Origin: Eledone cirrhosa
Taxonomy: Eukaryota
DNA length: 64,000 nucleotides
Assembly (NCBI GenBank): GCA_964016885.1
Contig: OZ024741.1
Location: 88,908,001 to 88,972,000, forward strand
Direction of reading: 5' to 3'
How positions within the stretch are numbered: position 1 is the stretch's first letter; each line of letters opens with the position of its first letter. Positions 1 through 64,000 of the stretch are shown piece after piece. Made by a program: the position numbers and the translations under genes. Under the pieces are notes generated by a model that worked only from the letters and a program-made list of their open reading frames with translations, was not told where the DNA came from and searched no databases.

Positions 1-849
1 TTTGCTTTTCATCTAGTGAAGGTTGATAAAATAACGTGCATTGTAATAGCTTCAAGCCTTTTTCAGGACTCCCAAAACTGGTGTGGGGTAAGGAAGGACT
101 TATCCTCATATCAGAGACCTGGTGCAAATACTTACCTTACACAGAGTGTACTCATCTAAAGATATTTAAGGACCAGTTGCTTGGCATTCCACTACTAAGA
201 TAGCTGTGACATGATGACAGTTTTTTAAACATTCATAGCGAAAATCTCATATGTTTATTATGCATAAACATATCGTATAAGCTTTCATATACAGCCTTAT
301 CATGAAACACGCTATGTTAGTACCATCCAATGCCCTCTCTTGTCGATGAAACTGCTATGAAATATAGTTACTCAACACCTATCAGCCATATTTGTACAAG
401 TTGTCTATTCTATATACATCAGCTGATGTATAATCATTAGTATTTGATAAAACCTAATGGTTAGTGGTAATGGTGCGATAGTAGCTTGTAAACAGTAAAC
501 TATTTAAATACAAACCAAACATAAACACATAAGTTACAATGAGGTAATTGACACAATGTCATATATTCTTTCATTTTGCAATGTAGGTCTCTAGAGAAAT
601 AAATAATTCTCCTCCACATAAAACAAACACCAACATTTTACCATATGAATATAAGCCAACAAAAAAAAAAAATCAATGGTAGAAGGGGGAGACTTAAATC
701 CGCAATAATTATTTCAACGATTTTCACCAACTTCAAATTCTACATAAGTTTTGGACTTTTTCCCCATTTTCTCAGACATAAAATAGTGGGGTTGGCTTAT
801 ATTTGAGCATATACGGTACTTCTTACATTGTGCAAAATGTTCTTGTTGG

Positions 850-1180
850 ACATCTGTCATCTCTGATGGCAAGTGCTTCAGTTGATTCAATCAACAGAAC
901 TGCCTAGTTGTGAAATTAACATGCAAGTGGCCGAGAATTCCACAGGCACACGCCCACTTACTGTAGTTCTCAGGGAAATTCAGCATGACACAGTGGGTGA
1001 CAAGGCTGGCCCTTTGAATTACAAGTACAACTTATTTTAGCTAGCTAAGTGGACTGGAGCAATATGAAATAAAGAGTCTTGCTCAAAGACATAACATGCT
1101 ACCTGGTTTAAGAATTGAAATCATGGACTTCATAATCATGTGACCAGCTCCCAAACCACTATACCATGCTCCTTCACCGA
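850..1180 (-). mobile_element. tRNA-derived CORE-type SINE (related copies near 12520-12770, 21015-21280, 28770-29080, 36910-37160, 51200-51440)
   Basis: The minus strand has a CORE-like segment resembling TTGAGCAAGAC(A/T)CTTTATTTCA..TTGCTCCAGTCCAC. The same block recurs in several dispersed copies. Confidence 0.65.
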
Positions 1181-1696
1181 AGCATGTACAACACATTTTT
1201 GTGTTTTAGATTCATAAGAATAAAAAAAAAGCCTTATTCATAGTTTGATTTTGGTGAACCAAAAAAGCACATACTGTGTGAAATTTTTTTCTGACCCACC
1301 TTTATCTACAGCAATATCGGATGAAGCCTCAAAAACTACACAGGTTTTTAGACCTACCTGTCCATGATGGCCAAGTGTAGGTTGGATAGGTAGGTTGCTT
1401 GCTCCGAGGCAGAGGGTCAGGCTAATATTGGAATAGATGTTTTACAGCTTAGGCACCATATTTAATGATGAAAATGTATTTAGTGATATCACTGTGGTGA
1501 TAATTCTAGATGAATGTAAAAAAAAACTTCTAGCCACCAAATAAAGTGGGGTAGGAGTGCATAATACTGAACACACTAATAATACAACAGTGAACATGCA
1601 CTAACACAACAGTGAACACACTAATAACAAGATAGCAAACATACACTAACAACACAATACTGAACCATCACTAGCAACATATACTGAACACACTAA

Positions 1697-1880
1697 TAAT
1701 TGTTTCTACTTTTGGCACACGGCCAGCAATTACCCAGTGCATTACTGGTACTTTATTTTATTGACCCCCCGTCAGGGTGAAAGGCAAAGTTAACCTCGGC
1801 AGGATTTGAACTCAGATTGGAAAAGGCCGTAACTCTATGCGTCAAAGCATGGCATCCGACCCTCTACCGCCAATCCACCG
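1697..1880 (-). mobile_element. tRNA-derived SINE with Meta-like central domain
   Basis: Pol III B box GAGTTCAAATCC, core TTTGCCTTTCA(T/C)CC..GGGGTC(G/A)ATAAAATAAAGTACCAG and 3' end GTAGAAACAATTATT. More than 15 copies or fragments occur in the window. Confidence 0.8.
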
Positions 1881-4800
1881 AACCCACTAACACAAACATA
1901 TTGACAGTGTTTCCAAGGTTTGCAGAACATTTTACTATATTTGTAACTAAGTATTCTATGACTTGAAAAATAATTAGAAAAGGAAAAAAGAAAAGGGTCC
2001 TTAATTCCTTTATATACAGCAAGCCTTTTTTAAGCCTGGCAGAATGCCCACTCTTCTAAAGGTCAGAACACAGGAGGGAGAGGAGGAGAGAAAGAGAACC
2101 AATCCCTGTACTAGACTGCTATTTTATTTTATTTATCGACCTCAAAAAGATGAAAGGCAAAGTTGACCTCCGCAGGATTTAAGCTCAGAAGAAATACTTA
2201 TTTTTAATCCGACCCCTAATAACTCTACCTATTTGCTACCTTACAAAAAACAATTACTGAAATTGAAGCAATAAACAATTGACTTAATTATTGTAAAATA
2301 ACCAATTTTAGACTAATTTTGTTATTTTTACAACAGAAATGATATTAAGGACAATAATGATAGCAAAGAACATGATGATGATGATGATGATAATAACAAT
2401 AATTAGAGATAATGCCATATAAAATTGCCTAAATACTGAACCATTCCTCAATTCATTCATAAATTTCTCTAGAACTCAGGATATATTTACTATAGGTTAT
2501 ATGGTTGCTAACATGAAGATACATGTACATTCACATACCAACACAATCTTACAAACTGGGAAAAACGCCACTTATTTTATTTACTATCCATTATCAAATT
2601 AGCTTCACTGTCCAAGCCATTCAAGGTAGCACATCCAAATGAAACCCAATATCAAAAGATAGACTAGTTTAGAACCACCCACCAGCTTTATTATTCATTA
2701 AATGTTGTTGTTTTTTATTGCCTTCTTTCCATTAAAAATTACTTTAACCCTTTTGATACCAACCTGGTCTAAACTGGAACTTTGAAACAAAACCACCAAT
2801 TTTAAAAGTTTTTACTTAAATCAAAATCTTTCAACATAATTTTATATAAGAACCATATTAAGTTATTATATTAGTAATGCAATATTTAATAATTTTAGCA
2901 AATCCCCCCAAATAAGTCATTAATTAACTGGTACAGAGTTTATTTCATTAGAAATACTGTCATGAAAGAGTTAACAGATTTCACAGTGACCTAGTGGTGA
3001 ATTAAGTGTAAACTTTTGGGGGCTCATAAGTCACAGATTTCTATTCTGTCAGAACTGCTGGGTACTCTATTACTCCAGATACTTTGCTCATAAACGTCCA
3101 ACGCTCATAGCTATACTTTATTGCTAGGTTAAAACTCTATGATGCCCCCCACCACCATCCACTTCTTTTTGTTTCTGCAAACTATTATTTAATGGCAGAG
3201 TCTCTGCAGTTAATAAAAGACTCTTAAGCATAAAACTGCACTGCTTGCTACACATCAATCAGGAAGGCACTGGTGTTTAGAGTATTACTTCTTTTTTTTT
3301 TAAATTTAATTTGATAAACAAATCACAGGTTTTTAATTTTAATCTACTGCAGATGTTTAATTTTCAAGACAATTCTACATACCTCAGTTTACCTAGCTGT
3401 AGGGGGTGAGAAAGAGAGAGACAGACAGCTATTATAATTTTGGCGGAATGCTACCTGCTAATGACTGATTTCACTGCCAACAGTTTAACACCACAAACTG
3501 CAGCTGCACTAACAAACATCTCACAGCTCTTGGGGATAAATTATTTACTCTCAGGTCTCAAATAATCGTCTTGTCCCGTCCCCTCCCATCCCCCAACATT
3601 GCTTATTAAATTTTGCTAATCTATCTCTGGCGACATTTTATTTTGTAACAATTTTCTTTATGCATTAAAAAACATTATACATGGCAAAAAAGTACATTGC
3701 TAGAAATCCTACATTATAAAATAAATAGGATGGGTTGGGGAAACTAAATGACTAATTCTGGTTTTTTTAAAAATCAACAGAGACAACCTGGAAAAAATAC
3801 TGATGTTCCATCCCAGCCCCCACTCCCACTTATTTCAACTCCCCCCTATTATTTGGGACCCAAGAGTAATTTGAATTAATGCACATTAGCAATTGAAAGG
3901 ATATCATAGGTATAATCCCTTTATAATATATACTAAAGTTGTCTCTCCAACACACATTACTAAACATCTCTCAAGACCCAATCATTTCCTCAACACATTT
4001 CCTCTCAACCTTTAAACATACTGTGTATTCACAACATGTTTTCACCTATCTTACATATATACCACATAAACAAAAGCAAAAAAAAAACACAGCTGATAAT
4101 TTTGTAAAACAAGATAAGTTCTGATGTTTTGGGTATTAGAAGGGATCTGACAGAAATGCCAAATCCCAAACGGACATATCACATTTAGTCTGCCTTTTGT
4201 ATATATGTAAGGAGAAATACTTATCAAGACAAAAACAGAAAGAAATTGCTTAAACTTTTGCATCAAATAAATACTAACCTCTATACCATCACCACAAATT
4301 ATGTAACACAACAGACAGCTACCCATGCAGCTAACATCCAACAAATGGTGTCATCATCATCACCGTTTTACGTCCATTCTTCCACGCTAGCATGGGTTAG
4401 ACGGATTGTCCTGTTGTGAGCAATGCCAGGTCAAATGACCATGTCTTGCTCATACAGAACTGATTTTGGTTTGATTTCTACAGCTGGATGCCCTTCCAAG
4501 CTTTTCAAATGCATCTAAAGCAACTAAATAAGCAGATCCCTGTCAATGTTCAAAATCTCCTTTGTATGTTTTGTTACACTTCAGTTTTCAATGAAACATC
4601 AGTTTCTACTAACTCACTTCCTACATACCAATGAAAGCTGCTGATCAATGTTGTTGTTGATTAATCTCCAGGAACACTTATTTATCGTACAGGTTGCAAA
4701 TCAAGCATTTAGGGGCAGATCAAAGGTTTTATAGTTGGAATGCATTTAATTTTACATCATTTTGGAGCTATTCTGTACAATCTAGCATGCAATGTTAGAT

Positions 4801-6654
4801 CAAGTGCAGGTAATCTATTTATTTATTCAATCAACTCTCTTTGAAGTATAGGTGGCAAAATGGCAGAACCTGAAATCACATTTCAAAGTCAACTTTACTT
4901 TACATCCTTCTGATGTTGATAAAAAAAAAGACCAGCCCATGTGCAGTGGGTTGTTAAAGAGTTAAATAAGATGCTTTTCAGAATTGTATTTGCTGATCAA
5001 AACTCCTGGCAGAAGTGTTATTGTTTTTCCAATGACAAGAGGTGGAATTTGAACTCAGAATTCAGAGCTGGAAGAGATACTGCAAAGCATCCCACTTGAC
5101 TCTTTAACAAGGTATTTTCTTTGGTCCTATTTGATGATTGACATTTTTCCTTTCTTTTTTATGAATAATGGAAGAACCTTATAGAAATTTTAATTCTGTT
5201 ATAATGATCAGAAGCACTACATGTGTGTGTCTGTGTATATCATCATCATCATTTAACGTCTATTTTACACACTAGCAGATTTTCTTATTTATTTCTGCCA
5301 ATTTTTATTTTCAGGTGGTCAGTCATGATTTATTTCAATGCACCCCCTACTGCATGCATGGTTGCATTGTTGATTCCACATTCTATTTTCATGGCACATT
5401 GCTAGATTGAGTGAACTTGGACGAAAGCCTCACTCCCTTGTTATCCAACATAAATGATATTCAAATAGACCAGAATCTGACACCATAATTATTTATTGTT
5501 GTTTTATTCTACTATGGGCATCTACATAGACATCTATCTCTCTATCCCTTCTCTGAGTATGTTCACAGATCAACCAAGCAAAACTCTATATATATATATT
5601 TATACACACACAACACATTAGGGAAGGAGCGGCCTCTCAGGAAGGCTGAAATTGATGTGGCCAGTGCTCATTATGAACATTCGCAATAAAATTCTGGGTG
5701 TAAAACTCTATTAAAATATCAAAGGATCAAGAGGTGGTTTTAAACTGGATGGCTTGTTAGAAGTGAGCATGAGAAAGATAATTGTTAGTTGTTGGCCTTG
5801 TTTAGTAAGAAGAGCGTATACAGAAACTCAACAACATACAACATTCCCAATAATATACAAATGCACACACTTTTGTTTTTAATCAACACTCATTAAATTA
5901 ATTATCTAGTTTAATATTATTATCTACATCCGGGGGGGGGGGGGTTCTGTCAGCCAGAAAACACGGTGGTGGTGCTGATGACAGACAACAATTTCCAATC
6001 ACTACAGGGGAAAAGGTTTTCAAGTACTGAAATTTACTGTGTGTGCTTATTAGTACTAAAACACCTGACAAATCAAATGTTACATGTGACTGCTTATCAA
6101 GACAAGAGAAGATCCATTAGATATAGACAAACCATTTACATTGAGTACTAATTTCAGAATATATACTATGTTTATATATATATATATATAGTGGAAAATA
6201 AAGGAAATTCCTTTTGTACAGTAACATATATTTGAAAATAGAGAAGAATGACTTCACTGGTGGTTAGTATTCTTTAATAGTTCAAATCTTTACAGTAAGT
6301 TGTTATTGATAGTAGTTCTGATAAGTCCTTGTTAACCTTCTCGCATTCGATGGCAATTGCCAAACTCTATATTTTTCATATATGTATATATATATATATA
6401 TGGTGACACGGCATAAAGCACCCAGTCTGCACTGTAAAGTGGTTATGTAGTTGTCACAACAAAGAGCACCCAGTACTCACTGTAAATGAGGTTGGCATTA
6501 GGAAGGACATCAAGCTGTAGAAACCAAACCAAAATCAGTTCTGTATGAGCAAGACCTAGCATTGGCCACAACAGAACAACTCGTCTAACCCATTAACCCA
6601 TGCTAGCGTGGAAAAATGGACATAAAAACAGTCATATATATATATCATCATCAT

Positions 6655-7435
6655 CGTCGTCGTCATCATCATCATCTTACGTCCGCTTTTCCTTGCTTGC
6701 AAGGGTGGGACGGGTCCTTTTCAGCACAGCATCTCTCCATTCATTATCTCCTCTGTGCGCTTCAGCGATCTGAGGTTAGCTCTCACTACCTCTGCCCATG
6801 TTTTTCGTGGTCTTCCTTCCACCAGGATTTCTTGGCACTTCTTCACCCAGTAGTCATCTTCCATGTGCATCACATCGCCATACCAAAGCACTCTTCTCTC
6901 CCGCACACTACAGTGTATCCCTCTTATACAATTTCACTCTTAACTCGTCTATGCACTTGACAAAGCACATCCATTGGAGCATGCTTGCTTCATTTCTCTC
7001 AAGCCGTTGCATATCCTTCGCAGTTGCTACCCATGTCTCACTACTATGCAGCAGCACGCATCTCACACAGGCATCATATATCCAACCTTTCGTTCATAGG
7101 GAGAAACACTTCGTTGTCAACAGAGGAAGCAGCTCCCTAAACTTCTATCCTGTCCTTATTCTAGATACTATGGCCGCAGAGCATCCTGCTCCCTTGCTAA
7201 TCTGATCACCTAGGTATCGGAAGCTATCAACCACCTCTATAGATCCTACCTGCATTTGAAAAATGTGCCTATCACTGACACTTCTACTATCAAATTTCCC
7301 TGAACATCTACTGCATATGAAGTTTTCCCTTCCTGTTAGTTTGCCAGCTATCTCACTACATCTCTTGTGTACATTCTACTGAGTTTATGCCAACTCCTTT
7401 TCTACATATTGAACATGGCCATTTCCCTGATGGAA
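6655..7435 (-). mobile_element. decayed RTE-clade LINE, 3' part with (ATG)n tail
   Basis: Translates to ...RRVLWYGDVMHMEDDYWVKKC..VEGRPRKTWAEVV, typical of the RTE C-terminus. Ends in CAT repeats on the + strand. Confidence 0.7.
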
Positions 7436-9529
7436 TCAGAGTTTTATACAGACACACACACATCCATGTGTGTGTGTATAAAACTCTGATCCATGTATGT
7501 GTGTGTGTGTGTAATGTATGAGCAAGACATGGCCTTCTGATCTGTGTAGAAAGACACTAATTCCACAGAACTCTCTTGAAACCATAATAATCAGTCCAAC
7601 CCATGCTAGCTTGGAAACCAAACAGAAAATGATGATAACGATGGTATAATATTTTTATTGTCACAGGGTTAGTGGATGGTGGTGAGGTTTACAGTGAAAT
7701 CAGATAAATGGAGGAAGAGGGGAACATGGTGTGTGTGTGTGTGTTTGTGTTCAGGCATGCATGCATGAACCCATAACTCCTGAATTTGTAAGGGCGCAGT
7801 AGTGACATGGCATATTTTAGGCACTCTCTTAACCTGGCGGAGTCCACCCCATTCCAGGTCTAAATACAGCCGATTTATTCCAGAGAAGGAGATAGAGAGT
7901 GATAGAGAGGAAGTGAGAAAGAGATATAGAAAAAAACTAACCCCAGTAGTAGACTGGTACTTTTTTTATCAACTTTCAAAGGATTAAAGGTAAAGTTGGA
8001 TCCAGCAGGATTTGAATTCAGAGAGTGTGGCTAGCCAAAAGAAATACCACAAAGCATTCTATCTGACATTTTAACGACTCTGCGAATACCCTGCATATGA
8101 AAAGGGCATATACAGTATATAAATGTGCAACTGAGACCCCAGAAGCCAATCAAGGAACTCCACAGATCCAAGAATACATTTATTACCAAAAGTAAATACT
8201 CACACCCAGCTATTATTCCTTAATGAACCAGTGCATGCTCAAAGTTGCCTAGCAATGCATAACTAAAACTAGGCCTATTAACATGGCCCATGCTTACCCA
8301 TCTTTCAGCAAATTTAGTGGAGAGTAGCACCCCCCATTCACTCACCCTCATCATCCTCTCCATGTGGAACTTCAAAAAATATCCATGAAGAGTGATGTGT
8401 CAATTCAGTCCTTTCAGTTGTGACCACCATAAAAACGTTTTTGTCATGTCCACCAGACAAAGGAAGATTGCGTCTTTCCCAGCCCCTCAAACACACACAA
8501 TGACTCCCCCACCCTCATGCACTCTAATACCCAAATGTTATGTTTCAATAAACAAAACAAAAAAAAACAATACATTTTTGATGTGTTAATTGTAACCAGA
8601 GATTTTGAAGTATTAGTGTAAATTAATGACCTGCAACAGATGTGTGTATCAAAAGTGGCTACCATAAAGATGAATAACTGTGCCCCAAACCTTGACAAAC
8701 AGTGTGCTCACATGATAGTTCAAATTTGTATGTGAAGACAATAGACTATCATGAGACAATGATGTGTGTCTCTAGTTCTGAAAAGAAATAGTAGCTGTCC
8801 ATCTGGTAGGCAATTGAAAAGTCACTGATATGCTATTAGTAAACAAACAATAGTAATTTGAACAGGGGAACCAACTGCATAGAAGCCTAACTGGTGATGT
8901 CAGCAGACTATCATAAGATTCTGGTGGTGGTTGGTTGGTATTGTCTATGTTTTGTTTTGGAACCTGAACACAGATCAGATACATTCCACATGCATACACA
9001 CAGAGACAGTCAAACAGACACAGAAGAAGATACTGATAGAGACGCACTACACACAAGAACACAGACACACTGGTGTGTATGTAATCATAACCACATACAC
9101 AGAGAAATAGTATTACCCTATACATACAATAGGCATGGACACTGATATGCATGGTAACAATCATAGAAAATACAAGACACACACAGTCTCACACACACAC
9201 TCCCTCGCCAATTCAAGTCCAATTTCACAGCTTGCTGCTCAAAAATACAATTAAACAACATCCCTGTAGTTCTTTATTGGAGAAATCTGGTTCAACACAC
9301 ATACACACACACAACGGTATGGTAAAATACACAGTGGTGGTAGCTGTGATGTTGATGGTTGTGGTGACTATGATGTTGATGATTGTTGTGGCTGTGATGG
9401 TGATTGTGGGTATTGTGTTGATAGTGCTGGTGAGTACTATGGTGTCTGTGTTGGTGGTAATAGTTACAGAGTATGGCTGTTTATAATAATAATGATGATG
9501 TTAATATTGAGTTATGATTGATAAGGATA

Positions 9530-11775
9530 ATTGTTTCTACTTTTGGCACAAGGCCGGCAATTACCCCAGTACATTATGGGTACTTTATTTTATCGACCCC
9601 ATAAGAATGAAAGGTAAAGCTAACCTCGGCGGGATTTGATAATGAATTTGATGGTGAATATGGTCAACTAGTAAAGGAACACATTAAATAATTTTAGTAT
9701 TTACAGGAAAAGAGGTAATTATAAACATTATTATAATAATATTAATATTAATGGTTTCTAATTTAAGCACAAGGCCAGTTAATTTGAGTGGAAGGGAATA
9801 TCGATTAAACCCAGTACTTAACCGGTATTTTTTCTTATTTATTATTAATAATAATTGTTTCTACTTTTGGCACAAGGCCAGCAATTACCCAGTACATTAC
9901 TGGTACTTTATTTTATCGACCCCATAAGGATGAAAGGTAAAGTAAACCTCGGCGGGATTTGAACTCAGAATGGCAAGGGCCGTAACTCTATGCTGCAAAG
10001 CATGGCGTCCGACCCCTCTACCAATACTGCCAATCCACAATATTGGTTTCTAATTTGAGCACAAAGCCTACAAACTTGAGAGGAGGATCAAATCAATTAA
10101 ATCAACTCTCCAGTAGTTGAATTGTACTTTATTGAACCGGGAAGGCATGAGAATTCTGAAAAGATTTTATCAGCATTGCTCTTTCAACCAACCCAAATCA
10201 CATTACTTCTCTGTAAAGAAGTTACAATTCCCCAGACTTATGAGGCACAAAGTAATCCTACTTGCGCAAGTGTCTTGAGAAAATGTACCTAGTGTATTTT
10301 GTACAGTGGTTGGTGAATGATTGGAGATAATATAGGATCGAGAGGACCTAAAGACATGACAACCATTCCAGAATTGGTGCCACAATAAAACATATCCAGT
10401 TCACTAAGTAAAGTAGTTAGTGTAAGGAAGAGCATCCGACAATAGTAATACTGCCAAAAATGTAATATATAGTGAGACATGGGCTTCCAACTTGTCTAAG
10501 AGGACAATAACTTTCAATAAGAAGTCTTGAACTGCAGCAACACATCTAGCCCATAGTTGCATAGTAAGAGGATGTAGAACAATGATGATCCAAATACTAT
10601 TTACTCTACTATTCAATCAGCCCATGTCACTGCACCTTCCCTAAATAACAATGTCAGAGAGAGCGACAGAGCAATTGATGAAAAATCTTGTAGAACTTCA
10701 AATTTAGCAAAAATTGCTTTCCCATTCAACTTTCTTCTAGTTTTTACATTTGATATTCATTCTTCCAAAAATTTTCCCTAAGAATGTTTCCAAATAAGCA
10801 GCTCTTATAAAGTTTGTATCTACGTTTGGCACAAGGCCAGCAATTATCCAGTGCATTACTGGTACTTTATTTTATTGACCCCCGTAAGGATGAAAGGCAA
10901 AGTTAACCTCGGCGGGATTTGAACTCAGACCGTAAAGAGACGTAACTATGTTAGAAAGCATGGCGTCCAATGTTTAAAAAATAGCTTTTAATAAATAATT
11001 ATTTCTACTTTTGGCACAAAGCCAGCAATTTTTCTTTCCCTTTCTTTTCTTTTTTTTTGGGGGGGGGGGGGGGGGGGGGGCATATTGGCCTCAGTGCATG
11101 GCTGGTACTTTATTTTATCCGGAAGGATAGGAGACAAAGTTGACTTCGGCAGGATTTGAACTCAGAATGTAAAGAACTGGAACATATGCTGCAAAGTATG
11201 TTGTCCAACGCATTAATGATTCTGCCAATCCAATAATTGTTTCTAATATAGACTGAAGGCCAGCAATTTAGGGGAGGGCAAAGTCGATTAAATCAACCCC
11301 AGAATTTTACTGGTGCTTTACTTTATCAACTCCAGAAGGATGAAAGGCAAGAACTCAGCATGTAAAGAAGCAGAACAAATAATGCAGTGATATTTCATCC
11401 GACACTATATCAATTCTGCCAATATCCAAAAATACTGATAATTATCATCATTTATCATCCCTCTTCCAGCAGTGTTCCTCTACTTGTCTCCTTTTTCATC
11501 TCCTTTGAGAGGTTCAACATCCTGAGATCTGCTTTCTCCTCTTTTAAATGTTTATAATAATAACTGTTTCTGATTTAGGCACAAGGTTAACAATTTGGAG
11601 GGAGGGGAAAGTCGATTAAATCGACCCCAGTGCATTACTGGTACTTTATTTTATCGACCCAGTAAAGATGAAAAGCAAAGCTAACCTTGGCGGGATTTGA
11701 ACTCAGAATATAAAGGGCCATAACTATATGCTGCAAAGGATGTTGTTCAACACTCTAATGAATCTGCCAATCCAA
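9530..11775 (-). mobile_element. cluster of at least 6 same-orientation Meta-like SINE copies (best: 9853-10038, 10815-10970, 11565-11775)
   Basis: Repeated blocks TTGTTTCTACTTTTGGCACAAGGCCAGCAATT...CCTCGGCGGGATTTGAACTCAG. Confidence 0.8.
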
Positions 11776-12828
11776 ATAATAATAACATTAATAATTAATA
11801 ATACTGGAAAAAAAAAAAAATTCCAGTTCTTCCTTCAACAGTTCTGCTAGCAGTAGTGTACACCACCACCTACTCCACCATCACCTGATAGTGACTCCAT
11901 TCACAACCTTGTCCATCATTCAGATTCCCACCAGCAGCAGTGTGAGAAAAGCATGTGGAATGCCTGTCTAGCCAAGTAAACCAACCAGCCAACCAACCAA
12001 CCAGCCAGCCAACTAAACACCACCACTGTCATTCTTTCTTTCTCCACCCCACCCATTCCATTTTGGAGGGTGGGAATAGGGGCATGTGAGGGTGGCAAGA
12101 TGTGGGATAAAGTTAATTTAGGTCTCCCTCTCCTCACCTACCAATCTAAGTAGGTTCTTGGGTTGTACTCTAAGCCCTAGGAAAAAATAAAAAAATAAAA
12201 TAAAGGCCCGTGTTAATACAGATATGAAGACAGACTCCCCACCCCCGTTTCAGGGCAGGTTTCTACTATAGCAGCTTAATGGATATCACAGTATTTCACC
12301 AACACCACCATTTCCTTCTAGTGAGAGAGAGATGATAAAGAGAAAGATAGAAGGAATCTGAGAGAAAATAAACCATATGATTATAGAAATGTGTTCTCTC
12401 TTTCACACACACACTTACTAGAAGAATTCTTAATAGAACCACTTTCTGATTTCATTAATAAAGATAGATAGCTATCAACAAAACAAATCAAACAGTTCAG
12501 TTAATACTGATTCCCAAACAGGGGCATGCGCTGATTGAGCAAGACACTTTATTTCATGTTACTCCAGTTCACACAGCTTCTAAAAAAAATAAAATCCGTT
12601 GTACCTGTAATTCAAAGAGCCGGCCTTGTCACATACTGCGTCACTGAATCTCTTCAAGAGATATGTTAAGGGTACACGCCTGTGGAATGTTCAGTCACTT
12701 GCATATTAATTTTACAAATAAGCTGTTCTATTGATCAAACTAACTAGAACACTCATCACAGAATTGATAAAAGTTCAACATGTGTTAACACATTTAATGT
12801 TGTGAGCATCAAACATAATTAGATTTAA

Positions 12829-13580
12829 CTATGGCGAGGAAAATAATAAGTCCTCCTCCACACCTGCTATCAGGAACTCATCTGGGGTTCTCCTCTCTTT
12901 GGAGAGGTCCATCCTCACGAGGTGAAGAGAATACTTTGCTGATCTCCTAAACCTGATCACTGCAGTATCTTCAGATGTACACAAGGTACATCTGGGAGCT
13001 GTGACTAATCTCTTGGAGGCTGAGGTCATAAGAGCTATCAAAGAGCTCAGATGTGGCAAGACCGCCAAGGAGAATGAAATTTGGCCAGAGATGTTAAAAG
13101 CTTTAAATAGAGAAGATATTCTCTGACTGACCTCGTGTGAGCCGGGTGGATCCCTGGAAAGGCACCTAAGCAGTGGCAATGGGGAATGATAATCCAATTT
13201 TCAAAAAGGGAGACAAGAGAGATTGCTCCAATAATAGAGGGATCTACTTGTTAAGCCTCCCCGGTAAAGTCTATGCTAAGTGCCTGGCAAAGAGATGTAG
13301 GGAGATTGTCGAGTCCATGCTAGCTGATGAATGTTGTGACTTTTGCACCGGATGCAGCACAGCCGATCAAATATTCACATTGCGGCAGGACTTTGAGAAA
13401 TCATGGGAGTACTGCCAAGAGGTGTATTCTTGTTTTGTAGACCTCGAAAAGGCATATGACTGCGTTCCTCAAGACCTACTGTGGAAGGTTCTGCAAGAGT
13501 ATGGGATTGATGGTCAGCTTCTTGTCCTGATGTCTCTATACAAATGCTCGAGTATTTGTGTTCAGATAAATGGTGATTTA
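12829..13580 (+). mobile_element. decayed RTE-like LINE reverse transcriptase fragment
   Basis: PIFKKGDKRDCSNNRGIYLLSLPGKVYAK...STADQIFTLRQ...FVDLEKAYDCVP, the N-terminal RT motifs of non-LTR elements. Truncated, with upstream stops. Confidence 0.85.
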
Positions 13581-14917
13581 ATGTCTAACCCTATTGTTAT
13601 TAAACTTCTAATGAAAAACAATGCCTACGATTGTCAAATTATTTTGAAAACAATCAAGAATTTGGAGAGATTTAATTTTCTTAGTGTCAAGCTGCTGTTT
13701 GGAACATAAAGGATCTTACATAAAATTATGATGGAAAGGTTTTAGAAAAATGTGCATCTGGTTTAGAATGGGTACACTGTATCCCTGCATGACATAAGAA
13801 GTGACTAAAAGGGTTGGTGTCAGGAAGGGCATCCAGCTGTATAACATCGCCGAAAAATGTCCTGTTCAATCTATGCCAGCATGGAAAAGTTGACATAAAA
13901 ACAATCATGATGATGATAAACACTTTAAAATAAACAGTTTTGTATTATAGAACCAACAGCAGTTTCAGGCAGTTTGGTATCAAAAAGGTTAAGTGGCTGG
14001 CCACTCTACAGACATTCAAACACCTTAAAATACCTTTCTCCCTCTCACCAACAGGTGGGTTTTTTAAAATGTCATTGGCACTGTCTTTCCTGTAGAACTG
14101 AATGTACAGTTCATCTGACAAACTTCCTAACCGTTTTGGGCTACCAAATGTTGATCCGAGGGAAGGGGGCGGGGGGGGGGGGGGGGGGACTATGATAAAT
14201 CACAATTGCACAAGATGCCTTACTGTGTGATAGAGCCTGGGTTCTTAGGATTGTGAAACAAACTTAATTCAGTCATACTGTGCATGTCTCACACACACAT
14301 ATATATACATAAATCCATACATATTTATACATACACACACACACTCACATAAATATATATACGTATACACACACACACAAATATATATACATATAATGAC
14401 ATACTTATATAATATACATGTATACATACATAGTGTGTGAATAAAGAGGCATGGCAAACTAAGCTTGTGTGTAGATCCAACGACCACCCATTCTAAAGAG
14501 AGCTTTCCTCTCAAATAACCTAGAAGCAGTAAATTAAAATATTTGCTCATGATATAATTCACACACCAGCCAGACATGGGAGCTTTTAGGTTATTTTACT
14601 TTAGTCTATGTTGTTTTTATCTTTATTTGGTTTGTGTGAGGGGGGGGGGGGGGGCTTTTTATTACATCAAATGGAAATCTTTACCATCTGAGATTTCATC
14701 CTGGGTACAAGTTATTTACCAAGATCCCAAGCAAGAATTGACATCTTATGTGTGTGTGTGTGTGCATGTATGTTAATGATATAACTAAGTAACAATTAGA
14801 TGCTGAAATCTGAATTTTATATATATATACACACACAAATGTTAAACATCAATCATTAAACTTATATATATATATCTCATCATTGTACTGCATTGTTCTA
14901 CCATGTTTTTGTTGACT

Positions 14918-14948
<31 letters not shown>

Positions 14949-15051
14949 CCCACCAACACAGAACAATGTGATAACATACTATAGCCCAGTTTTCGGGACA
15001 ACAGTCCATTGAAAAAAGAAAGGGTATAAGTTATGTAAGTATGGTGTGTGG

Positions 15052-15102
<51 letters not shown>

Positions 15103-15139
15103 CCATCACAATGATGATTATGTGCATAGGTGTACATTG

Positions 15140-15203
<64 letters not shown>

Positions 15204-18200
15204 TGTCATCACTATGTTGATATTAATTTTGTCTACAATAAGCTATATTATACTTGTTACTATTTTACATATATTTTACACACAATTTGGAATAAATCAA
15301 TTTGTTGATTCTGATATCATAATCTAACTGGGTGTGGTGACATTTGTGCCAACACAATACTCTGTATTGGAGCTTGTAATTAAAACAACATCTTGTTGTT
15401 GTTGTTGGATGCTTTTCATGTCATCAGGTCTGCACATCCTATATAATAGCATCTTACAGTAGAGTGTTAAGAATTTAGTCTACTTCAATAATAACAGCAA
15501 ATCCCAGAAAGCTGCACCCCAATATCCAAGTACACTCCCTACAAATGCCAAGTGTCACAATCTCTGATAAATCTTTTATGGCAACCCTCAATATATATAA
15601 CATAGCTAAGACAATATCACAAAGGATGGGTTTCCTCTGTAGCACCAGGAAATAGTTCAACCCTGAACTGAGGTGAAAAGTTTTACAAAGCATGAATAAT
15701 AAACACCTCATTTGAATACTCCTCATGAGGCTGAGAAGACACCCACACACACACTCCCTAGATCAAGCCTTCCCAAACTTAAATTGCAACCCACCACCAC
15801 TTTTTTAAAAAGGAATTTGTTATGAAAACCCCCAGCCCATATACCATTTGGTAAAAGATATTTGTTGTGTTATTTTCACCATTAACATCCTGTAATGATT
15901 TAGTAAATATCTAAATGTGGGTTTGTTAATTCAAATATGTGTAGCATCTTTATTAGTGGAGAGATTGTTGTGAACATTTTCAATGTGATATAGTCATAGT
16001 GCTGTTTTGTAATTTCCAAGAATGTGATTTTGATGTGATGTCAGTGTTGTTTTGAACTTTTTAACTATGTTATGCTAATGCAGTTTCATGTGATACAGGA
16101 TGTTATGAATTAATACGAGGCTATTTTGGCACAGTTATTATTAAATATTTAATTTATGGATTTGATTTTTTTTTTTTCAGGAAAAATTGCAAATAGTAAT
16201 CCTAAAGCTAGTATATAAAATAAAAAAATTTCTCAATACATCATTATTTAACATGTCTTCCTACTTGCAAAGGTTGAACAGGCCTTCACAGACTTTGCCA
16301 GTACTCAAACAGACTACTGTCCTCTCAGATGGACCACTACCACACTCTACCAAGTACAGATTATCGTGGAACCAGCACAAGGGTGTCTATGAAATACTCA
16401 GCCAGTTACAAAATTTGACCAATCCAAATAAGACATTCCATTGATTGAACAGCTAGAACACTTATTGTCAAAACTGATAGATTAACTTGTACTCAAGATG
16501 ATAAAAACAAAACAAAAAGAAGTATCCACCTCATAGGCAAGCTTCTATTCACCACTTTTTTCATGCTGGCATGATGTTTTGAGATAATGTCTTACAACCG
16601 GATGCCAACCCTCTTATGACATGGAAGGATTATATACTTTTTGATGAATATACTTTTTTTAAGGCCTATTTAGATAGTATGTGCTCCTATTATAAATTGT
16701 TGACACTATTCTCACCTTCATCTAATTACTTTTGATACACTTTCAATGCATTTCAACATTCTCACCTTATACATCACATCAAACCTGATTTTTCTTACTC
16801 AGAACTGCATTGCTCTACAATTCTCTATTGCTGATATAGAGAACATGTAATGAAGAATGATGATACATATTGAATGTAAATTGTCCAATAGAGATGCTGG
16901 TAGAAAATAGCCATAGTGTATGGGTGAGGGGAGAGTTCTCTATGTCAAATGGTAAAACGTTGGACCTTCAAATGAAATTATACAGAATAAATGACGGAAA
17001 ATATTCTATGAAGCAAACAATCAATCGAAACCAGCATCTACATGGTCAATTTTTGACCTGCTAGGAATAGTAACAAAATCTCCCTCAAATCACACCCTTT
17101 TAAAGGAAAAGATACATTTCCTAGATATATAGTTTTATGTCTGAAAGGCAAAAACATGAAAGATAAGATAACCACAGCTGGAATATCGAAGGCTAACATG
17201 AGCCTAAACAACAACAAACATTTTATGACCATCTTCAAGTTGGGGTTAACCTTGTCGACCCCATTACAAGCTCCACTTTTTCCAAGGCTCATCACGAGAT
17301 CCTTTTTAACAATGCCTTAAAAAGGACATTATGATGAGTCTAAACAACTAGCAAAACCAAATAATAAAATAATGTAGCTTTGCCATCATATCACTCAGTG
17401 ACCTCCATCACACTCATATTCATACACACTCCTTATTCAAGTTCTTGGCCAACACTTCCTTTTTATTCCCACTGCCTTGAAAGGATGAAGACAATATAGG
17501 ATAGAAAGGACTCTTCAGTTTAGCAGGGACACGGTAACTGTAATAAAGTGCAACCAGTACACTCTGTAAAATACAGAGGACTCCTTAATCTTGTTGAAGA
17601 CATGGCAACCTCCCCAGTGCTGGTACCAGAATAAAATGCACCAAGTACACTCTGAAAAGTGATTGGTGTTACAAAACCATGCCCAAATGAAATGTGGTTT
17701 AACATATCTAGAATGGCAGCATTTCTGAATAAAATCTGCTTTAAACTGTTAAGATTTATCCAACCCATTGAAAGCAGATGTAAAATATAATATGATGATG
17801 ATGATGATAGTGACGTGTTGGATTCATAGATAACTAAACTGATACTAAATTCTCTGCGGTCCTCACAAATGGCGCAGTTCAACTAGCTATAAATTAATAT
17901 CATTCGTTGATCCCAGCTACAGCATGATTTTAATACTACTGATTTCTAATTCAGGCACAAAGCCAGAAAATTTAGGGGGAAGGGGAAAGTGGGTTAAATC
18001 AACCATGGTAATTGACTCATACCTTATTTTATCAACCCCAGAATGATGAAAGGCAAAGAGCTGGAACAAATACCACAATGACATTTTATCTGATGGCCTA
18101 TTAATTCTGCCAAATACACCACCAACTCTGCATTATGATAATATTGATTACAAAATCATTATCTTGAAATTCTGTGTTCAATATCTCCTGTGATCCTGGA

Positions 18201-18740
18201 GAAGGTTACAAAGAAACCATTTCAGTGTAATTTTTCTCAGAATTACTACATAAACAGCAGTCCATCAGTCCTTTTATGACAGAATGAATCAGAAATTATA
18301 CCAACACAACATAGATATCTAATTCATTTATAAATATGTAATCTACTGAATAGTGGTCTAACTTGATTAAAATTATTAACCATATATTCATATATATGTG
18401 TGTGTGTGTGTGTGTGAAAAGTTAACGAGTAAAAACAACACGGGAGTACAATACAGTATAATCTTAATATATATTAGTTTAACGCTTGATATAGTAAGAA
18501 AACAATCACATTTCAAACGTCAATCCTTCATCAAAAGATAGGATGAGAGATAGAAAGATAGACAAGAATAAGAAAAGGAAGAAATATATATGTGTGTTTA
18601 TTGATAGATAGATATTCTATTGAACTGTTATGTTACAGGGCATAAACTGACATTTAAACCCCATGGACAGAAACTAGATAAATGAATATTGCATGACTCT
18701 TTATAAAATGCATGAGTTATGGTGTACTGTATATATTATA

Positions 18741-18780
<40 letters not shown>

Positions 18781-18940
18781 CACACACAACTTAAATATAA
18801 AACATTTAAAATGTCACATTGATCTTTTTGGTTGTCTCTAATTAAACCATGGAATTTTCACAAGGTCATCCAGTATTACATAAAACCAAGTAACAATAAT
18901 TATATATATATATATATATATTCATCAACCCAACACTTAC

Positions 18941-19039
18941 CTCTTTGTTAATTAAAAACTTCCAGAGAAGAGATTCAATATAGTAATTTGTTCCACCAAC
19001 AATGATTGGAAGCTTTTGATTGGATAGCAAATTTTCAAT
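18941..19039 (-). CDS. TRIT1: TRIT1 coding exon 3
   Basis: Encodes [33 protein letters not shown] (33 codons; [10 protein letters not shown] motif), with donor GTAAGT at 18940. I found no further exon in 1-18940, so the gene probably continues beyond the window start. Confidence 0.95.
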
Positions 19040-19199
19040 CTGATTGTTCAAGGTCAAGGAACATGCATACATCACTATTATTATTATAATAAAACAATAT
19101 ATTCTGATGAAATTAGTGACATTTGAAATTTGATGGAATGAGGGACCACCATGGATATTCATCACCATCAATATTATGTCCATTTTTTAATGCTGACAT

Positions 19200-19860
19200 G
19201 GGTTGAATGTCGGCATACAGAAGTTCTCATGGACAACCAGTTTTAAATGCCTCTATTATAACCTGGAGAATTATAATAAACATGAGTGAGCCAAGGACTA
19301 ACCCCTGATGAACACTTACCTGCACATTGAACTTCTCATTATACCTATATTACCTACTCTTACTTTACTGATAGCACCTCTGTATATATAACTTGCACTA
19401 CTCCCACAAGCAACACATCTACACACAATTTCCTCAGGGGTCACCAGATGACAGATCCTGGCACTCTGTCAAAGGCCTTCTCCAGAACAACAAAAGCTAG
19501 ATATAGCAGCTTAAACTTAGCTGGGATCTTGTCTTGCAGTTGTCTTACTAAAAAGGCCATCTGTGGTGCTCCTTAGCACAAAACCAAATTGCATCTCATT
19601 TAACCCTTTAGCATTTAAATCGGCCATATCCGGCCAGAATTCTCTCACCTGTAACCAGCCACTCATACTTATGTTAAGGTACTGTTCTCAAAATAAATAA
19701 TATCAAAATCTCATAGATTTGATATATGTGATATGTGAGGTAAAGCCTTTACCGTGAAAATATAATAATAGTATATATAGAGTAATGTAAATGCTTAAGG
19801 GTTAATTTGACACTTTTTCTAATTAGTTGTTCTAAAACTCCTGCGCAGGTCCATAAAAGT
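19200..19860 (-). mobile_element. decayed RTE LINE RT fragment interrupted by a piggyBac-like MITE
   Basis: Remnant RT motifs resembling LEKAFDRVP and HQGxVL. Removing the MITE restores LIRKSVKLNEMQFGFV. Confidence 0.7.
19604..19801. mobile_element. non-autonomous piggyBac-like MITE
   Basis: TTAA|CCCTTTAGCATTTA ... TAAATGCTTAAGGG|TTAA, i.e. 14-bp TIRs with a TTAA TSD. Related internal sequence near 23150-23250 and 26180-26350. Confidence 0.85.
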
Positions 19861-20046
19861 CAAGTAGTAGAGTCAAGCTAACCCATGCTAGCGCGGAAGA
19901 ACGGACATAAAACGGTGATGATGATGATGATGATGATGATGAATCAGCTATAACCATCCCACATTATTATTACTATCAACATCGAAAGGATGAAAGGTAT
20001 AGTTGGCTTTGGTGCTATTTGAAACCAGAGCGCATTATTAATCTAA

Positions 20047-20237
20047 GGGCGGTGAATTGACAGTATCGGTAGAGGGTTGGACGCCATATTTTCTAGCATA
20101 GTTACGTCCCTTTACAGTCTGAGTTCAAATCCCGCCAAGGTTAACTTTGCCTTTCATCCTTACGGGGTCGATAAAATAAAGTACCAGTAATGTACTGGGT
20201 AATTTTGCTGGCCTTGTGCCTAAAGTAGAAACAATTA
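20047..20237 (+). mobile_element. near full-length Meta-like SINE
   Basis: A-box-like TGACAGTATCGG, B box GAGTTCAAATCC, family core and tail. Confidence 0.85.
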
Positions 20238-20241
20238 TTAT

Positions 20242-20745
20242 TACTAGCAGAAAAACCACCCTATGGGCGGTTTTCTGCTAGTATGGTAGTGTGTATATTG
20301 ATATTATACAGAAATATATATGCACGTAGATATGATACATCAAATAAAATCGTAATTGACAATATACACAGAAATTGAACGAAGTCTATGTTACACTGTC
20401 TTCTGTAATCAGTAACGTAATCCATGATACATTTAAAAAAAGACAATATTATACATAAACTGCATTAGGAGAAAATTAGCGACAGAAATATTTGTTATAT
20501 TTTTATAAGTGTTACAATATAATGGCCGCTAACCGGAAGTGGTGACATTTGAAAATTTTAAAGAAGTGAATGTTAAAGGTCTTTAAATAAGCTATAAAAT
20601 ATATTTAATCAACAGCCACGAAATTTAGCACATAAATTATGTAATATTCATTCATTATCTATTCAAAGCAATCCAACTTATTTTACAAACGGGGTAAAAA
20701 AATATATTCTGGACGCAATCCCGCACTCCTTTCTTTATTATAGTT
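20242..20745 (+). mobile_element. possible non-autonomous Helentron/DINE-like element
   Basis: Starts with hairpin TACTAGCAGAAAAACCACCC-TAT-GGGCGGTTTTCTGCTAGTA and ends near CTTTCTTTATTATAG. The 3' boundary is inferred. Confidence 0.45.
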
Positions 20746-23700
20746 AACATTAAGAGCAGTGGCAGTGGTCAGAAGAATTGGTAAAACAGCAAAAAAGAAA
20801 AATCCCCTGTAGTCATTTAGGTACACACCCGAGTTAAAATTATGGCCGGATCAAACCCTTCCTGGATCAATAAACTACTCTTTGGGCACTGACATAATAA
20901 GGGACAAATAGAAGAAATTAAAAGAAAAAAATTATAATTCTTTCTATCACTGGCACAAAACCAGCAATTTAGGGGAAGGGGAAAGTCGGTTATATCAACC
21001 TCAGTACTTAACTGGTAAGTGGCTGAGCCTTCCACAAACATGTACTCCTAATGTAATTGTCAGGGAGATTCAACAGGACACAGTGTGACAAAGCTAGCTG
21101 GTCCTTTGAATTACAAGTACAGTCCATCTGACAGACTTCCAAACAGTTTCCGTCTACCCAATTTCACTTACAACTCATGGGTTAACTCAAGAGTATGGTA
21201 AATGACACTTGCCCCAATAGCCATACAGTGGGATAGAACCCAAGACTTCATGATTGCATAGCAAACTTTTTAACCATTCAAACATCTAACATATTAAATG
21301 AAAAAGAAACAGTTGATCAGGGTTAAAAATAAATGTTCAACTTGAAAAATGAACAAAATCATCTTCATTAAAGCTGCTGCCATCACTTTATATATAACCA
21401 TGATAACCACCACCCAGTTTCAGTGTATGTGTACTGACATGGAAAAGTTATTAAATGAACCTGCAGCAGCAAGAATGACAACAGAGATGATGAAGGGGGA
21501 TGATGACAACACCACTATGTTTAGATTTCTTCAACCTTATCAATATTACAGAATGCACTAACTTGTGTCACTGACTAGAATGAACTTCTATAGTGAGAGA
21601 ATTACATAGACTACTGTTGCTTGTCAACCGGAAGTAAATAAGAGATAAGATGACCTCATTAGTATGGAGGGTAAGAGATCAGTAGAGCATAGTGTTTAGA
21701 GTTCAAAATAGCTGGTAGATGCTTTAGGAAGCAATTACTTTTGAAGATGAGGAACTGCCTCCTCCCTGCCTTTTTCTCTTGACTTTATTCCTTAGACTAA
21801 TAATAAAATAACTCTATAATCTTATTAAGGTTTGAGTGGATGGTAAGAATAACAGTCAGAAACTTGTGTGGTTGATGCTCAATTGAAATTGTAGTAAGTT
21901 TGTGGTCATAGATAAAATGACTTGTAAAGTCTTCTTGGAAGATCAAGGGACTTGGCTCCAGTTTTATGGTATAAAGTAAATAAGTAAAATCCCCTGTTCA
22001 ACAGCAGGTTAACACAATGTGTGACATAGTTGGCTCTTTGAATTACAGGTATTGTCCATCCAATGGGTTTCCAAAGTTTCCGTTTACCCAATTTCATTCA
22101 TAAGGCTAGGGCAACTCAAGGCTATGATAAGTGATACTTGCCCAAGATGACATGTAGTGGGATTGAACCAGGAACTCAATGATTGTGAAGTGAACTCTTT
22201 AACTATTCAGCGATGCTGTATTAAGAAGTGTGCTAGCAGCCGAAGTGTACAATAAAGTTATATCTGCATAGATACAAAGTGGGTCACTGAGATTGCACCA
22301 TCTGTATATAAAAATACAAATTTTTAATATGTAGGCATGCAAACATTTCAGAAAATATAAATTTCCCTGAGAATTAACAAAGAAATTCGTATTTTCTGAC
22401 ATGTTTACATGCCTACATATTAAAAATGTATATATATATATACACATTGGTGCAGTCTCGATTACCTACTCTGTATATACAAATATATATTCATTTATAT
22501 TAAGACTAAAAAGTGAGTCTTGTTATTCCAGAGTATGAATATTAAAACTTTACTTCAGTATTGAGTAGTCCTTTTTCTCAGCCATCAGCCACATACAGAT
22601 ATATATATATAAACATGTATATGTTGGTGGTTATATGCATGCACACACTCACATATAAATGTCAATGGGCGTTATTGATGAAAAGCTTGCTGCATCATGA
22701 TATCTTATTAAGTTTGATGCTGTTAACAACAAGGGTAAAATGGCAGAAAGTCTGTAGGGAAATATTGCAAGAGTTTCAATAGAACATGTTGATGTATACA
22801 GTTTCTCTAAGTTGTGATATATTTCTAAATATAGAGGTCAGGTTATTTTTCATCTGCACTATATTTCCTACAGACTTGTTCAATTTGTACAATTCCATTT
22901 TGTGACACAGAGCTTGTTTACAGATCTTAAATCCCGATAGAATTAATCAAATAAGTGCTCTTATAAAGTCTGTAAAATACGATGTTTCCAAAAGCCACAA
23001 TGACTCAGGAAATCAGCACATTGCCCTAACCCCTTCACTACCATATTTTTAATAAAATACACATTTTCAAATAATTTTGAACTAATCAATTTGAATATAT
23101 AACTAACTTTCTCATTGAAAAATAACAAAGGTTCTTACACAAAATTACGGCTGTGTCCGACCAGAATTCTCTCACCGCTGTCTGTTCAAACCATCTATAA
23201 CTGGCTACTCATACTGATGTTAAGGTATTGTTCTCAAAATAAATATCACAATCTAATACTACTACTATTACTAAGAGCAACAATCAGAAACTTTCTCTTG
23301 ATAGGATCCTATCACACCATTCTATTACATGTAATATCACCAAATTATTAGTTACCTACTGCTAATGGCTAGATGAACTGTGGCACAGGGCTAAATGTGA
23401 CTGGCCTGGAAACACGAGAAGGTATTCGATGAAGATTTTTGAATTTCTGACAAATGAGAGAAAGAGAGAAACAAGTGAAAGGAGAAAAAGCTTTTAGCTT
23501 CAGATAAGAATTTTGCCAAAATGTGCTAAGAATTACAGAAATCCCATGACTTTCTTATAGCAATTGAACAAACAGCTTCCAACTAAGTAAGCAAACATCA
23601 TCAAAATCTGCCAGGCATTTCAAGTGGCTACAGCTTGCATGTGAAGGATGGCTAAATTAAAAACTTCTCTCTCCAAAATAAAAAAAAAGGAGGAAAGCAA

Positions 23701-24871
23701 ATGAAATCGCTTGCAAAAAAAAAATATTGTATATCTCTGAAAGAATGGGATTGTCTATCTGGGAAGAAATGCCTCTTCCCACCTCTGCTGATTTTAAGCC
23801 TATATAACCCTATCTAATCTCTCTTTCTCTCTCTCTCAAAATTAAGTAGAAATTAAATATTGATATGATTAATAAAGAAGTGTTTGGAGTAAGGAATATA
23901 AGAGGCAACAAAAGTTCAAGGATGTGGAGATAAAAAACAAATAAAACAAATGTAAATAGCTGGATGCCCCACCTCCTCAGAAGTCAACAGGGGCACTCCA
24001 AGACATGGCCTAATGTATCAACTGAAATGATTAGGAGTGGCATCCATCCTAGTATGACTGTAACAGTTTGATGAAGGAATGCAGTATATAAAAACATGTA
24101 GAGGGAATAGGTGAGTGCATCTGTTTAAAAATAAAGAACTACCGTATGTACCCAGAAATCAGCGGGAAATATGTGACAAAAAAGGTGACGGTAAAGTGTG
24201 TGTATGGAGGGGGGGGGGGTAAAGTGTGTGTATGTTTTGAAAGAATATGGCCTTCAAAATGGTCAGAGATTGTTAAAAAAATCATTATGTAATGAAATTG
24301 TGCCACAAAAACTATACGCTAAATGGCACTTAAAATATTTTAAACATCAAAATATTAAAACTTGATAAATATATTCTCCTCCCATGCTATTTTCAAAAAC
24401 ATTCCATCTAAGCATAATGTATTGATTAGCTGCCTGAACTTATAAGGGTTTATATTTTTGTCCATTTCTCAGACCAAAAAAGGGGTATATACGACAATTG
24501 GTGGAGAAACATACTTTTTTAATATATATATCCTTACTTTCTGGGCATTTGGTGACAGAAAAAAATAAGATAACACTAATACAAAATTGATAACACACAC
24601 AATTACTGGTGAAAATTTGTACATAATTTTTCATTTTCTGCTAATGCTTATTAATATGTCAATTGTAAGGACAGTTAAGGGTTGTGGCCACTATTTGAAA
24701 TCATCGCCTACCTAACCTAAAAATTAATAAATAGATAAAACTTTTGTATTTGACCCTTTGAAACAAACATTTTCTGTGTCATTAAATCAATGTCCTATTT
24801 TCAATAAAGAGACAGAATAGATGTGAATGATGGTATTGGACTAAAGATATCAAGGGCAAAGTTCAAATACT

Positions 24872-25398
24872 GGTACAGTCAGTCTACTGTACCCCAAGAT
24901 AAGGACAAGAGTGGGAAATTTTAGTACATTTGCTGAAATATAGCTCTAGATAGGACAAATGGGGAGACATTTAGGCACAGTTGCTTTACTATAGCCCTAA
25001 ATATGACAAGAGTGGAACATTTTAGTACAGCTGCTGAAATATAGCTCTAGATAGGACAATAGGGGAACATTTCAGTTGCTGAAATATAGTTCAAGAAAAG
25101 GACAAGAATGGGAGATTTTGGTACAGTTGCTGAAATATAGCCCTAGATAGGACAAGGGTGGGGAAATTTGGTACAGTTGCTAAAATACTTCCTTATACTA
25201 GGACAAGAGATGAAAGTTTTGGACAGTTGCTTTAACTGTACTCCTAGATAAGGACAAGAGTGGGAAATGTGCTAGAGTTGCTGAAATATTTCCCTAGATA
25301 GGATAAGAGGGGAAAATTTAGTACAGTTGCTGTACTGTACTCTTAGATAGGACAGGAAAGGGAAATTTCAGGTAGTTGCTTTACTATACTCCAAGATT
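24872..25398 (+). repeat. degenerate minisatellite, ~50-bp unit, ~11 copies
   Basis: Unit approximately GTACAGTTGCTGAAATATAGCCCTAGATAGGACAAGAGTGGGAAATTTT. Confidence 0.9.
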
Positions 25399-27404
25399 AA
25401 ACAGTTTACCTAAATATGCCTGGCTGACAAGTTCTCATTTCTATTTGCCTTCTTTTTCAGATTAACTCCTAACAGTGTGACGATTTAGCAGAAAATATAT
25501 AAAAACAGTTGTTTTGTTAATTCAAAATTAATTTGCTAATTCTAAAACGGTTTTGTTAACACTTTATATGTAGTCATAATGTTGTTTTGTACTTTCCAAG
25601 AATGTCTTGCTTAATGTGGGTTCATGTTGTACAGGATTTTAAGAATTATTCAAAAGGAGCAATATTATCATTTAATGCCCATTTTCTCTGCTAGCAAAGG
25701 TTGAATAGGTAATCACAGACCAAGTGACAACTTAATCAGAGCTACTGACTTCTTAGACTGGAAGTCACATCTCACATGTTGCAAAACTCTACAAAGTGCA
25801 CCAGGTGCATTTTATCATGGCACCAACACTAAGGAGATTTTCAGGTCTTTGACACAACTGAAGAGACCTTTCAACCCATTTGGGGGCAAGTTTTATATGG
25901 TTGGATGCTCTTCCTATCACTAACTACTTTACAGAAATGCAAAATTAAAAGTTGGCAAATGTTACACAATCTAATGTGCCAGAACAATTGCTGTAAGGCA
26001 TTTAGGCTGTTACTATAATCCTTCTACCAATCCACACACACACACACACACATTTTATATATGTGTGTGTGTATAATACACATGTGTCCAATCCTACAGT
26101 CCTTTAAGAAATTTTTTTTTACTTTTTTTATGCCACAATACAAAATACCTGACCAGCAGTACAAGCACCACAACATTAAGCATTTACATTACTCTATATA
26201 TACTAATATATTTTCACGGTAAAGGCTAATTATCTCGCATAATAGCGAATCTAATAGATTTTGATATTATTTATTTTGAGAACAATACCTTAACATCAGT
26301 ATGAGTGGCCAGTCACAGCCAAGTTTGAACAGAAAGAGGTGATAGAATTGCCATCACTGTCTCTCTTCCAGTACTCCCTCCACTATTGTATTTCTTCCAT
26401 TATTACCCCCAGTCACTCGTTTCTGTTATCATACTCTTGCTACCTTCACCAATTCACCCTGGTATTACTTTAGTCACTCTTGTATTCACCATCTTGGTCA
26501 CATTACCTTGAATAAATATAGACAACAGAGTAGTGAATACTCTTTAGTATTACGAGATACAAGGCAACACCACTAGTGTGAGTGTCAAGATAAAATATAT
26601 TTGTTTGTGTTAGGAAGAGCATCCAAGTATAGAAACCATATCAAAAATGGAACATACAAGCAAAGAGTGGTCTTCCAACTTGTCTAGAAGGCCAACAACT
26701 CAAAATATAAACTAACCATAACAACCCATCTAAACCATGTCAGAATGGAAAGCGAGCATAAAATAATGATGAGAACAAGTAACATCATGTACCACATGAA
26801 ACTACATTAACAGGACATTCTTAGAAATACAAATTAACACTGATTGCATCACATTCAAATTTAGTCTTTACTGCAAATTTTCAATCATAAGGTACAGTAA
26901 AGATTGGCATTAACAAACCTGTTTAGATATTTTCTGCTGAATCATTACAGGATATTAAGAGTTAAATAAATAGGTACCCTGAATGAAGAAAGGTTAATTG
27001 ATGTGTTGTTGCAAGACAATGGAAGTAGATAGTACTTCAATCAACCAATAGGTGTTCAAACCAATTAAATTAGGACTACACCTTTTCCTACATCTGCAGT
27101 TTTGCTACAATCAACATATTTACTATAGTGCTGCCTTATTGATGCCAAGTTGTATTAGCCATTGTCTTTCTCTTGGATAACATCAGTGGCATGGAGAGGG
27201 GAGACTGGCACTCATGAATGACTGCTGATCTTTCACAAAAACATCTTGACTGAGCTTGTGTCTCAGAGAGGAACTTTCTAGGAGCAAACCCATGGTCAAT
27301 AATGCCCAGATGTCTCTGCTAAGGGATTAGTGGAAAATTTAACAAAATTTTAATACAAATTTGTCAAGAGTGGCAGAATTGCTTTGCAATATTTAGTTAT
27401 GTCA

Positions 27405-27581
27405 GGAGCGGTGGATTGGCAGTATCGGTAGAGGGTCGGACACCATGCTTTGACGCATAGAACTACGGCCCTTGCCATTCTGAGTTCAAATCCTGCCGAA
27501 GTTAACTTTGCCTTTCATCCGTACAGGGTCAATAAAATAATGTACCAGTAATGCACTGGGTAATTGTGCCAAAAGTAGAAA
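27405..27581 (+). mobile_element. young Meta-like SINE with 18-bp TSD
   Basis: TSD CAATATTTAGTTATGTCA at 27387-27404 and 27582-27599. A box TGGCAGTATCGG and B box GAGTTCAAATCC. Confidence 0.9.
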
Positions 27582-28141
27582 CAATATTTAGTTATGTCAT
27601 ATTATGTTCTTCATTCAAATCCTTTCAAGATTAAGTTCGTCTTTCAGCCTTTGGGTTCAATAAAATACATTTTCTTCTTTATTCACGAGAATTTCATGGA
27701 ACTCACATACTAACTATATCCTACTTTTCTACCCATTTATTCCTGAGAGGGCCATATGGGCAGAGTCCCTAGATATACTTCCCAGAGGGTCCTTTGGAGA
27801 CAACCATCTCCAAATAATCTGGCTGGATCTCCAAGTGAAATCAACCAAATTTATGGATGTTATCCAACCATTTAACTTGTGGTCTACCTCTGGGTTTCCT
27901 GCCCATAAAATCTGACATGTGATTCTTTCCTTAAACATTCTAACTACATGTCCATGGTATCATAGCTGTGATCTCATGAAAAATATATTGTAACCTTAAC
28001 AATTGGTAACTGGAGATTATATTTCAAACACTAATTCTGATAACAATATTCATTCAGCTAATAGTGAGATAAAAGAGAATTGCTACATTTTCCCACCCAA
28101 ACATTCCTCCTTAATTTCACTTCAAATTATAATATAGCAAT

Positions 28142-28320
28142 AATTGTTTCTACTTTAGGCACAAGGCCAGTAATTACCCAGTGCATTACTGGTACTTTTA
28201 TTTTATCGACCCCGTAAGGATGAAAGGCAAAGTCAACCTCGGCGGGATTTGAACTCAGATCGTAAAGGGACGTAACTATGCTGGAAAGCATGGCGTCCGA
28301 CCCTCTACCGATACTGCCAA
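28142..28320 (-). mobile_element. Meta-like SINE copy
   Basis: Matches the family consensus and is flanked by ATAGCAATAAT repeats. Confidence 0.85.
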
Positions 28321-31300
28321 TAGCAATAATATAGAGCTCCAATATAACAATAGATATTGTATATGTTCCAATAGATATTGTACATAAATACATATATATC
28401 CCCTCATTTGTTTTAAAATTCAAAATTGCATTTAACATGTGAAATATCAGAACATGATGCTCTAATAAAGTTGAAGACAATTTTTTTTAACAGAACTGAA
28501 ATATATAATTCTCAATCTCAAATTTCACTTCAAATAGCAATAATATAGAGCTCCAATATAACAATAGATATTGTATATGTTCCATATAGAGACAGAACTC
28601 CAATATAATAACAGATATTGTGTATGTTCCATACAGAGATAAAGAAAACAAATAAGAGTGTAATCTCCTGATGAAATAGTGTTGTATGTCAACTAATTCC
28701 TGTGGTTAAATAACTAGAGTCTAGATACATATTCAAAAGCTGCCAAAATGACAATGTTAAGCTACTGTGCATTGGACCTCCATCAGTTTCAACAATGAGT
28801 GTTCCAGTCGTCGATCAACAGAAGGGCATGCTTGTCAAATTAATGCACAGCTGAGGATTCAACAGACACACGTGGAGATTCAGCGTGACTGTGTGTGACA
28901 TGTCTGGCTCTTTGAATTACAGGTACAGTCCATCTGACAGGCTTCCAAACAGTTTCTATCTAGCCAATTTCACTCACAAGACATGGGTTAACTTAAGAAT
29001 ATGGTAAATGACACTTGCCAAGATATTACACAATGGAATCGAACTTAGGATGAAATGATTGTAAAGTGAACTCCATGCTGCATCCACTTTAAGCTACTGT
29101 ATTTGGAAAAGCACACAACTCAAAACAACTTTGCTGACTGTTGAAACTATTTAACTCTTTCCATCACCACCACCACCACCACCATTTAACATCTATTTTC
29201 CATTCTTGCATAGGTTAGATGTGTTGTCACATTCAGAGAGTAGACAGGCAGGTCAATAGACTGTCTTGCTCATGTTCCATATTGGTTTCTATGGCTGGAT
29301 GCCCTTCTTAATGCCAACCACTTCTGGCATATATTGGGTACATTTTCTTGCGGCACCAATACTACCATCTGATAGGGCGAGCTGGATGCTTTTTTTTTTT
29401 GTATTACCAGTACTACAGTGTAGGCTGAATGCATTTTATCATGGCATCAGCACTATTACCTTAGTGTGGACAGGGTGCCTTTTATTGGGGCACCAGTACT
29501 TCCACTTTATAAGATGGGCAAGGTGCATTTTTATTATGGCACCAGTGCTACCACTTTACAGGGTGGGCTGGGTGTATTTTTATTAGAGTGAGTTGCAACT
29601 GATGGTATGCTGAAGCATGCCTGGCTTTCTAATAAGGAGTTAGGCATGTGAATGAGGGAGGAGATTGGGGGAAAAATTATAGTGAGGGAGGGAAAATCAA
29701 GAATCCGAGGGAGCAGATTAAGTGGGGTGGAGGGGGGTTAGATAGTGAGGTGGTGATCGAAAAGGCAGTCTTGAGTTTTGTTACATCTGTCCACCCTTCT
29801 CTTAGTATTCGGAATGCAAAAGGTGCTAGATATGCTGATCTATTCACAAGAAAGATGATACATGAAATGAGAATACTAACAAAAAGTGACTTGCTATATG
29901 AGGAAGTCTTAAAGTCAACTAAGTAAAATCTAAAGTCCTAGTATGTAGAAATAACAGGACTCTGATTCCTTCAAGGAAATGGCCATGTTCAATGTGCAGA
30001 AAGGGAGTTGATAGGAATTCCATATTATGTACACAAGAGATGTAAAGGGATCACAGATAGGCTAACAAAGAACGTAGACTTTGTGGTCATTGCACAGCAG
30101 CAGTAAGTAACAAGAGCTCATATGAAACAGGCACTAGGTGAGGTGGTTGTGTTGGTAACACGACAAAAAGCACCCAGTTCACCCAGTAAAGTGGTCATGT
30201 TGACGACACGACAAGAAGCACCCAGTGCACCCTGTAAAGTGATCGTGTTGGTGACATGACAAAAAGCACACAGACGACTCTGTAAAGTGGTCGTGTTGGT
30301 GACACGACAAAACACACCCATTCTACCCTGTAAATACAGTTGGCATTAGGACGAGCATCCAGCCATAGAAACAGTTCTGTATGAATAAAACATGGTCACC
30401 AACTTGTCTAGCCCATACTAGTGTGGAAGGATGGAAATTAAATGATGATGATGATAAGTAAAGTGAGAACCTGTTAGAAAATGGTCAGGGAGCTACTACC
30501 TCGGCTAGCTATGAAGGGTTTCTATTTCAGAGTGAAAGGTAGATTATATGATGTATGCATATGAACTACAATGCTGCATGGACGTGAGGTCCAGGCCTTG
30601 AGCACAGAAAATCTGCGAAGATTGGAAAGTATTAAGGAACCAAGAGAAAAATTCAGCATAAGAGGGACCAGATGTAGTGTACATGAAAGGAGACTACAAA
30701 GTTATGAAAGATAACAAAATTATAAAGAACAGGGCCATCAAATATGATGGAATTTGTGGAAAAGGAAAACCTAAGAAACATGAAGAAGACTGACCATGAC
30801 ACTGGACATGCAAGCAGGATGTAACAAACGAAATGATAGTGTAGAGACTAAAAGGTACATCAACATTTAGGTCACCACTCCCACTGCCAATATTCCTCAT
30901 ACCTCCATGACACTAACCTTCCCTGTATGTCATTGCCCCCACCTCTCTGAGGATAGAAACAAATCAACACCTCAGTCTGCTTTCCCTCTTGTTATTGAAT
31001 GCCCCCCTCCTTACTATTTAAATTATCCCTACCTATCCCTAATCATACATACTGCATACAGAGTATTGTCAAAATCCCAACAACCTCTGATGCTAATTCA
31101 CCTAACTCATACTGAAAGATACAGTCCATATATAAAGTGGGCTATCTTCACTCAAACCCTACATATGTCCACGAATCTTATGACATTCTCCCACTCCACT
31201 TCACAGCCAGTCATCACTCTTCACTTCAAGGCCACCTCCATGATCCAACATTTGCTTTCACACTCTCTCCTTACCCTCTCAGTAAGCAATATGTAGGTGT

Positions 31301-32281
31301 CATTGATACCCATCCCACAAAGCCACTTTTGCAATGCTCTCATTTTCCCTCACTCCAATTACTGCCTCTCTACCTGATATTAGTGCCACAACAGAGTACA
31401 CCCAATATTTTCTGAAGTGATAATACTGGTGCCATGATAAAATGCACTCAGTACAATCTCTAAGGTGCCTGCATTAGGAATGGTATCCAGCCATAGAATC
31501 CCTGCCAAAATGGAATGTATAAGCAAGATGTGATCATACCCTATCTTGTTTCAGAAAGTAACAACCTGTCCAATCCATGTTAGCATGGAAAACATTTGTA
31601 AAACAGTGATGATAATAATGATACCTAACCAAGAATGATATTAATCTTACATTCACTTCATGCCTTGCAATCAAAGCTAAACCCTGATCCTTGATCTTCC
31701 ACCCCCAGAGCCTAAGAAACAATCTATTTTCATATAAAAATCTTCTGAAGTAAACACAAGCTTATTAAGATACAAACTTTGAGTTACTAGATTTAGTAAA
31801 TAGCTAGCTATGCTATTATTCTAATGATACTTAGAATACCTTCCAGAGCAACCATACTGACATGTCAACTGAGTGTCTGTGTAAGTACTCTGCAAGGTTT
31901 ACAAATTACTTTGTTCAACATTATAAATAACATCACTGAACATAGCCAATGAAAGAACTTCTAAACGGTCACCTAACCTGCTAGAAATAGCATGCAGATC
32001 TCACTCAGATCACACTTTCCTGTCTTGGCTAAGTGCCCCTGATACATTGGATAATGTACCATAGATATGCCATACCTCTAAACTTTGTCATTATCAAGCT
32101 GGTGTTTTGTACATAACAAAGGCTGTTGCATAAAAATATGATGGAAGGTTTTCAGATAATTATAAACACATTAAAACAAACAGATCTGCACTCTAGGGCA
32201 AGGGGTGGTTCTAGGTGGTTTGGTATCAAAAGGACTGTATTAAATGTCATCATAGTTAATATATTTCACTAAAAAGGATAC

Positions 32282-32422
32282 AATAGGTATAGAAGCTGCT
32301 TGGAAGTCAGCTATGGTATATTTAAAATTTAAAGGGCTGATAAAGTCCAGCAAGTGATGCGGACATTCAGCTCTTTCCTCCATTGTCACTTTGTTGGTAA
32401 TAATATCCAATCCTTTATATGT
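32282..32422 (-). CDS. TRIT1: TRIT1 coding exon 2
   Basis: Acceptor ttttgtttctattgcag. Encodes TYKGLDIITNKVTMEERAECPHHLLDFISPLNFKYTIADFQAASIPI (47 codons; YxGLDIITNK and PHH motifs). Followed by GTATCCTTT. Confidence 0.95.
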
Positions 32423-32494
32423 CTGCAATAGAAACAAAAACAATTAAAGTCAATACAACAATAGTGTAGAGAATGTTGGTTAAACAATTAGAAA

Positions 32495-33161
32495 ATAACA
32501 TAGAATATGTTGCTGTGGATCCACCATAGACGCTTTCGGCCCCCACCCATTGTCCTGTTGCTAGTGCTGGCCCCCTTCCATGCCATGCTGTTCTCAATGA
32601 GGTCATAAAGCATGGCTTGGATACTGCAGGCTTCCCCTTCCAGCTCGAGCCAGCGGGGCTGGCAAAAGGCCAGACGGCATGACCATCTTCCCGTTCTGCA
32701 ATGGTAAACCCTTCATCTGGGATGCCACATGTAACAACACATTCTCCAGCAGCAACCTAGTACAGTCTGCGACTAACCCAGGCCCTGTTGCACTTCGAGC
32801 CGAGAAGGGTAAACTCTCCAAATACCGGTCGAGCCGGTAACAGTGGAGACTTTTGGTGTTCTTGGCCCTAGGGCCACCTCTCTACTCACCACTATTGGCA
32901 CAGAGTTGGCTACCTGTAGGTGTGAGCCTTGCAAGCTGGAATAGCTCTTCCAGTGCATCTCCCTCACTTCCCTCCAGGGAAACGCCTCCTCTATTCTGTC
33001 CATCAGGACCACAGGGTGGCCAGTGCATGGGCCCCCATTTGTTCATAATAGTAAGAGATGGGGAGAGCAGGATAAATGGAGGCAGTGACAGTGGGAGTTT
33101 GGTTCCTTTGTTTATGGACCTGGTGCATATGTATATATTTCATGAACAACAACAGTAACAA
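32495..33161 (+). mobile_element. 5'-truncated CRE-like non-LTR retrotransposon (restriction-like endonuclease end)
   Basis: + frame GKRPDGMTIFPFCNGKPFIWDATCNNTFSS...AEKGKLSKY...VETFGVLGP and QGNASSIL. Has an (AAC)n-like tail and a diverged ~24-bp TSD at 32471-32494 and 33162-33185. Confidence 0.75.
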
Positions 33162-35682
33162 GAATGTTAGTTGAACAACTAGAAACTGACATCTGACAGA
33201 CACAGAAAATAGGAATATATGAATCAATTAGTAAAATTACTTAGGAGATTAATGAAAAACACTGAACACCAGTGACTATTTTTATTTTTTTTACTGTTTT
33301 GTCAAGAGATGGGCAGTATCCATGGCCCTATATCAGGGTCCCCAAAATTAGTGAGAGAGAAGAAGGTATCCTCAGACCAGAAACCTGATCCAAATGTTTG
33401 CAACAGAGTATATATGAATGCAAGGACAAGATGGCAGTGTTAACCTGGGCAACATATTAAGTGTACCACTCAACAAAAATAATGACTAGATTTGAACTCA
33501 GAATGCAAAGAGCTAGAACCAATACTGCAAGACATCTTGTCCACCACCATGGACTGGTACTTTATTATGGACAATACTAGTGTAGTGTTGTTGTCATGAT
33601 AAAATACATCCAGTCCACTATGTAAAGTTGGTGCCACAATAAAACACACCCAGTAAGGTGGTGGCATGATAAAATGCTCCCAATACATACTGTAATTGTC
33701 ATTAAGGGCATTCAACCAAAGAAACCAAGTCAAAAATGGAACATATGAGCAAAATATGGTCATCTAACTTGTCTAGCCTCAGAATGTGATAACCTGTCTA
33801 ACCTATGCAAACAAGGAAAATAGATGTTCAATGGTAATGATGAATACAAAATGGGACATGCAGATTTATGTCAGATAATACAGCAAATAAGAATGAACCA
33901 ATAAGACAGCAGATTATGCAGTCATGATCAGATTTAGATCACCAATGATTGATTATAGGGAGTATTTGAAACAACACCTCAGCTAGTATCAAAAGAGAAT
34001 GTTGTTTGAGATAAAGATAGATTAACCCTTTCATTACTATATTTCTAATGAAAAACTGCCTACAATTGCACTGAAAGCTTAGCCAGAATAAAAACAGACT
34101 GGAAAAAGTTTGTGGAACTACTAACTCAGTTGGTAACAAATATTCTCTGAGCAAAGGGTAGATTGTATATTCCTGCATGCGAAGTTTGATATTAATGAGA
34201 CATAGGCACTGAATGCAGAGGATATGCGAAAGTTGGAGAGAAAAGAAATGAGTATTCTCCATTGAGATAGTAGCTCCACAAACTTTTTCCATTCTGTTCT
34301 TATTCTGGCTAAGATCTCAGGCCAACATCATCCACTGTTAATTAGGCCACTAAGGTAAGTGAAGCTATCAACCACTTCTGTAGGTCTTTCCTAATATTGG
34401 AGAAAGTTTATTTCTCTGATGCTCTTAATACCAACTATCCCTGTGCATCTGCCACATATGAAGACTACTTTTTCTGTTAGCTTACCTGCAATCCATTACA
34501 CCACTTGTGTACTATCTTTATATTGAGTACACTGTATAGAATTCCTACTAACCCATTTCCTGCCAGTTGAACACAACCATTTCCTATTTGTTATCAGGGT
34601 CTTCTTTCCTACATACTAAAACTTTACTTCACACTATTTGTGCAGCTTAGTGATTCATGCATGATAATCAGTGCCTTATTAAAACAAAAGGGCATCCAGC
34701 CATAGAAACACTTTCCCATAATAAGTCTCATCTTATACTAGTTGCCAAATGTGTGTGTGCTCAAGTACACATTTTAGAGGAAACAAGATGGATTTGAAGA
34801 TGTTTGTGTTCTTAAGTGATACTGCATTAAGTAGAGAGAGAAATTAGTATAATAGAAATCAGGTGTGGTGTGCAACAGAGAAAACTGAGCTGATATGATG
34901 TTTACAGAAGATGACAGTTCAGTAAAGAAGTACCAAGTAATCTATGTGGAAGGAACCTGTAAAAAAGGAAGACATAGGTAATAAAAATTGACTTGAGGCT
35001 GAAAGACTTCAACAAATGGTAAAACTGTATAGGAGAAGACCCATCCAATCTGTGCCAATATGGTAAAGTGGACATAAAATAATGATGATGGGGATGGTAC
35101 AGATTCTATTGGTCAACAAAATCCTACATGGATCTCATGTTTTTAACCTTGTAAAAGTGGTTTCTTCTGCAAGATATTTTACTTAAGATGGTTGTACTGG
35201 TGACATGACAAAAGCACCCAGTCCACTCTTTAAGATGATAGTTCTAGTGCCACAAAACAATAAGCATCTAATCTATCCTATTAGGTGGTCATATTAGTGC
35301 CACAAAAAAAGAACCCAGTCTATTCTGTAAGGTGGTAGTGCCAGTGTCACGAAAAACAACACACCCAGTCCACACTGTAGGGTAGTCATACTGGTGTCAT
35401 GACAAAAAAGTCTACATTGTAAGGTGGTTGGCATTAGGAAGGGCATCCAGCCACAGAAAACCAAGCCCAAAATGGATCATATGAGCAAGATGCAGTCACC
35501 TGACCTGTCTAGCCTCATAACATAACAGCCTGTTGAAACCATACAAGCATGGAAAATAGATAATAGTGATAACATGATCTATGTCAAAACGTCCTGACTG
35601 TTGAGTTGATAATACTTTGGGGATGCATACAATATACAGTGGGGACATAAAAGAAAATCATGATGGGCACAAGGATGGAAAA

Positions 35683-35985
35683 TGTGGTTTTGTAGCTAGA
35701 TCCACAATAGCCTATTGTGTGTCCAGAAGGGATGGGCTGTTGTCGTTTTGGAACTAGATCTATGATGGCCTACAGTGTGTCCAGAAGAAAGGGGCTGTTG
35801 TGGTTTGGGAACTAGATCCACAATGGCCTACAGTGTGTCCAGAAGGGATGGGCTGTTGTGGATTTGTAGCTAGATCACAATGGCCTAGTGTGTCTAGAAG
35901 GGATGGGCTATTGTGGTTTTGTAGCTAGATCCACAATGGCCTACAGTGTGTCCAGAAGAGATGGGCTGTTGTGGTTTTGTAGCCA
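35683..35985 (+). repeat. minisatellite, ~58-bp unit, ~5 copies
   Basis: Unit approximately TGTGGTTTTGTAGCTAGATCCACAATGGCCTACAGTGTGTCCAGAAGGGATGGGCTGT. Confidence 0.9.
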
Positions 35986-37564
35986 CATTGTCTTACCTAA
36001 CTAACAAGGATCACAAAACAAAAATTGACATACTAGAGACAATTGGAGAATGTTTCAAGAGACAGACTAATGAGAGAAAACAGCAAATGCATGGTTATGG
36101 TGATCCCAAATGCACTGGTTTGATGCAGTGGATGTAAGTGCACTAGGCTGATGTAGTGGCTCTGGTTTGGTACAGTGACTGCAGTTGTTCTGGTTGCAGC
36201 TGCTGTGGTGCAGTGCAGTGAATGTATGGTTATGGTGGTTGCAGCTACTCTGGTGCAATGTTGTGACTGCATGATTATGATGATTGCAGCTGCATTGGTT
36301 TGATGTAGTGGTTACAGCTGTTCTGGTGTGGTGCAGTGATGACATGGATAACAAAACAAATTTTTAAAATACTACAATGTTGGACAAAAAAGCTAGGACA
36401 TTCCCTGATAGCATCAATGCTGCCTGAGAAAGTTATACTTCTGGAAAGTGCTGAAATCTTAAGAGATTTCAGGCAACAGCTGATGAATGGTATGTTCCAC
36501 AAAGCAAGATATATGTAAGATATATATGATAATTGTCTTTTGTGTAGTGTGTTTTGGGCTAGTTTAGGTGTGTTGTATTTTGTTATATAACATCAGTGGT
36601 CTGCTTGAGTACTGAGCAGTTTGTGATAACACATCCAATCTTCGTTAGCAGGGAAAACGGATGTATTCACTGTGCAAACTAGACCCCATGTTTAAACCAA
36701 AGTGATCTCTTTGCAAAATGAACTGAAAGACACTAGTTTCACTAGGTCATTACTGGCTCATCAGGTGTATTTACTTTTTTCTACAGTAGCTTCTATCGAA
36801 TTTGAGTGAAATATACAACACTAATTATGAGCAATAAAATCCTAGAAAAATAGATCTTATGTATAATACGCAGTGACAATAAATGCACTCAGTACACCCT
36901 GTTAAGTGTGATGGTGCATAGCCTAGTGGTTAGGTGTTGGACTACGATCATAATATTGTAGGCTTGATTCCTGAACTAGATGGCACATTGTGTTCTTGAG
37001 CAAAACACTTCATTTCATCTTGCTCCAGGATTCAGAAAACTCAGCAGAAAATGAGTACTAGTAGTAGCTGAGAGGTAACCCTGTGATAGACTAGCATCTT
37101 ATCCAGGGAAGTCTTGTACTCTTAGTCAATGATGATGAAACCAGAATAAGTACCATCCTCATGAGCTAATTTTTTAACTTTAATTTAATGCTGTTAAGTG
37201 GTTGGTGTTAAGAAAGGCATCCAACCTTAAAAAGCATGTTAAAAATTGAAAGTATGAATAAAACATGGCCCTCAAAGAGGGTAATAACTTTGATTAAGTT
37301 TAGACTTGGGCCATATCATGACGTCCAACTCATGCTATCATGGAAAAGGAATATAAAATATTAATGTATGACTACATGGTTAAGAGTTCATTTTCTTGTA
37401 CTATTCCACAAAACACACAACTCTGCTTCTTTCAGTCAGTCTGGTTCCATTATATATTTCATAATTCAATAGTTAGTGTGAGGAAGGGCATCCAACTGAA
37501 AAAACAAATGATCCATGAAATTCATCCCATCAATGTTAGTATAGGAAAATGGATGTAAAACAAG

Positions 37565-37608
<44 letters not shown>

Positions 37609-37637
37609 TATATTCATTTTTCCATTAACATTACAAG

Positions 37638-37713
37638 GGGCCTGACGAGCCACAGATTACAGAGTCGGGTCAGATCGAACCTTGAGGTGATCAGTGGCGA
37701 AGCGTGCATCACC
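37638..37713 (+). ncRNA. decayed type I hammerhead ribozyme motif
   Basis: GGC-CTGACGA-GCCACAGATTAC...GTGATCAGTGGC-GAAG-CGTGCATC-ACC. Stem II is intact but the core GAAA is mutated to GAAG. Confidence 0.5.
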
Positions 37714-39029
37714 AACCATTAATGGTAATGAAGGAGTAACCAATCGTCCTTGTTATCTTATTTCACTATAATACACTGTCTAGCTCTACACCTCAACACT
37801 GAAGTGAACCTACAGTAACTCCAAGTTACACTCCCTGGATATGGATATATATATATATATATATATATGTTCCCCAATACTTTCTCATTTCTTCCTTATT
37901 CTTTTCTTCTCTTACTCTACTCCGAGAAACTACAGTAACTCCAAGTTACACTCACTGGATATGGATATGGATATATATATATATATATATGTTCCCCAAT
38001 ACTTTCTCATTTCTTCCTTATTCTTTTCTTCTCTTACTCTACTCCAAGAAAGGATTTAACCCAAAACGTCAATCCTTTTTTTTCTATCCCCATTTGGAAT
38101 ATTTCTACTGTACACACGCTATTCATATTTTTCTACATACTTTTGTCTTTTATTCAATGTTTCCCTATAAACCACTCCTTCTGCTAGCATTGCATAGATA
38201 TTAGTTGAACCCTCGTTTGATATTGTGCTATGTCTTCAAGTAAAGAACCACTAACCAATACTCTACTTGGCTGCAGTTTCACCTGGTTGAAAAACAGGTG
38301 CCACACCCACTTAATGGTTGAAGGGTTAACAGTAGCAAGATGCAATCACAGACACGAGTGAAAAGAAATAATTCAGCAGTAACAATGTGCAAATTGCTCT
38401 GTGAAATATTAGTGTTTAGATTGTTTTGTTTTGTTCCCTGAATCCCACTGCACTTTTGGGTGCATCTAAGAAATATATAGACATACATATATATCGAAGA
38501 CATCGTTAATGCTCATTTATAAAAATAACATTTAGGCATTATATCTATAAATTTATATCATTTGTTTACATACACACACATATTATATATATATATATAA
38601 AATCTTATTCAATCAATGATAACCACAATATAAAGTTTAAATATGATAAATATATTTATAAACACACTCAATAGATTTAGATGGATACCAGCATGCATGC
38701 ATAGCTATGTATTTGTGCATGAATGCATGTGTATATATATATATAAAGGCAACGAAAATACGCAGCTTCTCAGAAACATTTTTTTAAACAATTTATTTAT
38801 TTCATAACATTTTTAGTTACAGAAAATATTGAAAATTGTTAATTTACTAACAAAACAGTAAACATAAAGAAACGAAACGAAGATATTTTAACCTTTCAGC
38901 TTCCGCTTCTATTTTCATCTTAGAACACAAAAAAGGTGTCTACTTTTTTTTATAACAAGTGTGCATTACATTTTTTCAACAGAAATAACTTGCGTTTTAC
39001 ATATATGTACCATTCAATATCGGCTGTTG

Positions 39030-39072
<43 letters not shown>

Positions 39073-39379
39073 CATAATGGTAAACGTGGACCAAAATCGA
39101 CAGAAAATTTGGTTGGATGGTAATTAAAAGACATTATTTTACAGAAAAAAAAACAGACAACAGTTTGGAAAATGTTGGTAAACAAAGAAAGAAATGCTCA
39201 TATTGTATAGTTTTTATAAACTTATCGTTTAAAAGTAAAACAATAGTGTCCAAATAAAAAACATTAACGAAGAAAAGAGATAGCAAAATAGTAAATGCCT
39301 GGTAGCACGTGGAGTAGATATTTCGCTAATCGATAGAAGAAAACAGATCATGAGGTCAATTAGAATAGAAAATACTTAC

Positions 39380-39508
39380 TTGCATGGCATCAGCATTAAT
39401 TATTTCACCAGAAAATACTTTAGCAAGCTCTATGGCGAGTTTAGATTTACCAGTTCCAGTGGCACCTAATACTACAACTACAGGAAAAAGACTACGAACT
39501 GCAGCCAT
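39380..39508 (-). CDS. TRIT1: tRNA dimethylallyltransferase (isopentenyltransferase), first coding exon
   Basis: Encodes [43 protein letters not shown] (43 codons), with the IPT P-loop GxTGTGKS and the EII(N/S)AD(A/S)MQ motif. Followed by donor GTAAGT at 39379, phase 0. Confidence 0.95.
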
Positions 39509-39709
39509 GTTTTTGCCTGTAACTATGGGAGACAAATGCTGCAATAAAATTGTTTTGACTAAAGAGTTTCATATTATTTATTAGTTTCATTATTGTTTCT
39601 TTTTGTTAAGTTATTTTTTGTTTGTTTTGTAATTTTTGTATTTGTCTTTTTTTTTGTGTGTGTGTTGTAGTGTAAATGTTATCGTCTTTATAATAATTAC
39701 TCACACACC

Positions 39710-39791
<82 letters not shown>

Positions 39792-40001
39792 AGGGTCCCT
39801 AGTTGTGTCGGGGAGATGGGGGGGGGGGGGATCACTGTTAAAAAGGGAATCAATACTTTGGTAGAGTATAGGTATCTTTATCATATATAGAAATGACTTC
39901 TACAAGACTACAACGGTTTCAGATCTGACCAGCTTTATCTGACATTCCTAATGATTTCATACGAATGAAACAGTTCTAGTCTTGTAGAAGTCATTTCTAT
40001 A

Positions 40002-40100
<99 letters not shown>

Positions 40101-40150
40101 GACAAGAGAGTTTATGTGAATTTTATCAATGACCACAGACTTAACATGAA

Positions 40151-40238
40151 TACGCTACCTTAGGTTTCAGGACCCAGTTATGGCCACCACTGTATAGTGG
40201 TGTAGTGGTTCAAAAACTAGTCTTTATCATCAGGCGTA
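40151..40238 (-). ncRNA. type I hammerhead ribozyme motif
   Basis: TACGC-CTGATGA-(imperfect long stem II)-GAA-ACCTAAGGT-A-GCGTA. Perfect 5-bp stem I, near-palindromic stem III and a GUA site. Confidence 0.65.
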
Positions 40239-41102
40239 AGGACAAATTCTTCGGGTAATATTTCATTCATAACCCCCACACATACACACATATAAACTTT
40301 TTTTGTATTAAAAGAGGCGACCAATTTTGTGGAATATGAAACATTACACGAAAGACCAAATCATGGTGAAACTATTAGTAGTTATATAAAGAACAATTAG
40401 CTAGCTACTAGTTAAATGTATTTGCACAATGCCTTTTTAACATTCAGTTTTCTTTTGTGTTCATTCCTTATTTAGATTTATATCTCGGTACTCCCACGCT
40501 GGGTAGCACATTGGCCGACAGGCTTCCCCCAACACACTCGATCCACCGCTGCTCCAAGTGATGTTGACGGCTTTTAGATTCTTTTCGAATGCCTGCTGCC
40601 GGGTGATCTCCGGTCTGCCCCTTTTCGCTTTGCCTCCGAGAGGAGATCAAGTCATTCACATTTTCAAGTGCCTGTAATCAGGTAGACGGATAATATTGCC
40701 ATACTCACTCATGGCTCCATAATTATATTTCTTGCAGCGGTCGTCACTTGCTCCCCTCAGAACTCATCGTTTGTAATCCAGTCTCGCCAGGTAATCTTTC
40801 AAATCTGTCAGATGCACTTTTTTATGGACTATATTCAGTTTCTGTCAGTCTTTGCCGTGCTCTTCCAAATCTCGCTGTCATAGGTCACTGTAGGAAGAAA
40901 AGGTACAGTTTAATACTTGTATCGGTAGTCGAAGCTGACCAGACCGATCATACTCGCTGGAACACTGTAACCTTTTCCCGGTTCTGTTGTTGATGTCCAG
41001 TTCATTGTTGCCATTACTGTTTTGAATACTGCAGAAGTAGGTGAAGAAGTTGACTTTGTCTAGCACTTGTCGATTCACCTAGACTGTTGTTTCTTGGTTG
41101 GT

Positions 41103-41513
41103 GTTGTTACTCATCTTCATCACGTTGGTCTTCTTGCTGCTGCTCCTCAACCCAATCTTCTCTGTACTTTGGTTTTCTTGGAGCAGGCCGAGCATCAAGA
41201 AGACCAATGTACAAATAAGATTAGGTTAAGGACCAGAAGCAAGAAGACCAAAGTACCGAGATGATTGGGTTGAGGACTGTTGTATTATTTTGTACCAAAT
41301 CAAAGGTTTTTATTCAATCTAAGAATTATATAGAAAGAGTCAATAAGAGATTAGCATGGGTTAACAATACAACAAACAAGAACAGAACGAATACAACGAA
41401 TAAGAATAAAAAGGAAACAAATCAAAGAGAAGAAAGCGATGCTATAAAACAAATCATGTCATCACAAGGACCAGCTGCAAGAAGACCAATGTGATGAAGA
41501 TGAGTAACAATAT
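41103..41513. repeat. foldback-like element with ~45-bp terminal inverted arms and internal repeated sub-arms
   Basis: TTGTTACTCATCTTCATCACGTTGGTCTTCTTGC vs GCAAGAAGACCAATGTGATGAAGATGAGTAACAA. The CAAGAAGACCAA unit occurs three times on + and twice on -. Confidence 0.7.
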
Positions 41514-42354
41514 ATTAAGTAAATAGACGTGAAGTAGGATGTCCTCCAGCGGTAATCCAAGAGATGACGTTCGGACAGTGGTCAGAAGAGAAATGTGGTA
41601 AGTAGGTCAAAGCCAGAGGAATTTAAGAAGTGGGGAATAAGGTTATGTGTGTATGTAATGCAAAGTGGTAATGGTTAGGAATATGGGTTAAAGTCAAGAA
41701 TAATTCAATGTAACAAAACAGGAGGAAATATTGTTAGTCCTGTGGCCTGGTTAGTGTTAACAATGAGTATCCGAAAGAATTTTTAGAGACAAAAGCATTG
41801 GATGATGATGGTGTGTGTGTGTGTATGTGTGTGCCTGTGCCTGTGTATGTGTGTGCGTGTGCTTGAATTGATGTGAGTGCGTATGTGGGTCTGGTCGATG
41901 AATGTCAATGAAATCAATGAAATACCATCACTTCTATAGTTTCGTCCCTCAATACTTCTGTGTTCTGCGTAGAAGGGCTGTCAGTGACTAAGAGCGAGGC
42001 TTTAGTCTTTTCATATTGATATATATTTGATGCACTGCAATTGTAAAGAGTAGGAAGGAGTGCAAAATGTGGTCATAGTCAATACTGAGTCGACAACAAC
42101 CATTATATATATATATAAATGAAAAGTATAGAAATTATTGTAGCAAGAAGCCAACAGTATTCCATAATATATAAGTGACTATAGCGTCAAAATGGAAAAA
42201 TAGTTAACGTAAGATGTGGGGAAATAATTCAAACTCAATTCAAAAAGAATCAGGATATAGATTCATCCACAGAATTTGGTGGAATCCAGGGAAAAATCAA
42301 TAGAGCCTTAACTCAGAATAAAATAAAGTTTAAAATACTCATCCTTCAATATAT

Positions 42355-42423
<69 letters not shown>

Positions 42424-43008
42424 CATATAAATGTAATCTGAGTTTTTCGAATATTAGTAATAATATTCGTTTCGTTTGCAATTATGCAACCAGCCTCTTT
42501 AAGCCATGTTAGTAGAATGACCTCGTCATTCTTGCTCCTGTGTTGTTATATATATATACATTAATTGTTAGAGAATACAGCAACAAATTCTTGAACAAAT
42601 ATATTTATTGGTTAACAATTGTAAATATATTTGTAAATATATCTGTTCAAGAATTTGGTGCTGTATTCTCTAACAATTAATTTTTTATATTAACGCTCTG
42701 TCTGTACACTTTTTGCCTGACATATAATTCCCTCGCTTACTTTCATTGTTCGCTTGTCTTGCACTTTATACGCATTGAGCACACTGTCCTCTTCACCATT
42801 GGCTTACAACTAATCTCATATTTTTCCTTCTATATTGGTTTGTACACATACTTTTGATATATATATATAAGTTTATCCCGGGTTCAATCGGGGGTAACCA
42901 CAGTAAGTAAGGTACTCAATACAAAGCAGATTATAAATATTTAATATAGAAAGGCTTCTACAGGACTAGAACTGTTTCATTCACACATTCTCTCTCACAC
43001 ACACACAT

Positions 43009-43039
<31 letters not shown>

Positions 43040-43045
43040 ATATTA

Positions 43046-43997
43046 TATTTAGAGATTAAACTCATAGTCGTTTACAATTAATCAGCTCAAAGAAAGAGGC
43101 ATTTCTGAGCAGTGAAATACAAGTTATATATTAATATATATGATGAACACAAACGTGTTTGTATTGTAAGAGACAAAGTTAGCTAGCATGAAATAAACTA
43201 ATTAAAGTGAATACAATTTGTCTGTCTCGATATAAGTCAATAAAGACAAGCTTATATTGGCAAAAGCCGTGATTCCTGGACAAATTTAAATTTCAAAATC
43301 CAAACCCGCTCCGTAGATGAATTTGAACTTCGAAACCCAAATATGTTTCGCAACGATGGTACATGAATTGAAAAATAAAGAGAATCGAAATGAAATTGAA
43401 ATAAAAAGTGAAATATCCAAATCTTCTGTGCTTATCAACAGGAATCCAGTAAAATTAGTACATTCTACCTTCAGATTAATTGTAAACGACTATGAGTTTA
43501 ATCTCTAAATATAATATAGTATATTGCTCCTTAACTGTAGAGCTGATCTTTAATCCCGTATAAGTGGCTGTTATTTCTAGCACCGGGAATACGGGATGGC
43601 TAGTATAGCTGGCTACACCACATGTAATCAGACCTGCAAATTTTTTGAAGGTGGAATGTACTAATTTTACTGGATTCCTGTTGATAAGCACAGAAGATTT
43701 GGATATTTCACTTTTTATTTCAATTTCGTTTCGATTCTCTTTATTTTTTAATTCATGTACCATCGTTGCGAAACATATTTGGGTTTCGAAGTTCAAATTC
43801 ATCTACGGAGCGGGTTTGGATTTTGAAATTTAAATTTGTCCAGGAATCACGACTTTTGCCAATATAAGCTTGTCTTTATTGACTTATATCGAGACAGACA
43901 AATTGTATTCACTTTAATTAGTTTATTTCATGCTAGCTATCTTTGTCTCTTACAATACAAACACGTTTGTGTTTATCATATATATTAATATATAACT

Positions 43998-44002
<5 letters not shown>
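43046..44002. repeat. nested long inverted repeats
   Basis: About 43118-43472 is the near-perfect reverse complement of about 43646-44002. In addition, about 43040-43083 is the reverse complement of about 43473-43517. Flanked by (TA)n. Confidence 0.9.
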
Positions 44003-44056
<54 letters not shown>

Positions 44057-44063
<7 letters not shown>

Positions 44064-44787
44064 GAGAAGAGAAATACTGAGTGGTTGCACATGGGTTACA
44101 TATTATAAAATTAGTCCCTCGTCAGTGATTTGCCAACCATCATTGGTATTTCATCGCATTAAAAATCATATACCTCAGGTTGGTGCGAGCAATAACTAAA
44201 AAAAGCTATTGGGACAAGTGAGTCGCGTAAAGCGAGTGAGACAAGTAAACAACATAGAAGGATAAAGCAAACCGAAGATAGGAAAAAAAACAAGCAACAT
44301 GGTTATCCGGTCAGCATAAACTGGGTGAATTTCATGAGCGTTCAAAATACAGACCGTCCGACGTGAGTGAGATGTGAGAAAGAAAGAAAGAACCCCACTA
44401 CCAACGAAACGGGAGGAAGTGAGAAGGGAAGAAACAGAGAGTGAATGAGTGGAAGTGCGAGGAAGAGGTCAGTCGAGAGAAAGTGTAACTGACAGAGGGG
44501 GCGAAAGAAGGTGAGAGTAACAGAGAGAACGGGGGAGCAGTGAGAGAGAAAGAGAGAAACAGACAAGCGCAGCCGAGGTAAATAGTATAAAAAACATGAG
44601 AAGAGGAATACTGCGTGGTTGCACATGGGTTACATATTATAAAATTAGTCCCTCGTCAGTGATTTGCCAACCATCATTGGTATTTCATCGCATTAAAAAT
44701 CATATACCTCGGGTTGGTGCGAGCAATAACTAAAAAAAGCTATTGGGACAAGTGAGTCGCGTAAAGCGAGTGAGACAAGTAAACAAC

Positions 44788-44790
<3 letters not shown>
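44057..44790 (-). mobile_element. non-coding element with 200-bp direct repeats (534-bp period) inserted in (TA)n
   Basis: 44057-44256 matches 44591-44790 with few mismatches. The spacer is GA-rich on +. Each repeat carries the structured hammerhead-like motif. Confidence 0.8.
44114..44215 (-). ncRNA. strand-permuted hammerhead-like RNA with kink-turn (copy A1; A2 at 44648-44749)
   Basis: Core segments GGUAUA, GAAAUACC and AAAUCA-CUGACGA. Helices covary with the copy at 48837-48938. Confidence 0.65.
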
Positions 44791-44829
<39 letters not shown>

Positions 44830-45130
44830 ACTGTCAAGGGTTTCCACAGAAAAGATGAAGGAAAAAGAGCGCTCAAGTTATCAATACAGCTGAATTATTA
44901 TCAATGTCTGTTCGACATAGTTAATCACTACCTTAAGTTTCAAACCATGCCCTATATTTGCCATAATACTTTATTATGGTTTATTTGGATCTTATTTTCA
45001 TCAACCTGATGAAAAGCATCCCTAAGTCGATCATAATTATATTTCATAACTAATTTACTTTCAAAAACCTAAGATAGTGATCACCTGCATCGAACTATTA
45101 ATAATAGACTTACACATTCAGACACGCGCA

Positions 45131-45173
<43 letters not shown>

Positions 45174-45292
45174 CTTTCGGGCCCTGGGTTCCTTCTTTTT
45201 CAGCATAAAAACAAGTCAAAATCGTATCTATGCAGAATTGAAAAAGTGATTATTTTCGTTAACAATTTATTGTCATAGGCTTTACAATATTT

Positions 45293-45481
45293 AGCGGTGG
45301 GTTGGCAGTATCGGTAGAGGGTCAGCCATGCTTTGCAAGCAAAGAGTTACGGCCCTTTATGATCTGAGTTCAAATTCCGCCGAGGTTAACTTTGCCTTTC
45401 ATCCTTACGGGGTCGATAAAATAAAATACCAGTAATGTACTGAAATAATTGCTGGCCTTGTGCCAGAAGTAGAAACAATTA
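45293..45481 (+). mobile_element. Meta-like SINE copy
   Basis: A and B boxes, family core and tail. Confidence 0.85.
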
Positions 45482-45769
45482 TTACATGTTATATATACCT
45501 CTATTTACTGTATATATATATCACTTATATGGAAACCTGCAGTATCAAGGTAACATATATGGGTTTACTGCAGATCTGTCAACTCTCTTCGTCCGACGGA
45601 GAGATCTCCAACCCACTTTGGGGTGGGTTAGAGGTCATCTCTTGTGAAAATGGGTATACTTTTATTATGTAAAATATCCTCTTTTTGCCTCATTTCTCCC
45701 CGTTTTGGGGCACTTTATTTCATGGTACTCCCCATTGGGGTTTTTAGTGGTTGGCAAGTCTGTTACTGG

Positions 45770-45850
45770 TACCTACTGTGTTAGACGACCGACTTACGAA
45801 CAAATCAACTAACGAACGATCTCTTGGAACGTAACTCGTTCGTAAGGGTG
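45770..45850. mobile_element. Tigger/pogo-like MITE fragment
   Basis: Repeated CTTACGAAC/CTAACGAAC and inverted GTTCGTAAG sub-terminal motifs. Confidence 0.4.
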
Positions 45851-45891
45851 AAAGCAGCGATTCTTTGCTTAAACTTTAATCTGTTATTTTA

Positions 45892-45987
<96 letters not shown>

Positions 45988-45998
45988 GTATATATATA

Positions 45999-46036
<38 letters not shown>

Positions 46037-46066
46037 AAATCAAAAGATGGTTAAAAGAGTTCTATG

Positions 46067-46137
46067 TATTTTATTATGCGCATTTCAAAAACAAATATCA
46101 TTATGGGATGATATTTGCGTTCTCATCAGATAAAATA
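46067..46137 (-). ncRNA. well-formed type I hammerhead ribozyme
   Basis: TATTTTAT-CTGATGA-GAACGCAAATATCAT(CCCATA)ATGATATTTGTTTTT-GAA-ATGCGCAT-A-ATAAAATA. Perfect 8-bp stem I, long stem II, palindromic stem III and an AUA site. Confidence 0.85.
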
Positions 46138-46756
46138 GGGAGACATGATATGAAGCTTAAAAAACACTTGTGAGCAGTGAAGTGTTAAATCAACATATGA
46201 AAAATAAAATAAGAGGGAGATGTATGAAATTGGAAAAAAAGGAAAGGAAGGGGGAAAGAAAAGGTAAGGAAGAGGAAGAAAAAATATAATAATAAGGAAA
46301 GGATGGCGGAGGAGGAGTATAAGAAGGAAGGATGAGAGAGGAGGAGAAAATGAGTGAGAGAGAGAGAGAGATAACTTTTAATACTGAGAAACACTGTCTC
46401 ACAGAGAAAAATTTAAAAAAACCGTTGTAAGATAATACATAATTTAAAAAAATTAAGAAATTAAAAGTTAATGAGGTTTATGAATGGTGATGCTTATGAT
46501 TAAAGAAAAAGGAATTAATTAGGGTCCAAGTTTGTTTCTATATATTGTAATAGGAAAAAGTAAATAATAGATTTAAATACGAGGAAGGAGAGAAGAAAGA
46601 AAAAATTCAAGGAAGAAAAAATATATAACGTCAAAAAAATATGTTTACAAAATTTCTCTAATGGTAATATTAGTATATATTAAAAATAAAAATTTGTATG
46701 GCCGAGAATATATTGTGCTACAATAAAACTCACCTCCTACATATATATATATATAT

Positions 46757-46937
46757 ATTGTTATACTTGGGGAGGGTCATATTGTTGCAATATTATTGCC
46801 AGAAATAATAACAGAACACACTCACTGTTTGGTTGCTTTTCGCTTCTGTATCTTTTATCTCTGCATAGTTAATTTATTTGGCAATCAACGTTTATCATTG
46901 ATTGACCAACGGTTAAAAATACAGATATCTATATATC

Positions 46938-47010
<73 letters not shown>

Positions 47011-47600
47011 TCTATCAAAGTTCTTTCGTTGCACATCTGCAGCATCATCAGAGGTACTATTATGTTCCCTCCTATCGTATTGTATTGTAATGTCTATGCC
47101 ATTTTTGTTTAATTAACTCATTTATTTATTTTTGTCTCCGTCTCTGCGCATGCGTTTGCGCGTGTGTATAATGTTTGAGTGTATGTGTTTTGGTTTTTGT
47201 ATTCTATCTTTGTTTACTAGTGTGTGTTTATATGTGTTTGTTGTTATTGTACTTGTGTATATATTTATTTATTTATTTACATTTCCCTTAAGACAGTATT
47301 GTTTGTTTGGGTATGATTGTTGTTATTCCATTCGTTTTTTCTGTTTAACTTTGGTTTTCTAAGCTCTATTTCACTTGCTTCTCTGATTTTGCCAACTGTT
47401 AAGTCATTTCTATGTTTAGATATTATTTTAATTTCTATGTTGTCTATATTACCGCCATGACTTTGTCTGGCGTGTTCGTATAATACTGAACCGTTTTTTT
47501 TTTGTCCTCCTAATTCCCCCCATGCTTCGAGCTGTCTCACCAATGTATGTCGTTGTCTTGTTTCTGAAAGTACCCTCTGTACATCTTATGCTATAGACTA
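46757..47600 (-). mobile_element. Penelope-like element 3' fragment (GIY-YIG end plus 3' non-coding region)
   Basis: [29 protein letters not shown]...REASEIELRKPKLNRKNEW. Homologous to 58577-59430. Confidence 0.8.
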
Positions 47601-47714
47601 CATATGTATATATATAGTTCGGAATATCAGAAAACTAAAAACAAAATATTGTCAAACGCAGGAGTAAATGTTACAAATATTATTAGTTTCAATCTTAGTG
47701 AGAGTAGGGTGTGT

Positions 47715-47779
<65 letters not shown>

Positions 47780-48313
47780 GAACTTCATCATCCTCTGGAC
47801 TCCGGATGCAAAGACAAGTTGGCCGGCTGTATATCACTTTGAAACCACTCATCGAGATGGACACATGCCTAAAAGGAACGGATCTACGTGCTGCAGTGAT
47901 CGACCGACGACTCTGGAGCCTGAACTTTGTCCAGGCATCACCACCAGCTCAAGGCATCGGATGACTGAAAAAGTATTGGCAGTTGCACTAAGACAGCGCT
48001 TAAGCGTAATGGGGGTGTGTATGAAAGCACACACTATGTTTTGGTGCAATAAATATATGGTAGTCTCGCTATCAAAGAAAAATACATTTTCCTAACGGTA
48101 AACAATTTTTTGTCTGTTTTTCTTGATGGACACGTCACAAAGTATCAGTAGTAGTCGAGAATGCCAGACAGCGTTGTTTCAAGATCCGTTAAGCTTTGAT
48201 CAGTGACATTCACTCAACTGATATTGTCATGGAGGTAGTATATGAAGTGATTCAATCATGTATCGAATACCACTCTGATTTGTTGTCTTCCTGGCTTTTA
48301 TACCGCAGGCACT

Positions 48314-48350
<37 letters not shown>

Positions 48351-48352
<2 letters not shown>

Positions 48353-49010
48353 GAAAATAAAAAGTTACGGGCGAAAGAGGGTATTATCCATCATCAGTTG
48401 TCTGTTAGGAATCATCGATATTTTTCGCGATGATCGAAAATACCCTCTTTCGCCCGTAGCTTTTTATTTTCATTATACTTAAATGCAACCACACAGCCCT
48501 CCGTTTTATTCATATAATTTTCCATATCCGCTGTGACCCGTATTTTCTCCTTCCTTGTTGCTATCAACTCTCCGCCTTCTCTCTCTTTCTCCCTCTTACT
48601 TTCTCTCACCCCCTCTGCTAGCCACCCTCTCTTCGCTAGCTCACTTCCTCCCTCGTCCGCCACTGTAAGCAGTCTCTTTTCTCTCTCACACTGCTACAGT
48701 CAAGACGTGTCTGTGTTCTCTCTTGTCACACTTGTCAGGACTTATGTCCGAAAAGGGTTTGCTGACTTGATATTTTTCCTCTCTTTACGTTGCTTTACTT
48801 TTCGTGTCCATTTTTTTTCTCTCTCTCCCCCTTTTTATCCCAATAACTTATTTTAGTTATTGATCGCACTAGGTTGAGATATCTTGTCTCTAACGCGAAG
48901 AAATATCGATGATTCCTAGCAGACAACTGATGATGGATAATACCCTCTTTCGCCCGTAACTTTTTATTTTCATTATACTTAATTGCAAACACACAGCCCG
49001 CCGTTTTATT

Positions 49011-49011
<1 letters not shown>
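48351..49011 (+). mobile_element. non-coding element in (TA)n with 500-bp-period direct repeat and 5' inverted copy of its 3' end
   Basis: 48439-48510 matches 48939-49010. 48351-48429 is the reverse complement of about 48894-48974. An unduplicated-in-the-inversion 3' tail of ~36 nt follows. Confidence 0.8.
48835..48940 (+). ncRNA. strand-permuted hammerhead-like RNA with kink-turn (copy B)
   Basis: Segments GAUAUC, GAAAUAUC and AGACAA-CUGAUGA. Aligns without gaps to 44114-44215 with compensatory changes. Confidence 0.65.
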
Positions 49012-49043
<32 letters not shown>

Positions 49044-51753
49044 ATGGGTGTGTGTGTATGTGTGTATTAACAGTTTAACTTCACTCAGGGACTACCAGCG
49101 GTTTTATGACGAAAACATTTAAATGATCAGATCTATTTTGAGAAAAATGAAACAAGATGAAAAATGAAGTTTGTGACTTGCTGCTACGTGCCTCCATTAG
49201 TTGGTTGAGGTCACGGGGTGGTGTTGGTAAGACATTGATAGTGCAATGAAGTTTACGTTTCTGCACCACCATTAATCTCGCCGGGATCCAGCGACATTGG
49301 TTGTATGATCTCATTCTCATCCTGATAGCGTCAATGAGTTTGGTGTCGCTTCTCTGTATATGCAGCATCAAATAGCAATCATTTATTAATCTTTTAATAG
49401 CAGTATAGTAATCAAATACTATTTTTTGTTAAATAGCAGTATTGTTGGATACCATGTTGGTACATCACAGTGGTTAATACCACGTTGTTTCCTTCACGTT
49501 TTAAAATATAGAATAGCAGTATCGTACAGTAATCATTTACTAAACTTTTATTCACCGCATAATTATTACTCTCTAGTCGTATAATATTCCCTTTTGATAC
49601 CAACCATATAATACTTCCTTTTAACACCAGCCAAATAATACTCTTTTTTTTTTCATGCATGCCATATATTTCCTTTCTAATATCAAGAATATTATACTGC
49701 TTTGGTTCTATAAAAGGGTTCCTATTTAAGTAAAAAAAATCTTGTAACATAATTTCGTATAAGAACCAATAAATAATCAGTAATTTTAGTAAATCCCTCT
49801 AAATGAACTGAAATAAAGAGTATTTCATTAGTGATATCGTGACCAAAGGATTAATGCATTATAGTTAAGTGCCCGCTAATTGAGTTTGCGACCGTGTTGC
49901 CAGGTTGCCCAATGGCAAGTAGGCCCACGGTAGTTTTTTAAGGATGAATACTTTGCTTTAAAAAAATATCCTTTAAAAAATGTCTTAGAGAAAGAATAAA
50001 AATTTCTTTAAAATAAATAAACAAATAAAACAAAGCACTTGGTCAAACAATTCCCTGGGGAATTAATAGAAACCAAAATATACGATGCTGTTAACAGTTA
50101 GAATCATTGGCTTACTGTAGTATTCATTCATGCATACATACATACATACATACATACATGGATACACATGCATATATACACACGAGCTGCTGGCCAAATA
50201 ATTTTTTATATGAATGGTTAAAAACATGTAAAATCAATTAGTGGTTAGTTCTTCGGTCTAAAATCCCTAGGGAGAATGAGTCGCCAAATAATGTTTGTAT
50301 AAGTTGAAAACATGTATAAATCTATATATACACACATGTACATGTACACACATACACACACACTCCCACATATATATATATATATGGAGTGAATGTGAAA
50401 GACCAAAGGTCTCTGGATGTGTATACTTTTTATTGGAGAAGGTAAGAACGATCACTTGCATACTCTACTCTAAATAACAGTATACTATACATTCACAATT
50501 ATTTAGAAATTCAATTATAACATGCTGTATTAACATTTAGTATTACTGTATGCTGCCGGTAATATATACACTATAATTAGTAAAAAAATACACATTTTTT
50601 CTGCAAAAATTTGATTGCACTGTTTTGTTTTCACTTACGTATTTTTTTTTAAATGTTATTCATTCATTATAAAAATTAAATGATAGCATTCTATATATGG
50701 GTGGGCCCCCTCTATCTCCTGGCAACCAATATCGTTAGACCCAGCCCGCCACTGCTTACCATATGTTAGTAACAGACCCTCGCCAGATTGTGGAGCTTTA
50801 GGGTGGATTCAGAACATTCTGGGTGGACACTGATACCCTAGAGAATTTTTTGACCAGCCTCTTTCATTAACATTTTTTTTTTGATTTTTAAATTATTTTT
50901 TTCTTCTTTGTTCTTGTTTTAAGAAGAAAAGTTAAAAAAGTCATGACTTCAAGGAAGGTATTTCTGGACATATTTCTATAAACTCTATTTTCTAAATCTG
51001 AGGCACACCATTGAAATGTGGGGGGCAGTGCTATCTTACCCCCACTCTCTCTTGGGGACGGACCCAATTTGTATTCAGGGAGGGGGGGGGGGGGGACTAC
51101 ATGACTTCTATTTTCGATTTTCCCACGAAATCACGGCCACCAAAGATAGACCTCCGGCGGTTCCGACGATACAATACTAGTAGTTTCAAAAGCGGAACAG
51201 CCAGCTTGTAAATTTAATGTGCATGTGGGTGAGCATTCCATAGACACTTGTACCCTTAACGAGATTCAACATGTCTGAAATGGCTGGTCCCTTGAATTGC
51301 ATGGACAACTCATTTTTTGCCAGTTGAATGGACTGTAGCAATGTGAAATAAAGTATCTTGCTCAAGGGCACAATGCGTCACTGGGAAACCATACCACAGT
51401 CTCACCGTGAGTCGACCAGTGTAACCTCGCGCCTTCATAACAAACAATAGTCAATACTAAGCCGAAGCAAACATCATCATCATCATTACCACTATCATGA
51501 TTGCAACCAAAACAACAACATAATCCTATCACAATTACATACCCTTAGACACCCGCAACTACAACGACACTAGCCCCCCCCCCCCCCCACTCCACAATCA
51601 GCATCAGCATCACAAGAAATACTGTCACCGTAATCATTGCTTGACAACCACCATTACAGATATCATCGGCCATACAACCACGTCAACACCACCACCACCA
51701 CCACCAACACCAAATCACCACCACCGCTACTACGTCTACATTATGTTCTTACA

Positions 51754-52030
51754 GTCTGAGTTCAAATCCCGCCGAGGTTAACTTTGCCTTTCATCCTTAC
51801 GGGGTCGATAAAATAAAGTACCAGTAATGTACTGGGTAATTGCTGGCCTTGTGCCTAAAGTAGAAACAATTATGTTCTTACATGTTACAGCATAGTTACA
51901 TCCCTTTATGATCTGAGTTCAAATCCCTCTAAGGTTAACTTTGCCTTTCATCCTTACGGGGTCAATAAAATAAAGTACCAGTAATGTACTAGTAAATTGC
52001 TGGCCTTGTGCCAAAAGTAGAAACAATTAT
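51754..52030 (+). mobile_element. two adjacent 5'-truncated Meta-like SINEs
   Basis: The first is flanked by TSD ATTATGTTCTTACA (51740-51753 and 51869-51882). Confidence 0.85.
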
Positions 52031-52236
52031 CTTCTTTCATGTTTTTTCATGTTGATATCATTTATTAATATCTCTCTCTATAATATGAAACTGCAGAAGT
52101 TCGTTATGCCGACTCAGCAAGATAAAAGGGTTGTTCTTGGCCATAAAATATCCCTGTCTCCTGACAGGATACACACACATATACATATGGGTGTATGTGT
52201 GGGTGTTTATGTACATATTATATATGTATATATACG

Positions 52237-52306
<70 letters not shown>

Positions 52307-52401
52307 CGTATATATACAGTATCTATCCAGGAGATTCCAACCCAAATGGTTGCATTTTTTAAGGGTATGTCAATATTTATTTATAAAACTAACCTATATT
52401 A

Positions 52402-52467
52402 TATTTTATCTGATGAAAGCGCACCATAGTTTGCTCTGGTGGCCCTTGAAATATGTATAATGAAATA
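52402..52467 (+). ncRNA. type I hammerhead ribozyme
   Basis: TATTTTAT-CTGATGA-AAGCGCACCA..TGGTGGCCCTT-GAA-ATATGTAT-A-ATGAAATA. Confidence 0.75.
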
Positions 52468-52530
52468 AATTTGTTAATATATTGTATATATATATATATT
52501 ATATATTATTCAGAATATTAATAAATGAAG

Positions 52531-52595
52531 ACATTCACATATATATTTCGAAGGTACTGTGCTGTTTTTTCAGTACGTCCTCGTCAGATAAAATA
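52531..52595 (-). ncRNA. type I hammerhead motif with damaged cleavage site
   Basis: TATTTTAT-CTGACGA-GGACGTACTG..CAGTACCTTC-GAA-ATATATAT-GTGAAT. Confidence 0.6.
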
Positions 52596-52810
52596 CATGA
52601 ATTGATGTATGACATACCTCAACGGTCTTGATGGTTCAATTCCAGTATTGGCAGTGATTTATTAAAACAAATCTCAACATTTATATACCATTTATATATA
52701 TTAATATTCTGAATAATATTAATAACTCCAGAAAACTTCCTTGTAGAGTGCTTTTAATCTATTGTAAAACTATATTCATTGAGTAATCAATGAACCATGT
52801 TAATCTTTGG

Positions 52811-52921
<111 letters not shown>

Positions 52922-53075
52922 AGAGAGAGAAATAAAAGAGAAAGAGAGAGTATATAGTCGAAGAAAATCGGATTTGGGACAAAGTGGCCAGAATTGCGGT
53001 TCGGTTCTCTGCCGGCGTCTCTGTCTTTATTTTCCATTTCCAGGGATGTTATCAAATATTATCGTACTTATTTGC

Positions 53076-53186
53076 TGTTCAAATCCTGCCGAGGTTAACT
53101 TTGCCCTTCATCCTTACGGGGTCGATAAAATAAAGTACCAGTAAGGCACTGGGTAATTGCTAGCCTTGTGCCAAAAAGTAGAAACA
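53076..53186 (+). mobile_element. truncated Meta-like SINE with 18-bp TSD
   Basis: TSD ATTATCGTACTTATTTGC at 53058-53075 and 53187-53204. Confidence 0.85.
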
Positions 53187-53269
53187 ATTATCGTACTTAT
53201 TTGCATTATGGTGACTATAATTTCAAAATTTACCAATACTTCGTGAGTCAACCACTCATGAATGTATAT

Positions 53270-54700
53270 ATCTTCTCTCTTTCATTTAATTTTGAGTTTC
53301 TTTTTTATCGGTAACCTTTCTGGTAGCAAAGTTGTAAAGAAAAGTATATTGTCGTCGACTCTTGTGTAAGCGTTCATCTTTTGAATCGTAAGAATGATTT
53401 ACAAATTTTGAATGTTCCAGATATCGCGGCTATTTGTAGCTTATGAGTTAATGAGTGATGTTTTTTCTCCACAAATCTAAGTTTCGTTATACTTTGGTCC
53501 AGGCGGGTTGGCGGATAACCTGTAGCTCCAATATTAACGAGTATGAAACTGAACGTGTGTTTTGAATACTGAATCTGCAAACCCCTCATCAATAGTCTGA
53601 ATATCCTCCTTCTCTTGCATTTTTCTTACCACATTGACATCAAGTGGACTGCTAACTTTTAAAACAGAGCTTGTTTTTAATGTGTGGTCTCAAACAACAT
53701 TATCAGGTCGGCTGTGCTTTAATTTCGTGGTTGTTTTTATTTTTAGGTTCCACCAGTATTCCTTTGAGCCATCAGCCTCAACATATTCCTCCCTATTTAA
53801 TTTTATTTTCGTCTTCAGTAATGCATTACAGATCGTTCTAACTATCACATCAGGCCTGACTCTTTTATAGTTGGCAATAATATGGCTAACATCTTCAATT
53901 TTTGTTTTGTACAGACTAAATTTATTGATATTGCGGCTATTTGTAGCTTATGAGTTAATGAGTGTACTGGTCCATTTTTTATTTTGTTCGAGCATTGAGT
54001 AGAGTCTTCTAATGTTCATAGGAGAGTGATTTGTATTAAGTTTTATTTCATGTCTCTCTTCTAGATCAGTAGCTATCCTAACCTCATTATGTTCATGCTC
54101 ATAAACCTGGGCAAGATGATCGCTGACCTTTTTCTTCTGTTGAAGATGTTGCTTCAGTATTATTATCCGGATCTCATATGATGTTAATATGGATTTTAGT
54201 CTTCAGTCATACTCCTTGTGTGAGAAGCATAGTCAAATCATATCACCATCGATGTTAAAGTTTCCAGTAACGCTGAACAGCTTGCGGGTTTTTATATCCC
54301 TTTCACACAGTTCTTGCAATCAGCTCAGCAGGACAAATGTTGGCGTTAGGATGGACACTGAGAGTTCTGATGACCATATTCTCCCTACTCTTCTGAGGCA
54401 TTCACTCCAGGTCCTCTCCTTATTTATGAGTCCATTATATCTGACATTCTCATTTTGTCCAAGATACCTATAATTGTCACATGACTGTTGAGGTTGTATC
54501 GTCAAGCCATTCATTTTTAGGTTTTCAGAGGAGGGGGAAACTTTTCCACATTTTATTCCCAAAACGCACATCTGAACTCACCAAATGTCATCCCAATGTC
54601 TGTAGAAAATTGGGTAATGAGGTGCAAATGTTTTTGTCATGTGGTTGATATTTGGTCAATACAAAGAAAAGACGGGAGATAATTCTGGATCCATTTTTAT
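53270..54700 (-). mobile_element. decayed R4/Dong-like (RLE) non-LTR retrotransposon fragments
   Basis: KHSRPDNVV..., IGATGY..., KLQIAAISGTFKICKSFL, and RT-end YRYLGQNENVRYNG. Confidence 0.7.
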
Positions 54701-55127
54701 GGCCACTATGTTTTGTGAGATACCTCTAGTTCTTGTTAGGACATCATTCTAGAAGGAAAACTCTAATGTAAAACCTGCGACTCGATGTCAGACAATGATG
54801 TCGACATATTCTTTTTTTATACCGTTTCAGAGAGTGGGATTGGTCCAGTGCAAGGTCTTTCCTGTCACCCTTGTTCAGAGAGTGGGATTAGTCCAGTGCA
54901 AGGCGTTTTTTCACTTAAAGAATCTTCAAACACAGGCATCACTTGATCTAAACAATTTTCACGTGTGTTGCAGGAGCATGGTCTTTTCATTTTTATTTCA
55001 TTGCAGCATATGCAGAGAGGAATCCAAGTCATTGACAGGCTAAAAAATAATCTTCGTATAACCTATGTATGAGTAAAACGTCATGCAATTCTCGAAACCG
55101 AGATACAGTCATTATGTATGTATGTAT

Positions 55128-55993
55128 GTTCTTCTGGTTTTATAATTTCATAAAGTTTTACCAATAGAGAGAGAGTCGGTTTCTAACATAGACACAAGAC
55201 TCTTTCATTGGAATTTACACAACATCAACTAGGTAGATATGTATGCATGCATGTATGTGTAGATATGGATGTTATTGTATGTGTGGGTGTGTGTTTTGAG
55301 TTGTATGTGTGCATGTATGTATATGCTTTGTATCTGTACATGTGTATATGCAGTTATTAGATGCAAAATATTTGGAATGTTTTACATATTTTTACTGTTC
55401 CATTAATGGATTGTACTTGTAATTTCCTAACTAGTTGTGTTATTTCTGTTCCTGTGAAGCTTAGCTTCTCAAGATTTGTATTGAGGCAGAACCCCAGTGC
55501 CCCAATAATCACAGGCATAAATCTGAAGGTGTAATCAGGGTGGAGTATCTGCAGATTTCTCATCAGTTCTGCATAAATATTCTCCTTTTCGCTAATCTTT
55601 GATATTATATTGGCATCTGCTGGGCAGCTAATTTCCACTACTGTGCATGCTTTCTTCTCCCTGTCCCATATCATAATATCTGGTCTGTTATGCCTGCATT
55701 TTACTGGGGTTTTTTACTGGAACATTCCACCAGTACTCTTTCATATTATGTACATGGACGTCTTCCACATTGCTGTAGCTTTTAATGTTTATTATCGGGG
55801 CTATCTTTTCTATGGATTGTATTGTACAGTGTTTTGGCCACTACATCATGCCTTATAGTTAGATAGTACCGCGATGACATCTTTGGACAGCTGCTGATGA
55901 CATGGGTGATATATTCGATGTTAATTCTGCAGAGTCTGCACTTGTTATCATATCTAGGTATTTTGCCTGCATCCCTATCTCTTTTGTGAATCA
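55128..55993 (-). mobile_element. R4/Dong-like retrotransposon 3' end (CCHC knuckle plus RLE)
   Basis: CRLCRINIEYITHVISSCP..RHDVVAK and RPDIMIWDREKKACTVVEISCPADANI..K..EK...Y. Flanked by (TATG)n. Confidence 0.85.
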
Positions 55994-56073
55994 TATGTAT
56001 GCATGTATGTATGTATGTATGTATGTATGTATGTATGTATGTATGTATGTATGTATGTATGTATGTATGTATG

Positions 56074-56535
56074 TTTATCTATTTCTCTTAATTTCGAGTA
56101 TATTTTTGACCGGCCACCTTCCTGGTGGCAAGGTTGTAAAATAAAAGAAATTGTCATCCCTTGAATCGCAAGAATGTTTTGCAAATTTTGAAGGTGCCAG
56201 CTATCGCAGCCATTTGTAGACTATGAATTAGGGAGCTGCGCTCTTTGTCCGCAAATCCAAGTTCAGTTATACATTGGTCCAAGCGGGTTGGTATATAACC
56301 CGTAGCTCCAATAATGATGGGTATGAAGCTAAAGGTTTATCTTGGATACTGGATTTGTAAACTGCTCATCAATGGTCCGTAGATGTCCTCCTTCTCCTTT
56401 TTCTGACAACGTTTACATCAAGTGGGCAGCTGATCTCCACAACAGAACACTTTTTCAATGTGTGGTCCCAAACAACAATATCAGGCCGGTTGTGCTTTAA
56501 TTTGGTGGCAGTTTTTATTTTCAGGTTCCACCAAT
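56074..56535 (-). mobile_element. R4/Dong-like retrotransposon 3' end
   Basis: YWWNLKIKTATKLKHNRPDIVVWDHTLKKCSVVEISCPLDVNV. Flanked by (TATG)n on both sides. Confidence 0.85.
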
Positions 56536-56589
56536 ATGTATTTATGCATGTATGTATGAATGTATGTATGTATGTATACATACATACAT

Positions 56590-57640
56590 TCAAGTTAACT
56601 TGTCTAAAACTCAAGTTCTAGCATGTAGAAAGGAGAATAGGGCACAGGAGCCCTCTAGGAAATGGCCATGCTCATTGTGTAAGAAGGGAGTAGGTAGAAA
56701 TTCCATTCTATGTCCTAAATGCAAACCAGGAGTACATAAAAGATGAAGTGGGATCACAGGTAAGCTATCTAAGAATGTAAATTTTATATGTGGCCGATGC
56801 TCAGGTGCAGTAAGTAGCAAGGGCCCACTGGATACTATCTCCTTCAACTGCCAAGATGGTTCTATGGAAATAGTAGACACTTTCTGTTACCTGGGTGATA
56901 AAATCAGCAGTGGGGAGGGTGTTCTGAAAGTACAGTAGTCAGAGTTCGAACGGGATAGAAAAAGTTCGGAGGGCTAATACCGCTGTAGGTCACAAAGGGT
57001 TTTTCTCTAAAAATGACAGGCAGATTGTATGATGCTTGTTACGAACAGCAACGTTCCATGGTAGTGAGACCTGGGCATTGTGTGCAGAAGACTTGCGTCG
57101 ATTGGAAAGAAACGAAGCTTGCATACTCCAGTGGATGTGTAATAATAATTGTTTCTACTTTTTGGCACAAGGCCAGCAATTACCCAGTACATTACTGGTA
57201 CTTTATAATGTGTAATAGTAATGTACGTGAATGGCAAAGCATAAACGAATTGAGAGAGAGACTAAGTATAAGAGGTATCAAATGTTGTGTGCAGGAGAGG
57301 AGATTGCGTTGGTATTTTGTCTTAATCTCATTCATTCTCAGCCCCACACTCATCGTCACAGTCTCCACCTCCTGCATCAAATCCTCTGCCTCCTTCACTC
57401 AGAATGCTGAGGATGGCTCTGAACATGCTCACCGACACCCAGTGTTAACACTGCACTCAGTGCTCCTGTGGGAGCCCCTTCATATACACACTGGAAGAGG
57501 AAGACCGAAGTTAACATATGTTGATGCCATAAGGACAGACACTGGTCTGTTGGAGACGCAGGACATGGCAGCGATAATGAGGGACAGAGACCGCTGGAGA
57601 GAACTTGTCCATGGATCTCGGGAATTTTACCCGCCCTAGA
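56590..57640 (+). mobile_element. decayed RTE-like LINE with Cys-rich insert, plus nested fragments
   Basis: KWPCSLCKKGVGRNSILCPKCKPGVHKR, FCYLGD, ERRLRW and GRGRPKLTY...DRDRWRELV. Confidence 0.7.
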
Positions 57641-58302
57641 TAGATACATACATTCATATACACATATACATACATTCATATACACATACAAACATACATA
57701 TATATATGCGTATATATATATGTGTGTGTGTATGTGTGTGTGTGTGTAATTCTATCTGTGTATGTGTAATGTATATGAGTGCTCATTCCATTATATAACT
57801 TGAAAAACAATTAAAAAACAAAAACACATAAGAATCAAGAAAAAGCAAAACAAATTTGTTTGTCAGCTTCTTCTTGGATAGCAATCGAGGTATCTGTTTG
57901 ATTTATGTAAGTAGCTTGTAGGTATTATAATCCGAAGTTTAAAAAGAACCCCCCATTACTAACTATCATTATCTGAGACAAAAAATATTTCTCAGTCATA
58001 ATTATCAAGTTTATTTACTCCTTCTAATCAGATTATGTTAAAGAATAGAAAACAATGGTTTGATTTTTTTCTTTGGTTTCGTTTTTTCTTTTTTTATTTC
58101 TTATTTGTAGATTGTCTTCCACTCCTCTCGCCCAGCTAGACCTGTTTATCTTTCTTTTTTATCTTTTAAAACTCTTCTTTTGATCTTAAAAGAACTGCCA
58201 TATCGATTGTTGATCATCATCATCGTCATCATCATCATCATCATCATAATCATCATCATTATCATCACTAACAATACCATCATCATTAGCAATCTCATTT
58301 TT

Positions 58303-58358
<56 letters not shown>

Positions 58359-58508
58359 TTATTATTATTATTATTATTAGCAACAATGATAATAGTACTT
58401 TTGTTTACATTAGCCAGAAGGGTTCATTCATTTATACAGATAAAACATTAAAATATGGATAAAATATGGAGTGGGGTACAAAAATGTGAGGATAGATATG
58501 ACAAAGCT

Positions 58509-58546
<38 letters not shown>

Positions 58547-58576
58547 GTATGTATATATATGTATATATATATATAT

Positions 58577-60083
<1,507 letters not shown>

Positions 60084-60173
60084 GTATATATATATACGTA
60101 TATATATATACATATACATATATGTATATATATATACATATACATATATGTATATATATATATACATATACAC

Positions 60174-60885
<712 letters not shown>

Positions 60886-60970
60886 AACCTACTCCAGAAA
60901 CTGTTGAGTGCTTTTATATCAGTTATAAAATATTTACTCGTTGTAACCCAACAATTTTAAATAAAACTTT

Positions 60971-61004
<34 letters not shown>

Positions 61005-61451
61005 TAGATATATATATATATACATATATATAGATATATATACATATATATATATATATATTTAATACAATAACAGAGAAAGCTTTAAGCTAAACTCTGA
61101 CTGGTAACCATCTCACTCAACAAACATTAGGGTATACGTTATTATAGCCCCAATTTTGTGTTTGGGGTGCTAACTATATGTATTTTGTGGAAAGCCAGTT
61201 GTATTATTTTATATGAGATATAATTAAAATTAAAATATATCTCTCTTCCCAAACAATTGTTTCATTATAAGTTTTCTACAAGTTGGGAGAATGTTTCCAG
61301 TTTATGTAGAAGCCTAACATATTTTTCTGTAAGACTATATGTAGGTGGGTACTTATAAATCATCAGTGGATGCCCATTAACCTTTGATATAATAAAAAAT
61401 TTCTTACCGCAGTTATTTTTCGTGTCCGCTAAGTCATCCCTTCACGCATCA

Positions 61452-61539
<88 letters not shown>

Positions 61540-61821
61540 GCACACATATATATATATGTACGTATGGATTCACCGAACATTTATTATAATGCTCGGTGTG
61601 TGTGTAAACAAGCATCCCGTATTAAGCCGTAGTTCTAGCAACCATCGTTGTTCGTTTGTTCAACACTGACAAAGGAACATATATATATATATGTGCATGT
61701 ATGTATATATATATACATACTACTGTACGTCTGTATACATATATGTATGTACGTATACATACTTATATTTAAGTAACAGCCGTACTAAGAGTGGGAAATG
61801 AAATTTCGTTTCATTTTTTCC

Positions 61822-63020
<1,199 letters not shown>

Positions 63021-63287
63021 CACATAGAAAAATGAGAAAACTCGTCGCTTGAACAACAGTTAAAACAGCTAAATGCTGTCAAAGACAGCTATGGGCAAAA
63101 ATGCCTCAGAAGACCAGCGGCCAGTGATCAACGGAGAGACAATCCACAAGATGGATAACACGCAGATTAAATATAGAAAAGATGGCGCACAGAAGTGACT
63201 GAAAGAAGGAAATAAAGAAAGGTGATGTACAAGACAAGTTTACACACATCTTGACACTCATCAGCTCTGAAACCAGGAAAATGGTTT

Positions 63288-63435
63288 CGCACGATTTAAT
63301 TAATTGTCCTCCTCCTCTTTCAATCTTTTGTATATTTCATCTACCTGTCACCCACTCTAACCCACCCTGTGGGTGAGAGGCAGATGAAATTAAGAAAAGA
63401 CTCAAAGAGGAGGAGGACAATTAATTAAATCGTGC
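63288..63435. repeat. ~150-bp hairpin, MITE-like
   Basis: GCACGATTTAATTAATTGTCCTCCTCCTCTTT vs AAAGAGGAGGAGGACAATTAATTAAATCGTGC, with imperfect inner arms. Confidence 0.8.
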
Positions 63436-63451
63436 AAATTACAAATTGACA

Positions 63452-64000
63452 GAAAAAATTGTCAGATTTTGTGGAGACAACTGCAATACAAGGTTTGGTG
63501 GTGTCAAATAAAAAGGCAAGAAGAAAATATTTAACCGATTAAAAACCTAACTTGAAAGGGGCCTTGTTAGCATTGGTGAACAACTGTTGATCTATTACCA
63601 ATGGATATCAAAGCATTTACTGTGAACATTTTCAAACATTTTGGTATATACACACTTTGTGTGACACGGGTAGAATATGTTTGTGACTTCGCCAGAATAC
63701 AATGGTAATAACAGATTTGTGAATGCTACCAACGGTTGAAAGAATTAACATTTTTTCTGGCTTTTAATTTTAGTTTGTTCCAAAGATCACTGTCCAGGAC
63801 TGATAAAACAATTATTTGAAAATTATTTGGGGTCAAATAGATTTATGGTTTGTATATGGAGACCTTTTCAACTAATCAGTTCTGGTGATGGAGAAAGACA
63901 ATTCCAATGCAGCAAATATCAACTAGAAATAGAAAATTGTATTACAAATGTAGAACAACAATAGCAACACAAAAATGAATTTGTGTTTCGGGATGCCAAA
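63452..64000 (+). mobile_element. decayed hAT-like transposase remnant
   Basis: EKIVRFCGDNCNTRFGGVK*KGKKKIFNRLKT*LERGLVSIG...DLLPMDIKAFTVNIFKHFGIYT resembles the hAT DN.NTNFGG region. Contains in-frame stops. Confidence 0.55.

What the first reader, a model, noticed from the sequence alone, without database searches (positions are those of the whole stretch)
44114..48940. Strand-permuted, pseudoknotted hammerhead-like RNA with a built-in kink-turn, supported by covariation
Seen in sequence: copy A (44215->44114, - strand; duplicate at 44749->44648) and copy B (48837-48938, +) align without gaps over 102 nt, with about 28 differences by my hand count. Segment order, A/B: GUCC/AUCC; hairpin CAAUARCU-6nt-AGUUAUUG; UCGCA; CCAACC/CUAGGU; UGA; GGUAU-A/GAUAU-C; UGAUUU/UUGUCU; YUAA; YGCGA-N; GAA-AUACC/GAA-AUAUC; RAU-GAU; GGUUGG/UCCUAG; C; AAAUCA/AGACAA; CUGAYGA; N-GGAC/N-GGAU. 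At least 8 base pairs change compensatorily: 3 in the CCAAC/GUUGG helix, 3 in stem I, 1 in stem III and 1 in the closing helix. Established: CUGANGA, GAAA and NUH (AUA in A, AUC in B) with adjoining stems I and III form the hammerhead core. UGA opposite a 3-nt bulge plus GAU is a box C/D-type kink-turn, bound by Snu13/L7Ae proteins. Unusual: the strand order is NUH strand, GAAA strand, CUGA strand. This is not one of the type I/II/III circular permutations, so folding requires pseudoknots or a domain-swapped dimer. Stem II is replaced by a multi-helix junction. Inference: an undescribed hammerhead topology, possibly protein-modulated through the K-turn. I cannot verify novelty without a search.
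Basis: partly seen in the sequence, partly recalled or inferred. Interest (0 to 1): 0.92.

Follow-up and report, generated by a model that had tools for sequence, protein, structure and literature searches.

The report
Rearranged hammerhead ribozyme in animal retrotransposons
This is a self-cutting RNA whose parts are wired in an unusual, knotted order so far reported only from environmental samples; here it sits in about ten thousand copies of animal jumping genes and may be the ribozyme that one large class of them was thought to lack.

Summary
In detail: 28 differences over 102 ungapped nt and 8 two-sided pair changes. The strand order is not new. It is the type-SGC non-circularly permuted hammerhead of Eckert et al. 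2023 (PMC10085705), shown there to cleave but found in no genome of a known organism.

New here:
1. It is a genomic animal repeat: 9,747 core-intact matches against 0 control, in ~530-nt non-coding units that form tandems in (TA)n, like Penelope-type retrozymes.
2. The chain opens inside stem II (P0/P1/P2 junction), and a kink-turn joins stem III to the I-II helix. This would solve the geometry problem Eckert left open.
3. The same architecture lies just after the stop codon of HERO/Zebulon-like RT-RLE LINEs here and in unrelated metagenome contigs. By eye it also lies in the 3' ends of 13 published Naiad PLE consensus sequences, a clade reported to lack canonical hammerheads.

Across 15 sequences, 19 of 22 pairs change on both sides. 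Cleavage, expression and Snu13 binding are untested.

The parts
44058..44790 (-). Family-A non-autonomous retroelement: 1.37 head-to-tail units of 534 nt, 3' end against (TA)n at 43978-44057
   Evidence: self-alignment, unit mapping
44114..44215 (-). Copy A ribozyme: P0 44215-44211/44118-44114; P1 hairpin 44210-44191; P2 44188-44184/44158-44154; P3 (I-II helix) 44183-44178/44138-44133; stem III 44174-44170/44149-44145; stem I 44168-44163/44131-44126; GAA 44152-44150; CUGACGA 44125-44119
   Evidence: covariation
44168..44169 (-). Predicted cleavage site of A, 3' of A44169 (NUH = AUA)
   Evidence: inference from hammerhead numbering; the common variant at this site in public DNA contigs is A->C, an allowed H
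44139..44177 (-). Kink-turn of A: UGA 44177-44175 opposite bulge AAU 44144-44142 plus GAU 44141-44139
   Evidence: position L2 is a purine in 15 of 15 aligned sequences though no pattern asked for it
44648..44749 (-). Second ribozyme copy in the upstream unit of family A (kink-turn strand CGA)
48347..49016 (+). Family-B element between (TA)n tracts: inverted 5' piece (48347-48429, -), a ~500-nt unit and a short 3' repeat (48929-49016)
48837..48938 (+). Copy B ribozyme: P1 48842-48861; P2 48864-48868/48894-48898; P3 48869-48874/48914-48919; kink-turn UGA 48875-48877 with 48908-48913; stem III 48878-48882/48903-48907; stem I 48884-48889/48921-48926; CUGAUGA 48927-48933; predicted cut after C48883
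48391..48423 (-). Truncated inverted copy of the 3' half of ribozyme B (GAAA block to CUGAUGA)

Best explanation
The window holds two families of ~500-530-nt non-coding, non-autonomous retroelements of the Penelope-like (retrozyme) kind. Each unit carries one hammerhead ribozyme of the non-circularly permuted SGC class that folds as a monomer. SHOWN (sequence, covariation): three arms (stem I, stem II = P2, stem III + kink-turn + P3) join the catalytic junction to a second, distal junction through 4-, 0- and 1-nt linkers; both chain ends leave through stem II into P0, with an optional P1 hairpin. INFERRED: (i) The kink-turn bends arm III back so that P3 can tie the ends of stems I and II, replacing the loop I-loop II contact. 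(ii) The RNA cuts 3' of H17, turning tandem or read-through transcripts into unit-length RNAs that are re-joined into circles. (iii) A PLE reverse transcriptase primes at a nick in (TA)n about 110 nt downstream of the cut site and copies through the re-joined site and round the circle, giving partial tandems, arrays and inverted 5' pieces. The ribozyme module is shared with the 3' UTRs of autonomous Naiad PLEs and HERO/Zebulon-like RT-RLE LINEs. The window families most resemble the Octopus Naiad version. The enzyme that moves them today is not identified. Odds: hammerhead that cleaves at the predicted site 0.85; monomer fold 0.7; true kinked k-turn 0.75; circle and rolling reverse transcription 0.55.
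For: Core invariant in 15 of 15 aligned sequences from several families here and 4 metagenome contigs. 93.9% of cells paired and 19 of 22 pairs with two-sided changes, against 29-44% paired for slid partners. 6 of 120 metagenome pattern hits form 21-22 of 22 pairs while the other 114 reach at most 15. A protein search with no RNA pattern found an RT-RLE LINE family here whose 3' UTR shows GAAA-then-CUGANGA in 12 of 15 loci, with P0, P1, P2, P3, III and I; further subfamilies show the same order. Type-SGC RNAs cleave in cis at the predicted site and need all four stems (PMC10085705). Of 30 family-A loci, 14 are longer than one unit, 29 end in (TA)n and 4 have an inverted piece abutting the 5' end; these are the traits listed for PLEs and Naiads in PMC8557442. 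Copies run unbroken across the cut site. LINE 3' ends are joined directly to the same following sequence in two loci (L296, a 3,599-nt tandem unit, and L303). Naiad_Obim and Naiad_Ovul 3' ends carry the same fold with the same kink-turn and P1 loop (read by eye).
Against: No cleavage, folding or expression data; no RNA run was listed. Core positions are not protected in individual copies: A 5/704 core against 5/2420 other mismatches, B 11/512 against 69/1760 (rows are top BLAST hits). So selection acts on master elements, not on each copy. The nested MFE of B and the free MFE of the A tandem are other structures; z-scores are only -1.6 to -2.3; stem I of A is weak, -2.3 kcal/mol as a duplex. 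G10.1-C11.1 is not conserved: the two positions form G-C in 4 of 15 rows. The aligned set was chosen with a fixed-spacing pattern that demands the core, UGA and GA, so their conservation in alignment A1 is by construction. Naiad copies in this genome are decayed, and 0 of 16 fetched stretches show an intact attached ribozyme. None of 6 bivalve Naiad 3' ends viewed shows the core. 11 of 16 older LINE remnants show no GAAA-then-CUGANGA match.
Confidence: 0.75

Rival explanations
1. The active form is a domain-swapped dimer, or a fold between two neighbouring tandem units, which is fully nested (S and C blocks of unit 1 with the G block of unit 2), as for dimeric minimal PLE hammerheads.
For: The elements are often tandem (14 of 30 loci), and the swapped structure can be drawn without pseudoknots.
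Against: The constrained swapped fold of the window tandem is -107.5 kcal/mol, against -113.6 for the local folds even without counting stems I and P2. Short linkers and a bend in arm III are needed only in a monomer. Most LINE copies carry a single ribozyme at the 3' end. Published SGC RNAs cleave during transcription; I saw no concentration series there.
Confidence: 0.15
2. The fold is real but is mainly a protein-binding 3'-end module (for the retrotransposon RT, or Snu13/15.5K at the kink-turn). Cleavage is slow or switched by protein, so that full-length RNA survives for target-primed reverse transcription.
For: In the LINEs the cut would remove the last ~85 nt, where priming starts, yet copies keep that end. 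A and B have U-U at 3b-3n, which meets neither rule for ion-induced folding in PMC4382518. Published SGC rates are on the slow side.
Against: Every catalytic nucleotide is kept across two unrelated retrotransposon classes. 8 of 15 aligned kink-turns have 3b = C, which favours protein-free folding. The kink-turn is absent from some families.
Confidence: 0.2
3. The ~530-nt families are SINE-like partners of the HERO/Zebulon-like LINE rather than of a PLE.
For: The LINE is the only autonomous element in this genome found with an intact ribozyme of this fold; copies are about 90-96% alike and can be tandem.
Against: Inverted 5' pieces, (TA)n ends in 29 of 30 loci and variable 3' extensions in family B are PLE traits. 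The kink-turn and P1 loop match the Octopus Naiads better than the LINE, whose kink-turn strand is AGAA.
Confidence: 0.2
4. Chance pairing in an ordinary repeat.
For: Local folding z-scores are modest.
Against: Covariation across unrelated families and hosts; 9,747 against 0 control matches.
Confidence: 0.02

Closest known systems
Type-SGC hammerhead ribozymes (HRIMA-1 and variants; Eckert et al. 2023, PMC10085705)
   Same: Block order S-G-C, two pseudoknots, a short linker from stem I to stem II, and a helix tying the other sides of stems I and II.
   Different: Published forms have an intact stem II after CUGANGA and open between the I-II helix and stem III. Here that gap is closed through a kink-turn and the chain opens inside stem II via P0/P1. 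Published forms were in no genome of a known organism; their descriptors require CUGAUGAG or CUGAUGAUG, CGAAA and a contiguous stem II, which the window copies fail. 'kink' and 'k-turn' occur 0 times in the main text; 'kink', 'Octopus' and 'Acropora' 0 times in the supplement text.
Type-CSG hammerheads (same paper)
   Same: Same reversed cyclic order.
   Different: Two metagenome sequences there; by eye, six Naiad consensus 3' regions (supplement parts 13-16, including Naiad-2_Nbra and Naiad-3_Nbra) fit CSG.
Non-LTR retrozymes and PLE pseudo-LTR hammerheads (bioRxiv 10.64898/2026.07.22.740005, abstract and passages; Cervera and de la Pena 2014 and 2020, recalled)
   Same: Non-coding, tandem, one hammerhead per unit, PLE-derived.
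   Different: Those use canonical-order (type I) hammerheads (recalled); that preprint has no mention of pseudoknot, kink or octopus.
Naiad Penelope-like elements (Craig et al. 2021, PMC8557442)
   Same: (TA)n targets, partial tandems and inverted 5' pieces; the same ribozyme fold in the Octopus and Acropora consensus 3' ends.
   Different: The paper reports no canonical hammerhead and only 'core' or 'half core' motifs; the window elements have no ORF.
HERO clade RT-RLE LINEs (HEROFr, HEROTn/Zebulon; clade names recalled)
   Same: The protein of the ribozyme-bearing LINE here is 51-55% identical over its C-terminal part to Takifugu Q76IN2 and Tetraodon Q7T1J8 and has RVT_1 and R2-like RT similarity.
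   Different: No ribozyme report for HERO was found. Known LINE ribozymes are mostly 5' HDV-like (passages); this one is a 3'-UTR hammerhead.

Membership tests
Hammerhead ribozyme | CUGANGA, GAAA and NUH with U16.1-A15.1 | tested here: met
   Present in A and B, in pattern-free LINE hits (12 of 15) and in A1 (there by construction)
Hammerhead ribozyme | Stems I and III adjoining the core, with covariation | tested here: met
   6 of 6 and 4 of 5 pairs with two-sided changes
Hammerhead ribozyme | Stem II closing the core (usually G10.1-C11.1) | tested here: inconclusive
   P2 covaries (4 of 5 pairs), but its 5' strand comes from upstream; positions 10.1/11.1 pair in most families here and belong to P0 and P2 in the LINE forms
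Hammerhead ribozyme | Site-specific self-cleavage 3' of H17 | not testable with these tools
   No assay; no RNA run listed
Hammerhead types I, II, III | Cyclic block order C-G-S, no pseudoknot in the core | tested here: not met
   Order is S-G-C; Rfam gives 0 matches
Type-SGC hammerhead (Eckert 2023) | Block order S, G, C | tested here: met
Type-SGC hammerhead (Eckert 2023) | Short stem I-to-stem II linker and a helix joining the other sides of stems I and II | tested here: met
   4-nt linker; P3 with 5 of 6 pairs covarying
Type-SGC hammerhead (Eckert 2023) | Uninterrupted block C: the strand after CUGANGA pairs with the strand before GAAA | tested here: not met
   The strand after the core pairs with the 5' leader (P0); fails the published descriptor. 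Works like SGC, but is a further circular opening of it
Kink-turn | 3-nt bulge followed by G-A and A-G pairs between two helices | tested here: met
   A and B; L2 purine 15 of 15, L3 U 10 of 15; also in Naiad_Obim and Naiad_Ovul, found without asking for it
Kink-turn | Kinked geometry and L7Ae/Snu13 binding | not testable with these tools
   Needs FRET, gel shift or a structure
Box C/D motif | Full RUGAUGA and CUGA | tested here: not met
   A has AUGAUGG/CUGA, B has AUGAUUC/UUGA; consensus recalled
Non-LTR retrozyme / non-autonomous PLE | Non-coding unit, tandem copies, one hammerhead per unit, microsatellite insertion, inverted 5' pieces | tested here: met
Non-LTR retrozyme / non-autonomous PLE | Circular and multimeric RNA in vivo | not testable with these tools
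   No RNA holder listed; contigs only
Naiad PLE | ORF with N-terminal GIY-YIG, CxC motif and RT ending in this 3' UTR | tested here: not met
   No ORF in the units; decayed Naiad remnants only, 0 of 16 with an intact attached ribozyme

The most novel reading that the evidence does not exclude
Non-circularly permuted hammerheads are a widespread, overlooked 3'-end module of animal retrotransposons. One knotted architecture (SGC with split stem II, often bent by a kink-turn; CSG in other Naiads) is used by two unrelated classes, Naiad PLEs and HERO/Zebulon LINEs, and by their non-coding parasites. It cuts and re-closes their RNA into circles, explaining their tandem insertions, and in kink-turn families it is gated by the host Snu13/15.5K protein.
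Probability: 0.3. Interest if true: 0.92.

Novelty: new variant of a known kind. Interest (0 to 1): 0.8.

Why it matters
It would move non-circularly permuted RNAs from rare environmental contigs to ten thousand copies in one animal genome. It would supply the ribozyme that Naiads were reported to lack, and put a 3'-UTR hammerhead in an RT-RLE LINE, where cleavage seems to oppose target-primed reverse transcription. The kink-turn gives a concrete, testable answer to the structural question left open in PMC10085705: how the distal ends of stem III and the I-II helix meet. All of this can be tested with ~100-nt transcripts.

Tried and rejected
Rfam gathering scan: nothing. Viral contigs: 9 pattern hits, none with the helices; LINE protein in viral contigs: none. 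Sequencing runs: no RNA holder listed; four runs of one study laid as contigs gave no starts, ends or strand, so no evidence on expression either way. A family-specific pattern for the Octopus Naiad ribozyme: 0 matches in this genome. A shorter-linker pattern gave 53 matches against 12 control; the listed rows looked like damaged copies. A Neptune-like PLE next to a family-C copy (L062) was rejected as the partner: opposite strand, with its own canonical hammerhead. Full-length LINE copies beginning at the cut site: not found; L297 and L298 are 5'-truncated. 5' ends of family-A copies show no pile-up at the cut site (unit position 423; starts 195-485). The original Zebulon paper was not held. 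The scan's earlier findings returned nothing. No covariance model or 3D model was built.
Full report
OBSERVATION. Pair-by-pair bookkeeping gives the eight two-sided changes claimed, plus a possible ninth at positions 10.1/11.1. Rfam finds nothing at gathering threshold. The window lies in a 3.0-Gb genome rich in (TA)n. I did not identify it; the closest published ribozymes are those of Octopus Naiads.

ANATOMY. In 5'-3' order: P0 strand, P1 hairpin, P2 strand, P3 strand, UGA, stem III strand, H17, stem I strand, 4-nt linker, P2 partner, GAA, stem III partner, 3-nt bulge, GAY, P3 partner, 1 nt, stem I partner, CUGANGA, P0 partner. Three arms thus connect the catalytic junction to a second junction with linkers of 4, 0 and 1 nt. 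P1 is optional: family C lacks it. Positions 10.1 and 11.1 can pair in most non-coding families. In the LINE forms they are the first pair of P0 and the last pair of P2, giving a near-perfect four-way junction.

ABUNDANCE AND COVARIATION. DNA searches gave 1,727 and 833 first-look candidates for B and A, and the 40 scored A matches were all identical. A spacing-fixed core pattern matches 9,747 places against 0 control; a version excluding A/B-type stem III matches 329 against 2 and revealed further families. I hand-picked 15 sequences with well-formed helices (11 from this genome, 4 from metagenome contigs). There, 93.9% of cells pair and 19 of 22 pairs change on both sides; slid partners pair 29-44%. 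Caveats: the rows were chosen for helix quality and by a pattern that fixes spacing, core, UGA and GA, and related rows inflate shuffle tests. Less biased evidence: among all 120 metagenome hits, 6 form 21-22 of 22 pairs and the other 114 at most 15; the L2 position, free in the pattern, is a purine in 15 of 15. Of seven listed common variants inside copy A in public DNA contigs, six fall at H17, N7 or a linker or keep a pair, and one breaks the distal P2 pair (my mapping). Against copy-level function: core positions mutate as often as others in A (5/704 against 5/2420) and only somewhat less in B (11/512 against 69/1760).

GENOMIC ELEMENT. A lies in a 534-nt non-coding unit. Of 30 loci (two pairs overlap), 14 exceed one unit, 29 end in (TA)n and 4 have an inverted piece at the 5' end. 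L079 is an array of about six ~515-nt units. B sits in a similar unit with an inverted 5' piece. These are the traits given for PLEs in PMC8557442 (passages read).

AUTONOMOUS CARRIERS. (a) LINEs. In five of the six structured metagenome contigs the ribozyme follows sequence coding for the C-terminus of a restriction-like-endonuclease LINE protein (clear ORFs in L207 and L198, similar DNA in L153, L249, L250); L196 retains only the last ~50 nt. Five of the six come from one sample. Searching this genome with the L198 protein, with no RNA pattern, gave a family whose 3' UTR carries the fold just after the stop codon in 12 of the 15 best loci. Its kink-turn strand is a variant (AGAA). L296 is a tandem with a 3,599-nt unit. 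Among 36 further loci of the 150 matches, other subfamilies show the same order, one with a plain bulge instead of a kink-turn; 11 of the last 16 old remnants show no match. The protein has RVT_1 and R2-like RT similarity and close relatives in fishes and lancelets, including Q76IN2 and Q7T1J8, which I recall as HEROFr and Zebulon, a tandem-forming LINE. I could not read the Zebulon paper.

(b) Naiads. PMC8557442 states that Naiads lack canonical hammerheads, and marks some as 'core' or 'half core'. Reading supplement passages by eye, I saw the SGC order in 7 consensus 3' regions (three Acropora, Naiad_Obim, Naiad_Ovul, and one each in parts 12 and 19) and the CSG order in 6 (parts 13-16). This was not a screen of all 54: only passages returned for ten eight-letter words were seen. 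Six bivalve 3' ends viewed show no core. In this genome Naiads are decayed, and 0 of 16 fetched stretches keep an intact ribozyme, so the present driver of families A and B is unknown.

WHAT IS KNOWN. Eckert et al. 2023 (PMC10085705; parts 2-6 of 8 of the text, supplement parts 1 and 8 and term searches read) describe types SGC, CSG and GCS, show cleavage at the predicted site with stem rescue, and state that no such RNA was found in genomes of known organisms apart from one GCS candidate. They note that the direct link between the I-II helix and distal stem III is not obviously compatible with the crystal structure. Their descriptors need a contiguous stem II and CGAAA, so these RNAs could not match. 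Figures and alignments in that supplement were not seen; their SGC variants could hold features I missed. Searches for a prior report in the held library: hammerhead + kink-turn + Penelope, 0; hammerhead ribozyme + k-turn + pseudoknot + retrotransposon, 0; hammerhead + Penelope-like + octopus, only Craig 2021; non-circular permutation + hammerhead, 6 listed (two read further); Naiad + hammerhead, 3 listed; type-SGC, only Eckert among the 20 listed; HERO + non-LTR retrotransposon + hammerhead, 0; two broader searches listed nothing on point (listings only). Subscription journals and Repbase reports were not searched. PMC4382518 (part 1 of 4 read) gives the 3b-3n rules: U-U in A and B meets neither, whereas 8 of 15 aligned sequences have 3b = C. 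PMC13725137, PMC4640811, PMC13580325, PMC2684134 and the 2026 retrozyme preprint were seen as passages or abstract only.

MECHANISM. Most likely a monomeric, doubly pseudoknotted hammerhead in which a bend in arm III lets P3 clamp stems I and II. The swapped nested fold scores worse than the local folds in the window tandem (-107.5 against -113.6 kcal/mol), though the free MFE (-126.4) is neither. Because copies cross the cut site unbroken and end at a fixed point about 110 nt downstream, the template must be uncut, re-joined or jumped. A circle explains tandems in both the PLE-type units and the LINE. Cleavage, circles and protein gating are inferences.

VERDICT. A real, conserved ribozyme fold; a new variant of a known kind. 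The split stem II, the kink-turn, the genomic abundance and the link to two retrotransposon classes were not found in print by these searches, and they make two published open points directly testable. Interest 0.8.

Noticed in passing
window 47020-47070 (-) and about 58790-58830 (-): Canonical-order hammerhead cores (CUGANGA, stem II, GAAA) in a Neptune-like PLE 3' region; the element at about 58530-59840 (-) also carries RT-thumb and GIY-YIG remnants.
   Followed up: partly
PMC8557442 supplement, 3' ends of Naiad_CGi, Sglo, Olur, Tgra, Pmar: Five bivalve Naiads lack the hammerhead core but share a different conserved, pairing-rich ~80-nt motif shortly after the stop codon; possibly another ribozyme class. 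Seen by eye only.
   Followed up: no
L296:4441-8260 and L303: HERO/Zebulon-like LINE in head-to-tail tandem (3,599-nt unit); the same 3'-end-to-next-sequence junction occurs in two loci.
   Followed up: partly
L307, L321-L323, L325, L330: Older LINE subfamily with a ~300-nt 3' UTR and the same SGC fold and UUAA linker but no kink-turn.
   Followed up: partly
alignment A1 columns 28-31: The 4-nt stem I-to-P2 linker is UUAA-like in 15 of 15 rows though free in the pattern (last A invariant), and similar in Acropora Naiads; may make a tertiary contact.
   Followed up: no
L079:1-3059: Array of about six ~515-nt units, 92-94% alike, each with the ribozyme.
   Followed up: no
window 1694-1860, 9525-9986, 28138-28303, 45363-45494, 51755-52043 and others: Abundant dispersed SINE-like repeat.
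   Followed up: no
window 24897-25368, 30143-30334, 35683-35983: Minisatellites with 50-, 48- and 58-nt units.
   Followed up: no
L296 versus fish proteins P0002-P0011: The LINE C-terminal region is 71-74% identical to teleost proteins, high for such distant hosts; horizontal transfer is possible but untested.
   Followed up: no
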